Shown one piece after another: positions 1-64,000 of a stretch of DNA of 64,000 nucleotides. Numbering within the stretch: position 1 is the first letter of the stretch; the number at the start of each line of letters is the position of its first letter. The DNA is taken from positions 128,001 to 192,000 of the IMG/VR virus record IMGVR_UViG_3300031813_000003; one strand, given 5' to 3'. The translations under genes and the position numbers were made by a program. The stretch comes from a virus. Taxonomy: Duplodnaviria; Caudoviricetes. The notes beneath the pieces are model-generated. The model had not been told where the DNA came from. It searched no databases and worked only from the letters and a program-made list of their open reading frames with translations.

Positions 1-375
1 TTTACATACGAATCAACTAACACAAGTTCAGCTTCAGTGACTGATTTTGATTATACCTTTACTACTTCAGGATCATCAGCTGCATTTATTTCAGAATTTG
101 ACACAACTGCAAATTTTATACTTTCATCAATTCCAATAACAGCATCAAATGGAAATTTTAATAACACAACTGTAACTTTTACTAAGCCTGGAGTAGTTAC
201 AAAATATGTATGGTCATTATATATAAGTGGAAATCTAGTCGAAACTTTGACTACATATCTTAATAATGTATCATTTTCAATACCATCTGGTGATTATTCT
301 AATGGAACCATAGGATTAACTATATTTTATAAAAATGGCTCATACACTTTAAATAGTAGGGCAATTTGTGTGTGA
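1..375 (+). CDS. Virion structural protein, 3' part (frame open at window start)
   Basis: Frame 1 is open from base 1; S/T/N-rich beta-type composition; lies upstream of baseplate and tail genes. Confidence 0.55.
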   Translation, partial: FTYESTNTSSASVTDFDYTFTTSGSSAAFISEFDTTANFILSSIPITASNGNFNNTTVTFTKPGVVTKYVWSLYISGNLVETLTTYLNNVSFSIPSGDYSNGTIGLTIFYKNGSYTLNSRAICV

Positions 376-405
376 TAAATAAAAATAAAAACAAAAGGTA
401 TATAC

Positions 406-2178
406 ATGTCAAATTTTAATTTTCTTAGTGGGTCATCAATAGATACATATCCAAATATGTTATTCACTATGTTGGAAAGAGCCGAATGTTACCTAGGGTT
501 CTCTAAAGGTAGTCCAAAAAATCAATGGGGAATTAGTTCTCTAATACAGATACAACATACAAATTCAAATTACTTGAATGTAATTGCAACATCAGGGGCA
601 GGTACGACAGCAAGCAAATTCTATGATAACAATTCAGTTATATTAAATAGTGCGGGTGTTGATAAGCAATCTGTATATATTGTCAGATATAATGTATCTG
701 ATACTGGATTTACAACTCCTACTGCTATTACAAATATAGGAACTTTAACTTTATCATATATAAACAAGACTTGGGCTGTAATACAAGGATTAGTCAATAA
801 CTATTATAGTCTTATGCCTATAAGTACTTCATACAACTATTATATACAAAACTGGAATAGTACTGTAAGAGTAATGATAAATTCAAAATCATTATCTAAT
901 GTTCCATTTTATTCAGAAAATTGTAGTCTATATTATGCCCCTGTATCAGGTGGAAGTTACACACTTTTGGCACAAAATCTTCAAAAAACTACAAATATGT
1001 TAGGTGAATCATTTGTAACTGGACTTAGAAATCCTTCTACAATTATTGATACTGATATTGATGGATTACTTAATATGAATGACCCATCTTCTATTAAGAA
1101 AAATACACTTTTAAATTCTACTTTTAGATTAGTATCAACTTTATCATCTGGAAGTATACTAATTGATGATATGCGTTTTACTGATCCAACAATAGGAACA
1201 AATGAGTTATATACTGAAGTTTCTTCATATGAAGGATCACAATCATATTTAACCTTAAATTTTCCATTTATTGATAAACAACAGTATCTTAAATTTGTTA
1301 TAGGTAGTAATCAGATAAATTCATTAGCTATATGGCAAGAAGCTTTACCATATACTTCTGTAATTCCTGTTGCGGATAGTAATCCTCCAGGAATAGATAT
1401 TTCATATGTTAAAAATCCTTGTGTTCATTCTTCATTGTTTGATGTGAATGGTCTTTCACAAATTCAAACATCTGAAGTGACATATGTAAAAGAATTAAAT
1501 AATTCTACAGAAGTTAGTGCGGCAATAGCAAATGGGTTTACTATTGTTCCATTACAACTTGTTGGTGAAAATATTTCTCATAGCGGTATTATAAGACAAA
1601 CTATATCAGCAAGTGGATCATTAACTAATACAATACTTATGGAAGATTTTCATACATTTGTAGTAGGAGATCAGATTTTTATTCCATTTGAACCACAAAG
1701 TACTACGTTCCCTGGAACTACATATTTTGTTCAGTCTGTTGACTACACACCATCAGCATCATTTATAACTTTAACAACTAATATTGTTATTGATGAAGAT
1801 TTATTATTGTATACTACTCTTAATTCAGAACCATCAAATGTAAATGCAAGTATCACATTAGCATCAACTACTGACAAAGAGACTGCATTAATGAATGGAT
1901 TTACTAATGTTCTAATTACAAAGACTGTTCCTAGGATAGGTGGGTCTAGTCCAACTCAGAATGTATATAGACAGTTATTCATATCATGGCAACCAAAGGA
2001 TTCTACAGGAGCTATTTGTAGTAGTCCTATATACTCTGGAGACTCCAATTTATATGGTGCAAATTTTAATATAAATAATTGGAAATACGACAATGGTTTA
2101 ATTCTTTACTTGTCCAATAAACTTCCAATATATCGTAAGTGGGCTAGTGTAGATGAACAATTCCAGATTATTCTTTAA
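406..2178 (+). CDS. Baseplate wedge protein, T4 gp8-like
   Basis: C-terminus YRQLFI...GLILYLSNKLPIYRKWASVDEQFQIIL resembles the gp8 C-terminal motif; preceded by late-type TAAATA. Confidence 0.55.
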   Translation: MSNFNFLSGSSIDTYPNMLFTMLERAECYLGFSKGSPKNQWGISSLIQIQHTNSNYLNVIATSGAGTTASKFYDNNSVILNSAGVDKQSVYIVRYNVSDTGFTTPTAITNIGTLTLSYINKTWAVIQGLVNNYYSLMPISTSYNYYIQNWNSTVRVMINSKSLSNVPFYSENCSLYYAPVSGGSYTLLAQNLQKTTNMLGESFVTGLRNPSTIIDTDIDGLLNMNDPSSIKKNTLLNSTFRLVSTLSSGSILIDDMRFTDPTIGTNELYTEVSSYEGSQSYLTLNFPFIDKQQYLKFVIGSNQINSLAIWQEALPYTSVIPVADSNPPGIDISYVKNPCVHSSLFDVNGLSQIQTSEVTYVKELNNSTEVSAAIANGFTIVPLQLVGENISHSGIIRQTISASGSLTNTILMEDFHTFVVGDQIFIPFEPQSTTFPGTTYFVQSVDYTPSASFITLTTNIVIDEDLLLYTTLNSEPSNVNASITLASTTDKETALMNGFTNVLITKTVPRIGGSSPTQNVYRQLFISWQPKDSTGAICSSPIYSGDSNLYGANFNINNWKYDNGLILYLSNKLPIYRKWASVDEQFQIIL

Positions 2179-2190
2179 TAGGATCAAATA

Positions 2191-4512
2191 ATGACTGCAC
2201 CTAACCAAAACAATAGATATCAGAATGCAGATTCTTCTTCAATCTATAATATCAAAACAAATCTTAACTCATTTCTATCAGACTTTGCAAGCCTTGATTT
2301 TACAAATGTAGTTCAAAATAATTTGTTTAATAACATAGATGGTAATGGGAATCTCCTTCATTGGAATACATATCAGGTTCTTAGTCTTACAGGGAAATAT
2401 AATTCAACAAATAAATATATCCCAATAACTTTTGCTCCTAGTGGTAGTATATCTCAAAATATATCTACCAATCTTAAGAGTAATTTAAGTTATAGTCTTA
2501 TACTTTATGGATCATCTTCTGTTTCAGGGGCATTGAAAGTTAGTGTATCTTCTTTAAGTAACTATCAGATTTATAATCTATCTGTTACAACTGAACTAAA
2601 CTCTGCATCAACAATGATAAACAGTTCAGTATCTGGTATTGTTCAAAAACATATCATTACATTTAAAACTACAGCAACATCTGCTGTATCAAGTGATATC
2701 ACAGTAACAATACAGAATCTAACATCAAATACTGTATCTGGAACATTTCAAAATATTTTGGTGTATGACAGTCTTATAGAACTAGGAAGTCTACCAGATT
2801 CAAAAGAATTGGCAATTCAAACAGGTATTATTCCTGGGGCATTATATATAAATCCAATTTTTGATGCAACAGGTGTTGCTGTATCTGGTGTTCCTTTAAT
2901 AAATACTGGATATTTAAAGGATATCTATACCAATAGAAAGTATAGCTTTAATGCGTTAAACAATAACTTTTTTTTACAAGAGTTAGACTATACAACTACC
3001 CAAGAACCAGCAGACCCATTAGGGATAAAAATACAGAATGATAGCGGTTCTGCTACTTATTATGTAAGAGTAGTTGGAGGGAATCTTCAATTAGAAGAAA
3101 TACAAAATATATCAGTAGTAAGCCCAATCATTCAAGATTTTGAAAATGGGTGTATTTACTCTATGCATGTATCAGGCTCAACACCTACTTTATACATGAG
3201 GCAAGATTCATTTGTACCAGTTGATACAGTTTTTAGTGAAGTTACTAGTGCTGGTATTCCTACAGGTAATAAATTTATTATGATAGTCAATAATGGATCA
3301 TTGACTATAGAGCAAACAGACTCAAGTTGTTTAGAAAATCCTTCTACATCTGCTACTTATAAACAAATGAAAGATTTATCCAATGGTCTTTGTTATAAAT
3401 TGTCTATTGTTAGTGGTGCTTTAAACATAACACAAATTGTATATAATGGTTATGATAAAGCTTCTTATTCTGTTAGAGATTATGACAATAACATAAATTA
3501 TAATCTTATAATAGAAAATGGTGTTATAAGTATTGTACAAGCTTATAGTGTTTCAGTAGATGATATTTTTGCTCAAGGTAATATAAACACAGCTGCAATT
3601 TCAGCATTGAGTAATAAAATTGATAGTGATAATGCACTATTATCTCAATCAATTTCAGCATTAAATAATACATTTGTGATTGAAAGTAATGCATTATCAG
3701 CATCAATTACAAATTTACAATCAAACATATCTTCAGTTAATTCAACTTTACTTTTAGATAATACAAATTTATCAAATGCAATTACTACGTTGAATTTGAA
3801 TACTAACACATTATCTGCATCTGTATCTGCTTTAACTACAGACATATACAATATTGTAAGTTCATTTTCAACTACTGCGTTACCTAATACAATACCTCTT
3901 AGAGATGGTTATGGTAAACTTTTAGTATCTTCAGGGCCTAGTGGTGGTATATCATTCCCAAATAATGCATTTGGAGAACCAATAGATTACGCAACAATAC
4001 AATTACTCAATCCAGGTGGTATAACAGGAAGATCAGAATTAACAATATCAGTAGGAAGTGATCCAAGTAGCTATTCTGATGCGGATACTATAAATTTTAA
4101 AACCACTGATTCAAATAATAGAGGTGGTGTGTATGTAAATGGTCACTCTATCTATCATAATGGTAATTGTGTTAATTCTGCGTATTATGGAGCATCTGGT
4201 GGACCTATTCCAGTTGGAGGTTATTATACATTCCCCAATGGATTAATATTACAATGGGGTAAAGTATATGTTTCAGATATTGTATCTTCCACTATAATAT
4301 CTGTTACTTTTCCAGTGTCTTTTCCATCAGCAGCAGTTCCTAGTGTATTTGTATCAGATGAATGTTATACTCAATTTCAATTATCAACATATGCAGTTCA
4401 AAGTATAACAACTTCTGGATTTAATATCATGGCTACTGAAAGTATATCAATAGTGTATCCACATACATATCATTGGTATGCTATTGGAACTACTGATATA
4501 TTATATTCATAA
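2191..4512 (+). CDS. Tail fibre protein
   Basis: Coiled-coil segment, then C-terminal GYYTFPNGLILQWG...VTFPVSF...WYAIG tail-fibre domain; followed by a chaperone gene. Confidence 0.8.
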   Translation: MTAPNQNNRYQNADSSSIYNIKTNLNSFLSDFASLDFTNVVQNNLFNNIDGNGNLLHWNTYQVLSLTGKYNSTNKYIPITFAPSGSISQNISTNLKSNLSYSLILYGSSSVSGALKVSVSSLSNYQIYNLSVTTELNSASTMINSSVSGIVQKHIITFKTTATSAVSSDITVTIQNLTSNTVSGTFQNILVYDSLIELGSLPDSKELAIQTGIIPGALYINPIFDATGVAVSGVPLINTGYLKDIYTNRKYSFNALNNNFFLQELDYTTTQEPADPLGIKIQNDSGSATYYVRVVGGNLQLEEIQNISVVSPIIQDFENGCIYSMHVSGSTPTLYMRQDSFVPVDTVFSEVTSAGIPTGNKFIMIVNNGSLTIEQTDSSCLENPSTSATYKQMKDLSNGLCYKLSIVSGALNITQIVYNGYDKASYSVRDYDNNINYNLIIENGVISIVQAYSVSVDDIFAQGNINTAAISALSNKIDSDNALLSQSISALNNTFVIESNALSASITNLQSNISSVNSTLLLDNTNLSNAITTLNLNTNTLSASVSALTTDIYNIVSSFSTTALPNTIPLRDGYGKLLVSSGPSGGISFPNNAFGEPIDYATIQLLNPGGITGRSELTISVGSDPSSYSDADTINFKTTDSNNRGGVYVNGHSIYHNGNCVNSAYYGASGGPIPVGGYYTFPNGLILQWGKVYVSDIVSSTIISVTFPVSFPSAAVPSVFVSDECYTQFQLSTYAVQSITTSGFNIMATESISIVYPHTYHWYAIGTTDILYS

Positions 4513-4522
4513 GGAATTATAT

Positions 4523-4933
4523 ATGTATTATTATAGTGCTTCATTAAATGGATTTTATACAAGCAAAATTCATGGTAAAAATATACCATCAGATTCAATT
4601 GAAATAACTGATGAATTATATAAAAATTTAATAGACGGTCAATGTTATGGAAAAAGAATAATACCTGATATAGATGGTAATCCTATATTATCAGAGTATA
4701 TTCAACCAAGTATAGAAAAAAAATCTGAAAATACTAGGGTTATCAGAAATAATCTTTTAAGTTCATGTGATTGGACTATGTTATCTGATGTTGTATTATC
4801 AGATGATTTAAAAAATGCATGGAAATCATATAGACAATCACTTAGAGATATTACAACTCAGAAAACCTTTCCAGATGTTGTTTGGCCTAATATCCCAGGG
4901 ACTATAAATACTCCAGAGGTATCTGGAACATAA
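4523..4933 (+). CDS. Tail fibre assembly chaperone
   Basis: YYYSASLNGFY..IHG..IPSD.IEIT and RNNLLSSCDWTMLSD...WKSYRQSLRDI..Q.TFP..VWP motifs; AAGGA RBS. Confidence 0.85.
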   Translation: MYYYSASLNGFYTSKIHGKNIPSDSIEITDELYKNLIDGQCYGKRIIPDIDGNPILSEYIQPSIEKKSENTRVIRNNLLSSCDWTMLSDVVLSDDLKNAWKSYRQSLRDITTQKTFPDVVWPNIPGTINTPEVSGT

Positions 4934-5198
4934 ATCTTACCCTGCTCCAGAGGGGCGTTTTCATTATACACCCACTTTTAGGATTTTGTCAAGTTTAATT
5001 CATAACATATTGAAATATAATAAATTATGAAATAAATTGGAAGATGAATAAAAGATATTGACATAAAATGATAGATGTTCTAGGATTGTTCTCAGTTGAA
5101 CCCAGTAAGGAAGTTAATTGCATTCAAGATATATCTTACCCTGCTCCAGAGGGGCGTTTTTCATTATACACCCACTTTTGGGGTTTTGTCAAGTTTAA
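4934..5198 (-). repeat. Two ~65 bp direct repeats (4934-4998, 5133-5198), each a leftward TTGACA-N18-TATAAT promoter
   Basis: Near-identical copies; reverse complement reads TTGACAAAATCCTAAAAGTGGGTGTATAAT. Confidence 0.85.
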
Positions 5199-5230
5199 AT
5201 CAAAATAAAATAAAAGGAGAATAATATCAA

Positions 5231-5692
5231 ATGAATACAAAATTCGTAGCAATTCTAGAAGAACTGGACAGAGATCAACTTGATGAGGGTAGAGGAAGAC
5301 CTAAGAAAGAAGTCGATCCAAATGCAGAAGTGAAATCAAAAGGTAAAAGAGGTCGCCCTGCTAAGAATTCAATTTCAGATGATGACGATTCAGGCAAAGA
5401 AGGTGTAAGAGATATCAAGCTTTACTCTTACATTACTGCAGGTAGGGGCAAGAATCGTCAGGAAGCAACTGAAACCAAAGAACTCAAAGGTGTGACCATC
5501 GATCAAATTAAAAAGATTGCGGCTGATAATGAGCACATGCTTTGTGTGAAATATTCTAAAAAATGGGATTTTGATCTTGATGAAATTAATGTACAAATCA
5601 AGGATTCCCTAGGATGGACAGGTGCAAGGGCTGAAGATCACACATCAAATGATGATTCATCAGATGATGACGATTACGTAGTAAATTCATAA
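5231..5692 (+). CDS. AT-hook DNA-binding protein with acidic tail
   Basis: GRGRPKK and KRGRPAK motifs. Confidence 0.6.
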   Translation: MNTKFVAILEELDRDQLDEGRGRPKKEVDPNAEVKSKGKRGRPAKNSISDDDDSGKEGVRDIKLYSYITAGRGKNRQEATETKELKGVTIDQIKKIAADNEHMLCVKYSKKWDFDLDEINVQIKDSLGWTGARAEDHTSNDDSSDDDDYVVNS

Positions 5693-6134
5693 TCGTAAAT
5701 AAATTTCAAATTAAAATTGACAAGAGACTCCATCTAATGTAAGGTTAGATGGAGTTTTCATTTAAAGGAGGAGAATTGATGCGAAATTTGAGTTTTATCC
5801 TGTGGATGCTGTTTTGGGGTCCATCTTGTACGTCAGAAAAATTTATTATGTCTAAAATATATCCCGCAGATTATATGATGTACACTGGTAGTAATGCAGT
5901 TTGTGATATCATAAATTTGATTATCTATGTATGGATAGCGTTGAAACTATACGAAAAAAGGTAAACCTGATATGAATTTATTTTGTGCCCTAGGGTTTCA
6001 CAATTATGGAAAATGGAAAGTATATACCTTTGATATTGTTTCAGGTCAACCTACTCAATATTATAGAACTTGTGATATATGCAAAAAGAGAAAGTTGGGT
6101 ATTTCTAAAATAAAAATTGTAAATCAGGATTGAT

Positions 6135-8018
6135 ATGACCCAAGAAACGATTGCTTTAAGAAAGAATGATATTAAATCTTTAACAGATGTCGAGCATGTT
6201 CTACTAAGACCTCAGATGTATGCAGGATCAAACAATGAAGAAGTTTATCCGACATACATATATGAAGCTGGTAAGATTGTTCTAAAAGATATTCCACAAA
6301 TTCCAGCACTACTTAAATTGTTTGATGAAATAATTTCTAATTCCCTGGATGAAGCTATCAGGACACAATTTAATTACAGCACCAAAATAAAAGTGAATTA
6401 TGATAAACTCTCAGGAGAATTAACCATAAGGGATACTGGTAGAGGATTACCAATTGAATTTGATAAAGCCTTAAAGAAGTGGACTCCTGAGATCATTTTC
6501 ACACACCTTCGTGCAGGGTCGAACTTTGATGACTCAAACAAGGAAATGTTAGTTGGTCAATTTGGGGTTGGTGGTAGTCTTGTGCCAATTTTCTCTAAGA
6601 AGTTTACAGTAGAAACTGCCAATGGTCAACAATTCTATAAGCAGACATATGAAAATCATTTGGCAATCAAGAGAAAACCAACTATTGAACCATCTAAGCT
6701 GAACTATACCGCTGTTCAGTATTTACCCAACTACGATTACTTCAAGGTAAGTGACCTTGTTAAAGAACATTTAGGAACTTTGTATGAGAAGCGTGTAAGG
6801 GATTTAGCATTTGCTTATCCTGAAGTGACTTTCTCATTCAACGGGGAGAAGATAGCTGTACCCAAGTTGAAGCAGTTTGTGGAGTCAATACATCCTATCT
6901 ATGAGTGTAATGAGGTAGAGAATGGTAGAGTAGCTATCTTCTATTCTGATACTGACTTTCAGCAGCTTTCCATTGTCAATGGTGCAAACACTATGAGGGG
7001 TGGTACTCATGTCGATTATGCTACCAACAAGATCATTGAACATGTAAGGGCATTTCTAAAAAAGAAACATAAACTAGAAGTTAAACCAATTGATATTAAA
7101 AGTAAAATTTTTCTACTTTTATCTATCAGGATGCAGAACCCTGCATTCGATTCACAAACCAAAGAAAGATTGATATCTGTTAACAACTTCAAGACATTGA
7201 TTGATGATCTTCTATCTGAAAAGTTCCTCAATACAATTCTAAAGAACGATGAAATCATACTCCCAATAGTTGAGTCATATAAACTAAAACTTCAGGTCAA
7301 AGAGAATGTAGAACTGAAGAAACTAGGGCAACAGAAAAAGAAGGTTCGTGTTGATAAGTATTATCCTGCAACCAGATATAGAAAATATCTAGTTCTGACT
7401 GAAGGTGATTCAGCCTGTAACGGATTAATGTCAGTCCTAGGAAGAGAAGAGTTCTCATATTTCCCACTGAAAGGTAAACCATTAAACGTTTTGGAAGCGA
7501 CAACAGAAAAAATCAAGTCAAATGATGAAATCAAGAATATTGTCACTATCTTAGGATTAAGACTTGACAAGGATATACAAAATGATCTATCATACGACTT
7601 TGTTTTGATTGCGTCTGACCAAGACCTTGATGGAATCGATATTCGTGGATTACTATTAGGATTCTTTCACAAGTTTGGAACTTCTTTACTCCAAGCTGGA
7701 AGAATCAAGTTTATCAGGACTCCGATTGTTGCAGGATTCGATAGAGCAGGAAAAATTAAGGATTTCTTCTTTACCCTTCCTGAGTATAACGAGAAAAAGA
7801 ATCCTAGCCTTAAGTACAATTACTATAAGGGGTTGGCTTCCTGGGAAGCTTCTGATCTTAATCAGCTTATTAAACTAAAAGGAATTGAACACTTTATTCA
7901 GACTTATGAATATGATGAACATACTGCTAAGATGATCACTAACTGGTTATCCAAAGCAACTGTTGATTATCGTAAAGAACAGCTGAGAGGGATAGAGTTC
8001 AATATAAACACTATATGA
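6135..8018 (+). CDS. DNA topoisomerase II large subunit (GHKL ATPase plus TOPRIM; gp39+60-like)
   Basis: EHVLLRPQMY, FDEIISNSLDE, GQFGVGG, TEGDSA, PLKGK, DQDLDG, YYKGL. Confidence 0.95.
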   Translation: MTQETIALRKNDIKSLTDVEHVLLRPQMYAGSNNEEVYPTYIYEAGKIVLKDIPQIPALLKLFDEIISNSLDEAIRTQFNYSTKIKVNYDKLSGELTIRDTGRGLPIEFDKALKKWTPEIIFTHLRAGSNFDDSNKEMLVGQFGVGGSLVPIFSKKFTVETANGQQFYKQTYENHLAIKRKPTIEPSKLNYTAVQYLPNYDYFKVSDLVKEHLGTLYEKRVRDLAFAYPEVTFSFNGEKIAVPKLKQFVESIHPIYECNEVENGRVAIFYSDTDFQQLSIVNGANTMRGGTHVDYATNKIIEHVRAFLKKKHKLEVKPIDIKSKIFLLLSIRMQNPAFDSQTKERLISVNNFKTLIDDLLSEKFLNTILKNDEIILPIVESYKLKLQVKENVELKKLGQQKKKVRVDKYYPATRYRKYLVLTEGDSACNGLMSVLGREEFSYFPLKGKPLNVLEATTEKIKSNDEIKNIVTILGLRLDKDIQNDLSYDFVLIASDQDLDGIDIRGLLLGFFHKFGTSLLQAGRIKFIRTPIVAGFDRAGKIKDFFFTLPEYNEKKNPSLKYNYYKGLASWEASDLNQLIKLKGIEHFIQTYEYDEHTAKMITNWLSKATVDYRKEQLRGIEFNINTI

Positions 8019-8218
8019 CATGTAAAAAATGTAAAGATACAGGTGAGTTTAATTATCAAATTACACTTGATCCTGAATCTACTGTTTTAATGCCTTGCCC
8101 TGAATGTACTATTCAGGGCATACATGAATTTCATTGTATCCATTGCGGTGATCCTAAATGTCAAGACTGTAGCTACAATGGTAAAATTGAAAAGATAAGG
8201 AGTAAGAGTGCAAATTAA
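8015..8218 (+). CDS. Small Cys-rich zinc-binding protein
   Basis: Four CxxC pairs; overlaps both neighbours. Confidence 0.55.
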   Translation: MTCKKCKDTGEFNYQITLDPESTVLMPCPECTIQGIHEFHCIHCGDPKCQDCSYNGKIEKIRSKSAN

Positions 8219-9545
8219 AAAGTTTTTTGATGATGAATTTAGTAGTTTTGCATCTTACTCAGCATTCAGGGGAATAGGTAACTTCATAGATGGAGCAAAA
8301 CCTTCATCCAGAAAGGTTATACATGCGGTCAAAAACCTCAAGGAGAAGACCAAGGTTGCCTCTTTAGCGGCAAGGATCGTGGATACCCTAGAGTACCTTC
8401 ATGGTCAGGTTTCCCTTGAAGGTGTTATATCTGGTATGGCTCAGAATTACCCAGGATCAAACAACATTAACATCCTTGAACCTAAAGGTGACTTTGGTTC
8501 TGTCTGTATCCAGAAAGCTGGTGCTTCACGTTACATCTATATCAACAAGGAAAAGATATACGATACCATATTCCGTTCAGTAGATGAACATGTTCTGATA
8601 GAACAAGAATTTGAAGGAACAAAGATTGAACCTCAGTTCTATGTTCCTATCATCCCTATGCTGCTGGTCAATGGATCAGAGGGTATTGGTACTGGATTCG
8701 CACAGAAGATTCTTCCTAGGAACATTAATGAGATAACCGAATATATCAAGAATGTCATATCTGGTAAAAAGAACAAGAATGACATATTGCCATACTTCAA
8801 TGGATTTAAGGGTGAGATAAAGAAACTTGATGGATTCTCCTATGAGATTTATGGCAAGTTCGAAAGACAGAACACTTCTACTATCTTGGTTACTGAACTT
8901 CCTATAGGGTATGACATTGAAAAATACTGTGCTATCCTAGCTAAACTGGAAGACGATAAGATTATAACTGACTTCACCGACAAATCTGAACCAAAAGAAA
9001 ATAAATTTCTCTTTGAGATAAAAGCAAGTAGAGAGTTTGTCAAGAAAGATGATGAATTTATTATCAATACCCTGAAGCTGATAAAACGTGTTACAGAGAA
9101 CTTTACTTGTATCGGTGAGAACAATGAAATAGTTGAATTCAAGTCTGATACAGAAATTCTTGATGGTTATATCAAAGTTCGATTGACTTACTATGAGAAG
9201 AGGAAAGCTTATCTAATAAAGAAGATCAAAGAAGACTTGATGATTGCTGGAAGTAAATTTTTCTTTGTTAAACTTGTCCTAGAAGATAAAATCAAGGTAT
9301 ACAGGCAAACCAAACAGTTTATCCTTGATCAGATTTCAGCTAATAGCAGTTTCCCTTTCTTTAAGGTAGATGATTCATTCAATTATCTGGTAAATATGCC
9401 AATCCATAGCTTCTCAACGGACACTATTTCCACCTTGAAAGAAGATATAGAAAAAAAGAAATTGCAATTAAAAGAGATTACTGATATAACTATACAGGAT
9501 ATGTGGCTCAAGGAGTTAAAAGAACTCCAGAAGGAACTTAAATGA
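8208..9545 (+). CDS. DNA topoisomerase II medium subunit (gp52/GyrA-like)
   Basis: DGAKPSSRK, YLHG, ASRY active site, LLVNGSEGIGTGF. Confidence 0.95.
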   Translation: MQIKKFFDDEFSSFASYSAFRGIGNFIDGAKPSSRKVIHAVKNLKEKTKVASLAARIVDTLEYLHGQVSLEGVISGMAQNYPGSNNINILEPKGDFGSVCIQKAGASRYIYINKEKIYDTIFRSVDEHVLIEQEFEGTKIEPQFYVPIIPMLLVNGSEGIGTGFAQKILPRNINEITEYIKNVISGKKNKNDILPYFNGFKGEIKKLDGFSYEIYGKFERQNTSTILVTELPIGYDIEKYCAILAKLEDDKIITDFTDKSEPKENKFLFEIKASREFVKKDDEFIINTLKLIKRVTENFTCIGENNEIVEFKSDTEILDGYIKVRLTYYEKRKAYLIKKIKEDLMIAGSKFFFVKLVLEDKIKVYRQTKQFILDQISANSSFPFFKVDDSFNYLVNMPIHSFSTDTISTLKEDIEKKKLQLKEITDITIQDMWLKELKELQKELK

Positions 9546-9708
9546 AAGAACAAACCATTAAAGATTTACAAGAAATGAAACGTAAAGTTATAAGGGAAAT
9601 GCCGCATATAAACTGTTTCCCTAGACCTTGGCTTAAATGCTCATGCTATAAACATAAGCTGATTTATGAATTAGATATTGCTATATTAAAAGTATCCAGG
9701 GAGCCTTA

Positions 9709-10038
9709 ATGAAAACTGAACGTGATAAATTTTTAACTGAATTTATGGGCGAATGTTGGCATGACGCTCTAACTTCGGATCAAGTATCTTTTGGTGAAAT
9801 ATGTGGATGTAGTCAATTCAAAGACAAGCATATAAATTTCTCAACATGGGAAGGATTTGGTATCTTATGGGAATGGGTATATAAACAGGATTTCTATAGT
9901 CACTTCATATGGAAGAATGATCCATTCAAAACTACATTACCTAGAATTGGATATGGTCCTGCTCATTCATTTTATGAATTTGGTCCTGATAAACTAGCAG
10001 ATCAGCTTTATGCTTTTCTAAAAGAGGACAATAAATGA
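9709..10038 (+). CDS. Hypothetical phage protein
   Basis: ORF with GGAG RBS in a gene-dense operon. Confidence 0.6.
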   Translation: MKTERDKFLTEFMGECWHDALTSDQVSFGEICGCSQFKDKHINFSTWEGFGILWEWVYKQDFYSHFIWKNDPFKTTLPRIGYGPAHSFYEFGPDKLADQLYAFLKEDNK

Positions 10039-10192
10039 TTAGTAGAAAAAATAGAAGGTAAGGCTTTCCCGAAAGGAATTTGGTACTACCTAGGAAGAGG
10101 ATGTGGGGTTGGTTTTGGAATAAATTTTACTAAACCTATCGGGTTTAGGATAAACAGATTCTGGAAAATCATTACATATAATGGAGAACCAA

Positions 10193-11026
10193 ATGAAAAT
10201 TAGAATATGTTCAGACCTGCATACTGAATTCATCAAGTTCAACAAAATAGAGAAGACCTTGAATAGGATACTTCCAATCGATACTGAAGATAAGGATACC
10301 ATTCTGGTCTGTGCAGGGGATATCGGAACTTACAGATACTATACATCTACATACAAACCCTTCTTCAGAATCATGTCTGAGCGATTCAGGAAGGTCATTG
10401 TAGTGCCTGGAAACCACAGCTGGTACTCTAGCTCTGTTTGGGGCATAGAAGCGTCTATATGGGACGATAAGAAGGTTCCTGATAATGTTCATTATCTTGA
10501 TAACAAATCCCTCGTTGTTGATGATGTTCTCTTCATAGGATCGGCTTTGTGGACTGACTTCTTTAGACAAGACCCATTTGCTATGCAGTATGCATCTAGG
10601 AACATGTCAGACTTTGAACTCATTAAGAAATCAACCCCTGAAATTAGGGCTGATTACGGTCAGATCATTGCTACTAATAGGGTGCTGCCATTTGATACTG
10701 TGATTCGTCACAAGGAATCCGTAGCATTCATTAAAAGTGAATTGGAGAAACATAACGACATGAAAACCGTTATGGTTAGTCATCATGCCCCTACTGCTAT
10801 GAGTGTCCCTGAAAGATTCAAGGGTGCTTCTCTGAATGGTGCGTATTACAGCAATCTGGAAGATATCATGCTGGATAACAATCAGATTAAGTATTGGATT
10901 CACGGTCACATGCATGATAGCACGTCATATGAAGTTGGTAGTACTCAAGTTATATGCAATCCTTTCGGTTATTACTACAAGATGGAGAATATGAACTTCG
11001 TTGGAAATTTGGTTAAGGAGATTTGA
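10193..11026 (+). CDS. Calcineurin-like metallophosphoesterase
   Basis: SDLH, AGD, GNH, HH and HGHMH motifs. Confidence 0.92.
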   Translation: MKIRICSDLHTEFIKFNKIEKTLNRILPIDTEDKDTILVCAGDIGTYRYYTSTYKPFFRIMSERFRKVIVVPGNHSWYSSSVWGIEASIWDDKKVPDNVHYLDNKSLVVDDVLFIGSALWTDFFRQDPFAMQYASRNMSDFELIKKSTPEIRADYGQIIATNRVLPFDTVIRHKESVAFIKSELEKHNDMKTVMVSHHAPTAMSVPERFKGASLNGAYYSNLEDIMLDNNQIKYWIHGHMHDSTSYEVGSTQVICNPFGYYYKMENMNFVGNLVKEI

Positions 11027-11415
11027 TGTTCAATAAGACAACTGATAAGAAAGTTTTACATGCTGTATATTGTGAGGGTAGATTTCGTTTTTGGTTATAT
11101 CTAGGTTCTTCATATAATACATATCACGATATGATCACATGGTGTAAGGTGAAGTACTTTAAATTCACAAACAAGACACAGAAAGAAGCATTGAAGTATC
11201 TTGGGGAATATAATGAATACTATAATGGTAAGTCATATAGATGCCCTGAGTGCCAAGGACACTTCAAAGGATCAGTAAATTTTGAAGAACATATATCAAA
11301 GGTTCATGGGTATCCTAGGGATATGGATATCGAAGCTCTTTTAGCAAAAAACTATGTTCCTACAGATAGAGGATATGTTAAAAAGGCTGATTCGAATTAT
11401 TTGAAATACTTATAA
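11023..11415 (+). CDS. C2H2 zinc-finger protein
   Basis: CPEC-X12-HISKVH. Confidence 0.55.
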   Translation: MMFNKTTDKKVLHAVYCEGRFRFWLYLGSSYNTYHDMITWCKVKYFKFTNKTQKEALKYLGEYNEYYNGKSYRCPECQGHFKGSVNFEEHISKVHGYPRDMDIEALLAKNYVPTDRGYVKKADSNYLKYL

Positions 11416-11544
11416 TTTAATATTATCAACTACTTAGAAGGGGGTCTAATTTATTTTAGATTTCTTTCATTTTTAATTGACAAATAAATCCGAATATAAT
11501 ATGGTGATCTTCCAGTTTAAAAATAACTAATAGGAGATTAAGAC

Positions 11545-11856
11545 ATGGCGAATACAACTCCTGAAGAATTGGCAAAGGCACTTTCGGATTTCGTTAATGT
11601 CCTTGGTGGACATACTAAAGAAGAAGACGAATTCATTGGTTTGGTTTTGAGTGATCATAGAACCCTCCAACAGAATACCTTTCGGTTGATATACAAGCTG
11701 ATTAAAGCTTGGGCAATCGAAGGTGAACGAAGTAATTTTGATCTGCGCAACGAAGCAACATTAAAAGCGTGTATCAAGATAACTAAATGTTTGGAAGACG
11801 AGGGGGTATGGATTTTTCTTGCCGTATATTTAAAATTAACTAAAAATAATATTTGA
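11545..11856 (+). CDS. Hypothetical early protein
   Basis: Own sigma70-like promoter and AGGAG RBS; 3' end may carry a 1-nt indel. Confidence 0.6.
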   Translation: MANTTPEELAKALSDFVNVLGGHTKEEDEFIGLVLSDHRTLQQNTFRLIYKLIKAWAIEGERSNFDLRNEATLKACIKITKCLEDEGVWIFLAVYLKLTKNNI

Positions 11857-11958
11857 CAAAGAAAAAAATTTAAAGTATCATCTGATTATGTCGATCATGT
11901 TATTATCTTATGGAGATCGTGGAAGTTAACATCAACACTAACCAAAGGAGAATACATC

Positions 11959-12627
11959 ATGGGAAGCTTAGTCGAAATGTCTGCGAAAATCGTACTGGAA
12001 AGAGGTAAGAGTAATCTTTCATCAGAGGAACTCATTGGAGAAATTCAGAAAATCTACACCGCACTGAACGCAATCGAAGGAAATACTCCGATTGTTGCAC
12101 CTACCCAGGAGCAAGAAAAAGAACAGGAAATATCACATATCCATATTGCACCTTCGATGGTTGGTGTGAACCCTCTGGATACCATTGGTGACACCGAAGT
12201 TAAATGCCTGATATGTGGTCAAGGTGGAATGACCGTCCTCAAACAACACCTGACCAGAGAACACAAAATGACTCCTGTGGATTATAAATCCAAATTTGGG
12301 ATTCCTAGCAGGGTGTCCCTCGTCAGCAAGTCATATCACGATCAGCGCAGTCAGGTTGCAAGGGCAAGCGGGTTGGGCAAGAAGAAAGCAGTTGCTGCTC
12401 CTGCGAAGGTAGTGAAAGTTGCGAAGTCCCAGGGTGCAGTTACTCCTATCTCTGGTGCTGTCAATACAGGGTCTGCAAAAAAGCACAACGGCAGGCCGTT
12501 GACTTCTGCCAAGAATCATAATTCACAAGGGGATGGTCTGGTTGCTTCTGAAGCTCCCAAGTTGAATCGCTTCATGAACACTCCGCACATCATCAGGAGG
12601 AAATCGTCTATCCCTCATAATAATTAA
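11959..12627 (+). CDS. mucR: Ros/MucR family regulator with basic C-terminal extension
   Basis: LVEMSAKIV...SSEELIGEIQKIY N-domain; CLICG...LKQHLTREH..TP..YK.KFGIP....LV...Y...RS..A...GLG zinc finger. Confidence 0.9.
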   Translation: MGSLVEMSAKIVLERGKSNLSSEELIGEIQKIYTALNAIEGNTPIVAPTQEQEKEQEISHIHIAPSMVGVNPLDTIGDTEVKCLICGQGGMTVLKQHLTREHKMTPVDYKSKFGIPSRVSLVSKSYHDQRSQVARASGLGKKKAVAAPAKVVKVAKSQGAVTPISGAVNTGSAKKHNGRPLTSAKNHNSQGDGLVASEAPKLNRFMNTPHIIRRKSSIPHNN

Positions 12628-12650
12628 CAACAAGACCTTCACTAATTAAA

Positions 12651-12711
12651 TTGACAAGAAATCTCCTTTGTGTTAGATTGAATCATAATCTAAACACAAA
12701 GGAGATTTCTT
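12651..12711 (+). promoter_or_regulatory. Sigma70-like promoter whose spacer is an inverted repeat of the downstream RBS (type example)
   Basis: TTGACA-AGAAATCTCCTTTGTGT-TAGATT...AATCTAAACACAAAGGAGATTTCTT; same design at 17600, 26288, 33341, 35844, 47485, 51684, 55444, 59254. Confidence 0.85.
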
Positions 12712-12712
12712 T

Positions 12713-13309
12713 ATGAAAAGCTATGTAAATGAACTTCGGGATGTTCCTTCCAGTATGAATGGTCACCGTGCGGGTCTTGATGAAAAGGAATTCGAAGTAT
12801 TCTTTACATCTTGCCCTAGTAGGGGTAAATATTTTGCAATGGGATTCATTGGCAAGGGCAAGAAACATAATTTTTATTATTCCTTCTCCAGTGAAGAAAA
12901 GATGTACAACTACATTGATAGTTTCTGTAACCAGTGTGCTGCTGATCTTGAATCAAAGAAAGCCAGAAAGGAAGCAGCTAAGAAGTTGAACACAGAAGTC
13001 ACTTGCGAGGTTGGACAGATTTTCAAATACTCTTGGGGATACGATCAAACCAACGTTGACTTCTATCAGGTCACTGAAGTCAGGGGTAAAAAAGTTACCC
13101 TCAGAGAGATCGGTTACAAAACCGTGAGAGGTAGTGAAGGGTTTATGTGTGATCATGTGACTCCTGTGAAAGATAATTTTATTACTACTCATACTATTAC
13201 CAAAATTCTTCATGCTGGTTACAAAGGTGTTCCCTCCTTCACTATGCCTTATGGTTCGTTGACGTTGACTTCTGAAAATGAAAAATCATACAGGTCATGG
13301 TATGCATAA
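12713..13309 (+). CDS. Hypothetical early phage protein
   Basis: SWGYDQTNVDFYQV motif; own promoter and RBS. Confidence 0.7.
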   Translation: MKSYVNELRDVPSSMNGHRAGLDEKEFEVFFTSCPSRGKYFAMGFIGKGKKHNFYYSFSSEEKMYNYIDSFCNQCAADLESKKARKEAAKKLNTEVTCEVGQIFKYSWGYDQTNVDFYQVTEVRGKKVTLREIGYKTVRGSEGFMCDHVTPVKDNFITTHTITKILHAGYKGVPSFTMPYGSLTLTSENEKSYRSWYA

Positions 13310-13534
13310 TGAGAAATGAATTAACTGAACTTATCGATGATATGCTTGATCGTATGCCTCACCATCCATTGAATAAAATGACTTGGGTTGGTAGAGGTTA
13401 TAACAAACAACAGATGATTGACCAATTACTGGAACTTAAAACATTGGCAAGCAAATATGATCTCACTATACTTTGTGCTAAACAACATACTTCTGAGAAT
13501 GAAGCACATAATGAAATGATCAAAAAGGTGATGA

Positions 13535-14059
13535 ATGAAGAAGCTATCTAAAACCAATAAGGCAAGAGTTGATGATATTGATAAAAGGGATTGTCAAGCA
13601 GGACATTTCATCAAAAGAATGCGGCAGAGACTAGGCATTACCATAACTGAGGAACAGTTTGAACATCTGGTTTCTTGTATCAAAAACGAACGAGAATCCC
13701 CTTTATGCCAGATGAAGTATCTGCGCAATCAAACTATCAGGTTGATGGTTTGGGAGCTTAAATTCCCTAATTGTGACCCTGTGAACGTCATTTATGACTG
13801 CCATAGGAAAGCAATTGTCACTATCCTCTTTCAGAACGATGAAATTGAGGTAAGCCACTACTATGACATTTTCAATAACAAGGTGAACGTCAAGCATACC
13901 CTAGGCTATAACCGTATGTGGGCTATACGGGATGGAGTATTGGTAATCCCCAATGAAACCATAAAGTTCTGTAATGGAATTTGGGAAGTAATTTCTGACG
14001 GAATTTTGTTTGGGAAACAATTTAAACTTGACAACGATGACCTAATTGAGGTAATGTAA
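13535..14059 (+). CDS. Hypothetical protein (HFIKRMRQR motif, possible RNase-toxin-like fold)
   Basis: ORF in operon; fold assignment is weak. Confidence 0.5.
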   Translation: MKKLSKTNKARVDDIDKRDCQAGHFIKRMRQRLGITITEEQFEHLVSCIKNERESPLCQMKYLRNQTIRLMVWELKFPNCDPVNVIYDCHRKAIVTILFQNDEIEVSHYYDIFNNKVNVKHTLGYNRMWAIRDGVLVIPNETIKFCNGIWEVISDGILFGKQFKLDNDDLIEVM

Positions 14060-14879
14060 TGACAGTCGATCATGAAGCAGTGGCAAAATCAATTCTTGAA
14101 TTGATTCATAATGGAGCAAGCTACCAAATGATCGGTAACTATCTTTCACACGTTTATAAAGAAAAAGAAGTTAACCCTTCTTCATGGGCTAGAGCAGTTG
14201 ATAAACAATCTGGTGCTTTTACCCAAGATGAAATTGATGAGGCAACCAGATGGAAATAGTTGATGATTTGAAAGCACATATTATCGGTAATGTTTCTGAT
14301 GATGCTAAATGTCAGCATATGATGTATATGTTTGCTGGTTATAGAGCATACATAATAGGGGATTATACACATCCATATTCACCTAGATCAGCTAGACAAG
14401 ATTCATTTGAAATAGGTGTTAATATGGCAATGTGTGATAAATTAAAAGATAATACTTCTTTATAAGGTTTCTAAAATGAGTAACGGTAGATCAATCAGAG
14501 AAGAGGCGGAACTTACATTTGGGCAACATTGTGTTGAAGTACTTACACATTTGCTATTATTCAAAATGATTCATTTTAAGAGCTTGGGAAAAGCATTGAA
14601 GAAAATTGGTGGTGATTTTGTTTTGTTTTTACTTAACATCATTTTTATCAGCTTCTTTTTTATTATAATCCCTCTTGCTGCGTATCTTCGTGGGAAATAC
14701 GCAAAGAAAGTTCTTGCTGCTTACCCTACTCCTGAATATGGGTCTGAATGGAAAAAGAAATGGAAGACTGAATTGTAAGGAATACTACCCTGTGTATCTT
14801 ACAAAATCCTTTCACAAAACACTAAATAACATCAGCTAGAGATAGACTTTAGCCATATCAAATAACATTAGGGGTTCTA

Positions 14880-15938
14880 ATGACACAGAAAAAAGAGTAC
14901 GACTATTCCGTAGTGATTTGCCGTTGCAATCCTCCACACCTTGGGCACAAAGACCTGATTGATTTCGCACTCTCACAAAGTGAGAAGGTTATCATCTTGC
15001 TAGGGTCTGCGCATCGCCCTAGAACAATCAAAAATCCATTCAAATGGCATGAACGTATGCTCATGATTGAATCCATGTATTCCGTATCTGTGGGTAAATT
15101 CATCTTTAAACCACTGAATGATTATATGTACAACAATCAAAAGTGGGCAATGGAAGTTCAAAACACAATTGATCTTGCAATTGAAGAAGACAATAGTGAT
15201 CCTGATACTGCTAAAGTTTGCCTTGTCGGAAATATAAAGGATGATAGTTCTTGGTATCTGTCTATCTTCCCGCAGTTTCCTTTGATTACTTCTGAATTCA
15301 AAAAGTTTGTGGGTAAAGAAATTCTATCTGCAACTCAGATTAGAAAGATCATGTTCGAATCTGATACAACTGAGACAATGAAAAAGCTTGAGCCTCATGT
15401 TCATAAAGGTGTTCGTCTTTATATTCAGGAATTTATGAAGACAAAAGAATTCGGAAAGCTTGCAATGGAACATGCATACATCAGGGACTATAAGAAATCT
15501 TGGGAAGCTGCACCGTATCCTCCAACTTTTGTAACAACTGATATTCTACTTATTCAATCTGGTCATGTACTTCTGATTGAACGTAGAGCAGAACCTGGGC
15601 GAGGTTTGTTTGCGATGCCTGGAGGATTTTTAAATCAAAATGAACTTATTGTAGATGGTGCAATTCGTGAACTACACGAAGAGACTAGGCTCAAAGTACC
15701 TATTCCTGTATTGAAAGGTAATATCAAAGAGGTAAAAGTCTTTGACAACATAAACCGTAGCTCAAGAGGAAGAACTATTACACATGTTGTTCATATAGAA
15801 CTTCCTGATGGCACACTACCAAGAGTAAAGGGGAATGATGATGCAAGTAGAGCATTCTGGTTACCATTGAAAGATATTAAAGCTGATACTTTTTTCGAAG
15901 ACCATATAGATATTATTCAGTCTGTTGTTGGTGTTTAG
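14880..15938 (+). CDS. nadM: Bifunctional NMN adenylyltransferase / Nudix ADP-ribose pyrophosphatase (NadM-Nudix, NatV-like)
   Basis: PPHLGH, KNPF...ER, SATQIR; Nudix box GGFLNQNELIVDGAIRELHEET. Confidence 0.95.
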   Translation: MTQKKEYDYSVVICRCNPPHLGHKDLIDFALSQSEKVIILLGSAHRPRTIKNPFKWHERMLMIESMYSVSVGKFIFKPLNDYMYNNQKWAMEVQNTIDLAIEEDNSDPDTAKVCLVGNIKDDSSWYLSIFPQFPLITSEFKKFVGKEILSATQIRKIMFESDTTETMKKLEPHVHKGVRLYIQEFMKTKEFGKLAMEHAYIRDYKKSWEAAPYPPTFVTTDILLIQSGHVLLIERRAEPGRGLFAMPGGFLNQNELIVDGAIRELHEETRLKVPIPVLKGNIKEVKVFDNINRSSRGRTITHVVHIELPDGTLPRVKGNDDASRAFWLPLKDIKADTFFEDHIDIIQSVVGV

Positions 15939-16000
15939 TGAGTATTTATTCTCCCATATAAATAGTTATGTATCAATAAAAACTTATATGGGAGAATAAA

Positions 16001-16601
16001 ATGTTAAAGAATGAAAGATTGGATATAACTGGTGAAGTATATAATAGATTGACTGCTATCAAGTTTGTTAAACAGCATCCAACTATGAGAAGAAGTATGT
16101 GGTTGTTTAAATGTGAATGTGGAAAAGAACTAGTATGTGATATGGTTACTGTTAGGAATGGGACTAGAACTAGTTGTGGTTGTTTACGATTAGAAAGAGT
16201 GAGTATATTTAATAAAAAAATCATAGAAAGACATATGGAGAATCTTGCAAAAAGTTGTATATAATAGTTATAAAAGTGGTGCTAAAACTAGAAATTTACC
16301 ATTTGATATAACTAGGGAGTTATTTAATGAATTAATAACTAAACCATGTTATTATTGCGGTGCAGAACCAAATAATAAAGCAACTGTAGCATGGAATGAT
16401 GATGTATATGTGTACCAAGGTATTGATAGAATAGATAACTTATTAGGATATACAAAGGAAAATTGTGTTCCTTGTTGTAAACAATGCAATTTAGGTAAAC
16501 GAGATTTATCTAGTAAAGATTTTTTAGAATGGATAACATCTGTACACCTTCACTCAATAAAGGGCAACTATGATAGAACTAATACAATCACCAGCTGTTA
16601 A
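16001..16601 (+). CDS. HNH-type homing endonuclease, split by apparent indels near 16210-16255
   Basis: WLFKCECG...TSCGC N-part; CYYCG, GIDRIDN..GY...NCVPCCKQCN C-part; frame breaks fall in A-runs. Confidence 0.75.
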
Positions 16602-17070
16602 AACATTCGAAGACTTTAACAAATTCTATTACGATACCAACAAATTGTTTCTAGGTGGTGGAATTAGTAATTGTCCTGATTGGCAACATTATATCAGTCT
16701 TAAATTTAAGCGGTATGATGGTGACTTGATGGTGTTCAATCCTAGGAGAGTTGGTGATCTAGCACCAGTTGGAAGTGAAGCTAGAACACAAATTCTTTGG
16801 GAACATCTTTACCTGATGCAGTCTTCCGCAATCCTTTTCTGGTTTCCTTGTGAAACAGTTTGTCCTATAACACTTTTCGAACTTGGGGTATGGGCAACCA
16901 GATACAAAGATACACCAGAGAATTTGATTATTGGCGCTCATCCTGATTACTCTAGGAAGTTTGATTTGGAAGTTCAACTTGAATTAATCAACCCTAGGAT
17001 CAAGATTCATTACAATTTAGACTCACTATTTCAAGGAGTTGTGAGTAGATTTGACTTAAAGGAGAAATAA
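16570..17070 (+). CDS. Nucleoside 2-deoxyribosyltransferase-like protein
   Basis: LFLGGGI..CPDWQ, FNPRR, QILWE, PITLFELG. Confidence 0.85.
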   Translation: MIELIQSPAVKTFEDFNKFYYDTNKLFLGGGISNCPDWQHYISLKFKRYDGDLMVFNPRRVGDLAPVGSEARTQILWEHLYLMQSSAILFWFPCETVCPITLFELGVWATRYKDTPENLIIGAHPDYSRKFDLEVQLELINPRIKIHYNLDSLFQGVVSRFDLKEK

Positions 17071-17071
17071 A

Positions 17072-17596
17072 TTGCGTTTGTATACTTTTATTAATATGTA
17101 TCTTTCCCCTATCCAAGCAGGGATTCAGTCTGCACATATCCTTGGGGAACTTCACAACAAAGCAGACTTCAATACAATTGTTACTAGAAGTGATGAATCT
17201 TATGGTAATGAATGTAATGTAGTTTACACCAAACGTAGTCTTATGACTAAAGATTACTCTCAGAATCATAAAACTATTGTTGTTTGTAGTGGTGGTAATG
17301 CTGCCAACATTCGTGAATACATCAAGTTCTTTGATTCTCCAGAGAATCTATATCCTTGGATACATTTTAACGAGGATCAAGACTCTCTGGATGGTGCCTT
17401 GACAGGGGTTGGTATTATTCTTCCAGAAGAAATTTACGAAGTCGAAGTTTCATTTGAAAATTACAAAACTTTTAGTGGTGACTTTGAAAAAATTAAGGTT
17501 TTTACTAATAAAATCACAGGTGTTAGATATGGTGATTCTACCAGTTATATTTACCAGTTGATAAACAAAATAAAATCTGCTCCCCTCTTTAAATAA
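17072..17596 (+). CDS. Phage peptidyl-tRNA hydrolase 2-like protein
   Basis: LSPIQAGIQSAH, KTIVV..GG, F.ED..SL.GALT.VGIILP. Confidence 0.65.
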   Translation: MRLYTFINMYLSPIQAGIQSAHILGELHNKADFNTIVTRSDESYGNECNVVYTKRSLMTKDYSQNHKTIVVCSGGNAANIREYIKFFDSPENLYPWIHFNEDQDSLDGALTGVGIILPEEIYEVEVSFENYKTFSGDFEKIKVFTNKITGVRYGDSTSYIYQLINKIKSAPLFK

Positions 17597-17974
17597 TAAT
17601 TGACGTAAAATCAAATCTCCTGTAAGGTGTATCTATACTTACAAACAAAGGAGATTTCAATATGTCTGCCCTCAAGGTGATAAAATCAATTTCAACTAAA
17701 AATTTCATATTTGCATTGTTTAATCAATATATTGGATTCACCCATAACAACAAATTCACTCCTTGGAAATGGAGACAGGATTTGGGATATATCAAAGTGG
17801 TGAGGAAATGAAATTTCAAACATTGAAATGTTTCTTCGGATTTCACCAAATGATTGAAATCATCACAATAATTAGGGGTGATATATTTAACCTTAACTAC
17901 TTCCATTGTAAACATTGCGGATATGATGCATTACAACCTCGTCTTGATAGACTTTACGGTAAAGGAAATCAGAA

Positions 17975-18772
17975 ATGAAAGAGATTCGTAAAAGAGAATT
18001 TGCTAATGGATCGGTTCACTGTCTTCAACTGGAAGATGGTATGCTGATTGAAACCACTGACACATTTCTCCCCTACTACACCAAGAACTGCACAAATGGC
18101 AATAATTCGCTTCAGGATGCTAATCTAGGGGATAGAAGCGAAAGATGGATGGTTGGTGTGTCTACCATGTCGGGATGCCCTGTAGGGTGTAAATTCTGCG
18201 CCACAGGACAGATGAAAGGGTGGAGAAACCTTACAGCATCTGAAATTACAGAGCAAGTACTTTTTGTTATGGGAAAAAACAACAAAAGTATATATGAAAT
18301 TAAAAACCCTAAACATAGTAAGGAATTTAAAATCAACTATACTCGCATGGGAGAACCGTTTCTCAATATTGAAAATGTTAAACGTGCAATTGATAAGGTA
18401 AGTTATTTCATTCCAAACACACATCACTACGTTTCCACTGTAGGGATTAAAGGTTCTGACTTCAGTTGGATCAAGGGCAACATTACCCTCCAGATCAGTC
18501 TTCATAGTCTGGATGAAAATCGTAGACATGAACTGATTCCAATCAACAACCTCATGAGCATTGAAGAACTTGGGCAAATTAGAACCAATAGCAATCTGAA
18601 AACAACTGTCAATCTGACTTTGGTTGATGAAGCAGACTTCGATATTGAGAAGCTGAAGAAATATTTCGACCCTGAATTTTTCTTCATTAAACTTAGCCCT
18701 ATCAACAAGAATGTGATTTCTGAACAGAATCATCTTGGGGAAGGTATAATCAAAGTGAGGAACATTATTTAA
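17975..18772 (+). CDS. Radical SAM enzyme, RlmN/Cfr-related
   Basis: STMSGCPVGCKFCATG, RNLT..EI..Q, MGEP, LQISLH. Confidence 0.85.
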   Translation: MKEIRKREFANGSVHCLQLEDGMLIETTDTFLPYYTKNCTNGNNSLQDANLGDRSERWMVGVSTMSGCPVGCKFCATGQMKGWRNLTASEITEQVLFVMGKNNKSIYEIKNPKHSKEFKINYTRMGEPFLNIENVKRAIDKVSYFIPNTHHYVSTVGIKGSDFSWIKGNITLQISLHSLDENRRHELIPINNLMSIEELGQIRTNSNLKTTVNLTLVDEADFDIEKLKKYFDPEFFFIKLSPINKNVISEQNHLGEGIIKVRNII

Positions 18773-19181
18773 TGCCATACTATCTGTTAATGATCCTATT
18801 AGGATTTCTGTTAAGGTACTTCTTTCAAGCAACCGGTATAGCTGTACTAACATTTTTGTGTTTGTTCATTGGATTTATTTGGCTTTGGCGAGCGCAGGAG
18901 ATCGAACAAATATTACCAATGATATTCTTGGTTGTTACTGTTGTATCTAGCGCAAGTGCTTGGGCAACATGGTATTTTGTTAATGGTAAAACTTGTGTTG
19001 GAGATTTTCTAAAACATTATATATTGAGGTAAAATGAAGACCTTTCGTGAAGGTGGGACGTTTCCATGTGATCCTAATATCGGAATGACTAGCAGATACG
19101 AAAATGATGAACTTGTGATCATTCCAGTTGACAATACAACAGATCAATTACTTTTCAGATTCTATATAGAGGATAAAGAAC

Positions 19182-19964
19182 GTGATGCGACATTTAAAAG
19201 GCTTAAGGACAATTACAAATCTTCACTGTAATAATCACTGTAAGTTTTGTTATCAGAAAGATAAATCAGCGAAGATTCTTGATCTGAATGAGTTTTTAGC
19301 TCAGGTCAAACCATACAACTATAAACATTTTGAGTATTGTACTATCATGGGTGGAGAATCTACACTACTTTCTAATCTCCCTGAGTATATCAAGATCGGA
19401 AGTCTGTATGCGAAAGAAACTAGATTGACAACCAATGGTGTGCTTCTGACTCCGAAGTTGTTCAATCATTATCTTAACGCAGGGCTAAATGGTATTAATA
19501 TTTCAATTGCTACAATTAAAAAATATGATACTGTTCATGGTATTCATCCAAATTTTGATATTGATAAACTTTTGGATATGATTGATTACATGCATGGGCA
19601 TTCGTTCAACCCTGCTAACAATTTCTCTGTAAGGGTGAACATTCCACTTTGCAAAGAGAACTGCGAAGGAAAGAATCCTGAAATTCTCTTTCTACTGGAC
19701 TATTTCACTAGGATGAATATCAACGTGACCATGTGCGAAGATATCAAAGGAAGTTATTCATTCTACAATGAATTTGACAAAATTTTATGTGATGTGAAGG
19801 AAGTAACAGATTACGGTTTGATCCTACTTGATTACAACGGTCATCAGATCGGTTATTACACTCACAGAAACAACAATTACAACGAGACTGATCTAGTTGT
19901 AAGTCCATTAGGGACTTGGATCAATTGGGATGGTTACTGTAAAGCAGTAGGGATGAATACATGA
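19182..19964 (+). CDS. Radical SAM enzyme
   Basis: CNNHCKFC, GGE, TTNG. Confidence 0.85.
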   Translation: MMRHLKGLRTITNLHCNNHCKFCYQKDKSAKILDLNEFLAQVKPYNYKHFEYCTIMGGESTLLSNLPEYIKIGSLYAKETRLTTNGVLLTPKLFNHYLNAGLNGINISIATIKKYDTVHGIHPNFDIDKLLDMIDYMHGHSFNPANNFSVRVNIPLCKENCEGKNPEILFLLDYFTRMNINVTMCEDIKGSYSFYNEFDKILCDVKEVTDYGLILLDYNGHQIGYYTHRNNNYNETDLVVSPLGTWINWDGYCKAVGMNT

Positions 19965-20623
19965 CATTAACAATATGTGACATTTGCCCTATGATTTGAA
20001 TCAAAAGATAAAGACTAGGTATGGTTACTTTTGTGAAAGTGCAGGGTGTGATCAAACAAGTATGGAAGGGTTCCCTACTATATTTGACGAATATTATGAA
20101 TATCTTTGGGCAAAGGAATGGTATGATGAAAACTATGATTACAGTATGGAAGATATATAACAAAGACAAAGATATTTATCAGCATAACCACGTTGAAGAT
20201 GGTCATTCTACTTCAGAGTATCCTCTTCCAAAGCAACTTTCATTTCAATCACAGAAGTCATGGAAAAGTATGAAGTGGCAACGTGAATTTGGATATTTAG
20301 ATAAAGGAATTATATGGAACGAAACCCTTTAATTTTACTATGTAATGGATTTAATTATTGTAATCATCCTAGCTGTGATCATAAATTACCACATAGACCA
20401 CATTCTCACCATGATCCTAGGCTCTTGCTTCTTTATGAATAAAGAGTATTGGTGTGTTCCGATTGAACATATGTATGATGAATTAAAGGTAGTAAAATAA
20501 TGCATGGTGATATGACCAAATATATGGGTCTAGAAAATGAAGATATGAACTACTATGAATCTTACGATTCAATGGACATTCCTTGGGAGTTATACTCAAA
20601 ATCTGAAAGTATGAGAAAACATT

Positions 20624-21070
20624 GTGAGACAATCTGTAGACTATATACTGAAACTGGACTTCGGATCAGGGCATAACCCAAGGAAAGGGTTTAAGACCTG
20701 TGATATCACCCAGGCTCCCTATCTTGATTACGCCTTTGACCCTGAGACTTACAAGGTGACTTGTGAAGATCATGTCTTTGATGAGATAATAATTCGAAAT
20801 GTTCTTCATCATATCAAGGACTTAGAAAGTCTTTTTAAAGAAATGAAAAGAATATTGACAAATAATGGAAAATTGATTATAGTAGAACCACGTAAAGAGT
20901 TTTATCAACAAAACCTTAATTTGGATATTTTGTGGTATCGCTACATAATCCCACGTTACGAAATTTGGTATTCCAGATTTTATAGAGACTGCATAGAGAT
21001 TGCGAAAACATTCTTCAAGGTGAAGAATGTTTTCTATAACAACGAAAAAGAAACTATTATTTTAGGATAA
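20624..21070 (+). CDS. Class I SAM-dependent methyltransferase
   Basis: LDFGSG, NVLHHI, RIL..NG.LIIVEP. Confidence 0.85.
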   Translation: MRQSVDYILKLDFGSGHNPRKGFKTCDITQAPYLDYAFDPETYKVTCEDHVFDEIIIRNVLHHIKDLESLFKEMKRILTNNGKLIIVEPRKEFYQQNLNLDILWYRYIIPRYEIWYSRFYRDCIEIAKTFFKVKNVFYNNEKETIILG

Positions 21071-21079
21071 GGAATTAAA

Positions 21080-21325
21080 ATGGCAATGCAACCATCAGCA
21101 CTGGAAACAGAAATAGGAAAGTTCATGAATGCTAAACAGAAAGCAGAAGATCAAGGGCTTTCTGCTAAAGAATTTGAGGAACGATTCAACATGATGTTCC
21201 TTGAGGGGCAAGTGTCAAAAGATGGATATAAGTTACTCCGTCAGATTTTCGGATATACCAAAGTGATTCAGGAAACTAAAACTGAAATCCAATATATTGA
21301 ACACAATAGCAATGGAAGATGCTAA
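21080..21325 (+). CDS. Small protein, paralog A, ends in Cys
   Basis: Shares FE.R.N..FLEGQ....Y..LRQIFGYT with the next ORF. Confidence 0.75.
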   Translation: MAMQPSALETEIGKFMNAKQKAEDQGLSAKEFEERFNMMFLEGQVSKDGYKLLRQIFGYTKVIQETKTEIQYIEHNSNGRC

Positions 21326-21326
21326 G

Positions 21327-21545
21327 ATGACAATGGAAGATGAAATCAAATTTTATATGGATGCAAAGGCCAAAGCAGTTGCCGCAGGAAAAGAAAAAGA
21401 TTTCGAACAACGAATGAATCTTCTTTTTCTGGAGGGGCAAATTACAGAGAACTCTTATTTGATCCTTCGTCAGATTTTCGGTTATACTACAATCGTGCGC
21501 CATACTCCTAAACTTGCTGTTAATTTCCGTTCTACTACCTGTTAA
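21327..21545 (+). CDS. Small protein, paralog B, ends in Cys
   Basis: Tandem paralog of 21080-21325. Confidence 0.75.
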   Translation: MTMEDEIKFYMDAKAKAVAAGKEKDFEQRMNLLFLEGQITENSYLILRQIFGYTTIVRHTPKLAVNFRSTTC

Positions 21546-21694
21546 ATGGAAGATTTTACTGAAGCTGAACTTATGGAACTTCGTATGTACTTTCATGCAT
21601 GTTGGAGTAATGCAATATACTCTGAAGAATACAAAAAGCATGAATGGCAGCATTTGTGTAAACTACTATCCAAGAAAGGAATAAACGTACAGAT

Positions 21695-22594
21695 ATGAAA
21701 CTCAAACTGTTTGGTAAAGATTTCGAAGTCAAGGATCATCACTGTAACTTCAATGATCATGTAGGATCAAAGATCGATGAACCATATGTCAATCTTTATG
21801 TTCGTCTTACGGATATCTGCCAAGCAAAATGTAAGTTCTGTGAATTTCATAAAAGTAAATCACCAGAATTTGATGTATACAAGTTCCTATACACGTTAAC
21901 ACGTTTGTCTAAAGAAGTACGGATTAATAAAGTATCTTTTACCGGTGGGGAACCCACGCTTAATGTTGAGTTGCTGAACAGACTTCTCAAAGAAGTAAAA
22001 AGTATTGATCCAAGTATCTTCACTGTTGTGAATACCAACGGTTATAACTTTATGAACATTGATCCTGAGTATGTGAATAGTATTGCTCTTTCAAGGCATC
22101 ATACATCGAATGCCAAGAACAATGAAATTTTTGGGGTTGACCCATACGGTATTTGGATCACTAATTCTAATGAAATCAGAAAGTATCCGCATAAAGACAA
22201 ACTTCATCTTTCGTGTAACCTGATTAAAGGTTATATTGATTCAAATAAAATGTGTTTTGATTATATTCAGTATTTTGGTGAAATGGGTATAACTGATATC
22301 GGATTTGTTACTTTTATGAGTGTGAATGAATATGCTCATACTCACCAAGTCGATTTCTCTGATATCAATTTGGATGAAATGCCTGCTACAATCAAGTCCC
22401 AAAATTGGCGCAAAGTAGAAGAAGGTGAGATTAAATGTAAATGCTGTAACTATCTCACTTCTACTGGAAGTGGTAATATTGTGAAGTCTTACGCTAGGTA
22501 TTACTCCGATAGAACTGAATGTAAAGGAATTCTGGTATATGAACCGAATGGTAAACTAACCAATGGATTTGGTGGAGAGGTTATAAATGGTTAA
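21695..22594 (+). CDS. Radical SAM enzyme
   Basis: CQAKCKFC, TGGEP, NTNG, extra C-terminal cysteines. Confidence 0.88.
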   Translation: MKLKLFGKDFEVKDHHCNFNDHVGSKIDEPYVNLYVRLTDICQAKCKFCEFHKSKSPEFDVYKFLYTLTRLSKEVRINKVSFTGGEPTLNVELLNRLLKEVKSIDPSIFTVVNTNGYNFMNIDPEYVNSIALSRHHTSNAKNNEIFGVDPYGIWITNSNEIRKYPHKDKLHLSCNLIKGYIDSNKMCFDYIQYFGEMGITDIGFVTFMSVNEYAHTHQVDFSDINLDEMPATIKSQNWRKVEEGEIKCKCCNYLTSTGSGNIVKSYARYYSDRTECKGILVYEPNGKLTNGFGGEVING

Positions 22595-22740
22595 ACATAG
22601 AAGAGGATTACCTCGTAAACCTCAAAATACTGGATTTATTGATGGGTTAGGTATATGAGTGAGCATACTGCACTGAATATAGCATTGTTCATCTGTTGTG
22701 TTGTTGTATATGGATACTGTAAATTCAAAGGAATAATATA

Positions 22741-23325
22741 ATGATGCGAGATAAGGTAGCACTCTTCGATATGGATGGAACACTGGCTGATTATGATGGT
22801 CAGCTACTAAAGGATTTAGAGAAGATTCGTTCCAAATATGAACCAAAGATATTTGATGTTCATTGTGATATTGATTATGTGGAAGCACGTAGGCATATGA
22901 TCACAAGTCAAGCAGGGTGGTGGTTGAGACTCCCTAAATTCCAGTTAGGATGGGAAGTATATGCTCAATGCCAGTATATAGGATACAAGATTGCTATCTT
23001 GACCAAAGGCCCTGCTTCCAAATATAATGCATGGTCTGAGAAGCTTCAGTGGTGCCATGCTCACCTAGGCAAAGATAACATCAGTGGAGTGACCATTACC
23101 CATGATAAAGGGCTGGTATATGGGAATGTTCTGGTGGATGATTTCCCTGATTACATCGAAGCTTGGTTGAAATTTCGCCCTAGGGGTCTGGTTATCATGC
23201 CAGCGCATGAATTCAATAAAAAATTTAAACATCCTAATGTTGTTCGTTATGATGGAACCAATATGAACGAAGTTGTTTTAAGACTGTTAGAGCAATATAA
23301 TAGAAAACAAATAGACAAAGAATAA
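22741..23325 (+). CDS. HAD-family 5'(3')-nucleotidase-like protein
   Basis: FDMDGTLAD, K..W, LVDD. Confidence 0.85.
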   Translation: MMRDKVALFDMDGTLADYDGQLLKDLEKIRSKYEPKIFDVHCDIDYVEARRHMITSQAGWWLRLPKFQLGWEVYAQCQYIGYKIAILTKGPASKYNAWSEKLQWCHAHLGKDNISGVTITHDKGLVYGNVLVDDFPDYIEAWLKFRPRGLVIMPAHEFNKKFKHPNVVRYDGTNMNEVVLRLLEQYNRKQIDKE

Positions 23326-23335
23326 ATCTTTTGTT

Positions 23336-23899
23336 ATGATAGGTACAAATGAATTTAAGGAAAGAGAAATGGATGTAATAAGTTGTAGTAAATTTTTGAG
23401 TTTTGTATTGAGGCATAAACCTCAAGAAATCGGGATCACTCTTGATGAAGCAGGGTGGGTTGGTATTTACGAATTACTACACAAAGCTAAATCGAAGGGT
23501 ATTGTAATTAGCATTGAACTTTTGAAAAAAGTAGTAGCAGAGAACAACAAGAAGAGATTTGAGTTTTCTACTGATCAAACAAAGATCAGGGCAAGCCAAG
23601 GTCATTCGGTAAAAGTTGAACTCGGATATGAACACACAGTCCCTCCTAAATTCTTATATCATGGAACCTGTGAAAGATTTGTAGATTCAATCTTGCAGGA
23701 AGGAATTCAGAAAATGAGTAGGCATCATGTTCATCTTTCTGATAACATCAATACTGCAAAACAAGTGGGTTCCAGACATGGTGATGTGTTTGTGTTTGTT
23801 GTGAAAGCTGCTGAAATGCATAAACATGGATTCGCATTCTTCAAATCAACAAATGGGGTGTGGTTAGTCGATCATGTCCCTAGTGAGTATATCGTATGA
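23336..23899 (+). CDS. kptA: RNA 2'-phosphotransferase Tpt1/KptA
   Basis: SKFLSFVLRH, KKRF, IRASQGHS, LYHGT, RHHVHLS, NGVWL. Confidence 0.95.
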   Translation: MIGTNEFKEREMDVISCSKFLSFVLRHKPQEIGITLDEAGWVGIYELLHKAKSKGIVISIELLKKVVAENNKKRFEFSTDQTKIRASQGHSVKVELGYEHTVPPKFLYHGTCERFVDSILQEGIQKMSRHHVHLSDNINTAKQVGSRHGDVFVFVVKAAEMHKHGFAFFKSTNGVWLVDHVPSEYIV

Positions 23900-24047
23900 A
23901 AGGTATGTTTGAAAAGTGTGATGGAGAACATAACTGGTTAAAAGTAAAAGTGCATAGAGGTACTTATCCAAGAACCAGATTTTGTTGTTGCGAATGTTGT
24001 AATGCCCGACAAGTAAAACAATCAAATGATTCAGAATGGGATAATAT

Positions 24048-24383
24048 ATGAAGCGAATCTTTATCAGCATTCCATATACTCATCCTGATCCAGCAGTTGT
24101 TGAAGAAAGGGTGAAAGCAGCTGAATCTTACTTTATGGAACTTCTTCATAGAGGCGATTGCCCTGTAAGCCCTGTTGTAGTCGGCCATAACTTCGTGACT
24201 AAATATGGAGCAAACTGCTCTTTTGAATTTTGGGACAAGTTCTGTATGGAGCAACTCGCTACTTGTAGTGAATTACACATACTGACCCTTGATGGATGGG
24301 ATACATCAACCGGTGTTGCAAAAGAAAATGACATGGCACAATATTTTTTTGGTATACCAGTAAGAATGATAGAACCTAAATAA
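24048..24383 (+). CDS. DUF1937-like (NDT-fold) protein
   Basis: IFISIPYTHPD, SP...H, GW..S.GV..E. Confidence 0.75.
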   Translation: MKRIFISIPYTHPDPAVVEERVKAAESYFMELLHRGDCPVSPVVVGHNFVTKYGANCSFEFWDKFCMEQLATCSELHILTLDGWDTSTGVAKENDMAQYFFGIPVRMIEPK

Positions 24384-24684
24384 AACTAAAAAGGACGGTG
24401 ATTCAAAATGGAAACTATTCAGGAACAGCTTAAAGAAGCAGGGTTTGATTTTGCAGTAGCTATCGCAACTGAAGCAGAGATTACTGCTGGTGCTGCGTGT
24501 GGGCAACTTAGTCTAATCGTAGAGTAAATGAATACTGTGTATGAAATTCGGGTCTGGTTGCCTAAACAAGGCAATAAGATTGCATTAGTTAATGCGTCAA
24601 ATCCAGAAGAAGCATATCAACTTATTGAAGATTTTGTAATACAACAATTTCAAAATGACAGAATAACATTAGTAGATTTAAAGG

Positions 24685-26271
24685 ATGAACGATAGACGTT
24701 CACCTATTTCAACAGTAAGGGAGTCTTACGTTATGAATGTAGTATTTAATGCAGTAGGCAAAGATATTGTAAAAGCGTTTCCAGCTGGGTTTACTTATAA
24801 AACAGAAGATGGTTCTGTTTTATTCAGTCCTTGGGTATCCTACCCTAATCAACGAATTTGGAATGAGAATAACCTGTTACTCAAAGTAGATTCTTATAAG
24901 CCAAGTCATGCACCCTGTTATCCTCCTGATGCAGATGCAATGGAATCTTACATCGAAGCAAGAGCAGGAGATCACCTTCTGTTTTTCGGTCTTCAGATGT
25001 ACATCCAGAAGTATCTGATGACTCCTATCTCCCAAGCAGATATCGATGAAGCTGTAGATTTCTTTGCACTTCATGGTGAGCCTTTCGATAAAGAAATGTG
25101 GCAACACATTTTTGACACTTACAACGGGTTTATTCCTGTTGTGATTTCTGCAATCCCTGAAGGAACTGTAGTCCCTAACCGAAATATCATTGCAAAGATT
25201 TCTTGCACTGATAAGAAATGCTTCAGTGTAGCTTCTTATCTTGAAACTTCGTTCCTCAGAGGGGTATGGTATCCATCGTCTACAGGAACTATTAGTTATG
25301 ACTGCCGTGTAGAAATCAAAAAATACATGGAACTGACTGCTGACTCTCTTGAAGGACTTAACTTCAAACTACACAGCTTTGCTGGTAGGGGTGTTAGTTC
25401 CAGTGAATCTGCAGCACTTGGTGATGCTGGTCATATGGCAACTGGTGCAATGGGGTCTGACACTGTAGAAGGGGTCATACGGGCAAATAATGCCTATGGG
25501 TGTACCGGTGGTATGTCTGCATTCTCTATCCCTGCTACAGAGCATTCTACGATTACCAGTTGGGGGAAAGAAAACGAGGCAGCTGCATATAAAAACTTCC
25601 TCGACAAATATCTTCTGCCTGGAAAAATCTGTGCATGTGTCTCTGACTCCTATGACATCATGGAAGCATGTGACATTTGGGGAACAATTCATAAAGATCA
25701 GATTGTGAATTCTGGTGGAACATTAGTTGTTCGTCCTGATTCTGGTGAACCAGCACCTACGGTTCTTGCTGTAGTTGAACGTCTGGAAAAGTATTTTGGA
25801 ACTACTGTAAACTCCAAAGGTTATAAAGTTCTCCCTGATTGTATCAGGGTTATCCAAGGTGATGGAATTAACAGGAATGCTATTGTGGAAATCCTCCAGC
25901 TGCTTATGTGGAAAGGATATTCTGCTGACAACGTTGCCTTTGGTATGGGTGGAGCATTACTTCAACATGTAAACCGTGATACCTTTGGTTTCGTTATGAA
26001 GTGTTGCGCAATCAGGATTGGTGGAGTTTGGGTTGATGTGTTCAAGGAAGCTCCAGGCAAGAACAGTAAGAAAGGTAGACTTGAACTGATTCAGTACCCT
26101 GATAGAACCTATGAAACTATCAGGGTTGAAGATATCCGTTGGGTTGATAACAAGATGGAAGGTAAGAAAGTACTTGAAATCGCTTACCAATTGGTAAAAC
26201 AGGGAAACTTCTATTACCCTGTTTACCGTCACCAAGATTTGGATGATGTTCGTGAACGTGCAAATCGTTAA
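24685..26271 (+). CDS. nadV: Nicotinamide phosphoribosyltransferase
   Basis: DSYK.SH, PATEHS, VSDSYD, VVRPDSG, VIQGDG, FGMGGALLQ...RD. Confidence 0.95.
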   Translation: MNDRRSPISTVRESYVMNVVFNAVGKDIVKAFPAGFTYKTEDGSVLFSPWVSYPNQRIWNENNLLLKVDSYKPSHAPCYPPDADAMESYIEARAGDHLLFFGLQMYIQKYLMTPISQADIDEAVDFFALHGEPFDKEMWQHIFDTYNGFIPVVISAIPEGTVVPNRNIIAKISCTDKKCFSVASYLETSFLRGVWYPSSTGTISYDCRVEIKKYMELTADSLEGLNFKLHSFAGRGVSSSESAALGDAGHMATGAMGSDTVEGVIRANNAYGCTGGMSAFSIPATEHSTITSWGKENEAAAYKNFLDKYLLPGKICACVSDSYDIMEACDIWGTIHKDQIVNSGGTLVVRPDSGEPAPTVLAVVERLEKYFGTTVNSKGYKVLPDCIRVIQGDGINRNAIVEILQLLMWKGYSADNVAFGMGGALLQHVNRDTFGFVMKCCAIRIGGVWVDVFKEAPGKNSKKGRLELIQYPDRTYETIRVEDIRWVDNKMEGKKVLEIAYQLVKQGNFYYPVYRHQDLDDVRERANR

Positions 26272-27196
26272 GAAGTGAAAGTTTAAATTGACAAATAAAT
26301 CTCCTTTGTGTTAAGATGTTTATACATTCAATCACAAAGGAGATTTTTCATGTCTATTTCAACTGTTGTCGATCTTAAAGATTGCCCTTTCTGCGGTCGT
26401 AGAGAAAAATCCTTTTATTTTGGACCTACTTCAGCAATGACATAGGGGATTGAATGCCCCTGTGGATGTAAGATGGAAGAAAAGATGTTTAACTCTTATT
26501 CAAAAAAAGATAAAGAAATAATGAAACAGATAGAAGATAAAAATTGTAATGACATGGGTTGCGTGTTAGCTTTAGATGTTTTTCATATGTTGAACGTAGC
26601 AGCAAAATGGAATACTAGAAAATGACAGAGGAGACAAAATGAAACTTAAATACGTGATAGTCAATTGTATGCCAATCATCTTTCCGTTAGGATTTCAGCA
26701 TAACGTGTTTGAACAAATTGGTGAGATTGAAGGTGCTGGTTTCGTTAATATTGTGAATGATCATGGAGAACTGAAAGGGAAAGTTCATGGTAAATCAACA
26801 TCAACGGGATTTGACGCTTGTCAAGACGATGAAATAATGATAAATATCATGTTGAAAGACCGTTAGGGAGGAGATTTATAAATGCAAGGAATTTTGTTTT
26901 ATATTATTGTGATGTAACCAACAAAGGAATAATAATGAAAATACATGTTGTTGAATTTAATGATGGAACATACGGTGTAAGAAAGATTATTGGTTGGTGG
27001 ATTTTCAAATCTGAACCGGTGTATCTAGATTTAAAAAGTAATTCGGTATATTTTTGGGGTAAACTATCAGATTATTTTGATCACTGTAAAACACCAAATA
27101 AGGAATTAGCAATATCAATGTATCAAAGATATATTGAAGATGAAAAAATAATTTATCCGTAAAGGTTAATATCAAAGGAGTCGATAAGATTAAAGA

Positions 27197-28282
27197 ATGA
27201 ATGTAAATGTAAACGAAGTAGAAGCAAATGAAGTGACTGATAGAGATTTACTAGCTGTAGTCTATAAAGTAGAAAGGCTAGAAGCAATCCCTAACAAAGA
27301 TCGGATCGAACTTGTTCACCTGAAGGACTGTGGATATACTTGTATCTGTGAAAAAGGTCACACCGTAGGAGATTTGGTTGTATTCATCAAGTATGATACA
27401 ATTCTCCCTAAAATCGAAATGTTTAACTGGATGGCAGAATCTAAATACCGTGTTAAACCAAAATCCTTTACAGAGAGGGATGAAGAAGATAACGTAGTAA
27501 AGAAGATTTACAGTCAAGGTATTGTTATCCCCTTTCGTGTAGTTTCTGAATATATTGAATGTGATGATATCAATATTCGTTTTGAAGGTGCTGACCTAAC
27601 TTCATATCTAGGAATCGTCAAATACATTGCGCCTGTATCAAATGGTGGAATGGGTAATATGCAGTCAAAGGGTGATTTCCCTACCCACAAAGTATCAAAG
27701 ACAGATGAAATGAATGTCTGCTCTAAGATGAAAGCATACGCTGAAATTCAAGGGCAAGAAGTTTACATCACTCAGAAGATCGAAGGTTCATCTGTTACTT
27801 TCTTCTGTGAAGATGATGAACTAGTTGTTTGTAGCAGAAACAACATCCTTATTGAAACTGAGGGTAACAAGTTTTGGCAAGGAGTTAAGAAGTACGATAC
27901 TAAAACTTTGTTCACTGATCTTCCTTGGTTGATTTGTCAGGCTGAACTTTATGGCCCAGGAATTCAGAAAAACAAACTAGGAACTGAATCTGTTGATATT
28001 ATGATCTTCAACATGATTGATGGAAGAACTAGGCAGAAGCTTGGTTACTACCGGATGATTGATATCGCAGTTAAATATAAGCTTCCTCTTGTTCCACTAA
28101 TTTGTTGTATCCAAAGTTTTGATTGGACTTTTGAACAACTTCAAGAATTTACTGATAAACAGAAGTACCCAAATGGTGAACTAGCTGAAGGTGTTGTTAT
28201 TCGTCCAGTAGAACCATTCATCAGTAAGGTTCTCCATGAAGAATGGTCCCTCAAATGTATTTCAAGAGAATACAAGCTTTGA
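27197..28282 (+). CDS. ATP-dependent RNA ligase, Rnl2/DRB0094 family with N-terminal OB-like domain
   Basis: IPNKDRIE, SQG, KTDE, TQKIEGSS motif I, CSRN, ELYGPGIQKN, EGVVIR. Confidence 0.9.
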   Translation: MNVNVNEVEANEVTDRDLLAVVYKVERLEAIPNKDRIELVHLKDCGYTCICEKGHTVGDLVVFIKYDTILPKIEMFNWMAESKYRVKPKSFTERDEEDNVVKKIYSQGIVIPFRVVSEYIECDDINIRFEGADLTSYLGIVKYIAPVSNGGMGNMQSKGDFPTHKVSKTDEMNVCSKMKAYAEIQGQEVYITQKIEGSSVTFFCEDDELVVCSRNNILIETEGNKFWQGVKKYDTKTLFTDLPWLICQAELYGPGIQKNKLGTESVDIMIFNMIDGRTRQKLGYYRMIDIAVKYKLPLVPLICCIQSFDWTFEQLQEFTDKQKYPNGELAEGVVIRPVEPFISKVLHEEWSLKCISREYKL

Positions 28283-29076
28283 TAGAATACACTAATGGAC
28301 AATTTGGCACTATTGCTCCTGTTAAAGATATCTTCGATTTCCTTTATGAAAAGAGTGACTTCGAAGGTATCAAGGCAGTGCATATAGGGGAAGTCGAAGA
28401 ACTACAACGAATCAGACAGAATAAAGTATCAACTGAAGCTTTATGTGATCGTCTTGATGAACTTGAAAGAGAATTAGCTACACTTAAACCCAAAGGGATA
28501 GTGAAGAGGAAAGAAGACGAAGAACCTATTGCCACTCGTAGGACATATCCTGTGAGTCCTGAACGTCCTTCTAGCCCTGTTAATACCACATCTGTATCAA
28601 TGGATCGTCCTAACTATCATCACACTCAGAATGGCACTCCTGTTCGTTCCTATGGTAATGCAACAGCACCAGCACCAGCACCTGTTCATAACACAACTAT
28701 CATCAACAACGGTGGAAACAGTGGAAACAACAATGGTGGAGATTTTGTAACTGGAATGATGGCAGGGGCATTGCTCGACAACGCACTTTCCAGTAACCAT
28801 CACCATGATCGTGAAGTTGTGGTTGAGCGTGAGTACGTACCTGTTCGTGAAGTAGAAGTGCGTGAAACTGAAACATCCAGATCGACTTGGGATACACCTA
28901 AAGAAGAATCCAAATCCAGTTCATGGGATGCACCTAAAGAATCATCACATTCCAGTTCATGGGATGATCATTCTAGTAGTAATAGCAGTTCATGGGATAA
29001 TAGTTCTTCATCAGATTCCAGTAGTTCTTGGGGTGATAGCTCATCTTCAGACTCTAGCGGCGGGGGTGACTGGTAA
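28279..29076 (+). CDS. Hypothetical protein with S/W/D low-complexity tail
   Basis: Gly-zipper GMMAGALL and repeated SSSWD units; start uncertain. Confidence 0.65.
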   Translation: MIEYTNGQFGTIAPVKDIFDFLYEKSDFEGIKAVHIGEVEELQRIRQNKVSTEALCDRLDELERELATLKPKGIVKRKEDEEPIATRRTYPVSPERPSSPVNTTSVSMDRPNYHHTQNGTPVRSYGNATAPAPAPVHNTTIINNGGNSGNNNGGDFVTGMMAGALLDNALSSNHHHDREVVVEREYVPVREVEVRETETSRSTWDTPKEESKSSSWDAPKESSHSSSWDDHSSSNSSSWDNSSSSDSSSSWGDSSSSDSSGGGDW

Positions 29077-29171
29077 TGACATTCACAGTACTTTATTTGA
29101 TAGGATCAGGAATTGTGATTGGGTTAATTATAGGGCATTGGTTGTGGAAACCTAAAAAGGAGACTAAATAA

Positions 29172-29513
29172 ATGAACGATGTAACTAAAGTAGTTGTATG
29201 TATTGTTGGGTTTGTTGTGTTCATCATCGGAATCAGTTGGATTTCAATGGGCAATGAATTCATGTTATACAAATATTTTGCGCCTAAGCAGGAAGCAGTA
29301 CGGACCAAGGTTTATCGTGAGTCCCAAGCTCAACAGGATGGTATGATAAACGAACTTCAGAAAATGCAGATTGAATATGCATCTGCTAGTCCTGAAGGTA
29401 AATTAATCATTGCAGATGCTGTAGTTTCACGGTCTGCTCAATTCACTGGACAACTTACTCCTAGTCTTGATGCTTTCGTTTCCAAATGTAAGGCGCAGAA
29501 AGGAATCAACTAA
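29172..29513 (+). CDS. Single-pass membrane protein
   Basis: N-terminal hydrophobic helix; AGGAG RBS. Confidence 0.7.
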   Translation: MNDVTKVVVCIVGFVVFIIGISWISMGNEFMLYKYFAPKQEAVRTKVYRESQAQQDGMINELQKMQIEYASASPEGKLIIADAVVSRSAQFTGQLTPSLDAFVSKCKAQKGIN

Positions 29514-29514
29514 A

Positions 29515-29676
29515 GTGATCAACAAGAAAGGGTTTGCCCTAATAGAACTTATCATTGTGGTTGCTATCGTAGGAATTCTTATTGCCATTGCTGTACCACA
29601 ATACATAAATTACCATAATCATGGATATATTCAGAATGATATCAACACTCAAAGGAATCCTGATTACCGACCATAA
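29515..29676 (+). CDS. Short type IV prepilin, Geobacter PilA-N-like (47 aa mature)
   Basis: GTG start after AGGAA; NKKG/FALIELIIVVAIVGILIAIAVPQY class III signal with E5 and P22. Confidence 0.88.
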   Translation: MINKKGFALIELIIVVAIVGILIAIAVPQYINYHNHGYIQNDINTQRNPDYRP

Positions 29677-29869
29677 GGGATTTGGTGTAGTAGAACTTAT
29701 AATTGGGATTGTTATAGTAGGACTAATACTAGCTATTATTCCTGCTGTAACATACCTTCACATAGTGAATTATATCACACCTAAAGCTTTAGAATCAAAT
29801 CAACATCGTTATGGATATATTCATAGGGATTTTGACTCACATCGTAACCCTTACTATAAAGAATATTAA
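29636..29869 (+). CDS. Second short prepilin-like paralog
   Basis: HKG/FGVVELIIGIVIVGLILAIIP; C-terminal GYI..D....RNP.Y shared with the first pilin; start uncertain. Confidence 0.75.
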   Translation: MISTLKGILITDHKGFGVVELIIGIVIVGLILAIIPAVTYLHIVNYITPKALESNQHRYGYIHRDFDSHRNPYYKEY

Positions 29870-29882
29870 AGGAAATAAAAAA

Positions 29883-30419
29883 ATGAAAAATGTTGTTATG
29901 TTTATGTGTCTGCTTGTTAGTTGTTCACTGTTTGTAGGGTGTAAAGAAAAACCTATCCATCAAACTGCGGATCAGCAAATTAACCGTCAACAGGAAGGAA
30001 TGGCTCAACAGGCAAACAAAGAAGCTGGTATGCCTGGGATTTCTAACTTCACCGAAAAGAAAACCATGCGTAAAATCCTTGAAAAACGTGATTCTGCGAA
30101 CCTTGTAACTTATGGCTACATCTGGTCACCTATGCTTGCTAAATTTCGGTTTGTCGGTATTGGTTATGGGTATCCACTTCCTTATGCAACTCAGTACACC
30201 AATCCTACGAGGATTGCTAGGCATGACGAAGTTCCATATGTTGGTAATGTAACTCTTCCCCAAGCTGACCCTACAGGTCTTTGGAGCCCTGCATCAGCTG
30301 ATGCAACTTGGTGGTTGATGATGGATGAAGAAACCAAAAGTGTTGACGCTGAATATTTTGAAGAAAGAATCAATGTTGTTCTTCATAAACTCCCTAAGCG
30401 TATGGTTATCCAAGATTAA
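29883..30419 (+). CDS. Lipoprotein
   Basis: Signal peptide ending in lipobox FVGC. Confidence 0.7.
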   Translation: MKNVVMFMCLLVSCSLFVGCKEKPIHQTADQQINRQQEGMAQQANKEAGMPGISNFTEKKTMRKILEKRDSANLVTYGYIWSPMLAKFRFVGIGYGYPLPYATQYTNPTRIARHDEVPYVGNVTLPQADPTGLWSPASADATWWLMMDEETKSVDAEYFEERINVVLHKLPKRMVIQD

Positions 30420-30492
30420 TACAAACTGAATCCTTTTTGGAGCAATAAATAAAGTTGAAGTTGACTAAAATTTATTGCTTCAAAAGGATTTT

Positions 30493-31980
30493 ATGCCAAA
30501 GATTTATGTACTTGACACAAATGTTCTGCTCTTAGATGGAAACGCAATCAACAAATTCGAAGAAAACATCGTAGTTATCCCTCAACCTGTTCTAAATGAA
30601 ATTGACAAACACAAAAAAGACCCTGATGGTGAGATTAGATACAATTCTAGACAGTTCTCTAGGAACGTAGATGAATTAAGGAAACAAGGAAGTCTATCAA
30701 ATGGTGTTCAGCTAAATGATCAAGGTGGAATGCTGTATGTAACTCTATTTGATGATAATGTAGCTTCATTATTACCCTTCCAAGATATGTCCTATATGGA
30801 CAACCGTATCCTTGCTTGCGCTTTATATGTTCAAAAAAATAACTTTTGTGAATTAGGTGAAGAAGTATATGAGGTTGTCATTGTTTCTAATGATACCAAC
30901 ATGCGTATTCTTGCTGATATTTTTGGTCTTCAAGCTGAAGACTATAAAAATTCTAAAGTACAAAGTGATGAACTATACACAGGGATTCAACATATCTATG
31001 TTGACCAACAGTGTATTGACTTGATGTATACCCTAGGAAAATTCGATCTAGCTGATGCTCAACCATTCTTAGATGATTCACATTTGGGGGTTTCATTTAA
31101 TATTACTGATGAATATATATCATATGTACCTTCCCCAAATGAATGTTTTGTATTTCATTCTCTATCAAATACAAAACAAAGTGCGTTGACTAGGTACAAC
31201 TCTGTAATGAAAGAGTTTAGAGTACTTCCACAAGATATGAAAACTTGTGATGCTCTTCCACGTAGTGCTGAACAAGCATTCGCATTGGATATTCTTAAAG
31301 ACCCTGAAGTATGCTTAGTATCTCTTAACGCCAAGGCAGGGTGTGGTAAAACTTTCTTAGCCCTAGCTGCTGCAATACATGGTGTGATGGAAACCCATAC
31401 ATACAACAAAATCCTACTTTTAAAGCCTATTGTGCCAATGGATAATAGTCATGAGCTAGGATTCCTCCCAGGAGGTCTAGACGAGAAGCTTGGACCTTGG
31501 ATGGCATCTTATGCAGACAACATCGAACAGATAATGTCCAAGTATATCAAAGAAGATGGATATGACAAAGGGAAGAAACCAAAGAACAAGAAAGAAGAAA
31601 AGCAACAAGATGATTACTTTGAGAAACAACAAGGTAAAACTAGCCCTATTCAGGAAATGATTGCTTTAGGATTGCTTGAATTTGGATCACTAGAGCATGC
31701 TAGAGGGCGAAACTGGAGCAACACATACGTCATCATAGATGAAGGACAAAATACCAGTAAAAGCACAATGAAGACCATTCTGACACGTATTGGGGAAGGA
31801 TCAAAGATTGTAGTTATGGGTGACCCTAGCCAGATAGATTCTCCATACCTTGACAGTAAGAGTAATGGACTTGTGATAGTTCAAGACCTTTTTAGATCAT
31901 CTGACCTAGCAGGGCATATCACCCTAACAAAATCTGAAAGAAGTAAACTTGCAGAACTAGCAGCTGAACTACTAAACTAA
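30493..31980 (+). CDS. phoH: PhoH-family ATPase with N-terminal PIN domain (PhoH2/YlaK type)
   Basis: YVLDTNVLL PIN; AGCGKT, LGFLPG, RGR, IIDEGQN, LTRIGEGSK, GDPSQID. Confidence 0.95.
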   Translation: MPKIYVLDTNVLLLDGNAINKFEENIVVIPQPVLNEIDKHKKDPDGEIRYNSRQFSRNVDELRKQGSLSNGVQLNDQGGMLYVTLFDDNVASLLPFQDMSYMDNRILACALYVQKNNFCELGEEVYEVVIVSNDTNMRILADIFGLQAEDYKNSKVQSDELYTGIQHIYVDQQCIDLMYTLGKFDLADAQPFLDDSHLGVSFNITDEYISYVPSPNECFVFHSLSNTKQSALTRYNSVMKEFRVLPQDMKTCDALPRSAEQAFALDILKDPEVCLVSLNAKAGCGKTFLALAAAIHGVMETHTYNKILLLKPIVPMDNSHELGFLPGGLDEKLGPWMASYADNIEQIMSKYIKEDGYDKGKKPKNKKEEKQQDDYFEKQQGKTSPIQEMIALGLLEFGSLEHARGRNWSNTYVIIDEGQNTSKSTMKTILTRIGEGSKIVVMGDPSQIDSPYLDSKSNGLVIVQDLFRSSDLAGHITLTKSERSKLAELAAELLN

Positions 31981-32347
31981 GGACTTTATGTTACCATCAA
32001 TTGAAGAATTAAACGAACACATAGATTTTGATGTAAACCATTTGATCATCGTAGCAATTATAGAAGGTGATTTCTTTACCGTAGAGCATATTTGTGCCTA
32101 TGAAAGTAAACCTACTATAGAAGTAGTAGAAGATTTAAAAAGAGAACTCAGCGAAGATGAAGAGTTTGGAATTGACCCTGAAGTTTTAGCCAAATGCACC
32201 TTTGGTGTTTTCAACAAAGATGAATATATCGAATTTATAACTATCTTAGATAAACAAGGAGAAACAAACGAATAAAAGTCTTCCTAAGAGGAACTGAGTA
32301 AATTTTTACTAAATACTAGTAACCTAACTTAGGAGGTTACTAGTATT

Positions 32348-32953
32348 ATGAAAATTTGTGGGATATACAGTATAACAAACTTAACTAATAACAAGCTTTA
32401 TATTGGACTAAGTACAAACATTGAGCAAAGATTTTCTTTCCATAAGAAAAGACTACTCTCTGGTAAACACAAGAATAAACATTTTCAATCATCATTTGAT
32501 AAGAATGGAATAGACAATTTCAAATTTGAAGTAATAGAAATTTGTGAAGACTCTATGTTGTGTGATAGAGAAAAATATTGGATAACTCATTATAAATCAT
32601 TTGATAGAGAATTTGGTTACAATAAAACTTATGGTGGTGAGTTTGGTAGAGTATCTGATGAAGTAAATGAACGTAGAAAAATAAAACTAAGACAATTAAC
32701 AATACCACAAGAACAACGAGATAGAATTAGTAAAACACTCAGCGGAAGGGTTAGACCTAGAGATGAAATTGAACGAGCAGCAAAATCTTGTAGAAAATGT
32801 ACAGATGCTCAGGAACAAGAAGTAGTGAATCTATTTATAGATAGAAAATCAACAACTGAAATTTCTGAATTACTATCACTAAAGAAAACTTTAGTGATAA
32901 GTATATTAAGAAGGAATGGAGTAACTAAAAATGCAAGAAAATCAAACAATTAG
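32348..32953 (+). CDS. GIY-YIG homing endonuclease
   Basis: GIYSITN..NNKLYIG, E..WI, GYN; late promoter with RBS-sequestering hairpin at about 32310-32347. Confidence 0.9.
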   Translation: MKICGIYSITNLTNNKLYIGLSTNIEQRFSFHKKRLLSGKHKNKHFQSSFDKNGIDNFKFEVIEICEDSMLCDREKYWITHYKSFDREFGYNKTYGGEFGRVSDEVNERRKIKLRQLTIPQEQRDRISKTLSGRVRPRDEIERAAKSCRKCTDAQEQEVVNLFIDRKSTTEISELLSLKKTLVISILRRNGVTKNARKSNN

Positions 32954-33338
32954 GGTGTTTCTCGGCGGCACATGCAATGATTCCACATGGAGGGATGAAT
33001 TAATCCCTCTTCTAACTATTGACTACTTCAATCCTGTTGTATCAAACTGGACTCCAGAATGTCAAGATGAAGAAATCATACAACGTGAAACTTGTGATTA
33101 TGTTCTATATGTAATTACTCCAAAGATGACAGGGGTTTATTCTATCGCAGAAGTTGTAGATGATAGTAACAAACGTCCTAAAAAGACACTATTCTGTTAT
33201 CTTGAAGAAGATGAAAAAGAAAAGTTTGAAAAGCACCAAATCAAAGCATTACAAGCAACCTCTAAAATGATTCTTAAAAATGGTGGTTGGGTGTGTAGCT
33301 CCCTCAAAGAAGTTGCAGAATATTTAAATTCCAAATAA
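32931..33338 (+). CDS. Nucleoside 2-deoxyribosyltransferase-like protein
   Basis: VFLGGTCNDSTWR, YFNPVV, YSIAE. Confidence 0.8.
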   Translation: MQENQTIRVFLGGTCNDSTWRDELIPLLTIDYFNPVVSNWTPECQDEEIIQRETCDYVLYVITPKMTGVYSIAEVVDDSNKRPKKTLFCYLEEDEKEKFEKHQIKALQATSKMILKNGGWVCSSLKEVAEYLNSK

Positions 33339-33380
33339 AGTTGACAAACAACTCTCCTTTGTGTTAAGGTGTAAGAAATC

Positions 33381-34148
33381 TTAACACAAAGGAGACTTAG
33401 TTGATATACTCCATCCATTACAATTTAAAGTAGTTTGAGGTCTAATCCTGTTACCTTTAGTTAATTTAGGAATAGAAATACTACCTTTATCGATATATTT
33501 TGGGAAAATATTTTTGGATAGTTTATGTTCATCACAAAAATTATAAAATGTTCCTTGTATTATATACATCACACCTTTTGGATTTGTTATAAATAAAGTT
33601 CGTTTGCTTTTTCTCAAATTTAATTTATGTTCTTCTGTCTGTGGTTTTGATATTCCCTTAGTTCGAACTGATTTTTTAATTTTAGTTTCTTCTGATACAA
33701 CATAACCACCATTTTTAATTCTAGTTTCCTTTGCTTTTGAGGCTTTAGTTATACGTTGGTCTGTTAACATATTGGTTTTTGATCCATTGTTAAGTTGGCC
33801 TTTAGCTAGACCTTTTTCTTTCCTTGTTTTGGAAAGTTTCATAACAGATTCTAGAGAATAGGTTCTACCAATAGAATAGTGTTTACCTCCTGTCACTTGG
33901 TTATAAGTATCAGGTCTAGAAATGAACCATTTATCAACAATTTGCTCTTCTAATTCATATGCATGATCAGAATCAACACAATAATGAAGTATTTGGCATT
34001 TAAAGTTACGTTTTTTATATTTTCTAAAAGCATTTTTGATGCCTATTCCCGAACCTTTATACCCATCATTAAGGTTATAAGTTTCATGAACACCAACATA
34101 GATTTTACCATTAATAAGATTTGTTGTGAGATATACTATATGATACAT
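33381..34148 (-). CDS. Seg-like GIY-YIG homing endonuclease, free-standing, antisense
   Basis: VYLTTNLINGKIYVGVH, Y.GSG, YN...GG, NUMOD3-like tail. Confidence 0.9.
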   Translation of the reverse strand: MYHIVYLTTNLINGKIYVGVHETYNLNDGYKGSGIGIKNAFRKYKKRNFKCQILHYCVDSDHAYELEEQIVDKWFISRPDTYNQVTGGKHYSIGRTYSLESVMKLSKTRKEKGLAKGQLNNGSKTNMLTDQRITKASKAKETRIKNGGYVVSEETKIKKSVRTKGISKPQTEEHKLNLRKSKRTLFITNPKGVMYIIQGTFYNFCDEHKLSKNIFPKYIDKGSISIPKLTKGNRIRPQTTLNCNGWSISTKSPLC

Positions 34149-34154
34149 ACTTTG

Positions 34155-34258
34155 ATTTCTCCTGTAACTTTAAACAGATATGAGAGGGACAGCAGTTTCT
34201 CCTGACTGTTTCCATTCTGTTCCACCAGATGGATTACCTGTTCAATAGTATTTATACA
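34155..34258 (-). promoter_or_regulatory. Late promoter TATAAATA plus structured 5' leader, copy 1
   Basis: Similar to 61620-61720. Confidence 0.7.
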
Positions 34259-34279
34259 AAATAAAATTAAGGATAAGAT

Positions 34280-34879
34280 GTGAAAATTACTTTAGATATG
34301 GATGATGTCCTCCTTCCATTTGTAGAATCATGGAATAAATGGCTTTTTGAAACAGGCAGAACAAATACAATCCTATTGACAGAAGATGTTCTTTCATGGA
34401 CTTGGCATGTAGATAACTTTGGAACAGAAAGTTTAGACTATTTTCTTAATACTCCTTCCAATCCATATAGTACAGTTAAACCATATACTGGAGCAAAGGA
34501 ATTCATTAATTACTGTATCAAAAACTTCGAAGATGTTGAGATACTAACTTCATGCGTCAATTCAGATTCCTTTCAAGAAAAACTCAAATTTTGTGAAAGA
34601 GAATTTGAGTTTGACCGTGTGATCCCATGTTACACAAGGGCAGACAAATTCAAGAAAACAAAAGACAGAGTTCTTATCGATGATTATCCAGCACAGATCA
34701 TCAATCATGTAGCACATAACAATTCCCCAGGCATCATCTTCAACAAGCAACAAAAATATGGATGGGGGAGGTTACAAGATTATAAGACTATGATTGATGA
34801 AATGACCCCTGATATGAATCTGTTACATGTTGCCAGCAACTACGGTGATGTAATAAAACAATTAGAGGTCATTAAATGA
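34280..34879 (+). CDS. 5'(3')-deoxyribonucleotidase (HAD)
   Basis: LDMDDVL, LIDD. Confidence 0.85.
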   Translation: MKITLDMDDVLLPFVESWNKWLFETGRTNTILLTEDVLSWTWHVDNFGTESLDYFLNTPSNPYSTVKPYTGAKEFINYCIKNFEDVEILTSCVNSDSFQEKLKFCEREFEFDRVIPCYTRADKFKKTKDRVLIDDYPAQIINHVAHNNSPGIIFNKQQKYGWGRLQDYKTMIDEMTPDMNLLHVASNYGDVIKQLEVIK

Positions 34880-35646
34880 AAACACTAGTAGCATATTGTG
34901 GTCGCCTTGGAAGTGGTAAAAATTATCAGATGATGAAACAAGTTGATCAGTTAAAAGATACAGGACATACAATCTATCTGGTTTCTTTTGCTGACCCTAT
35001 CAAAAAGATTCTATGTGATTCTTTTGGTCTAACAAAAGCAGGTAAAGACCCTGAGTTTGAGATTACTTTACTTTCAAGAAATTTTGTTAAATTACAAGTA
35101 GTTGAACCATTAATAAACTTGGCATTTGAAATTAATCCATTTGGCAATCTTGGAAAAATTTCACAAGAAGTTACGGAAATATATAACAAACACGAAGATG
35201 AGTTTTATGCTTATGTGTTTGGTGCTATAGCAGGATTTGATCTAGAGCGACCTTCAATTGGAGTTGATTACAACTATGCTTTCCGTAGGTTGGGTCAAAT
35301 GTTGGGAACAGAACTTGGAAGAGCAGTCAAGGATACAATTTGGATTGATCTTGCTATCAATAGGGTGAAGACAGTATTTGAGTCCGATCTTGCTGATTAT
35401 GCATTCATTGCTGATTGTCGATTTATGAATGAATATTATGCGGTAAATGATTTCAAATACAATACAAAGTATGATAGTAAAGTTTATGGTGTTCAGGCAA
35501 CAGATGAAACAAGATCACTTAGACGAAAACTATCCCTAGAAGAACTTAAAAGACAAGACCAACATGGGTCAGAGGTTGAAGTAGATAGTATCATTGCCCT
35601 ACTTCCAGAAGATTATGTGATTGATAATAACAGTAAAGGTGAATAA
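34876..35646 (+). CDS. dNMP kinase (T4 gp1-like)
   Basis: GRLGSGK, SFADPIK, Q.LGTELGR, DCRF.NE. Confidence 0.85.
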   Translation: MKTLVAYCGRLGSGKNYQMMKQVDQLKDTGHTIYLVSFADPIKKILCDSFGLTKAGKDPEFEITLLSRNFVKLQVVEPLINLAFEINPFGNLGKISQEVTEIYNKHEDEFYAYVFGAIAGFDLERPSIGVDYNYAFRRLGQMLGTELGRAVKDTIWIDLAINRVKTVFESDLADYAFIADCRFMNEYYAVNDFKYNTKYDSKVYGVQATDETRSLRRKLSLEELKRQDQHGSEVEVDSIIALLPEDYVIDNNSKGE

Positions 35647-35914
35647 ATATGAATTTTGTAATTGTCTCATTTATAATTAGAGTGTTTTGGTATATGATTG
35701 TATTCACTCTTGGGGATAAATATCTGGTTGAGTCATATCCTTGTACTTGTATGATGTTCGGTGCTGTGTCGTGTTTGTTAGTTAATGGACTGGTTAACTT
35801 TATAGAAGATGTAGGTAATTTTCAAGATGGTGAAATTTATTAATTGACATAAAATCCTCTTTTTGGTAAGATGGATCATAAGTTGATCACAAATCAAACC
35901 AAAGAGAGGTTTAC

Positions 35915-36577
35915 ATGTTGACTTTCAAGAACTTACCTTTACTTACCGCTCATGCTCCTTCCATTACTGGTGATAGGGCGAAGTTTATCAACGAGACAAA
36001 GCGTGTTGTTGAACTGAAATCCCTTGAGGATATCAACATCGAAATTGAAGTTTCCAAACGGTGTAAACGTGTTGCGGGAAATATCACCACCAAAGGGTTA
36101 GGAAGATTACTGATTGAAAGGCCCTCGCAATACAGCAAAGCAATGCTGAAAAGGCTGATCGGAATAAAAAGAAAAGAAGCACTCAAAAACTGTAAAAACT
36201 TCAAAATCAATGTGTCATATGATTACTACATTGAATTTGGGATTGATCGTATCATTGGTACCCTGCGTCATGAAATCGCACACCTGATCACCTGTATCAC
36301 TGTGGGTGAAATGAATCATGACTCTCTCTTCAAAAGAATTTGTGTTGAGCTTGGCGGAACCATGAATGAACAGATGGCAGGACGTACTTATGCTGCTTCT
36401 GCTTCTGCTGAGTATGTTAGGGGAAACATCAAAGGGTATAAGTATGTTTATACTTGTGCTTGTGGTGCTACCATATCTCGCAAAGTAAGAATACAAGATC
36501 GGACGAAAAAAGCTAAGTGTTGTTCTAAATGTAGAACCAATCTTGGACTCTGGAAAGAAGAAAAGGTTGCCGTATGA
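35915..36577 (+). CDS. SprT-like zinc metalloprotease
   Basis: HEIAH, H...F, C-terminal CAC...CSKC. Confidence 0.85.
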   Translation: MLTFKNLPLLTAHAPSITGDRAKFINETKRVVELKSLEDINIEIEVSKRCKRVAGNITTKGLGRLLIERPSQYSKAMLKRLIGIKRKEALKNCKNFKINVSYDYYIEFGIDRIIGTLRHEIAHLITCITVGEMNHDSLFKRICVELGGTMNEQMAGRTYAASASAEYVRGNIKGYKYVYTCACGATISRKVRIQDRTKKAKCCSKCRTNLGLWKEEKVAV

Positions 36578-37048
36578 ATAATAGATTCAATATGTTTACT
36601 GTTAGTAAGAGATTTTTTATAGAAACTCTTAGTAGAAGAAATCTCAGGGAACAGGTTTATATCTCAAATCATTTCGTCAATCGTTACAATGAAAGAAGAT
36701 TAGACCCAGGAGAAGTTCATAAACTTTTAAACAAATTCGCAGATCATGTATGTGAAATCTTATATGAATTTGAAGTTGGGAACAAACCAAAAGTGGAGTA
36801 TGGCAACTTGGTGTTGCAACTGTCTTACAATGGGAATAAACTCATTTTCATGACAGTATATGATAAAACCGTAAGAGATTAAAACAAAGGAGAAACAAAA
36901 AATGAAAAAGCCTGAACCTATTTGTCTCTGCAAGACCTGTGGTAAATCTTCAAATGCAGGAAATAGCTGCCTCTATGAAGAAAAAGAAAGGATGGCAGCA
37001 TGTCCTTCATTTATCCGAATGAAGACAAAGAAAACTGTTAAGAAGTAA

Positions 37049-37495
37049 ATGGCAAAGCAGTTTGATCCACAGTTGCATAAGGACAATGACCCTAGGGGTA
37101 GAGCTAAAGCAATTGAAATTCTATCCACTGTTGCCAAGGGTAAAATAATCGAAGAATCAAAATCCAAATATGATATTGATTTGACAATCAGAAATCAAGA
37201 TGGTTCAATTTGTTGTTATGTAGAGGTTGAAGTCAAAAACTCTGGTTGGTATCAAAAAGATAGTTTCCCATTTGCACACGATGGGATCGATATTCCATAC
37301 AGAAAGAAGAAGTTCTTCGAAGGTGAGGGCATCAGGAAATACATGCTCTTCAATTCTGGTTTAACTGCTTATTTCTTATTGGATAAATCAGATATTATCA
37401 ATTGCCCTGTAGTCAGGAAAGATACGTGGAACGAGAAAAATGATCTGTTCTACAGGGTTCCATACAAACCAGAGTTTTTGAAAAACAAATTTTGA
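37049..37495 (+). CDS. PD-(D/E)XK-like nuclease domain protein
   Basis: IDL...VEVEVK motif. Confidence 0.55.
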   Translation: MAKQFDPQLHKDNDPRGRAKAIEILSTVAKGKIIEESKSKYDIDLTIRNQDGSICCYVEVEVKNSGWYQKDSFPFAHDGIDIPYRKKKFFEGEGIRKYMLFNSGLTAYFLLDKSDIINCPVVRKDTWNEKNDLFYRVPYKPEFLKNKF

Positions 37496-39143
37496 TTTTT
37501 AAATTGACAGTTAAATGATCTTCTGGTAGATTGTTATTACATTCTACGACAAAGGAGATTACAAAATGAAAAAAGTCATCAACAAGGGTAACTGGTCTGG
37601 TGAAACTGTTGAAATCTCTTTCGTAAAGAACGTTTTATCTTTGCCTAACATTGGTAAATTCAACATCATTGAAACCAGTTCCAAGGAAATGAAATCTTTG
37701 GGATTTACCGAGTTCTCTGTTGTTGGAACAGCTGACTCTGATTTCAACGGTGTAGAACTAGTGAAAGTTACTGGTATGCTCTGGAGAGGGAAAACTGATT
37801 ACACCGCAGAGAAATATGGTTGTGTTATCTACGGTGAAGAAATGGTTGTTGTCGCAGCACAAATGTTGTATAGCATAATTTAATCCAAAGGAGACGAAAT
37901 GGAATACAAAGCTTGCATCATGCTTGATGGTGAAGAATTCGTAGTTTTAACTGACGATGGTTCTAATTTCACCGAAAAAGAAGCAATGAATTTCTGTGAA
38001 GTTTATAGTAAGTCTGAAGCTATTTATTACATTAATACCGATAAAGGTATCCTTAGTATCCCAAATCTTCAGAATAAAAACGTCTACTTCATCTGCAAAC
38101 CAATCTAAGGAGAGTAAAATGTATCATAATGTTCGTGACTCCAAAGGACGCTTCACAACTGGAACTTCACAAAGTGGAACCATGTTGACTACCCCTCCAT
38201 TGACAGGGGCATTCGATCCTACACAGTCTAAAAAGGACTTCTATCTGGACAAATTGAAGCATGGAGTATACACGGTTACCCATGAACGTAAAAACGGTAT
38301 TACAGCCACAAATTCGTTCACTCTGCTCCCTGCTTACCTTACCGGATACGTTGGTAAGGGTTCTTCGAAATCTGCTCCTTCTGACCTGATTTTCGCTTAT
38401 GAGATCAATGATCAGAGATTCTATGGAATCGATGTGAATTCAATCTCCTACTTCGAAGAAGAATAAATGTTTGTACTAAGACATTACAATATACCAACTG
38501 CATACAATTGTACTCACTGTTTGGCTAAAGGAGTACAACACGAAGTGATTGATGTACCTGGGCCTCCAACTACAAGTAGTTCATGTTGGGGAGCAGGGAT
38601 ACCAACTATATTCAAAGAGTGTACTGGTTGTGGTGATCGTGATGGAGGTTGGGTTAACGCCGATTTTGTGGAGGGTTGATATGAAACCATTCTTCATTAA
38701 CCACAGCCATTTAATGGCAATACTGGAAACATATATGAAAGATACAAAACAGATCAAGCAGAATGAATATGTTGCTGGAATGTGGGAAGATACCAAAGGT
38801 GGAGAAATCATTTATGGTTTCAATATTGAGGTATATAAAAACTAATAAAGGAATCTATTCATGGGTAAGCACAATAAGAAACATGTTCCATCGACACTAT
38901 TCCCTACCAAAATGAGGTTGGGAACTCTAGAGGAATGTGAAGCTGCTCTAAACGAAGCAAAAGAGTGGTTAGAGTGCGCTTCCAGATCAGCACCGTTTGC
39001 TACCTATGATTCAAGTTGTAGACTTGCCGTAGCTGAATATGTTGCAAATAAAGCAGGGTATACAATTTACGATTGTAGAGAAGATAAATAAATTTGTAAT
39101 TTAAATTGACAACTAAATAGAAGTATGGTAGAGTGGTTTTATT

Positions 39144-39460
39144 GATACACAAAATGTTTAGTGTATCTCGGCTTGCTTATCTGCTGCGGTTGGTAAACGA
39201 ACGGGATTCACTACCAATGAGCTTGAGACTTAGATGGGGAACCGAAGCTAAGAAGTCAATCAGGGAACTGGAGCCAAAGTATCGGCGTAGAAGGTGATGA
39301 TCTGAATGGTGTTAATCACTAACTGACTTTAAATTAGGAACGCACTCATTGGATTATGCAGTAAGGTTCTGAATCACCTTGGGTAATCCCGAAAGATTTA
39401 TATTTCGAATCTATCATTACATAGGATCAACTCACCTAGGGTAGACCCAAAACGAGTTTT
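39144..39460 (+). ncRNA. Unassigned ~300 nt structured RNA candidate
   Basis: Promoter at 39106; no ORF; several complementary segment pairs, some crossing. Confidence 0.6.
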
Positions 39461-39627
39461 TAAATTTATTTTGAATTAAAGTTGACAAGCATAAATAAGT
39501 ATGATAGAATGTTTTAAGTAAGATGAAAACGAATTAAATGTGTGATCTGCTTCATGTAAGCCTCCCATTTATTCTGTTTAAATCCACTACAAAAATATTT
39601 TACTAAATAGTAGTATAAGATATAAAT

Positions 39628-39701
39628 GTGTCGTTAGTTCAATGGTAGAGCAACAGGCTGTAACCCTGTTAATGGTGGTTCGAGTCCATCACGGCGCACC
39701 A
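39628..39701 (+). tRNA. tRNA-Tyr(GTA), short variable arm
   Basis: Loop CTGTAAC; CCA end. Confidence 0.9.
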
Positions 39702-39712
39702 AAATTTAATAT

Positions 39713-39792
39713 GCGGGTAGCACTTAGGCATGAGGTATGTCAGTAGCCTTCCAAGCTATCGTTAAGGTGTTCGATTCACCCTATCCGCTCCA
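39713..39792 (+). tRNA. tRNA-Gly(TCC)
   Basis: Loop CTTCCAA; CCA end. Confidence 0.85.
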
Positions 39793-39862
39793 TAAATTTA
39801 ACAGCAAATTTATTTTGCTAAATACTATCATAAGAAGTATAAATTTGAAAAGAGGAACCGTT

Positions 39863-40015
39863 ATGAAACAATTTGAGTCAAGATCACAGATAGCAGCACA
39901 ATGGCATACAATGCCCATGTCCCTCTGCGCCATGACTCCGGTTCTATCCTTAGATGCAGTAGCACAAAAAAATAATAATGATATTCGCTTTAATAGCGAG
40001 GTAACCCTCACTTAA
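39863..40015 (+). CDS. 50-aa leader-peptide candidate
   Basis: GAGG RBS, upstream CTAAATA, downstream terminator. Confidence 0.6.
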   Translation: MKQFESRSQIAAQWHTMPMSLCAMTPVLSLDAVAQKNNNDIRFNSEVTLT

Positions 40016-40042
40016 AGTATGTCAACAGAAAAGTATTAAGAG

Positions 40043-40080
40043 AATCCTCTTGACTTAACTGTTAAGAGGATTTTTAGTTT
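40043..40080 (+). terminator. Intrinsic terminator just before the main tRNA array
   Basis: AATCCTCTTGAC-TTAACT-GTTAAGAGGATT followed by a T-tract. Confidence 0.8.
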
Positions 40081-40083
40081 TAT

Positions 40084-40158
40084 GCACCGTGAGTCAGCAG
40101 GAGTGGACATTAGCCTTTCAAGCTAAGTAGATGGGATCGATACCCATACGGTGTACCA
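40084..40158 (+). tRNA. tRNA-Glu(TTC)
   Basis: Loop CTTTCAA; CCA end. Confidence 0.85.
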
Positions 40159-40167
40159 AAAGTTAAT

Positions 40168-40245
40168 AGTGAGAGGGGTAAATCGGGTGTGAACTTCTAG
40201 TGTCGTTAGGTCACACTAATTACACAGATTCCGTAAATCCTCCAT
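40168..40245 (+). ncRNA. Possible divergent copy of the AUACUUC small-RNA motif
   Basis: Outer stem GAGG/CCTC, inner GTGT/ACAC, AACTTC then a hairpin. Confidence 0.45.
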
Positions 40246-40254
40246 TAAAATTAT

Positions 40255-40327
40255 ACTCAGATCGTCTAAAGTAGGATGCTCCATGTTGAGGGAGTGACGA
40301 AGTGGTAACGTACTTCTCTGAGTGCCA
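40255..40327 (+). tRNA. Atypical tRNA-Asn(GTT)-like
   Basis: 7-bp acceptor, G73, CCA; irregular anticodon loop and T-loop. Confidence 0.55.
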
Positions 40328-40341
40328 AAATTAAATATTAT

Positions 40342-40416
40342 CAATGTGTAGGCTAAAGGCTAGTCGCTACGTTTGGGGCGTAGATCATGCAGGTTCGATC
40401 CCTGTCACACTGACCA
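40342..40416 (+). tRNA. tRNA-Pro(TGG)
   Basis: Loop TTTGGGG; CCA end. Confidence 0.88.
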
Positions 40417-40421
40417 AATTT

Positions 40422-40495
40422 GGGGCATTAGTTTAACGGGAAAACGTTGGCCTTGCAAGTCGAAGACAGGAGTTCGATTCTCCTATGCTCCACCA
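40422..40495 (+). tRNA. tRNA-Ala(TGC)
   Basis: G3:U70; loop CTTGCAA. Confidence 0.92.
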
Positions 40496-40508
40496 ATTTT
40501 AGTAACAT

Positions 40509-40584
40509 CAGCTAATGTGATAATCTGGTAGTCGCCCTGATCTGGAATCAGGAGGTTTCGGTTCAAATCCGAATTAGCTGACCA
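40509..40584 (+). tRNA. tRNA-Pro(TGG), C33 variant
   Basis: Loop TCTGGAA; C1:G72. Confidence 0.8.
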
Positions 40585-40669
40585 ATTTTGAAGTCTACTC
40601 ACAAGGGTATAACTGAGTGGCGTAAGTCTGACAGAGACACAAAGTGTGCCAGAACTTTGATTAACAAAT

Positions 40670-40744
40670 GGTCTATTGTTGTAGTGGTAGCAATACTAGC
40701 TTGTCAAGCTTGAGGCGAGGGTTCGATTCCCTCATAGATCGCCA
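40670..40744 (+). tRNA. tRNA-Asp(GTC)
   Basis: Loop TTGTCAA; G73. Confidence 0.88.
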
Positions 40745-40909
40745 AACAAAGGAATGAAATGTCTTCATATTACACATGGGCAAAAAGACCTAACAGCACT
40801 ACATTTGAATCAGTTGCTATGTTAGATGATTACTTTGGCCCATACAGATACGGTGTGATGTTTAATGATGGTAAAGTTTATCCAGTAAATGAATGTGAAG
40901 TAAAAACAC

Positions 40910-41060
40910 TATGTGGTTAGATGAACCAATATCATTAGATATACACCATAAAGATGGTAACAATAAAAAACAATGATATTGATAATACTGAATTACTTTG
41001 TCCTAATTGTCATAGAATGACTGATAATTTTGGTTTTAAAGGTAAAACACATAAAAAATT
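40910..41060 (+). pseudogene. HNH endonuclease remnant
   Basis: LDIHHKDGN...ELLCPNCH across a frameshift; no N-terminus. Confidence 0.6.
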
Positions 41061-41134
41061 GGCCGATAAACATAAAATTAATGTGCTAGGTTCTGAGCCT
41101 AGAAAAGAGGGCGAGTTACCTTCATCGGTTGCCA
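41061..41134 (+). tRNA. tRNA-Gln(CTG), non-canonical T-loop
   Basis: Loop TTCTGAG; CCA end. Confidence 0.7.
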
Positions 41135-41138
41135 ATAT

Positions 41139-41212
41139 AGGGGATTAGCATAAAAGTAATGTTACAGCCTTTGAAGCTGAAGAAAGAGGGGCAGTACCTC
41201 TATCCTTTGCCA
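41139..41212 (+). tRNA. tRNA-Gln(TTG), non-canonical T-loop
   Basis: Loop CTTTGAA; CCA end. Confidence 0.75.
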
Positions 41213-41221
41213 ATTAAATGT

Positions 41222-41307
41222 TCCCTAGTGGTGAAATGGCAGCCACAGCACACTGTTAATGTGCCGCAGAAATGCAATTGTTCGTTCAAGTCGGACCTAG
41301 GGAGCCA
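41222..41307 (+). tRNA. tRNA-Asn(GTT), long variable arm
   Basis: Loop CTGTTAA; G73. Confidence 0.85.
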
Positions 41308-41324
41308 AAAATTAAATAGAACAT

Positions 41325-41417
41325 TCCCTCGTACTCTAACTGGCAAGAGGAACGGCTGTTAACCGTTTGTAATCCACCTTGAGTGGTATCCCTGTTCGAC
41401 TCAGGGCGAGGGAGCCA
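41325..41417 (+). tRNA. tRNA-Asn(GTT), long variable arm
   Basis: Loop CTGTTAA; G73. Confidence 0.85.
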
Positions 41418-41418
41418 A

Positions 41419-41494
41419 TTTTGTGTAGTGTAGCGGTAGCACACTTGCCGCATTAAGGTGAGAAGGTCAGGTTCGAATCCTGACATAAGAGTTA
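41419..41494 (+). tRNA. Degenerate tRNA (ATT loop, no CCA)
   Basis: Good D and T arms; loop GCATTAA. Confidence 0.5.
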
Positions 41495-41502
41495 TAAATT
41501 AT

Positions 41503-41580
41503 GGATCGGTGATGTCAACGGATTAACATACTCGCCTTTTAAGCGATGATATCAGGGTTCGAATCCCTGTCGATCCACCA
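41503..41580 (+). tRNA. tRNA-Lys(TTT)
   Basis: Loop CTTTTAA. Confidence 0.88.
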
Positions 41581-41590
41581 AATAGTATAT

Positions 41591-41665
41591 GGGGTTAAAA
41601 CATTAATAGTGATGTACTTGGTTCTTACCCAAGAGAAGAGGGAGCATTACCTTCTAGCCCTACCA
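41591..41665 (+). tRNA. tRNA-Lys(CTT), non-canonical T-loop
   Basis: Loop TTCTTAC. Confidence 0.75.
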
Positions 41666-41677
41666 AACAATTTAAAT

Positions 41678-41763
41678 GGACGCTTCACTCAACGGTAGAG
41701 TACCTGACTTTTAATCAGGAGAGGTTTACCTCATTATGGGTTCGATTCCCCTAGCGTTCACCA
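41678..41763 (+). tRNA. tRNA-Lys(TTT), long variable arm
   Basis: Loop CTTTTAA. Confidence 0.85.
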
Positions 41764-41769
41764 AATTAT

Positions 41770-41843
41770 CAGTTCAAAGTTGCAAAGCGTGATCCACTCA
41801 TTGGGAGTGGAGGTCTTAGGGTAGCGTCTGAGTGAACTGACCA
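41770..41843 (+). tRNA. Atypical tRNA-Pro-like
   Basis: C1:G72, A73, CCA; offset ATTGGGA loop. Confidence 0.5.
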
Positions 41844-41852
41844 AAGTTTTAT

Positions 41853-41925
41853 GGAGTGATAGTATAAGCTGTGCAGCGTCCATGAAGGGACGTTAGAGAG
41901 GGGTAGCGTCCTTTATGCTCCACCA
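41853..41925 (+). tRNA. Atypical tRNA-Phe(GAA)-like
   Basis: Acceptor stem and CCA; irregular loop ATGAAG. Confidence 0.5.
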
Positions 41926-41930
41926 AACAT

Positions 41931-42001
41931 GGCTGATCATCAAGGATGAGCGAATCCTCATAAGGTTTGTTAGGTAGGAGCGTTACCTACATCAGCTACC
42001 A
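41931..42001 (+). tRNA. tRNA-Met/Ile2(CAT)
   Basis: Loop CTCATAA; short D arm. Confidence 0.75.
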
Positions 42002-42372
42002 AAATAAAATGTCAATTAAAATTGACAAGTGACTATAAAGTGTAGTAAGGTAGACAAATCAAAAGGAGAAACAACTATGCATTCTTCTACAGTTGACAAT
42101 CTACATAAGAAAAGTGTTGTCTCTGACATTGGTATCGGAGGGTGGAAGTGTAGATGTTGTGCATTCCCTAAAGAACATATAAAAGAGTATAAACGTTTTG
42201 CAAAACACAGAGCTAAAAGAGAGAACAAAAAGTTTGATAGGATTGCAGAAGGTGATTAATTGTACTTCTGGAGAAAGAATCAGAGCAATTGTATTCATGT
42301 CTCAAATGAATATGAAGGATAACGAAACAAATTTCAATTTGATTATAAATCACTTTAGAGGAATTAACGAAA

Positions 42373-50683: not shown

Positions 50684-51292
50684 TACCATTTTACAATTAT
50701 CAAAGTGATACCTGTTCATAACAGGTTTACCACCACTTTTATTACAATGTGGGCAAGTAACTATCTCTTTTTTTATATTCTTTTGAGATTTAAGTTTTTC
50801 TTTATGTTCATTTGAAAGGGGAGGTCTACCAATAACATATCCATTATCCAAATAATATTGCATTTTACTTTTATTAACTCTTTGTGTATCTTTAGTTATT
50901 TTGTTATAAAGCCATACCTTTGATGATATTTTTGTTGCAATGTTGTTTTTATGTGTTTCTGTTAGGGTTATCCTTTTTTTTCTAGTACCAATATTAGGAG
51001 AAATATTACCACCCGCTCCGCCATTTTTGATGTTATAAACATCAGACCTTTTTAAAAAGGTATCATCTACTAGATTAGATTCAGTTTCATATGCTGCTTG
51101 CTCAGTTTCAAAAATTGTTATTATTTCTTTTTTAAAGTTAGATGTACCATATTTTTTAACCGCAAGTTTTAAACGAAACCCTGATCCAAGATAATCATCA
51201 TATGGGTCTAATGTTTTATGAACTCCAATATATATTTTATTGTTTATTAAATTTGTTGTTTTATACAATGTAAATAACATAACTAACCTCAA
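50675..51292 (-). CDS. Seg-like GIY-YIG homing endonuclease, antisense
   Basis: LYKTTNLINNKIYIGVH, YLGSG, C-terminal CPHC...RYHFDNC. Confidence 0.9.
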   Translation of the reverse strand: MRLVMLFTLYKTTNLINNKIYIGVHKTLDPYDDYLGSGFRLKLAVKKYGTSNFKKEIITIFETEQAAYETESNLVDDTFLKRSDVYNIKNGGAGGNISPNIGTRKKRITLTETHKNNIATKISSKVWLYNKITKDTQRVNKSKMQYYLDNGYVIGRPPLSNEHKEKLKSQKNIKKEIVTCPHCNKSGGKPVMNRYHFDNCKMVSE

Positions 51293-51352
51293 ATAAAAAG
51301 TATTTTATACCTACGCATTTGTATTTATGTAAATACTTTAGGAGAAAGAAAA

Positions 51353-51682
51353 ATGGAATAGAAAGTTTACACATATGCATTTATAAGAAGAGATTTACCT
51401 ATTCACACACAATTAGTGCAAACGGCCCATGCAACATTGGAGTTAGGGCTACAGTTGAAAGAGGAAAAGAAACCGAAGGAAACGTCCTTTTTGATCCTTT
51501 TAGATGCTAAAGATCAAGACCATCTGAAAGAGATTGCATGTTACCTTGATGATCATAGCATCGAGCATCATCTATTCTTTGAACCAGACTTGCCTATTAA
51601 TGGGTTTACAGCTATATGCTCAGAACCATTGCCTCTGGAGAAAAGAAAACTTTTCAAAAAATTTAAATTGTGGAAAATATAA
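51353..51682 (+). CDS. Peptidyl-tRNA hydrolase 2-like protein with in-frame TAG at codon 3
   Basis: AGGAG RBS; ME*KVYTYAFIRRDLPIHTQLVQTAHA...FFEPD...TAI. Confidence 0.78.
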
Positions 51683-51900
51683 ATTGACAAACGAATCTCC
51701 TTTGTGGTACTGTTGATTATCAATTGAATCACAAAGGAGATTTATGAACATCTGGTGTTTATTTGGGTTCCATGATTGGGACAAATTTGGTAAGCAGTTT
51801 GCGTTTGGTTCTTACGCTTTTCAAAATAGAAAATGTAAACGTTGTGGAAAAATTCAACAGAAACAATTCGGATGGTTCGAACCACAAGGGGATTTATAAA

Positions 51901-52236
51901 ATGGCAACTCTTCTTCATATTACAGTTAAAGCAGAAGGTGTTTCCCCTGTTGAATCTGGTAAACGTGCAACCGCCAAAGGTTACTTCCCCTTTTTTGGTA
52001 CAGAGATCCTTGAAGGTGAATTCAAAATATTCAGGAGCTATGGCAAAGCAATTTACTCTGGAATCTTTTTTGAAGATGGAACCCATATGACGTATAACTT
52101 CAATCCGAAAGGCCCAAAACTTCCTGAAGGTGTTCAGGAAGGTGACAAAGCAAAAGTAAAAGTGCTTGGTTCGTATACTGACGATGAAGTTGCTTGTCTT
52201 GTTGTAGAATATAATGGATTAACGCATCAACCGTAA
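51901..52236 (+). CDS. Hypothetical protein
   Basis: Likely start MATLLHIT after a short Cys-containing ORF at 51744-51899. Confidence 0.6.
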   Translation: MATLLHITVKAEGVSPVESGKRATAKGYFPFFGTEILEGEFKIFRSYGKAIYSGIFFEDGTHMTYNFNPKGPKLPEGVQEGDKAKVKVLGSYTDDEVACLVVEYNGLTHQP

Positions 52237-52240
52237 TAAA

Positions 52241-52413
52241 TTGCTGGCAAAGGGAATTTGCTCATACTTCTATGCCGTAAGGCACTCAACTTTTAATTGA
52301 CCTAAAGAGTATCTAATATCCAGCAATAATAAAATGAGGCTCCAGACTTTCGGATACTTCTAAAAACAATCAAACCTTAAATTTGACTCTATCCCCGAAT
52401 CTATTACCCTCAA
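52241..52413 (+). ncRNA. Two more copies of the AUACUUC motif (52241-52325, 52335-52413)
   Basis: Same architecture; directly 5' of the TROVE-like/TerD gene. Confidence 0.8.
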
Positions 52414-52433
52414 CTATAAAAGGAAATAAAAAA

Positions 52434-54548
52434 ATGAACAACGAACTTCAAGAAATCCTCATTCGTAGAAAGTCCCTTACCTTCCTCAAAATCAGCATGA
52501 AAGATGTTGGATTCACTACTCCTAAAGGGATGGTTGGTGCAATCATTGGTAACTTTGGTTCTCTTGGGTATGTAATGTCCAAAGAACTTGTTGACCTTCT
52601 TTCTTTATGCAACAATGCAGAACTGGTTGAATACCACAACACCGTGTTCCCCATCTTGAAGAATCAGGTAGGTGCTACCTATAGGCATCGTCCTATGTAT
52701 CCCAACTTTCCTGAGCAGGTAGCGAATGCTTCTGATGAAGAACTTTTCATCAATGCAATCATGCACTACTTTGGTGCGGCTGTTGGTATGCGTATCATGC
52801 CTGAATACGAAAAGGAAGTTCGTTTCCCTTTCTGTGAAACCACTGAGCCTCGTTTCCTTGGGCTTGTAAGTTCATTCGAACTTGAGGAATGCTACCGTCA
52901 GATTCTTGAATCCAAAGCTTCTCCTTCTGTTCAGGATAAGAACGACATTATCACCTTTCTGAAAGAAGGATATGCAGAAGTGAGTGCAACCATCGTCTGT
53001 AAGGAAACTCTTGCTTTCATGTGCGCTCTATGCTCCAAAACTGGTGCTTATTGGTATCAGTTGAAGACTGCAACTGATGTTCTTCGTGTTGCTGTTGCTA
53101 TGAACGATGGTGATGTTTCTCTCACCAAACCTTCCAAGTTTGGTAAGTTCACACGTTCTATGCGTAGAATGATTCTCCAGAGATTGGAGATCATGGATCA
53201 GAATTCTGTTACTGAAGACATGAAGCGTTTCGAAGGAATGTGGATTCGTCTTGGGGAGAAAATTCACCCTGCGGAATATAGCAATCAGTATGCTAGGATT
53301 GCTGAATCCTTCCGTAAACTTCGTAACGGTGAAGTCCAGACCACTAACTCCAAGATCGAAGCACTACTTGGTGTTGGTAATATGCCTGAATTGGTGAAGC
53401 TTCTTTCAACTCGTCCAGGAGATTTTGCACGTAGACTGAATGCGGTCATGACCAAATTTGATAATAAGTTTTTTATCATTGATGCATTCAAAGCTGTTGC
53501 TGATAAAGTGTCTGCACCTGTGCTTTGGCAGCTTCGTGGATATTACGCAAGTCGTAATGAGCAGGTTGCTTTTAGGAATCGTCTGTTCCTTCCTAAGACT
53601 CCCAAGGCACTTGTTGCACCTAATAACCTTGCGCCTCTTGAAGTAGGGTTCCAATGGAACCTTCTAAATGTTATTGATGAAGCACTTATCAATAAGTATG
53701 TAGATCAGCCTGAAATGAATAAGGTTTATATTGACCCTGTTTGTGAGAAGCTTCTGATTCCTTCTGGTAATCGTTCTGCTTCTACTGCGCTTCGTCAGGT
53801 TGGTAGGGGAAGTCGTTTCCAACTCGACAATACCAAATCAACCGTAAGGTTGTTTGTGTACTGGAAAGATATTGAAGGTAAAGATAGCTGGTCTTCTAGG
53901 GTTGACCTTGACCTTTCCGCTGTGATGTATGACAAGGATTGGAAGTTTGTTGGTCAGTGTTCTTGGACTAACCTTCGCAGTGGCAGAGGAAAGAATTCAG
54001 AAATGGTTCACTCTGGTGATATCACTTCTGCTCCTGATGGTGCATCTGAATTCCTTGATATCAACATGGATATGCTTTCTGCTAATGTAGCATACATTGC
54101 AGTTAATGTATACTGCTTCACTGGTCAGAAGATGACTCAGCTTAATGTTGGATTCGCAGGTTGGATGGAAAGAGAGTATGCAGGGTCTGGAGAAATCTAT
54201 GAACCTAAGTCCGTAGCAGGGCGTTGTGACCTTACCGCTGATGCAACTAGCACCTGCCCTATGATCCTTGATGTAGCCAATCGTGAGGTTATTTGGGCTG
54301 ATCTAGCCCTAGTTATGAATAGGTATTGTCAGTCAACTGAAACTACTCTTGATAAGGGTATCGCAACTGCTGAACTGGTTAGTCGTATGTCCACTACTAG
54401 GTCTTCACTGATGGACTTGTTCCTAATGCAGGTTCAGGCTAGGAAAGGTGAAATCGTATTCGAAAGGGAAGAAGCAGATTTCGTTATTGCTGAAGATGGT
54501 GACCTTTCCCCTTATGATGTAGCTAAGATCATGAGTGATTTTATCTAA
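52434..54548 (+). CDS. Alpha-helical ROT/TROVE-like repeat protein with C-terminal TerD domain
   Basis: PMYPNFP, TATDVLR, RPGDFARRL; TerD motifs DLDLSA and HSGDITSAPDGASEFLDI; matches the architecture of Prok-RING_4-associated proteins but with no RING finger. Confidence 0.8.
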   Translation: MNNELQEILIRRKSLTFLKISMKDVGFTTPKGMVGAIIGNFGSLGYVMSKELVDLLSLCNNAELVEYHNTVFPILKNQVGATYRHRPMYPNFPEQVANASDEELFINAIMHYFGAAVGMRIMPEYEKEVRFPFCETTEPRFLGLVSSFELEECYRQILESKASPSVQDKNDIITFLKEGYAEVSATIVCKETLAFMCALCSKTGAYWYQLKTATDVLRVAVAMNDGDVSLTKPSKFGKFTRSMRRMILQRLEIMDQNSVTEDMKRFEGMWIRLGEKIHPAEYSNQYARIAESFRKLRNGEVQTTNSKIEALLGVGNMPELVKLLSTRPGDFARRLNAVMTKFDNKFFIIDAFKAVADKVSAPVLWQLRGYYASRNEQVAFRNRLFLPKTPKALVAPNNLAPLEVGFQWNLLNVIDEALINKYVDQPEMNKVYIDPVCEKLLIPSGNRSASTALRQVGRGSRFQLDNTKSTVRLFVYWKDIEGKDSWSSRVDLDLSAVMYDKDWKFVGQCSWTNLRSGRGKNSEMVHSGDITSAPDGASEFLDINMDMLSANVAYIAVNVYCFTGQKMTQLNVGFAGWMEREYAGSGEIYEPKSVAGRCDLTADATSTCPMILDVANREVIWADLALVMNRYCQSTETTLDKGIATAELVSRMSTTRSSLMDLFLMQVQARKGEIVFEREEADFVIAEDGDLSPYDVAKIMSDFI

Positions 54549-54573
54549 CCTAAATATATATTAGGAGGATATT

Positions 54574-54879
54574 ATGCCTAATATATCAAGAGTTGGTGAT
54601 TCAGCAGTTGGAATTTGTAACAATCATAAGCATCCACTATCAGTCACAGGGGTTATATCTTCATCTATTAATTCGAAATTATTAGATGAACATGGAACCC
54701 CTGTAGCTGTTTTGGGTGATATAGTAACATTTAGTTGTGGGCATACTAGTTTTATATCATCAGGAACAGTTATATGTACAACTAACGGTAAACCATTGGC
54801 GCATGTTGGCTCTTTAATTAATGGTAATAACATAACAGGAGAGATTACTTCTGGATCAAACAAAATACAAGGAAATTAA
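54574..54879 (+). CDS. PAAR-like tail spike tip protein
   Basis: SRVGD, PVAVLGD...CGH, PLAHVGS repeats. Confidence 0.8.
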   Translation: MPNISRVGDSAVGICNNHKHPLSVTGVISSSINSKLLDEHGTPVAVLGDIVTFSCGHTSFISSGTVICTTNGKPLAHVGSLINGNNITGEITSGSNKIQGN

Positions 54880-55511
54880 TATCAATGGAAGAAATTAACA
54901 AAAATGAAATTATGGATGCTAGGGCATGGATAGAATTTGGTAAGATGTATAACTGTATGACCCAGGCTGGATTTGAAGTAGAACTTTTATGTGAACATAC
55001 TTACACTGATTATAGTATTAGTGCATTTGATACTAACACAGAAGAATATGTAGAGACTGATTGCGATATATTTACAACACCATATCTTGCAATCAAAGAT
55101 TTCTATTTCAAGTATTTCTTGAAGAATGAAGAGTTCTGTGATCAACTGGTATATATTACCAATCAAGACCTAAACAACTTATATCTTGAATCTGATCGTC
55201 TAGGAGTCCCTGTAGAAGAATATGTAATCGAAATTCTCAGAGAACTTCAACCAGAAGAACCAGAAAAGGTAGAAGTTTATTCTGCGTATTGCTGTTACAA
55301 CTGTACTTATATGAATGTGTATATTGATCCTACTGATGGAAGTATGAGGGTAAAATGCAATAAACAGGGCATCCCCACTCTTTACGGAAACACTTGTAAA
55401 GATTACTTCCCAAGAACTGAAAAATAAAAATTGAATATTTAATTTGACAGTAAATCTCCTTTGTGGTAAGGTTAATCATAATCTAAACCGAACCACAAAG
55501 GAGATTTTATT

Positions 55512-56044
55512 ATGGGTTGGACTTCACTTCACAAGGAATCTGATGTATCAATCAAATCCTTCTTTGAAACTCAGTTTGCCCTAATGAAGTACTTGGGTGC
55601 AAGGTTGTTAACAAAGTTGCGTACATTGCTCTCAAGCTTGTCAATAAAGCTGAAGTAATTGGTGTGGTTGCTCTGCTTGACTATCAGCCGAAATACAACT
55701 TCAACTTCCAGTATAAGGTCATGGATGAAACCATGCTCCCTTACTACTACGATTGCCCTGAAAGCATCCTGAACCTTCTCACCGAAACTACCAACGAGAA
55801 TGCCAATGTGTGGAGGGCATCTTGTGAATTAAATGTTGTTATGACCAAAGCACTCAAAGCTCTGAAAGTTGGTGATACTATTGTTTTCCAGAATGAATTC
55901 AGCTTCAAGCGTTATGGCAAAGCAAAAACCTTCACACTCACCGATAAGAAGAAACTTTATTTCATTGCAAAAGAAATCGGCATAGAAGTGAAGCTTCGTA
56001 AGAGTAGCCTCACTAGTAACAATCTTTGGACTAAAAGTAATTAA
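55512..56044 (+). CDS. DUF6927-like protein, frameshifted near 55580
   Basis: MGWTS start; YKVMDETMLPYYYDCP..IL.LLT...A..WR in the second frame. Confidence 0.65.
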
Positions 56045-56736
56045 CTACTAAATAAAAAGGAGATTTTATCATGGCGAATGTTATCTACTGCCCTTTCTGT
56101 GAACGTACTTATCCTGAAGGAACCATTTTACACGATGGTCTTTGCTGTGTATCTGTTAAACCGATTTTGGTTGATGAAAAGACCAAAGAACCTGTAATAG
56201 TTGTCCCTGAGAAAATCTGTGATATCGCAAGGATGATCATCAAGGATTGGAGATCGCAGGGCAAAGGAATCAACTATGCGGCGAAACCGTATGTTGAGGC
56301 AATGCTCTCCATCGAAAACATCAACGACAACTTCGGGTACGATTCTGGAGTTAGCATCGTGCGATACTTCCTTTGTAATGCTAATTCGTGGAAGGGAAAT
56401 ACAGCAAGAGAAGTCAAAAAGAAACTGAACGCTATGTGCAAAGGGAAGTAAATGTACCAAAAAGTTAACGGTGTTATTATGAATCCATATGCCTGTGTCA
56501 CCTGCAAGGGTGTGACATGGGCATTTTTTCCAACATTAGAACTACATCAGGAAGCATTGACCAATTTCAAATGTCAATCTTGTATTGATAAAGAAAGTAT
56601 CCCTGCGCCCAAACCAAAAACAAAAAGAAAGAAGAAATAAATCCCTCAAATCCAACTCAGAGGGTAAATACGAATAAAAGGAGAAACAAAGCCCATCAAA
56701 TAAAGGTAGCTTGGGTAACTACAAAAAGGAGTTAAA

Positions 56737-57282
56737 ATGATTAAGACTATAGCTGTATCTTTAATAACAATAAGTACGTTTCAAATCTTCAGTTCAGTAA
56801 ATGAGTTCCACACAGCATTACCTAGCCCTGTGCAAATCCCCATAACAGCACAAATCAAAGAAGACCCTAAACTGACTGCTACCAGACTAGCTCTAATTGA
56901 GGCAAAAGCACCCCAAGAGAGGCTAGTAACACTCACACGGTCATGCTACTATGCAGGGTTAGCAACAAACCTTGATCCAGTGCTTATCGCTACAATTATC
57001 TCCCCTGAAAGTGAGTATAAGATCAATGCACAATCCAAAAAGGGTTATAAAAGTTTAATGCAGACCAAAGAGGCAATCATGAAATGGGAATTTGCGGAAG
57101 CTAATGTGATGGCAGGAGCGTGTGATTTGAGATCAAAATTAATAGATTCCAAAGGAAATATGCGCCTAGCAATGTCAAGGTACAAAGGTGGAACTAGTAG
57201 AGAAGCTAGGAACATTGCTGATAAACAATTAAGAATATACTTTGATATAAAACATAAAGTAAACCAACAAATGAAAGGATAA
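56737..57282 (+). CDS. SLT/lysozyme-like transglycosylase
   Basis: IISPESEY...A.S.KG...LMQ, N..AG, A..RY; hydrophobic N-terminus. Confidence 0.7.
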   Translation: MIKTIAVSLITISTFQIFSSVNEFHTALPSPVQIPITAQIKEDPKLTATRLALIEAKAPQERLVTLTRSCYYAGLATNLDPVLIATIISPESEYKINAQSKKGYKSLMQTKEAIMKWEFAEANVMAGACDLRSKLIDSKGNMRLAMSRYKGGTSREARNIADKQLRIYFDIKHKVNQQMKG

Positions 57283-57624
57283 TAAAATGTATAATGTAGA
57301 TTTAGAATGTGATTCACCATTAAAACATGAAATTGTTCCTGATAAGAATGTTGAAATGTTTAATAAACAAAAACTTTTTAATTCATTGAAACATGGATGG
57401 GATACATTTCATAAGTATTTCGTATACATACTCATTGCAGTTCTTCTAGGGATATATATTGGTATTACTGTATCTAAAACTTACTTCAACGATAAGATGG
57501 AAGATTCTATTAAAATACAAGGATTTGTATTTAAGAATCAAATTTATAGTATCACACCAAAATAAAGGAATACTCCTAAAGGATTTGTCATAAATAAAGA
57601 TAAATCCTTTAGGAGTTGTTTAAT

Positions 57625-59238
57625 ATGGAAATAAAAAGATTTGCTAAATTTGTATTCACTGAAGGATACAAAGAAACACCAAACAAAAAAATTAAAGTAT
57701 TTGAACCCGCATTGGTAACTAACGCCGATGGTGAAAAATATTCAGGGGGAAGAAAACTTCATGCTAATCTCTCAAATGCATTAAACCATAATGGAAAGAC
57801 TATGTTCTATGCATTCGATCTAACTAATCGTTGTAATAGAGGATGCCCAGGATGCTATGTTGACAGGGCAAAAGAAATAGCATGTAATGCTGTTGCTGAT
57901 ATTCCTATTAAAGAATACAAGGGTGATCTGAGAAAATGGGAAGAATGGGCGGCTAAAAGTCCTGCAAATGCTGCCAAACTACAAGATGCCAAAGATCAAA
58001 CTAATGCCAATGGTGGAATCCGTATGTTTTCCGCAGCTGACTATCCAGATGCTTCAGATAAAGAATATATGGACATCCTCGCTCAAGCTAAAATCTCTGA
58101 TCCTAATTTCTTCAAAAATAACGTGACTGCTTTCCTAGATGATGCTAAGGCTACAGGATGGCACGTAAAGGCTATTACTAAAGAACTAAACTTTATTAAA
58201 GATCATATCCATCATGATGCATTAAAAGGGGTTGATGTTTCAATGAACTCCCAGGGATTCGGGGAGTCTCATGGAGTTGTCAAAGCTATGCGTTCTGGTA
58301 AACACAATGATAAAAATCTCTCTGATGCTGAAAAAGAAAAACTAGCATCTAAGTTTGATAAAAATGATGCCAAACGTCTTGCGCAGCATGCCGATAAGAT
58401 TATAGGTAGGACTGTTACACATACTCCATTCGATCTTACTAAACTACTTGAGCATAAATCTGATAGTAGTCATATTGGTGTAATTACTTCAGGGCATGAT
58501 ATTCCCGGTAATGGTATTCGTTATGTACCTTCTATACCAAAACAACCATATTCACCAAAAACAATTATCATGCAATGTAATTTTCCTGATAAACTAAAAC
58601 ACATTCTTGATGGTGATATTAAAGCATCTATTCCTGAAACTACAGCGGCATTGAATGAGTATTCAACAAAATATAATAAATTAAGAAATAAAGCCAGTGA
58701 TGCTCTTAAATCTGGTAAAATTACAGTTCTTGATGTTAAAGATCAGAATCCTATTACAGAGGGCGAAGCTGCTTTAAAAATTGATCCTGATTTTGATGAT
58801 AGTTCTGTAGAAACTGACGATGGTGTTGAACAGACTTCAATTCCAAAGAAAAAGAAACAAGCACCAAGAGGGCATACTGTACAAACTATACTTACCAAAG
58901 TAAATGGTGTTTGGATGCAAAGTGTTTATAAAACATCAAATGGAACAACACAACAAACTAAAGCTAATTTAATTCCTAACATTGAAACTCAATTTGATGC
59001 TATCAACCCTCCATTTACTTATGTCTTCACTGATCAAGATGCAGAATTCCTAATGAGCAAAATGCAAGGAAAGATGTGTTGCGCAGGAGAAGATGATGAA
59101 GGTAATGCAGCTGGTGGAAAATGTCACCACTGCAAAGCAAAATGTGGTGTGAAAGGGTGTGGTTCAAATGTCGAAAAGAAGAAAGATGTTAAAGACATTG
59201 GAAACATTAAAGAAAGTAAATTCATGCAATATATCTAA
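57625..59238 (+). CDS. Large radical-SAM-like protein, late-type promoter
   Basis: CNRGCPGCY; GIRMFS..DY; C-terminal CC...CHHC...C; upstream ATAAATA hairpin. Confidence 0.65.
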   Translation: MEIKRFAKFVFTEGYKETPNKKIKVFEPALVTNADGEKYSGGRKLHANLSNALNHNGKTMFYAFDLTNRCNRGCPGCYVDRAKEIACNAVADIPIKEYKGDLRKWEEWAAKSPANAAKLQDAKDQTNANGGIRMFSAADYPDASDKEYMDILAQAKISDPNFFKNNVTAFLDDAKATGWHVKAITKELNFIKDHIHHDALKGVDVSMNSQGFGESHGVVKAMRSGKHNDKNLSDAEKEKLASKFDKNDAKRLAQHADKIIGRTVTHTPFDLTKLLEHKSDSSHIGVITSGHDIPGNGIRYVPSIPKQPYSPKTIIMQCNFPDKLKHILDGDIKASIPETTAALNEYSTKYNKLRNKASDALKSGKITVLDVKDQNPITEGEAALKIDPDFDDSSVETDDGVEQTSIPKKKKQAPRGHTVQTILTKVNGVWMQSVYKTSNGTTQQTKANLIPNIETQFDAINPPFTYVFTDQDAEFLMSKMQGKMCCAGEDDEGNAAGGKCHHCKAKCGVKGCGSNVEKKKDVKDIGNIKESKFMQYI

Positions 59239-59862
59239 AATTACTTTTATAAATTGACAAACAAATCTCCTTTGTGGTAAGATGTTTTTACATTCAATCA
59301 CAAAGGAGATTTTTTATGAGTAAAGCAATCGAAGTAGTCTTGAACATGGGCGGTTACATGTACAGAAACAGCGAAGGTAGGGTATCAGAGGATTTAGCAA
59401 TCTTCTACTGCACTAAGGAAGTCGCTGACATTCATGCTTCTCATAGGATACTGGATGCTACGTATGATCGAATCTATGGTGAGTGGGTATTCCCTGATGG
59501 TTCGATTCTGCATCTTTGGGATGCAGGTATCTACTCCAAATTGCCTTGGTATTTCATGGCGTATAGCTGTGAGAACAGCAAAGGTGTAAGGGAACGTAGG
59601 GCTAATCCTACTCCTGATACTTCCCACGAAGGGTAAAGGAGAACTACTAATGTCTGAAATTCATCGTATTGTGATTATTACTAATCCTGATAAAGAAGGA
59701 AAGCAGGTATTTGATGCTTTCTGGAATACAGACTATACTCCAAGCAAACCATACCCACATGAACGTGGACAAGTATTTAAAACTAATCTGGAACACTTCA
59801 AAAAATACTCACATCTGACACCAGATTGTAAAATTATTGAAAGTATTCGAAGGGATTATTAA

Positions 59863-60231
59863 TTGACTAAGTTCAGACTTGCAAAAAGAGTATCTAAATA
59901 TTCATCATACAATGTTCAGATGGGAGCAGTTATATTCAGGGGGAATAAAGTAGTATCAACTGGATTTAACAAGATGAAATCACATCCTAGATATGCAAAT
60001 GAAGATTGGTATTACTTTCTTCATGCCGAAATGATGGCAATCATCAATGCTAAACAAGACCTAACAGGATGCTCTATCTATGTTTATAGAGAATTTAAAA
60101 ATGGTGATGGATACGCCCTAGCTAAACCTTGTGATTCATGTATGGCAGCAATCATAGAAAGTGGTATAAGTAGGGTGTATTTTACTGACAACAACAATCC
60201 GAAAGGATATTCTTATATGAAGGTAAATTAA
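59863..60231 (+). CDS. Cytidine/deoxycytidylate deaminase family
   Basis: HAE and PCDSC zinc motifs. Confidence 0.9.
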   Translation: MTKFRLAKRVSKYSSYNVQMGAVIFRGNKVVSTGFNKMKSHPRYANEDWYYFLHAEMMAIINAKQDLTGCSIYVYREFKNGDGYALAKPCDSCMAAIIESGISRVYFTDNNNPKGYSYMKVN

Positions 60232-60872
60232 AATGATATTGATGCTAAAAATTAAATATAAATCAATGTATTATTGGAAAGAACTTTGGAAGAACTTGGG
60301 TATTTGCCCTAAGTGTTGGAAACGTGGAAATTTTACTACAAAAGGCAGATTCATCTGCACAAATGGAAATTGTAAATGACTAAAAAAGAAATCGAAAAAT
60401 TAGAAAAAGATGATATAAATCGTTTCAGGAAAGATGCACTGAAAGTTGTTAAGAAATAAAATTGACAACAAATCAAATCCACTGTATAGTCTATCTATAG
60501 TCATCAACCATAATGGTGTGAACGGATGACCAATAAAGCAACGGAGATCAAATAATATGAACTTCCAGCTGGTGATTGTAGATAGCACAAACAAATTCTT
60601 CTCTACGGTGAAAGCCAATACACCTAAGATGTTTAATGCAATGAAAAAGACATGTGAGGGGCTGAAAAAGTCCTTTCAGGAAGAGTTCAAAGTCAAAAGG
60701 GTGATCCCTACCAAATTCGGATACAAATTCATTTAAAGGATAAATATGAGCAACTTATGTTGGAGAATTGAATGTTCAAATGGTGATGTATTTGACTATC
60801 CTAGTTGTAGTTTGATCCAAGCTATTTACATGTTTGAAATTGAAACTGATCACAAAGAAAGAGATATTAAAA

Positions 60873-61613
60873 CTATCGAACAAGTATAAGCTTATGAGTT
60901 AGTATTTCATCTATCATAGGTTCTTTGTAATATGGTATCCTTAATAATTCAATATTGTTATTAATACACCATGATGTTTTGATATTATCTCTTTTAATAG
61001 TATTATTAAAATCTTTTAGTTGGGTTGTATCGCTTTTATCTGAACCAAAACTTCTAGACTCAAAGTGTTGAATTCCATCAAATTCTATACAAATATTATG
61101 ATCTGGAAGATAAAAATCAAATGGCAATGGACGTTTATCTTTACAAGTAGTAAATCTTTGTTGATGTTTATATTCAACTTTATGTTCGTCTAACCATTCA
61201 AGTATTTTTGACTCACCTTTAGATAGTTTACACTTTGGACAACCGCATCCATTAAGATGTGATCTAGCATTTTGATAAAAATCACCATGTTTAATGCAGG
61301 ATATGATAACATAATCCTTATCTAAATTATATTCAGATTTGGTATAACTATATTTGTTATTATGAACTTTATTTGCTTTCTGTATAAACTCAGTTAAAGA
61401 ACTTTTATTATATTTTGGTTTATCATAACCACAAAATCTACATCCAGACAAATGATTAGTAGCAAGAACTTCAAATTCACCATGTATTTTACAAATAACA
61501 ATAATTTTAGAATGTGAGCCTTTGTATATAGTTTTACTATAATCAAATTCTTCACCATGAATCTTTCTTGCTTTCTCAATAAATAGGTCTGTTGATATAA
61601 TTTTTGATACCAT
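60873..61613 (-). CDS. Homing endonuclease (DUF723-like repeats plus PD-(D/E)XK/Vsr-like domain), antisense
   Basis: Repeated F..KA..IHG..YDYSK...C.IHG; PFDFYLP...IEFDGIQH. Confidence 0.85.
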   Translation of the reverse strand: MVSKIISTDLFIEKARKIHGEEFDYSKTIYKGSHSKIIVICKIHGEFEVLATNHLSGCRFCGYDKPKYNKSSLTEFIQKANKVHNNKYSYTKSEYNLDKDYVIISCIKHGDFYQNARSHLNGCGCPKCKLSKGESKILEWLDEHKVEYKHQQRFTTCKDKRPLPFDFYLPDHNICIEFDGIQHFESRSFGSDKSDTTQLKDFNNTIKRDNIKTSWCINNNIELLRIPYYKEPMIDEILTHKLILVR

Positions 61614-61619
61614 TGGTAG

Positions 61620-61720
61620 TCTCCTGTAACTCTAAATAGAAGTGACGAGGACAGCAGTTTCCTGACTGTTGCTAGTGTGTTGTAGCACCTAGCTAACTCG
61701 TTATAATACTATTTATACAA
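61620..61720 (-). promoter_or_regulatory. Late promoter plus structured 5' leader, copy 2
   Basis: Similar to 34155-34258. Confidence 0.7.
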
Positions 61721-62722
61721 ATTTTGTAGAGGAATAAAAGATGGAAGAAGGATCAACATTTACTTTACCATGTGGCTGCACAACTGAAGTTGTTAACGGA
61801 AGACGTATAAACCTACTTTGTGAAGACCATGAAGAAGAGTACCAAGGCATGTTAAATGAACCATATCATTTCAAAAAAACAAAGATGCGAGTTACAAGGG
61901 AGAATTAAAAGTGGCAAAGGCTTATATTGGTTACACAAACAAGAACGGATCAATAAAATCCGTTGTGGTTGAGCAGGGTGGAGAAATTGACGAACTAGGG
62001 GTACAACTAAATGACTATTATCCAGATATGATGATGGTTAAACACTTGGTTCGAAACTCTATCTATGAAATAAAAGATGGTGATGTAGATTACACTGATC
62101 CTGTAGATGAATCCTCAGAAGACATGAACGCATATTCAGAATATGATAGCAAGGAAGACTTCATTGATGAAATGGAAGCTGACTGTTACTACTATCTATA
62201 CTGGCTCAACAAATGGGTTGTCTGTAAACCAAACTGCAATGAATTCCATGATCTGGAAACTGTAATTGAAGAGGAATTTTAATGCAGGAACTAAACAGTT
62301 TTATCCCCTCTGATCCAGATAATACCGCAAAATCTGATGGATATCAAAGAGCATTCGAAGACCTCACCAAAAATAAAGGTTTCAGTCCAGGGAAAGCTAG
62401 AAGATACCTTGATTCTATCGCCAAACGAAACCTTAAAAAATTCTTAAAGGATAGGGCAAAACGAAATGACAGTAAGTGAAATGAGAGAAGCAGGGTTCTC
62501 CCAAGCTGATATTAACCTTATACAATTTGATATTATAGATAGCGGGCCAAATTTAAGAAGACTTCATAAACATAAAGCTGCAATTAGAAATGCCCAATGT
62601 ACTATCAGAGATATGGAAAACGGATACCATTCTATTTAAATTTGACTTTATGTTCTCAATTGTGGTACAGTTATTATCATGTTGAGAACAAATTAACTAA
62701 CGAAAAGGAACAGAATAGCTTT

Positions 62723-63400
62723 ATGGCAAACTTTACCCCTGATGATAAAATCATCAAAATTATGGCAAACTTCGCTTCAATCAATCCCTCAATGCTTATC
62801 GAACCAGACAAACTAGCAGTTATGAACAACTCAAAGTCAGTCGTTGCCCGATATACATTCGATCCCGCCTTTACATTTGAACCATTTGGACTATATGATA
62901 CCCAAGATGCCCTTGGGATCATCAATGCTATGTCTAAGCCTGATATTGAAGTATATGACAAGTATATCAATATTGTTGGTGCAAATGATGATAAAGTCAG
63001 ATACTACACCACAGCTGCCAATCTTGTTCCTAAAGTTCCAGATGTTGGAATTGGATTCGCAAAACTACCAGTATTTCTAAATTTTGCTATCCCTGCAGAT
63101 AAACTTGCTATTATCCTTAAAATGTCTCAGATTCTAAAATCAAAATTCATTTTCTTTGAAACTGAAGGTAAACGAATTAGGGTAACAGTTGGGGATGAAC
63201 TTGAATCTTCTGGTAACAACTATGATATCATGATTCAAGATGGTATCACTGAAAATTGCCTTGATACAGTTGTACAAATTCCTTTGATTGACTTCAAAAT
63301 CTTACCTGGGGAATACAACGTAACTATTGGCAAGAGAAGCACTAAATGGGAAAATCTCAATGGTGTTGTTTACTACATTTCAACTGCGGCTAAAAAATGA
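62723..63400 (+). CDS. DNA polymerase sliding clamp (gp45-like)
   Basis: NFASINPSM, FGLYD, YYT, ILPGEYNV; upstream of the clamp loader. Confidence 0.88.
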   Translation: MANFTPDDKIIKIMANFASINPSMLIEPDKLAVMNNSKSVVARYTFDPAFTFEPFGLYDTQDALGIINAMSKPDIEVYDKYINIVGANDDKVRYYTTAANLVPKVPDVGIGFAKLPVFLNFAIPADKLAIILKMSQILKSKFIFFETEGKRIRVTVGDELESSGNNYDIMIQDGITENCLDTVVQIPLIDFKILPGEYNVTIGKRSTKWENLNGVVYYISTAAKK

Positions 63401-63536
63401 TAGAAACAGCTGAAATAAAATGTACCAATTGTGGTCAAATTTATAATGTGATTGTTCTAGAGGGTACGAAAGTTCCTCTAGGAACTTTCATTTGTCCAAC
63501 ATGTGGAACTAAATTTAAAGTATAAGGGATTTATGA

Positions 63537-64000
63537 ATGGAACAAATTGGCAATTCCAGTCTTTGGGAATATAAATATACACCAACTACAGTAAAAGACC
63601 TGATCCTCCCAACTAAAGTCAGAACACTTTTTGAAGGATTCATAAAAGATGGTGAAGTAGATAATCTATTACTATCAGGGACAGCTGGACTTGGTAAAAC
63701 AAGTTCTGCTAAAGCTCTTGTACACGATCTAAAATCAGACTTTCTCTTTATCAATGGATCAATTGAGACAAGTATTGATGTAATCAGATACAAAGTTCAA
63801 CAGTTTGCAACGTCAAACTCTTTTTCTGATGGGAAAAAAGTTGTAATCATAGACGAAATTGATAGAATGCAAGCTGCCCAAGATGGATTGAAATCTCTAT
63901 CTGAAGAAACTGAATCAAATTGTAGATTCATATTTACTACAAATAATCTACACAAGATCATTGCTCCTATTATTTCAAGAAATAAACACATTAGCTTTAA
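63537..64000 (+). CDS. Clamp loader large subunit (gp44-like), partial
   Basis: LWEYKYTP, GTAGLGKT, IIDEID, RFIFTTN; runs off the window. Confidence 0.92.
   Translation, partial: MEQIGNSSLWEYKYTPTTVKDLILPTKVRTLFEGFIKDGEVDNLLLSGTAGLGKTSSAKALVHDLKSDFLFINGSIETSIDVIRYKVQQFATSNSFSDGKKVVIIDEIDRMQAAQDGLKSLSEETESNCRFIFTTNNLHKIIAPIISRNKHISF

What the first reader, a model, noticed from the sequence alone, without database searches (positions are those of the whole stretch)
29515..29869. Tandem phage-encoded short type IV pilins resembling Geobacter PilA-N
Seen: MINKKG/FALIELIIVVAIVGILIAIAVPQYINYHNHGY gives a 47-aa mature pilin with E5, P22 and aromatics at 1, 24, 27 and 32. A paralog shares the tail GYI..D....RNP.Y. 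They sit between a membrane protein and a lipoprotein, and no pilus machinery is in the window. Established: G. sulfurreducens PilA-N is a 61-aa truncated pilin with F1/F24/Y27/Y32, linked to cytochrome nanowire secretion, and pili are common phage receptors. Inference: these are host-processed pilin mimics that jam or alter pili (superinfection exclusion) or modulate extracellular electron transfer.
Basis: partly seen in the sequence, partly recalled or inferred. Interest (0 to 1): 0.8.

Follow-up and report, generated by a model that had tools for sequence, protein, structure and literature searches.

The report
Tandem headless pilin genes in phage
A 216-kb uncultivated T4-like phage carries two adjacent small genes that encode only the signal and long first helix of a bacterial type IV pilin, probably to tamper with the host's pili or secretion machine; such phage "pilin stubs" are common, have been noted in print, and are still untested, and nothing links these two to Geobacter.

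Summary
pil1 (29515-29676, GTG start, 53 aa) and pil2 (ends 29869) both have a prepilin signal with G-1, F1, E5, G14 and P22/P21. Both pass TIGR02532. pil1 also passes Pfam N_methyl; pil2 is borderline. The mature products are 47 and 62 aa, with no globular head. The two genes are diverged paralogues (dN/dS about 0.3).

The Geobacter and electron-transfer reading is not supported. Mature pil1 scores the same against P. aeruginosa PilA as against PilA-N. The 1/24/27/32 aromatic pattern occurs in 54% of the best bacterial matches. No PilA-C-like partner gene was found.

The pair is an insert. In 51 of 69 related phages the flanking membrane-protein and lipoprotein genes abut. The phage has no prepilin peptidase or pilus ATPase of its own.

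Only one full-length homologue exists among 1.8 billion representative proteins. The kind, however, is common. Aeromonas phage Aeh1 carries an annotated stub, several PHROG families match, 36% of sampled IMG/VR pilin-like ORFs are 70 aa or shorter, and Sztanko et al. 2026 describe truncated phage PilA.

This scan has already reported at least eight phage mini-prepilins on other genomes.

Best reading: these are PilD-processed stubs that interfere with type IV pili or type II secretion, probably for superinfection exclusion. This is a new member of a known, untested kind.

The parts
29515..29676 (+). pil1: 53-aa prepilin-type protein. Leader MINKKG is 29515-29532; the mature 47-aa peptide is 29533-29673; the stop is 29674-29676.
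   Evidence: ORF and sequence. Pfam N_methyl 30.5 bits against a cut-off of 21.2. TIGR02532 31.8 bits against 16.3. The AlphaFold2 model is a single helix over residues 5-47.
29500..29505 (+). Shine-Dalgarno-like AAGGAA, upstream of the pil1 GTG. pil1 starts 2 nt after the stop of the upstream membrane-protein gene.
   Evidence: 42 of 59 long ORFs in the window have an SD-like 4-mer within 20 nt upstream, against a 20% background.
29663..29869 (+). pil2: a paralogous prepilin-type protein. The mature 62-aa peptide is 29681-29866. The start is uncertain. ATT 29663 aligns with pil1's GTG and has a Shine-Dalgarno sequence 6 nt upstream. The alternatives are ATG 29636 (77 aa, the source's own gene call, P0151) and ATG 29621 (82 aa). 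The mature product is the same in every case.
   Evidence: Pfam N_methyl 20.5 bits by hmmscan and 21.7 in the six-frame search. TIGR02532 17.2 bits against 16.3. dN/dS against pil1 is about 0.30.
29651..29657 (+). Shine-Dalgarno-like AAAGGAA inside the pil1 tail codons, 6 nt before ATT 29663.
29623..29667 (+). pil1 tail motif G31-Y-I-Q-N-D-I-N-T-Q-R41-N42-P-D-Y. G31/Y32 and R41/N42 match the consensus of the same positions in the first helix (alpha1-C part) of ordinary pilins.
29813..29857 (+). pil2 tail motif G-Y-I-H-R-D-F-D-S-H-R-N-P-Y-Y.
   Evidence: The same motif occurs in the only outside homologue, P0066.
29172..29513 (+). Upstream flank: 113-aa protein with an N-terminal membrane helix (called mem113 here). 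It is the conserved partner of the downstream lipoprotein and is not part of the pilin pair.
29883..30419 (+). Downstream flank: 178-aa lipoprotein with lipobox LFVGC (phrog_24725, unknown function).

Best explanation
pil1 and pil2 are real phage genes for headless type IV pilins. Each has a class III (prepilin) signal and the long first helix of a type IVa pilin, and nothing else.

Shown here:
- The diagnostic residues are present.
- There is no globular domain.
- Both copies are under purifying selection.
- The pair was inserted into a conserved phage envelope module.
- The phage encodes no peptidase or assembly machinery of its own.

Inferred:
- After Sec/SRP insertion into the inner membrane, the host prepilin peptidase (PilD) cuts after G-1 and methylates F1.
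- The stubs then use the conserved F1/E5/G14/P22 helix to compete with host pilins. The competition could be at PilD, at the assembly platform, or within the growing fibre of a type IV pilus or type II secretion pseudopilus.
- The result would be fewer pili or altered pili.
- The likely benefit is superinfection exclusion, or keeping progeny from adsorbing to already infected cells. Expression is probably early, because the region has no T4-type late promoter or terminator and lies among early-type genes.
For: - Family thresholds are passed and the motif residues can be read directly.
- pil1 residues 23-33 and 41-42 match the consensus of 139 bacterial pilins position by position, then P43 ends the helix. 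AlphaFold2 gives one helix.
- G-1, F1, E5 and G14 are kept in pil1, pil2 and P0066, although dS is about 1.3 between the paralogues (dN/dS about 0.30). A charged E5 inside a membrane helix is costly unless it is used. In pilins it is needed for assembly (established knowledge).
- No Peptidase_A24, and no T2SSE match over the cut-off, in the genome that CheckV rates complete.
- Precedents. Prophage P-FimU is built into the pilus and blocks phage adsorption, and truncated PilA of about 60 aa is noted in six virulent Pseudomonas phages (PMC12952977). PfsE is a phage protein that blocks type IV pili by binding PilC (PMC8764522).
- The same kind of gene lies among early genes (nrdD-nrdB) of the T4-like Aeromonas phage Aeh1.
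- The region 26.5-32.5 kb has no terminator-like site, and there is no + strand TATAAATA between 15957 and 33588.
Against: - No experiment exists for any truncated phage pilin in the papers I could search.
- The host is unknown, so it is not shown to have PilD, type IV pili or type II secretion.
- pil2 lacks a canonical start codon at the expected place and is borderline on Pfam.
- The pair sits in a slot that in related phages holds unrelated small membrane peptides. Membrane location, rather than pilus targeting, may be what matters.
- Only one outside homologue exists, so conservation statistics are thin.
Confidence: 0.5

Rival explanations
1. The pilin-type signal is only a device to place a short peptide in the inner membrane. 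The peptides work with the flanking membrane-protein/lipoprotein module (for example in lysis, a spanin-like function, or envelope remodelling) and do not target pili.
For: - The pair lies exactly between two genes that abut in 51 of 69 related phages, 22 of them with a 4-nt overlap.
- In other relatives the same slot holds 38-aa membrane peptides, extra lipoprotein copies and other small ORFs.
- The neighbouring genes (a 31-aa membrane peptide and a Ser/Trp/Asp-rich protein) also look envelope-directed.
Against: - G-1, F1, E5, G14 and P22 are all kept, which a plain membrane anchor does not need.
- Most relatives manage without any insert, so the module does not need the pilins.
- The function of the module is itself unknown. 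It has no Pfam or NCBIfam match and no clear fold match.
Confidence: 0.2
2. The peptides are decoy substrates that saturate or block the prepilin peptidase. This would shut down every PilD-dependent system (type IV pili, type II secretion, competence pili) without the peptides entering a fibre.
For: - The cleavage motif is intact in both copies, and two tandem copies would raise the dose.
- The N-terminus scores about equally against PilA, PpdD and GspG models.
Against: - A decoy needs only the leader and the first few residues. Here G14, P22 and the alpha1-C consensus positions are kept as well.
- The peptides would be turned over as ordinary substrates unless they bind unusually tightly.
Confidence: 0.12
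3. Geobacter-type conductive or secretion pilin mimic that modulates extracellular electron transfer.
For: - pil1 has aromatic residues at 1, 24, 27 and 32, in register with PilA-N, and is of similar length.
- The top PDB matches are geopilin chains.
Against: - Those chains rank first only because they include the leader. Mature PilA-N scores 31.8 bits against 31.1-31.4 for P. aeruginosa PilA.
- The aromatic register is found in 54% of the 148 best matches, most of them pilins of normal length.
- pil2 lacks the register.
- No PilA-C-like partner was found by sequence.
- There is no similarity past residue 33.
- About 35% G+C is far below the roughly 60% G+C that I recall for Geobacter.
Confidence: 0.02
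4. One or both genes are decaying passengers with no function. pil2 is the more likely pseudogene, because it has lost its start codon.
For: - The pil1 GTG aligns with ATT in pil2.
- pil2 is borderline on Pfam.
- The family is very rare: one outside homologue.
- The pair is absent from 80 related loci.
Against: - dN/dS is about 0.30 with synonymous sites near saturation.
- The reading frame is intact, and the motif residues and the tail are conserved.
- A Shine-Dalgarno sequence lies 6 nt before the ATT, and two in-frame ATGs lie upstream.
Confidence: 0.12

Closest known systems
Truncated phage PilA-like proteins (about the N-terminal 60 residues) in six virulent Pseudomonas phages, noted by Sztanko et al. 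2026 (PMC12952977, section 17)
   Same: Encoded by virulent phages. They have the prepilin signal and first helix only, with no globular head. The proposed roles are the same: entering the pilus without a phage-binding surface, or blocking assembly.
   Different: They are known only from a database survey and are untested. I could not get their sequences (no supplement is held), so homology to pil1/pil2 beyond the generic N-terminus is unknown. The pair here is a tandem duplicate with its own conserved tail.
Aeh1p044 of Aeromonas phage Aeh1 and its relatives in other T4-like Aeromonas phages (L094, L096, L086, L097)
   Same: Jumbo phages; Aeh1 is classed in Straboviridae and the others are inferred to be its relatives. 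The gene lies among early-type genes. The leader is MKG and the N-terminus is FTLIEL. The GenBank note reads 'similar to N-terminal sequence of bacterial secretion protein pilin'.
   Different: The mature peptides are only 24-26 aa (membrane helix alone) and the gene is single copy. pil1 and pil2 extend through the whole first helix and carry the GYI...RNP tail.
Prophage P-FimU minor pilins (JBD68 and F10-like phages; PMC12952977)
   Same: A phage-encoded pilin that uses the host machinery and protects against pilus-dependent phages. This is the only tested case of a phage pilin giving exclusion.
   Different: P-FimU is a full-length minor pilin with a globular domain. It replaces FimU at the pilus tip and leaves pilus function intact. 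pil1 and pil2 have no head domain.
PfsE of Pf filamentous phage (PMC8764522)
   Same: A phage-encoded protein that suppresses type IV pili and excludes superinfecting phages.
   Different: PfsE acts by binding PilC. I do not recall it having a prepilin signal, and I did not compare the sequences. It is an analogy of function only.
Geobacter sulfurreducens PilA-N (GSU1496; PDB 2m7g, 6vk9)
   Same: A naturally truncated type IVa pilin of about 61 aa. It shares F1, E5, P22 and aromatic residues at 24/27/32 with pil1, and is 61% identical over residues 1-33 (counted from the alignment).
   Different: PilA-N works as a heterodimer with the adjacent PilA-C gene product (PMC5174107). No such partner was found here. 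The similarity is the generic type IVa N-terminus, and the C-terminal halves are unrelated.
PHROG families phrog_27437, 11263, 13280, 10597 (unknown function) and phrog_3433 ('pilin')
   Same: pil1 matches them at E values from 1e-12 to 1e-6 through the N-terminal helix. Three of the profiles are only 59-72 positions long.
   Different: The matches cover only residues 1-37. None includes the tail motif.

Membership tests
Prepilin-type N-terminal cleavage/methylation domain proteins (class III signal; Pfam PF07963, TIGR02532) | Profile score over the curated cut-off | tested here: met
   pil1 scores 30.5 bits against 21.2 on Pfam and 31.8 against 16.3 on TIGR02532. pil2 scores 17.2 against 16.3 on TIGR02532. 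On Pfam, pil2 scores 20.5 by hmmscan (just under) and 21.7 in the six-frame search.
Prepilin-type N-terminal cleavage/methylation domain proteins (class III signal; Pfam PF07963, TIGR02532) | Short basic leader ending in Gly(-1), then Phe(+1), Glu(+5) and about 20 hydrophobic residues | tested here: met
   Read directly: MINKKG|FALIELIIVVAIVGILIAIAV and ...DHKG|FGVVELIIGIVIVGLILAII.
Prepilin-type N-terminal cleavage/methylation domain proteins (class III signal; Pfam PF07963, TIGR02532) | Cleavage and N-methylation by a prepilin peptidase (PilD / Peptidase_A24) | not testable with these tools
   This needs expression in a PilD+ host and mass spectrometry. The phage has no Peptidase_A24 of its own.
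Full-length type IVa major pilins (PilA/PilE) | First helix with G14 and P22 and the alpha1-C consensus | tested here: met
   pil1 has G14 and P22. It matches the position-wise consensus of 139 pilins at residues 23-27, 29, 31-32 and 41-42. pil2 has G14 and P21.
Full-length type IVa major pilins (PilA/PilE) | C-terminal globular alpha-beta head with a beta-sheet and a disulfide-bonded D-region | tested here: not met
   The mature peptides are 47 and 62 aa and contain no Cys. The AlphaFold2 model of pil1 is a single helix. Scores against full-length models fall far below their cut-offs, for example 38.7 bits against 400.
Geobacter-type truncated pilin (PilA-N / GSU1496-like) | Short mature length (about 60 aa) with aromatic residues at 1, 24, 27 and 32 | tested here: inconclusive
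   pil1 meets it (F1, Y24, Y27, Y32). pil2 does not (T24, H27, I32). The pattern is not diagnostic: 80 of the 148 best matches have it.
Geobacter-type truncated pilin (PilA-N / GSU1496-like) | Adjacent GSU1497-like (PilA-C) partner gene supplying the head domain (PMC5174107) | tested here: inconclusive
   The genes downstream are pil2 and a lipoprotein. The lipoprotein profile finds no geopilin chain in the PDB by sequence at E up to 10. No geopilin chain appears in the fold searches, but a missing fold match does not exclude one. The lipoprotein is a conserved partner of the upstream membrane protein in 69 relatives that lack pilins, which argues against a PilA-C role.
Geobacter-type truncated pilin (PilA-N / GSU1496-like) | Sequence affinity to PilA-N beyond what any type IVa pilin shows | tested here: not met
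   Mature PilA-N scores 31.8 bits, against 31.1-31.4 for P. aeruginosa PilA. The alignment stops at residue 33.
Phage-encoded truncated pilins ('pilin stubs') | Encoded in a phage genome, with an N_methyl domain, no head domain, and no phage-encoded pilus machinery | tested here: met
   The record is a 216-kb virus with T4-type topoisomerase genes. There is no peptidase or ATPase over the cut-off. Comparable stubs are found in Aeh1 and in IMG/VR.
Phage-encoded truncated pilins ('pilin stubs') | Effect on pili or on phage adsorption | not testable with these tools
   I found no experiment for any member.

The most novel reading that the evidence does not exclude
Phage pilin stubs may be a general, modular class of envelope effectors. 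In this reading the invariant prepilin helix delivers the peptide to the host's type IV filament machinery, and a short family-specific tail (here H-GYI-x2-D-x4-RNP-x-Y, kept in pil1, pil2 and P0066) binds a particular periplasmic target. The tandem pair would then target two variants, or two machines (type IV pili and type II secretion), of the host.
Probability: 0.2. Interest if true: 0.6.

Novelty: new member of a known kind. Interest (0 to 1): 0.32.

Why it matters
Pili are common phage receptors and important bacterial tools. A lytic phage that disables or disguises them with a peptide of about 50 residues would be a very economical form of superinfection exclusion, and a possible lead for anti-pilus peptides.

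The value of this case is modest. It adds a rare sequence family, a tandem pair and a clear insertion history to a class that is widespread in large phages. It removes a misleading link to Geobacter nanowires. The open question is what any phage pilin stub actually does. That can be tested in the laboratory, and it is not special to this locus.

Tried and rejected
- **Stop-codon read-through.** The window has suppressor tRNAs, so I checked for a read-through joining pil1 to pil2. pil2 is in the +1 frame, not the same frame, and I saw no slippery site. Rejected.
- **Word-indexed homologue search with pil1.** No candidates.
- **tblastn of pil1 against GenBank phages.** No match, probably because of the low-complexity filter; Aeh1-type stubs exist in that collection.
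- **Tail-motif DNA pattern.**
  - IMG/VR, stricter form: 0 matches.
  - JGI metagenomes: 24 matches, none a pilin.
  - 185,579 species genomes: 37 matches, none a pilin.
  - So no host-like source of the tail was found.
The six contigs that carry P0066 (longest 147 kb) could not be examined.
- **Flanking lipoprotein.** The AlphaFold2 model from 45 sequences has pLDDT 78. Foldseek against the PDB gives nothing at E up to 0.001. The VIA-align wide search gives a best Z of 4.5. BFVD gives one unnamed viral protein. No functional clue came out of this.
- **Other libraries.** PADLOC gave nothing for the pilins or the lipoprotein (one weak Csx23 match, E 0.026, for the upstream membrane protein), and NCBIfam gave nothing for either flank. 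The protein-atlas search returned only generic short N_methyl clusters.
- **Tree with Desulfuromonadales pilins.** Not built. Only about 33 generic residues can be aligned, too few for a meaningful tree.
- **Host identification.** Not achieved.

Full report
**What is there**

The window is bases 128001-192000 of a 215,974-bp IMG/VR virus record that CheckV rates 100% complete. It is a jumbo phage related to T4:
- It has both T4-type topoisomerase II subunits, NAD-salvage genes, an RNA ligase, PIN-PhoH and a 22-gene tRNA array.
- It has about 35% G+C.
- Nearly all genes lie on the + strand.
- It is only distantly related to cultured phages: the topoisomerase is about 35% identical.

- pil1 runs from GTG 29515 to TAA 29674-29676. 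It starts 2 nt after the stop of the upstream gene and has an AAGGAA Shine-Dalgarno sequence before the GTG. The precursor MINKKG|FALIELIIVVAIVGILIAIAVPQYINYHNHGYIQNDINTQRNPDYRP gives a 47-aa mature peptide with F1, E5, G14, P22, Y24, Y27 and Y32.
- pil2 is in the +1 frame and ends at 29869. Its mature peptide is 62 aa (29681-29866, FGVVELIIGIVIVGLILAIIPAV...) and has F1, E5, G14 and P21.

**More than chance**

- pil1 scores 30.5 bits on Pfam N_methyl (cut-off 21.2) and 31.8 on TIGR02532 (cut-off 16.3).
- pil2 scores 20.5 bits by hmmscan, 21.7 in the six-frame genome search, and 17.2 on TIGR02532.
- These are the only two such matches in the genome.
- The two genes can be aligned as DNA and as protein (E 3e-7).
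- A Nei-Gojobori count over 51 codons gives dS about 1.27, dN about 0.37 and dN/dS about 0.30. Both copies have therefore stayed under purifying selection since an old duplication.

**The start of pil2**

- In the DNA alignment the GTG of pil1 aligns with ATT 29663.
- AAAGGAA lies 6 nt before that ATT.
- The in-frame ATGs at 29621 and 29636 have no Shine-Dalgarno sequence.
- The phage does use Shine-Dalgarno sequences: 42 of 59 long ORFs have one, against a 20% background.
- The source's gene caller chose ATG 29636, giving 77 aa (P0151).
- Whichever start is used, cleavage after ...HKG would give the same mature peptide.

**What kind of pilin**

- Against NCBIfam only the N-terminal domain model passes. 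Every full-length model (PilA, PpdD, GspG, ComGC) is matched over the first 30-40 residues and falls far below its cut-off.
- AlphaFold2 gives one helix over residues 5-47 of the pil1 precursor. Confidence is low beyond about residue 30.
- I compared pil1 position by position with 139 bacterial pilins from the exhaustive search. Residues 23-27, 29, 31-32 (G-Y) and 41-42 (R-N) match the consensus of the same positions, and then P43 ends the helix.
- pil1 is therefore the whole first helix of a type IVa pilin and nothing more. Part of the 'tail motif' is a diverged alpha1-C segment.
- pil2 and the outside homologue carry the same GYI..D....RNP.Y block after an extra 14-16 residues.

**The Geobacter claim**

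- The best PDB matches are geopilin chains (43 and 40 bits), but those chains include the leader NKKGF.
- The mature PilA-N chain 2m7g scores 31.8 bits, level with P. aeruginosa PilA at 31.1-31.4. The alignments stop at residue 33.
- Aromatic residues at 1/24/27/32 occur in 80 of the 148 best matches, and at 1/24/27 in 126 of them. Most of these are pilins of normal length.
- pil2 scores only 15-16 bits against geopilins and lacks the aromatic register.
- Geobacter-type pilins are defined by an adjacent PilA-C gene (PMC5174107). The downstream lipoprotein shows no sequence match to any PDB chain.
- I conclude that the resemblance is the generic type IVa N-terminus plus short length.

**Context**

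- The upstream 113-aa protein (N-terminal membrane helix) and the downstream 178-aa lipoprotein (phrog_24725) form a conserved pair.
- Of 80 related IMG/VR loci, 73 have both genes.
- In 69 of them the membrane protein comes first. In 51 of those the genes abut, 22 with a 4-nt overlap.
- The other 18 carry inserts of 91-1310 nt: 38-aa membrane peptides, extra lipoprotein copies and other small ORFs.
- None of the 80 loci has a pilin in the slot. One locus (L017) has an unrelated pilin-like gene 2 kb upstream.
- The pilin pair is therefore an accessory insert into a permissive slot of an envelope-directed module.
- The function of that module stayed unknown after a 45-sequence AlphaFold2 model and three fold searches.
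- The stretch 26.5-32.5 kb has no terminator-like site and no T4-type late promoter box on the + strand. It lies among early-type genes. I infer early or middle expression.
- The genome has no Peptidase_A24 and no T2SSE match over the cut-off. Any processing or assembly must therefore use host proteins.

**Relatives**

- An exhaustive phmmer search of 1.84 billion representative proteins gave 8,640 matches at E up to 0.001. All run through the N-terminal helix.
- Only one, P0066 (66 aa, MKG|FTLIEL...NNHHGYIQKDFESKRNPYYKP), shares the tail.
- A profile of the three sequences found nothing further. Scores drop from 131 to 51 bits after P0066.
- P0066 occurs on six Logan/ENA contigs, the longest 147 kb.
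- A degenerate DNA pattern for the tail found no pilin in IMG/VR, in JGI metagenomes or in 185,579 species genomes.
- The family is thus very rare, and no bacterial source of the tail was found.

**The kind is common and already noted**

- pil1 matches several PHROG families, three of which have profiles only 59-72 positions long.
- T4-like Aeromonas phages encode peptides of 24-26 mature residues with the leader MKG.
- In a capped sample of IMG/VR contigs that encode KGFTLIEL exactly, 28 of 77 complete ORFs have mature lengths of 70 aa or less. A few of these are chance matches.
- Sztanko et al. 2026 show that prophage FimU-like pilins enter the pilus and block adsorption. They also note a family of truncated PilA (about 60 residues) in six virulent Pseudomonas phages, and propose either incorporation without a binding surface or a block of assembly (PMC12952977).
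- I found no paper that tests a truncated phage pilin.
- Notes from this scan report at least eight phage mini-prepilins on other genomes, several with their own conserved tails. I treat these as leads only; they agree with my own survey.

**Mechanism**

Shown:
- The products are prepilin-type membrane peptides without a head domain.
- They are conserved.
- They depend on the host for any processing or assembly.

Inferred:
- PilD cleavage and methylation.
- Competition with host pilins at PilD, at the platform or in the fibre, through the F1/E5/G14/P22 helix.
- A resulting loss or change of pili, or of the type II secretion pseudopilus.
- A benefit of superinfection exclusion in infected cells.

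The main rival is that the peptides serve the flanking envelope module and use the pilin signal only for membrane insertion. Retention of every pilin-specific residue argues against this, but it is not excluded.

**Verdict**

The pilus-interference reading is reasonable and already in print for this kind of protein. The Geobacter and electron-transfer reading is not supported. This is a new, rare member of a known and untested class.

Noticed in passing
window 29172-29513 and 29883-30419; loci L003-L082: The 113-aa membrane protein and the 178-aa lipoprotein form a conserved, often overlapping gene pair in at least 69 related phages. The junction is a hot spot for small inserted genes. The lipoprotein's most conserved motif (GYG.PLPYATQYTNP ... 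LPQADP.GL.SPASAD.TW) lies in a low-confidence loop of the model, and no known fold or function was found. It could be a spanin-like pair or an exclusion module.
   Followed up: partly
window 28243-29076 and 29076-29171: A 277-aa protein has a Ser/Trp/Asp-rich tail with SSSWD-like repeats and a weak DUF2076 match. It is followed by a 31-aa membrane peptide. In L037 a homologue of the 277-aa protein sits inside the slot between the membrane-protein and lipoprotein genes. The stretch 28.2-30.4 kb looks like an island of envelope-directed small proteins.
   Followed up: no
window 29621-29623 and 29811-29813: In both pilin units the Y-G-Y-I codons (tATGGATATATTCa) contain an ATG in the +1 frame that reads in frame into the next gene (pil2, and then the lipoprotein). 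This may be a by-product of the duplication or an alternative start.
   Followed up: partly
L094/L162 (Aeromonas phage Aeh1, NC_005260 39873-39959); L086, L096, L097: T4-like Aeromonas phages encode 27-28-aa precursors (MKG|FTLIELIVVVAILGILF...). These are only the pilin membrane helix. The gene lies between nrdD and nrdB.
   Followed up: partly
L017:926-1270: A related phage has a 101-aa mature pilin-like protein with Leu instead of Phe at +1 (MRNRKG|LALIEV...). It lies 2 kb upstream of its lipoprotein gene and is unrelated to pil1 and pil2 beyond the N-terminus.
   Followed up: no
window 39628-50217: The tRNA array has 22 genes, including two suppressor-type tRNAs (anticodons tta and cta). 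Other agents of this scan have followed these up.
   Followed up: no
window 32348-32953: A 201-aa ORF in a stretch with many homing-endonuclease-like features. About 135 nt of it is 71% identical in DNA to an annotated homing endonuclease gene of the crAss-like phage cr1_1.
   Followed up: no
proteins P0004, P0014, P0018, P0001: Several top database matches contain the pilin N-terminus twice, with exactly repeated segments. They look like assembly or gene-calling artefacts rather than true tandem-domain pilins.
   Followed up: no

Follow-up and report, generated by a model that had tools for sequence, protein, structure and literature searches.

A probable ribosome-coupled transcription attenuator at the head of a phage tRNA operon, with a leader matched to a broad tRNA pool

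In enterobacteria, leader-peptide attenuators other than that of the trp operon include hisL, pheL, the multivalent thrL and ilvGMEDA leaders and pheM of pheST, and a further group of leaders, among them Salmonella mgtL and mgtCBR, those of the antibiotic-responsive ABC-F genes and E. coli pyrBI, responds to the speed of translation or to its coupling with transcription. The latter govern transport, resistance or pyrimidine genes, mgtL acting through Rho, and we know of none with codons matched to a tRNA cargo. In the trp attenuator, the position of the ribosome decides between an antiterminator and an intrinsic terminator, and a leader that is not translated terminates (PMC4615214). The mgtCBR leader of Salmonella is the subject of PMC3641672.

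The presence of tRNA genes in phages has been attributed mainly to codon compensation and to the replacement of depleted host tRNAs (excerpts of PMC10264068). Depletion of host tRNAs in infection is a documented defence (PMC10264068, PMC11555353, both in excerpt), phage tRNAs are described as evading anticodon nucleases (same excerpts of PMC10264068), and the tRNA-rich region of T5 as countering retron Eco7 and PrrC (same excerpts of PMC11555353). What these excerpts describe for tRNA arrays are strong promoters and nuclease-resistant anticodon loops, and neither “attenuat” nor “leader” occurs in PMC11555353. No published case of a leader-peptide attenuator of tRNA genes was found in the open-access literature searched.

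The locus described here lies in a window of 64,000 nucleotides, the whole stretch of DNA that was analysed, which is part of a complete 216-kb virus record (34% GC) of a T4-like phage with a T4-type major capsid protein whose best cultured match is 36% identical. A second match to the Gp23 family (G000:C1:209109-210365, E=1e-48) occurs besides the main capsid gene at 32180. The metagenomes sharing the DNA of the window are from lake and freshwater, and no RNA runs are listed among the sequencing runs that hold it. The signals of the genome are sigma70-type TTGACA promoters, Shine-Dalgarno sites and a T4-late-like TAAATA motif that is enriched 5' of genes, also standing ahead of the gene that precedes the capsid gene; a sigma70 region-2 gene was not found in the 216 kb.

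The element, its promoters and the tRNA genes around it are on the plus strand. A leader ORF of 50 codons plus TAA (39863..40015), which uses 18 amino acids and has no Gly or Tyr, follows a Shine-Dalgarno sequence, AGAGGA (39851..39856), that reads GGAGGA in two homologous relatives, L001 and L174. Directly 5' of the leader is a T4-late-type promoter motif, CTAAATACTA (39817..39827), with a putative start near 39830; the motif is invariant in L001 and L174, and TATAAATA stands at the equivalent site in two more distant phages, G001 and pv27. Farther upstream, a sigma70-type (early) promoter (39482..39510; 11/12 consensus match, extended -10), retained in L001 and L174, would drive tRNA-Tyr, tRNA-Gly and the leader. 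The stem of a predicted intrinsic terminator (40043..40081) begins 27 nt past the leader stop, pairing 40043-40054 with 40061-40072 (12 bp, 6-nt loop, -15.9 kcal/mol) and ending in an interrupted U tract (tail TTTTTAGTTTT, 40071-40081), immediately before the tRNA array. This arrangement of ORF, 27-nt gap, terminator and array is the one given by a first-pass annotation made from the letters alone, which had proposed an attenuator that gates the tRNA genes. A 92-aa gene call from 39737 (P0003) was rejected as an artefact, since it starts within tRNA-Gly and has no counterpart in the gene calls of L001 or L174.

The spacer between stop codon and terminator is predicted to be part of an antiterminator (40024..40063), in which 40024-40042 pairs with 40047-40063 (-10.8 kcal/mol, spacer-shuffle P=0.017), starting 9 nt after the stop codon and taking up most of the terminator 5' arm, the loop and the first 3 nt of the 3' arm. 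Among the 19 genome terminators scanned, a competitor of this strength was found only here, the next best reaching -7.7 with a shuffle P of 0.56, and the helix of spacer and arm has -10.5 to -17 kcal/mol in all five loci (the window, L001, L174, G001 and pv27). When the nascent transcript was folded, the antiterminator formed at 0.88-0.99 without a ribosome or with one at codons 5, 25 or 45. With a ribosome at the stop codon of the window leader, the predicted outer helix fell to 0.01 and the energy of the antiterminator to about -6, which would free the bases at which the terminator nucleates, and the inner helix stood at 0.97; only the outer helix is stripped, so the inner one must go by branch migration, and in silico the ribosome-dependent change of fold is cleaner in G001 and pv27 than in the window. 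The terminator (-16) is more stable at equilibrium than the antiterminator (-11), so a switch between them must be kinetic. Another hairpin (39977..40024, -14.1 kcal/mol) closes the leader, contains its stop codon and stops where the antiterminator begins; its core pairs are retained in L001 and L174, with changes in the loop, and it may be a polymerase pause hairpin. The first-pass annotation had built its antiterminator differently, from the GAGG near the leader end and CCTC of the terminator, and this pairing proved wrong: the duplex has -5.8 as opposed to -11.6 for that of the spacer, its pair probability is 0.0, and GAGG (39998-40001) is engaged in the local hairpin with CCTC inside the ORF (40006-40009).

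The locus resembles the trp, his, thr and ilv attenuators in having a short ORF with a Shine-Dalgarno sequence, a predicted intrinsic terminator and a predicted antiterminator that excludes it. It differs from the classical amino-acid attenuators in its codons, which are dispersed over 18 amino acids instead of forming a run for one to three, in its antiterminator, which is located downstream of the stop codon and is predicted to form by default, and in its cargo, which is phage tRNA genes and not biosynthetic enzymes or synthetases. Unlike trp, it lacks a 1:2 protector hairpin by which an untranslated leader would terminate, the antiterminator being predicted at 0.87-0.97 in the absence of a ribosome. 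With the leaders of mgtL, mgtCBR, the ABC-F genes and pyrBI it would share an output set by the ribosome keeping pace with the polymerase, although pyrBI has the opposite sign, a coupled ribosome preventing termination there. T-box riboswitches likewise tie the choice between terminator and antiterminator to the status of tRNA, but they bind uncharged tRNA directly, usually with one specificity, and need no translation; a Rfam scan of the window gave tRNA matches only and no T-box. In contrast to the arrest peptides SecM, TnaC and ErmCL, there is no conserved peptide motif, as the leaders of the window and L174 are about 45% identical and those of G001 and pv27 have no similarity to them. The tRNA arrays described in counter-defence have the same kind of cargo and likely the same purpose (excerpts of PMC11555353 and PMC10264068).

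The tRNA genes of the window stand on both sides of the element. Upstream, where they would be ungated, are tRNA-Tyr(GTA) (39628..39701), which is upstream in L001 and L174 too, and tRNA-Gly(TCC) (39713..39792), missed by ARAGORN and read by hand. The array that would be gated (40084..46171) opens with tRNA-Glu at 40084 and, counting the tRNAs with 7-nt anticodon loops as given by a looser finder and several readings by hand, serves the other 18 amino acids with 27 anticodon classes and has none for Gly or Tyr, which bears out the division of residues and tRNAs reported by the first-pass annotation. Its proximal block, up to 42001, consists of Glu, Pro, Ala, Asp, Gln, Asn, Lys and Met, and its distal block of Phe, Ile, Thr, His, Ser, Met, Val, Leu, Trp, Arg and Cys, the tRNA genes being interspersed with small ORFs. 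ARAGORN at its default threshold found no tRNA outside the cluster in the 216-kb genome, and no plus-strand hairpin-plus-U terminator was found inside the array. The internal promoter noted earlier at 42022 is indeed there (42022..42052) and is of sigma70 type; it could feed the distal block independently of the switch and so supply 10 of the 18 amino-acid classes regardless of it, and a promoter occupies the equivalent place in three other contigs (L170, L173 and L175).

Several other features were observed in and around the array. Elements that resemble tRNAs and have odd anticodon loops are found among the normal tRNAs (window 40255-40327, 41419-41491, 41770-41925, 43373-43469 and 43646-43718), the first of which has a 7-nt GTT loop in L001 and a stem one base shorter in the window. 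A small GIGGxKCxCC protein, for which no function was found, is encoded within the array (42077-42259) as well as in the arrays of G001, L170 and L173. Beyond it, 48340-50220 has more long stretches without coding sequence, together with a body of 224 nt that resembles tRNA-Leu and a tRNA with the anticodon CTA (amber); G001 has a CTA tRNA as well (L089). Ahead of the element, a structured non-coding RNA (39144-39460) with its own promoter (39106) has no Rfam match; its 3' part, which has a TTGGGTAATCC-type motif, is shared with L001, and the G001 array has several motifs of a similar kind.

The leader has 30 different codons, and its sole run, of three Asn, is not retained in L174. Of the 27 anticodon classes downstream, 25 have a cognate codon in it (P=3e-4), including all three Ser isoacceptors and both of those for Thr, Ile, Leu and Gln. 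Exactly Gly and Tyr are absent from none of 44,133 real 50-codon windows (P=1.9e-4 under an iid model). The presence of 18 of the 20 amino acids was by itself rejected as a signal, at least 18 per 50 codons being common by chance (P=0.38). As for the GC-ending codons that had been called unusual for this genome, overall GC3 is not significant (14/45, P=0.24), and what held was an enrichment of nine codons that are rare in the phage (P about 0.01). Since the pattern of composition was noticed post hoc, the relatives weigh more than these chance figures.

In L001, from ENA contigs, the leader homologue (P0002) has 51 aa owing to an in-frame insertion of 3 nt and is still without Gly and Tyr, and from the leader through the spacer to the terminator the identity to the window is about 90%; tRNA-Gly and tRNA-Glu are divergent isoforms with the same anticodons, Gly(TCC) standing at the same place. 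The 48-aa leader of L174 differs from that of the window by 45 nucleotide mismatches and is as a peptide about 45% identical to it, as opposed to 82% for a neighbouring gene of its lineage, and nevertheless keeps an open frame and 18 amino acids, again without exactly Gly and Tyr. In simulations, the chance of keeping this composition was 0.5-0.9% given the open frame, which itself had a chance of 14%. Contigs from a peat run match the L174 lineage and were not counted as independent. The Shine-Dalgarno sequence, the start codon, the frame, the position of the stop relative to the antiterminator and the codon content are kept in both relatives, with indels in multiples of three. Leader and terminator are both conserved in these relatives, one of the checks that the first-pass annotation had named. 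Every pair of the terminator is kept across the three sequences, with two compensatory changes in L174, although the covariation counts, drawn from only three homologues, are not significant against shuffles (65/500). The spacer of L174 has changed in step with its terminator and gives -10.5 kcal/mol with its own arm and -4.0 with that of the window, a cross test that works in one direction only, as the spacer of the window still gives -9.4 with the L174 arm. Because the peptide is about 45% identical and its composition is nonetheless kept, selection appears to act on the composition, the frame and the RNA structure of the leader rather than on its peptide sequence. No leader was found within the 1.9 kb of L171, a more distant relative.

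Among these close relatives, individual tRNA genes have been swapped for unrelated isoforms of the same anticodon with the order retained (window 40084-40158 and 39713-39792 compared with L001 and L174), and L174 has an extra Glu(CTC) directly behind the terminator. On its short contig, tRNA-Tyr is upstream and an odd TCC-bearing element was seen, but no clean tRNA-Gly. Both L001 (about 760-850) and L174 (L174:16-105) have, 5' of tRNA-Tyr, a tRNA-like RNA with a long D stem and a loop of 10-11 nt starting with TCTCC, which is absent from the window and may be a non-decoding or Gly-related mimic.

The same anatomy recurs in leaders that have no sequence similarity to that of the window. G001, a complete 205-kb relative with 71% capsid identity and the same anchor gene, has on its minus strand (L087:15110-14890) the order anchor gene, TATAAATA, 38-codon ORF, a spacer of 27 nt whose pairing with the terminator arm reaches -11.8, and a terminator with the same tail, followed by tRNA-Ala. 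In the cultured Vibrio phage pv27 (L179:3248-3465 = OR413349.1, 58235-58452), TATAAATA, an ORF of 53 codons that uses 19 amino acids and has no annotation beyond hypothetical protein, an antiterminator and a terminator head the tRNA array; in silico, the antiterminator (about -17) dissolves once the ribosome passes codon 47-49. Five other Vibrio phage records (phiKT1024, phiTY18, Va1, TDDLMA and SRILMA) share this stretch at at least 98%. Gly and Tyr are present in both of these leaders, and the tRNAs for them are downstream in each phage, as the model would predict; these are common residues, so their presence is modest support. On the other hand, the G001 leader is without Cys and His and that of pv27 without Cys, though the tRNA genes for these residues do lie downstream, at a distance of several kilobases and with other promoters in between in the case of G001. 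The expectation that the missing residues track the upstream tRNAs is exact in the window and L001 and loose in the more distant phages.

Searched with tblastn, 50,697 phage records gave no match to the leader; it has no PHROGs family, no counterpart locus was found in the viral or metagenome contigs searched, and its matches in a profile search, long proteins joined by 8-11 short stretches each, were set aside as repeat noise. A scan of viral contigs for the terminator pattern found 72 loci, in none of which a tRNA follows the hairpin directly, and the same scan of the metagenome gave no matches; no viral contig came up when YqeY, NAMPT, the anchor gene or the small CxCC gene was used for the search.

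We propose that transcription would enter the leader from the early (39482) or the late-type (39817) promoter, and that the emerging spacer and terminator 5' arm would fold by default as the antiterminator. Were a ribosome to keep up with the polymerase as far as the stop codon, its footprint would lie over the base of the antiterminator (40024 to about 40028), freeing the terminator loop and the start of the 3' arm, so that the more stable terminator could form and transcription stop before tRNA-Glu. If the ribosome lagged at any codon, its tRNA being cleaved, uncharged or scarce, or translation being generally inhibited, the antiterminator would persist and the tRNAs would be transcribed. 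Because the antiterminator is made by the spacer past the stop, the logic would be read-through unless the ribosome reaches the stop in time, and as delay at any codon would spare the antiterminator, the dispersed control codons are accounted for; Gly and Tyr would be omitted from the leader because their tRNAs lie upstream, ungated. The translation of the ORF, the kinetics, the role of the leader-end hairpin in pausing, the use of the promoters and the physiological trigger are the parts of this scheme that we infer, the trigger being likely host anti-phage depletion of tRNA. The promoter at 42022 could feed the distal block early. In T4, sigma70-type promoters are silenced late; if the same happens here, the late-type promoter of the leader would put the whole array under the switch at peak demand.

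From the sequence and the modelled folds, the element is very probably an attenuator of one scope or another, and probably a ribosome-coupled transcription attenuator of the phage tRNA operon that senses a broad tRNA pool. As to this inference, what survives of the first-pass annotation is a leader that samples the amino acids of the downstream tRNAs, which gained from the two relatives, the compensatory changes in the terminator, the conserved antiterminator and the Gly and Tyr codons of the analogues, while its antiterminator pairing was replaced. We lean slightly towards a still broader reading, in which the leader polls nearly every anticodon class and, on cleavage or depletion of any host tRNA, for instance by anti-phage tRNases, would induce a near-complete backup set, its codons tracking the tRNAs behind the terminator and its design recurring with unrelated sequences across phages, cultured Vibrio phages included.

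A narrower attenuator, in which only the last 8-12 codons would be sensed because a pause at the leader-end hairpin resets the race, or in which the leader would be a general sensor of translation or coupling with codon breadth secondary, is unlikely. It agrees with a hairpin kept in the window, L001 and L174, with a 3' third that is the best-conserved part of the leader and with a switch point at the stop codon, but heavy divergence has left the 18-residue set and the absence of Gly and Tyr intact along the entire leader, Trp (codon 14), His (codon 15), Gln and the internal Met of the window leader occur only outside its last third, and there is no strong hairpin at the equivalent end of the G001 leader (-5.4).

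In a very unlikely alternative, the ORF would encode an ordinary small protein and a fixed, leaky terminator behind it would set the stoichiometry of the tRNAs, the match in composition being due to chance. Against this, the peptide is poorly conserved with its composition kept and has no PHROGs family and no credible wider homologue, even though the good Shine-Dalgarno sequence and late-type promoter would suit any small gene, the breadth of amino acids is in itself common and other terminators of the genome are also 21-41 nt past a stop codon. Only this terminator, moreover, has a co-varying antiterminator, and leaders of the same anatomy and no homology head the tRNA arrays of G001 and pv27. 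Least likely of all is a switch thrown by a phage or host protein, or a leader RNA that is a small RNA, with translation of the ORF incidental, for while the region folds well (z=-4.1 with the terminator included), its nucleotides are more conserved than its peptide and the phage encodes many unexplained RNAs, no Rfam family matches the site, and the Shine-Dalgarno sequence, the start codon, the open frame, the codon content and the place of the stop with respect to the antiterminator have all been preserved.

Judged by its sequence in the relatives, the element is real and conserved, and as a leader peptide controlling tRNA genes, the preferred ribosome-coupled attenuator would be a new use of a known attenuation mechanism. 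A leader that turns the array on only when decoding slows would favour replacement of depleted host tRNAs over codon compensation as the reason for which this phage carries tRNAs. If the reading is true, the element would be an inducible counter-defence and, within the open-access literature searched, the first leader-peptide attenuator on tRNA genes, and it may offer a ready-made reporter of damage to the tRNA pool. The analogous element of pv27 and the five near-identical records is in cultured Vibrio phages and can thus be tested in real infections. The codons of the leader would then name the shortages that the phage watches for, and the question of why phages carry tRNAs would become directly testable.
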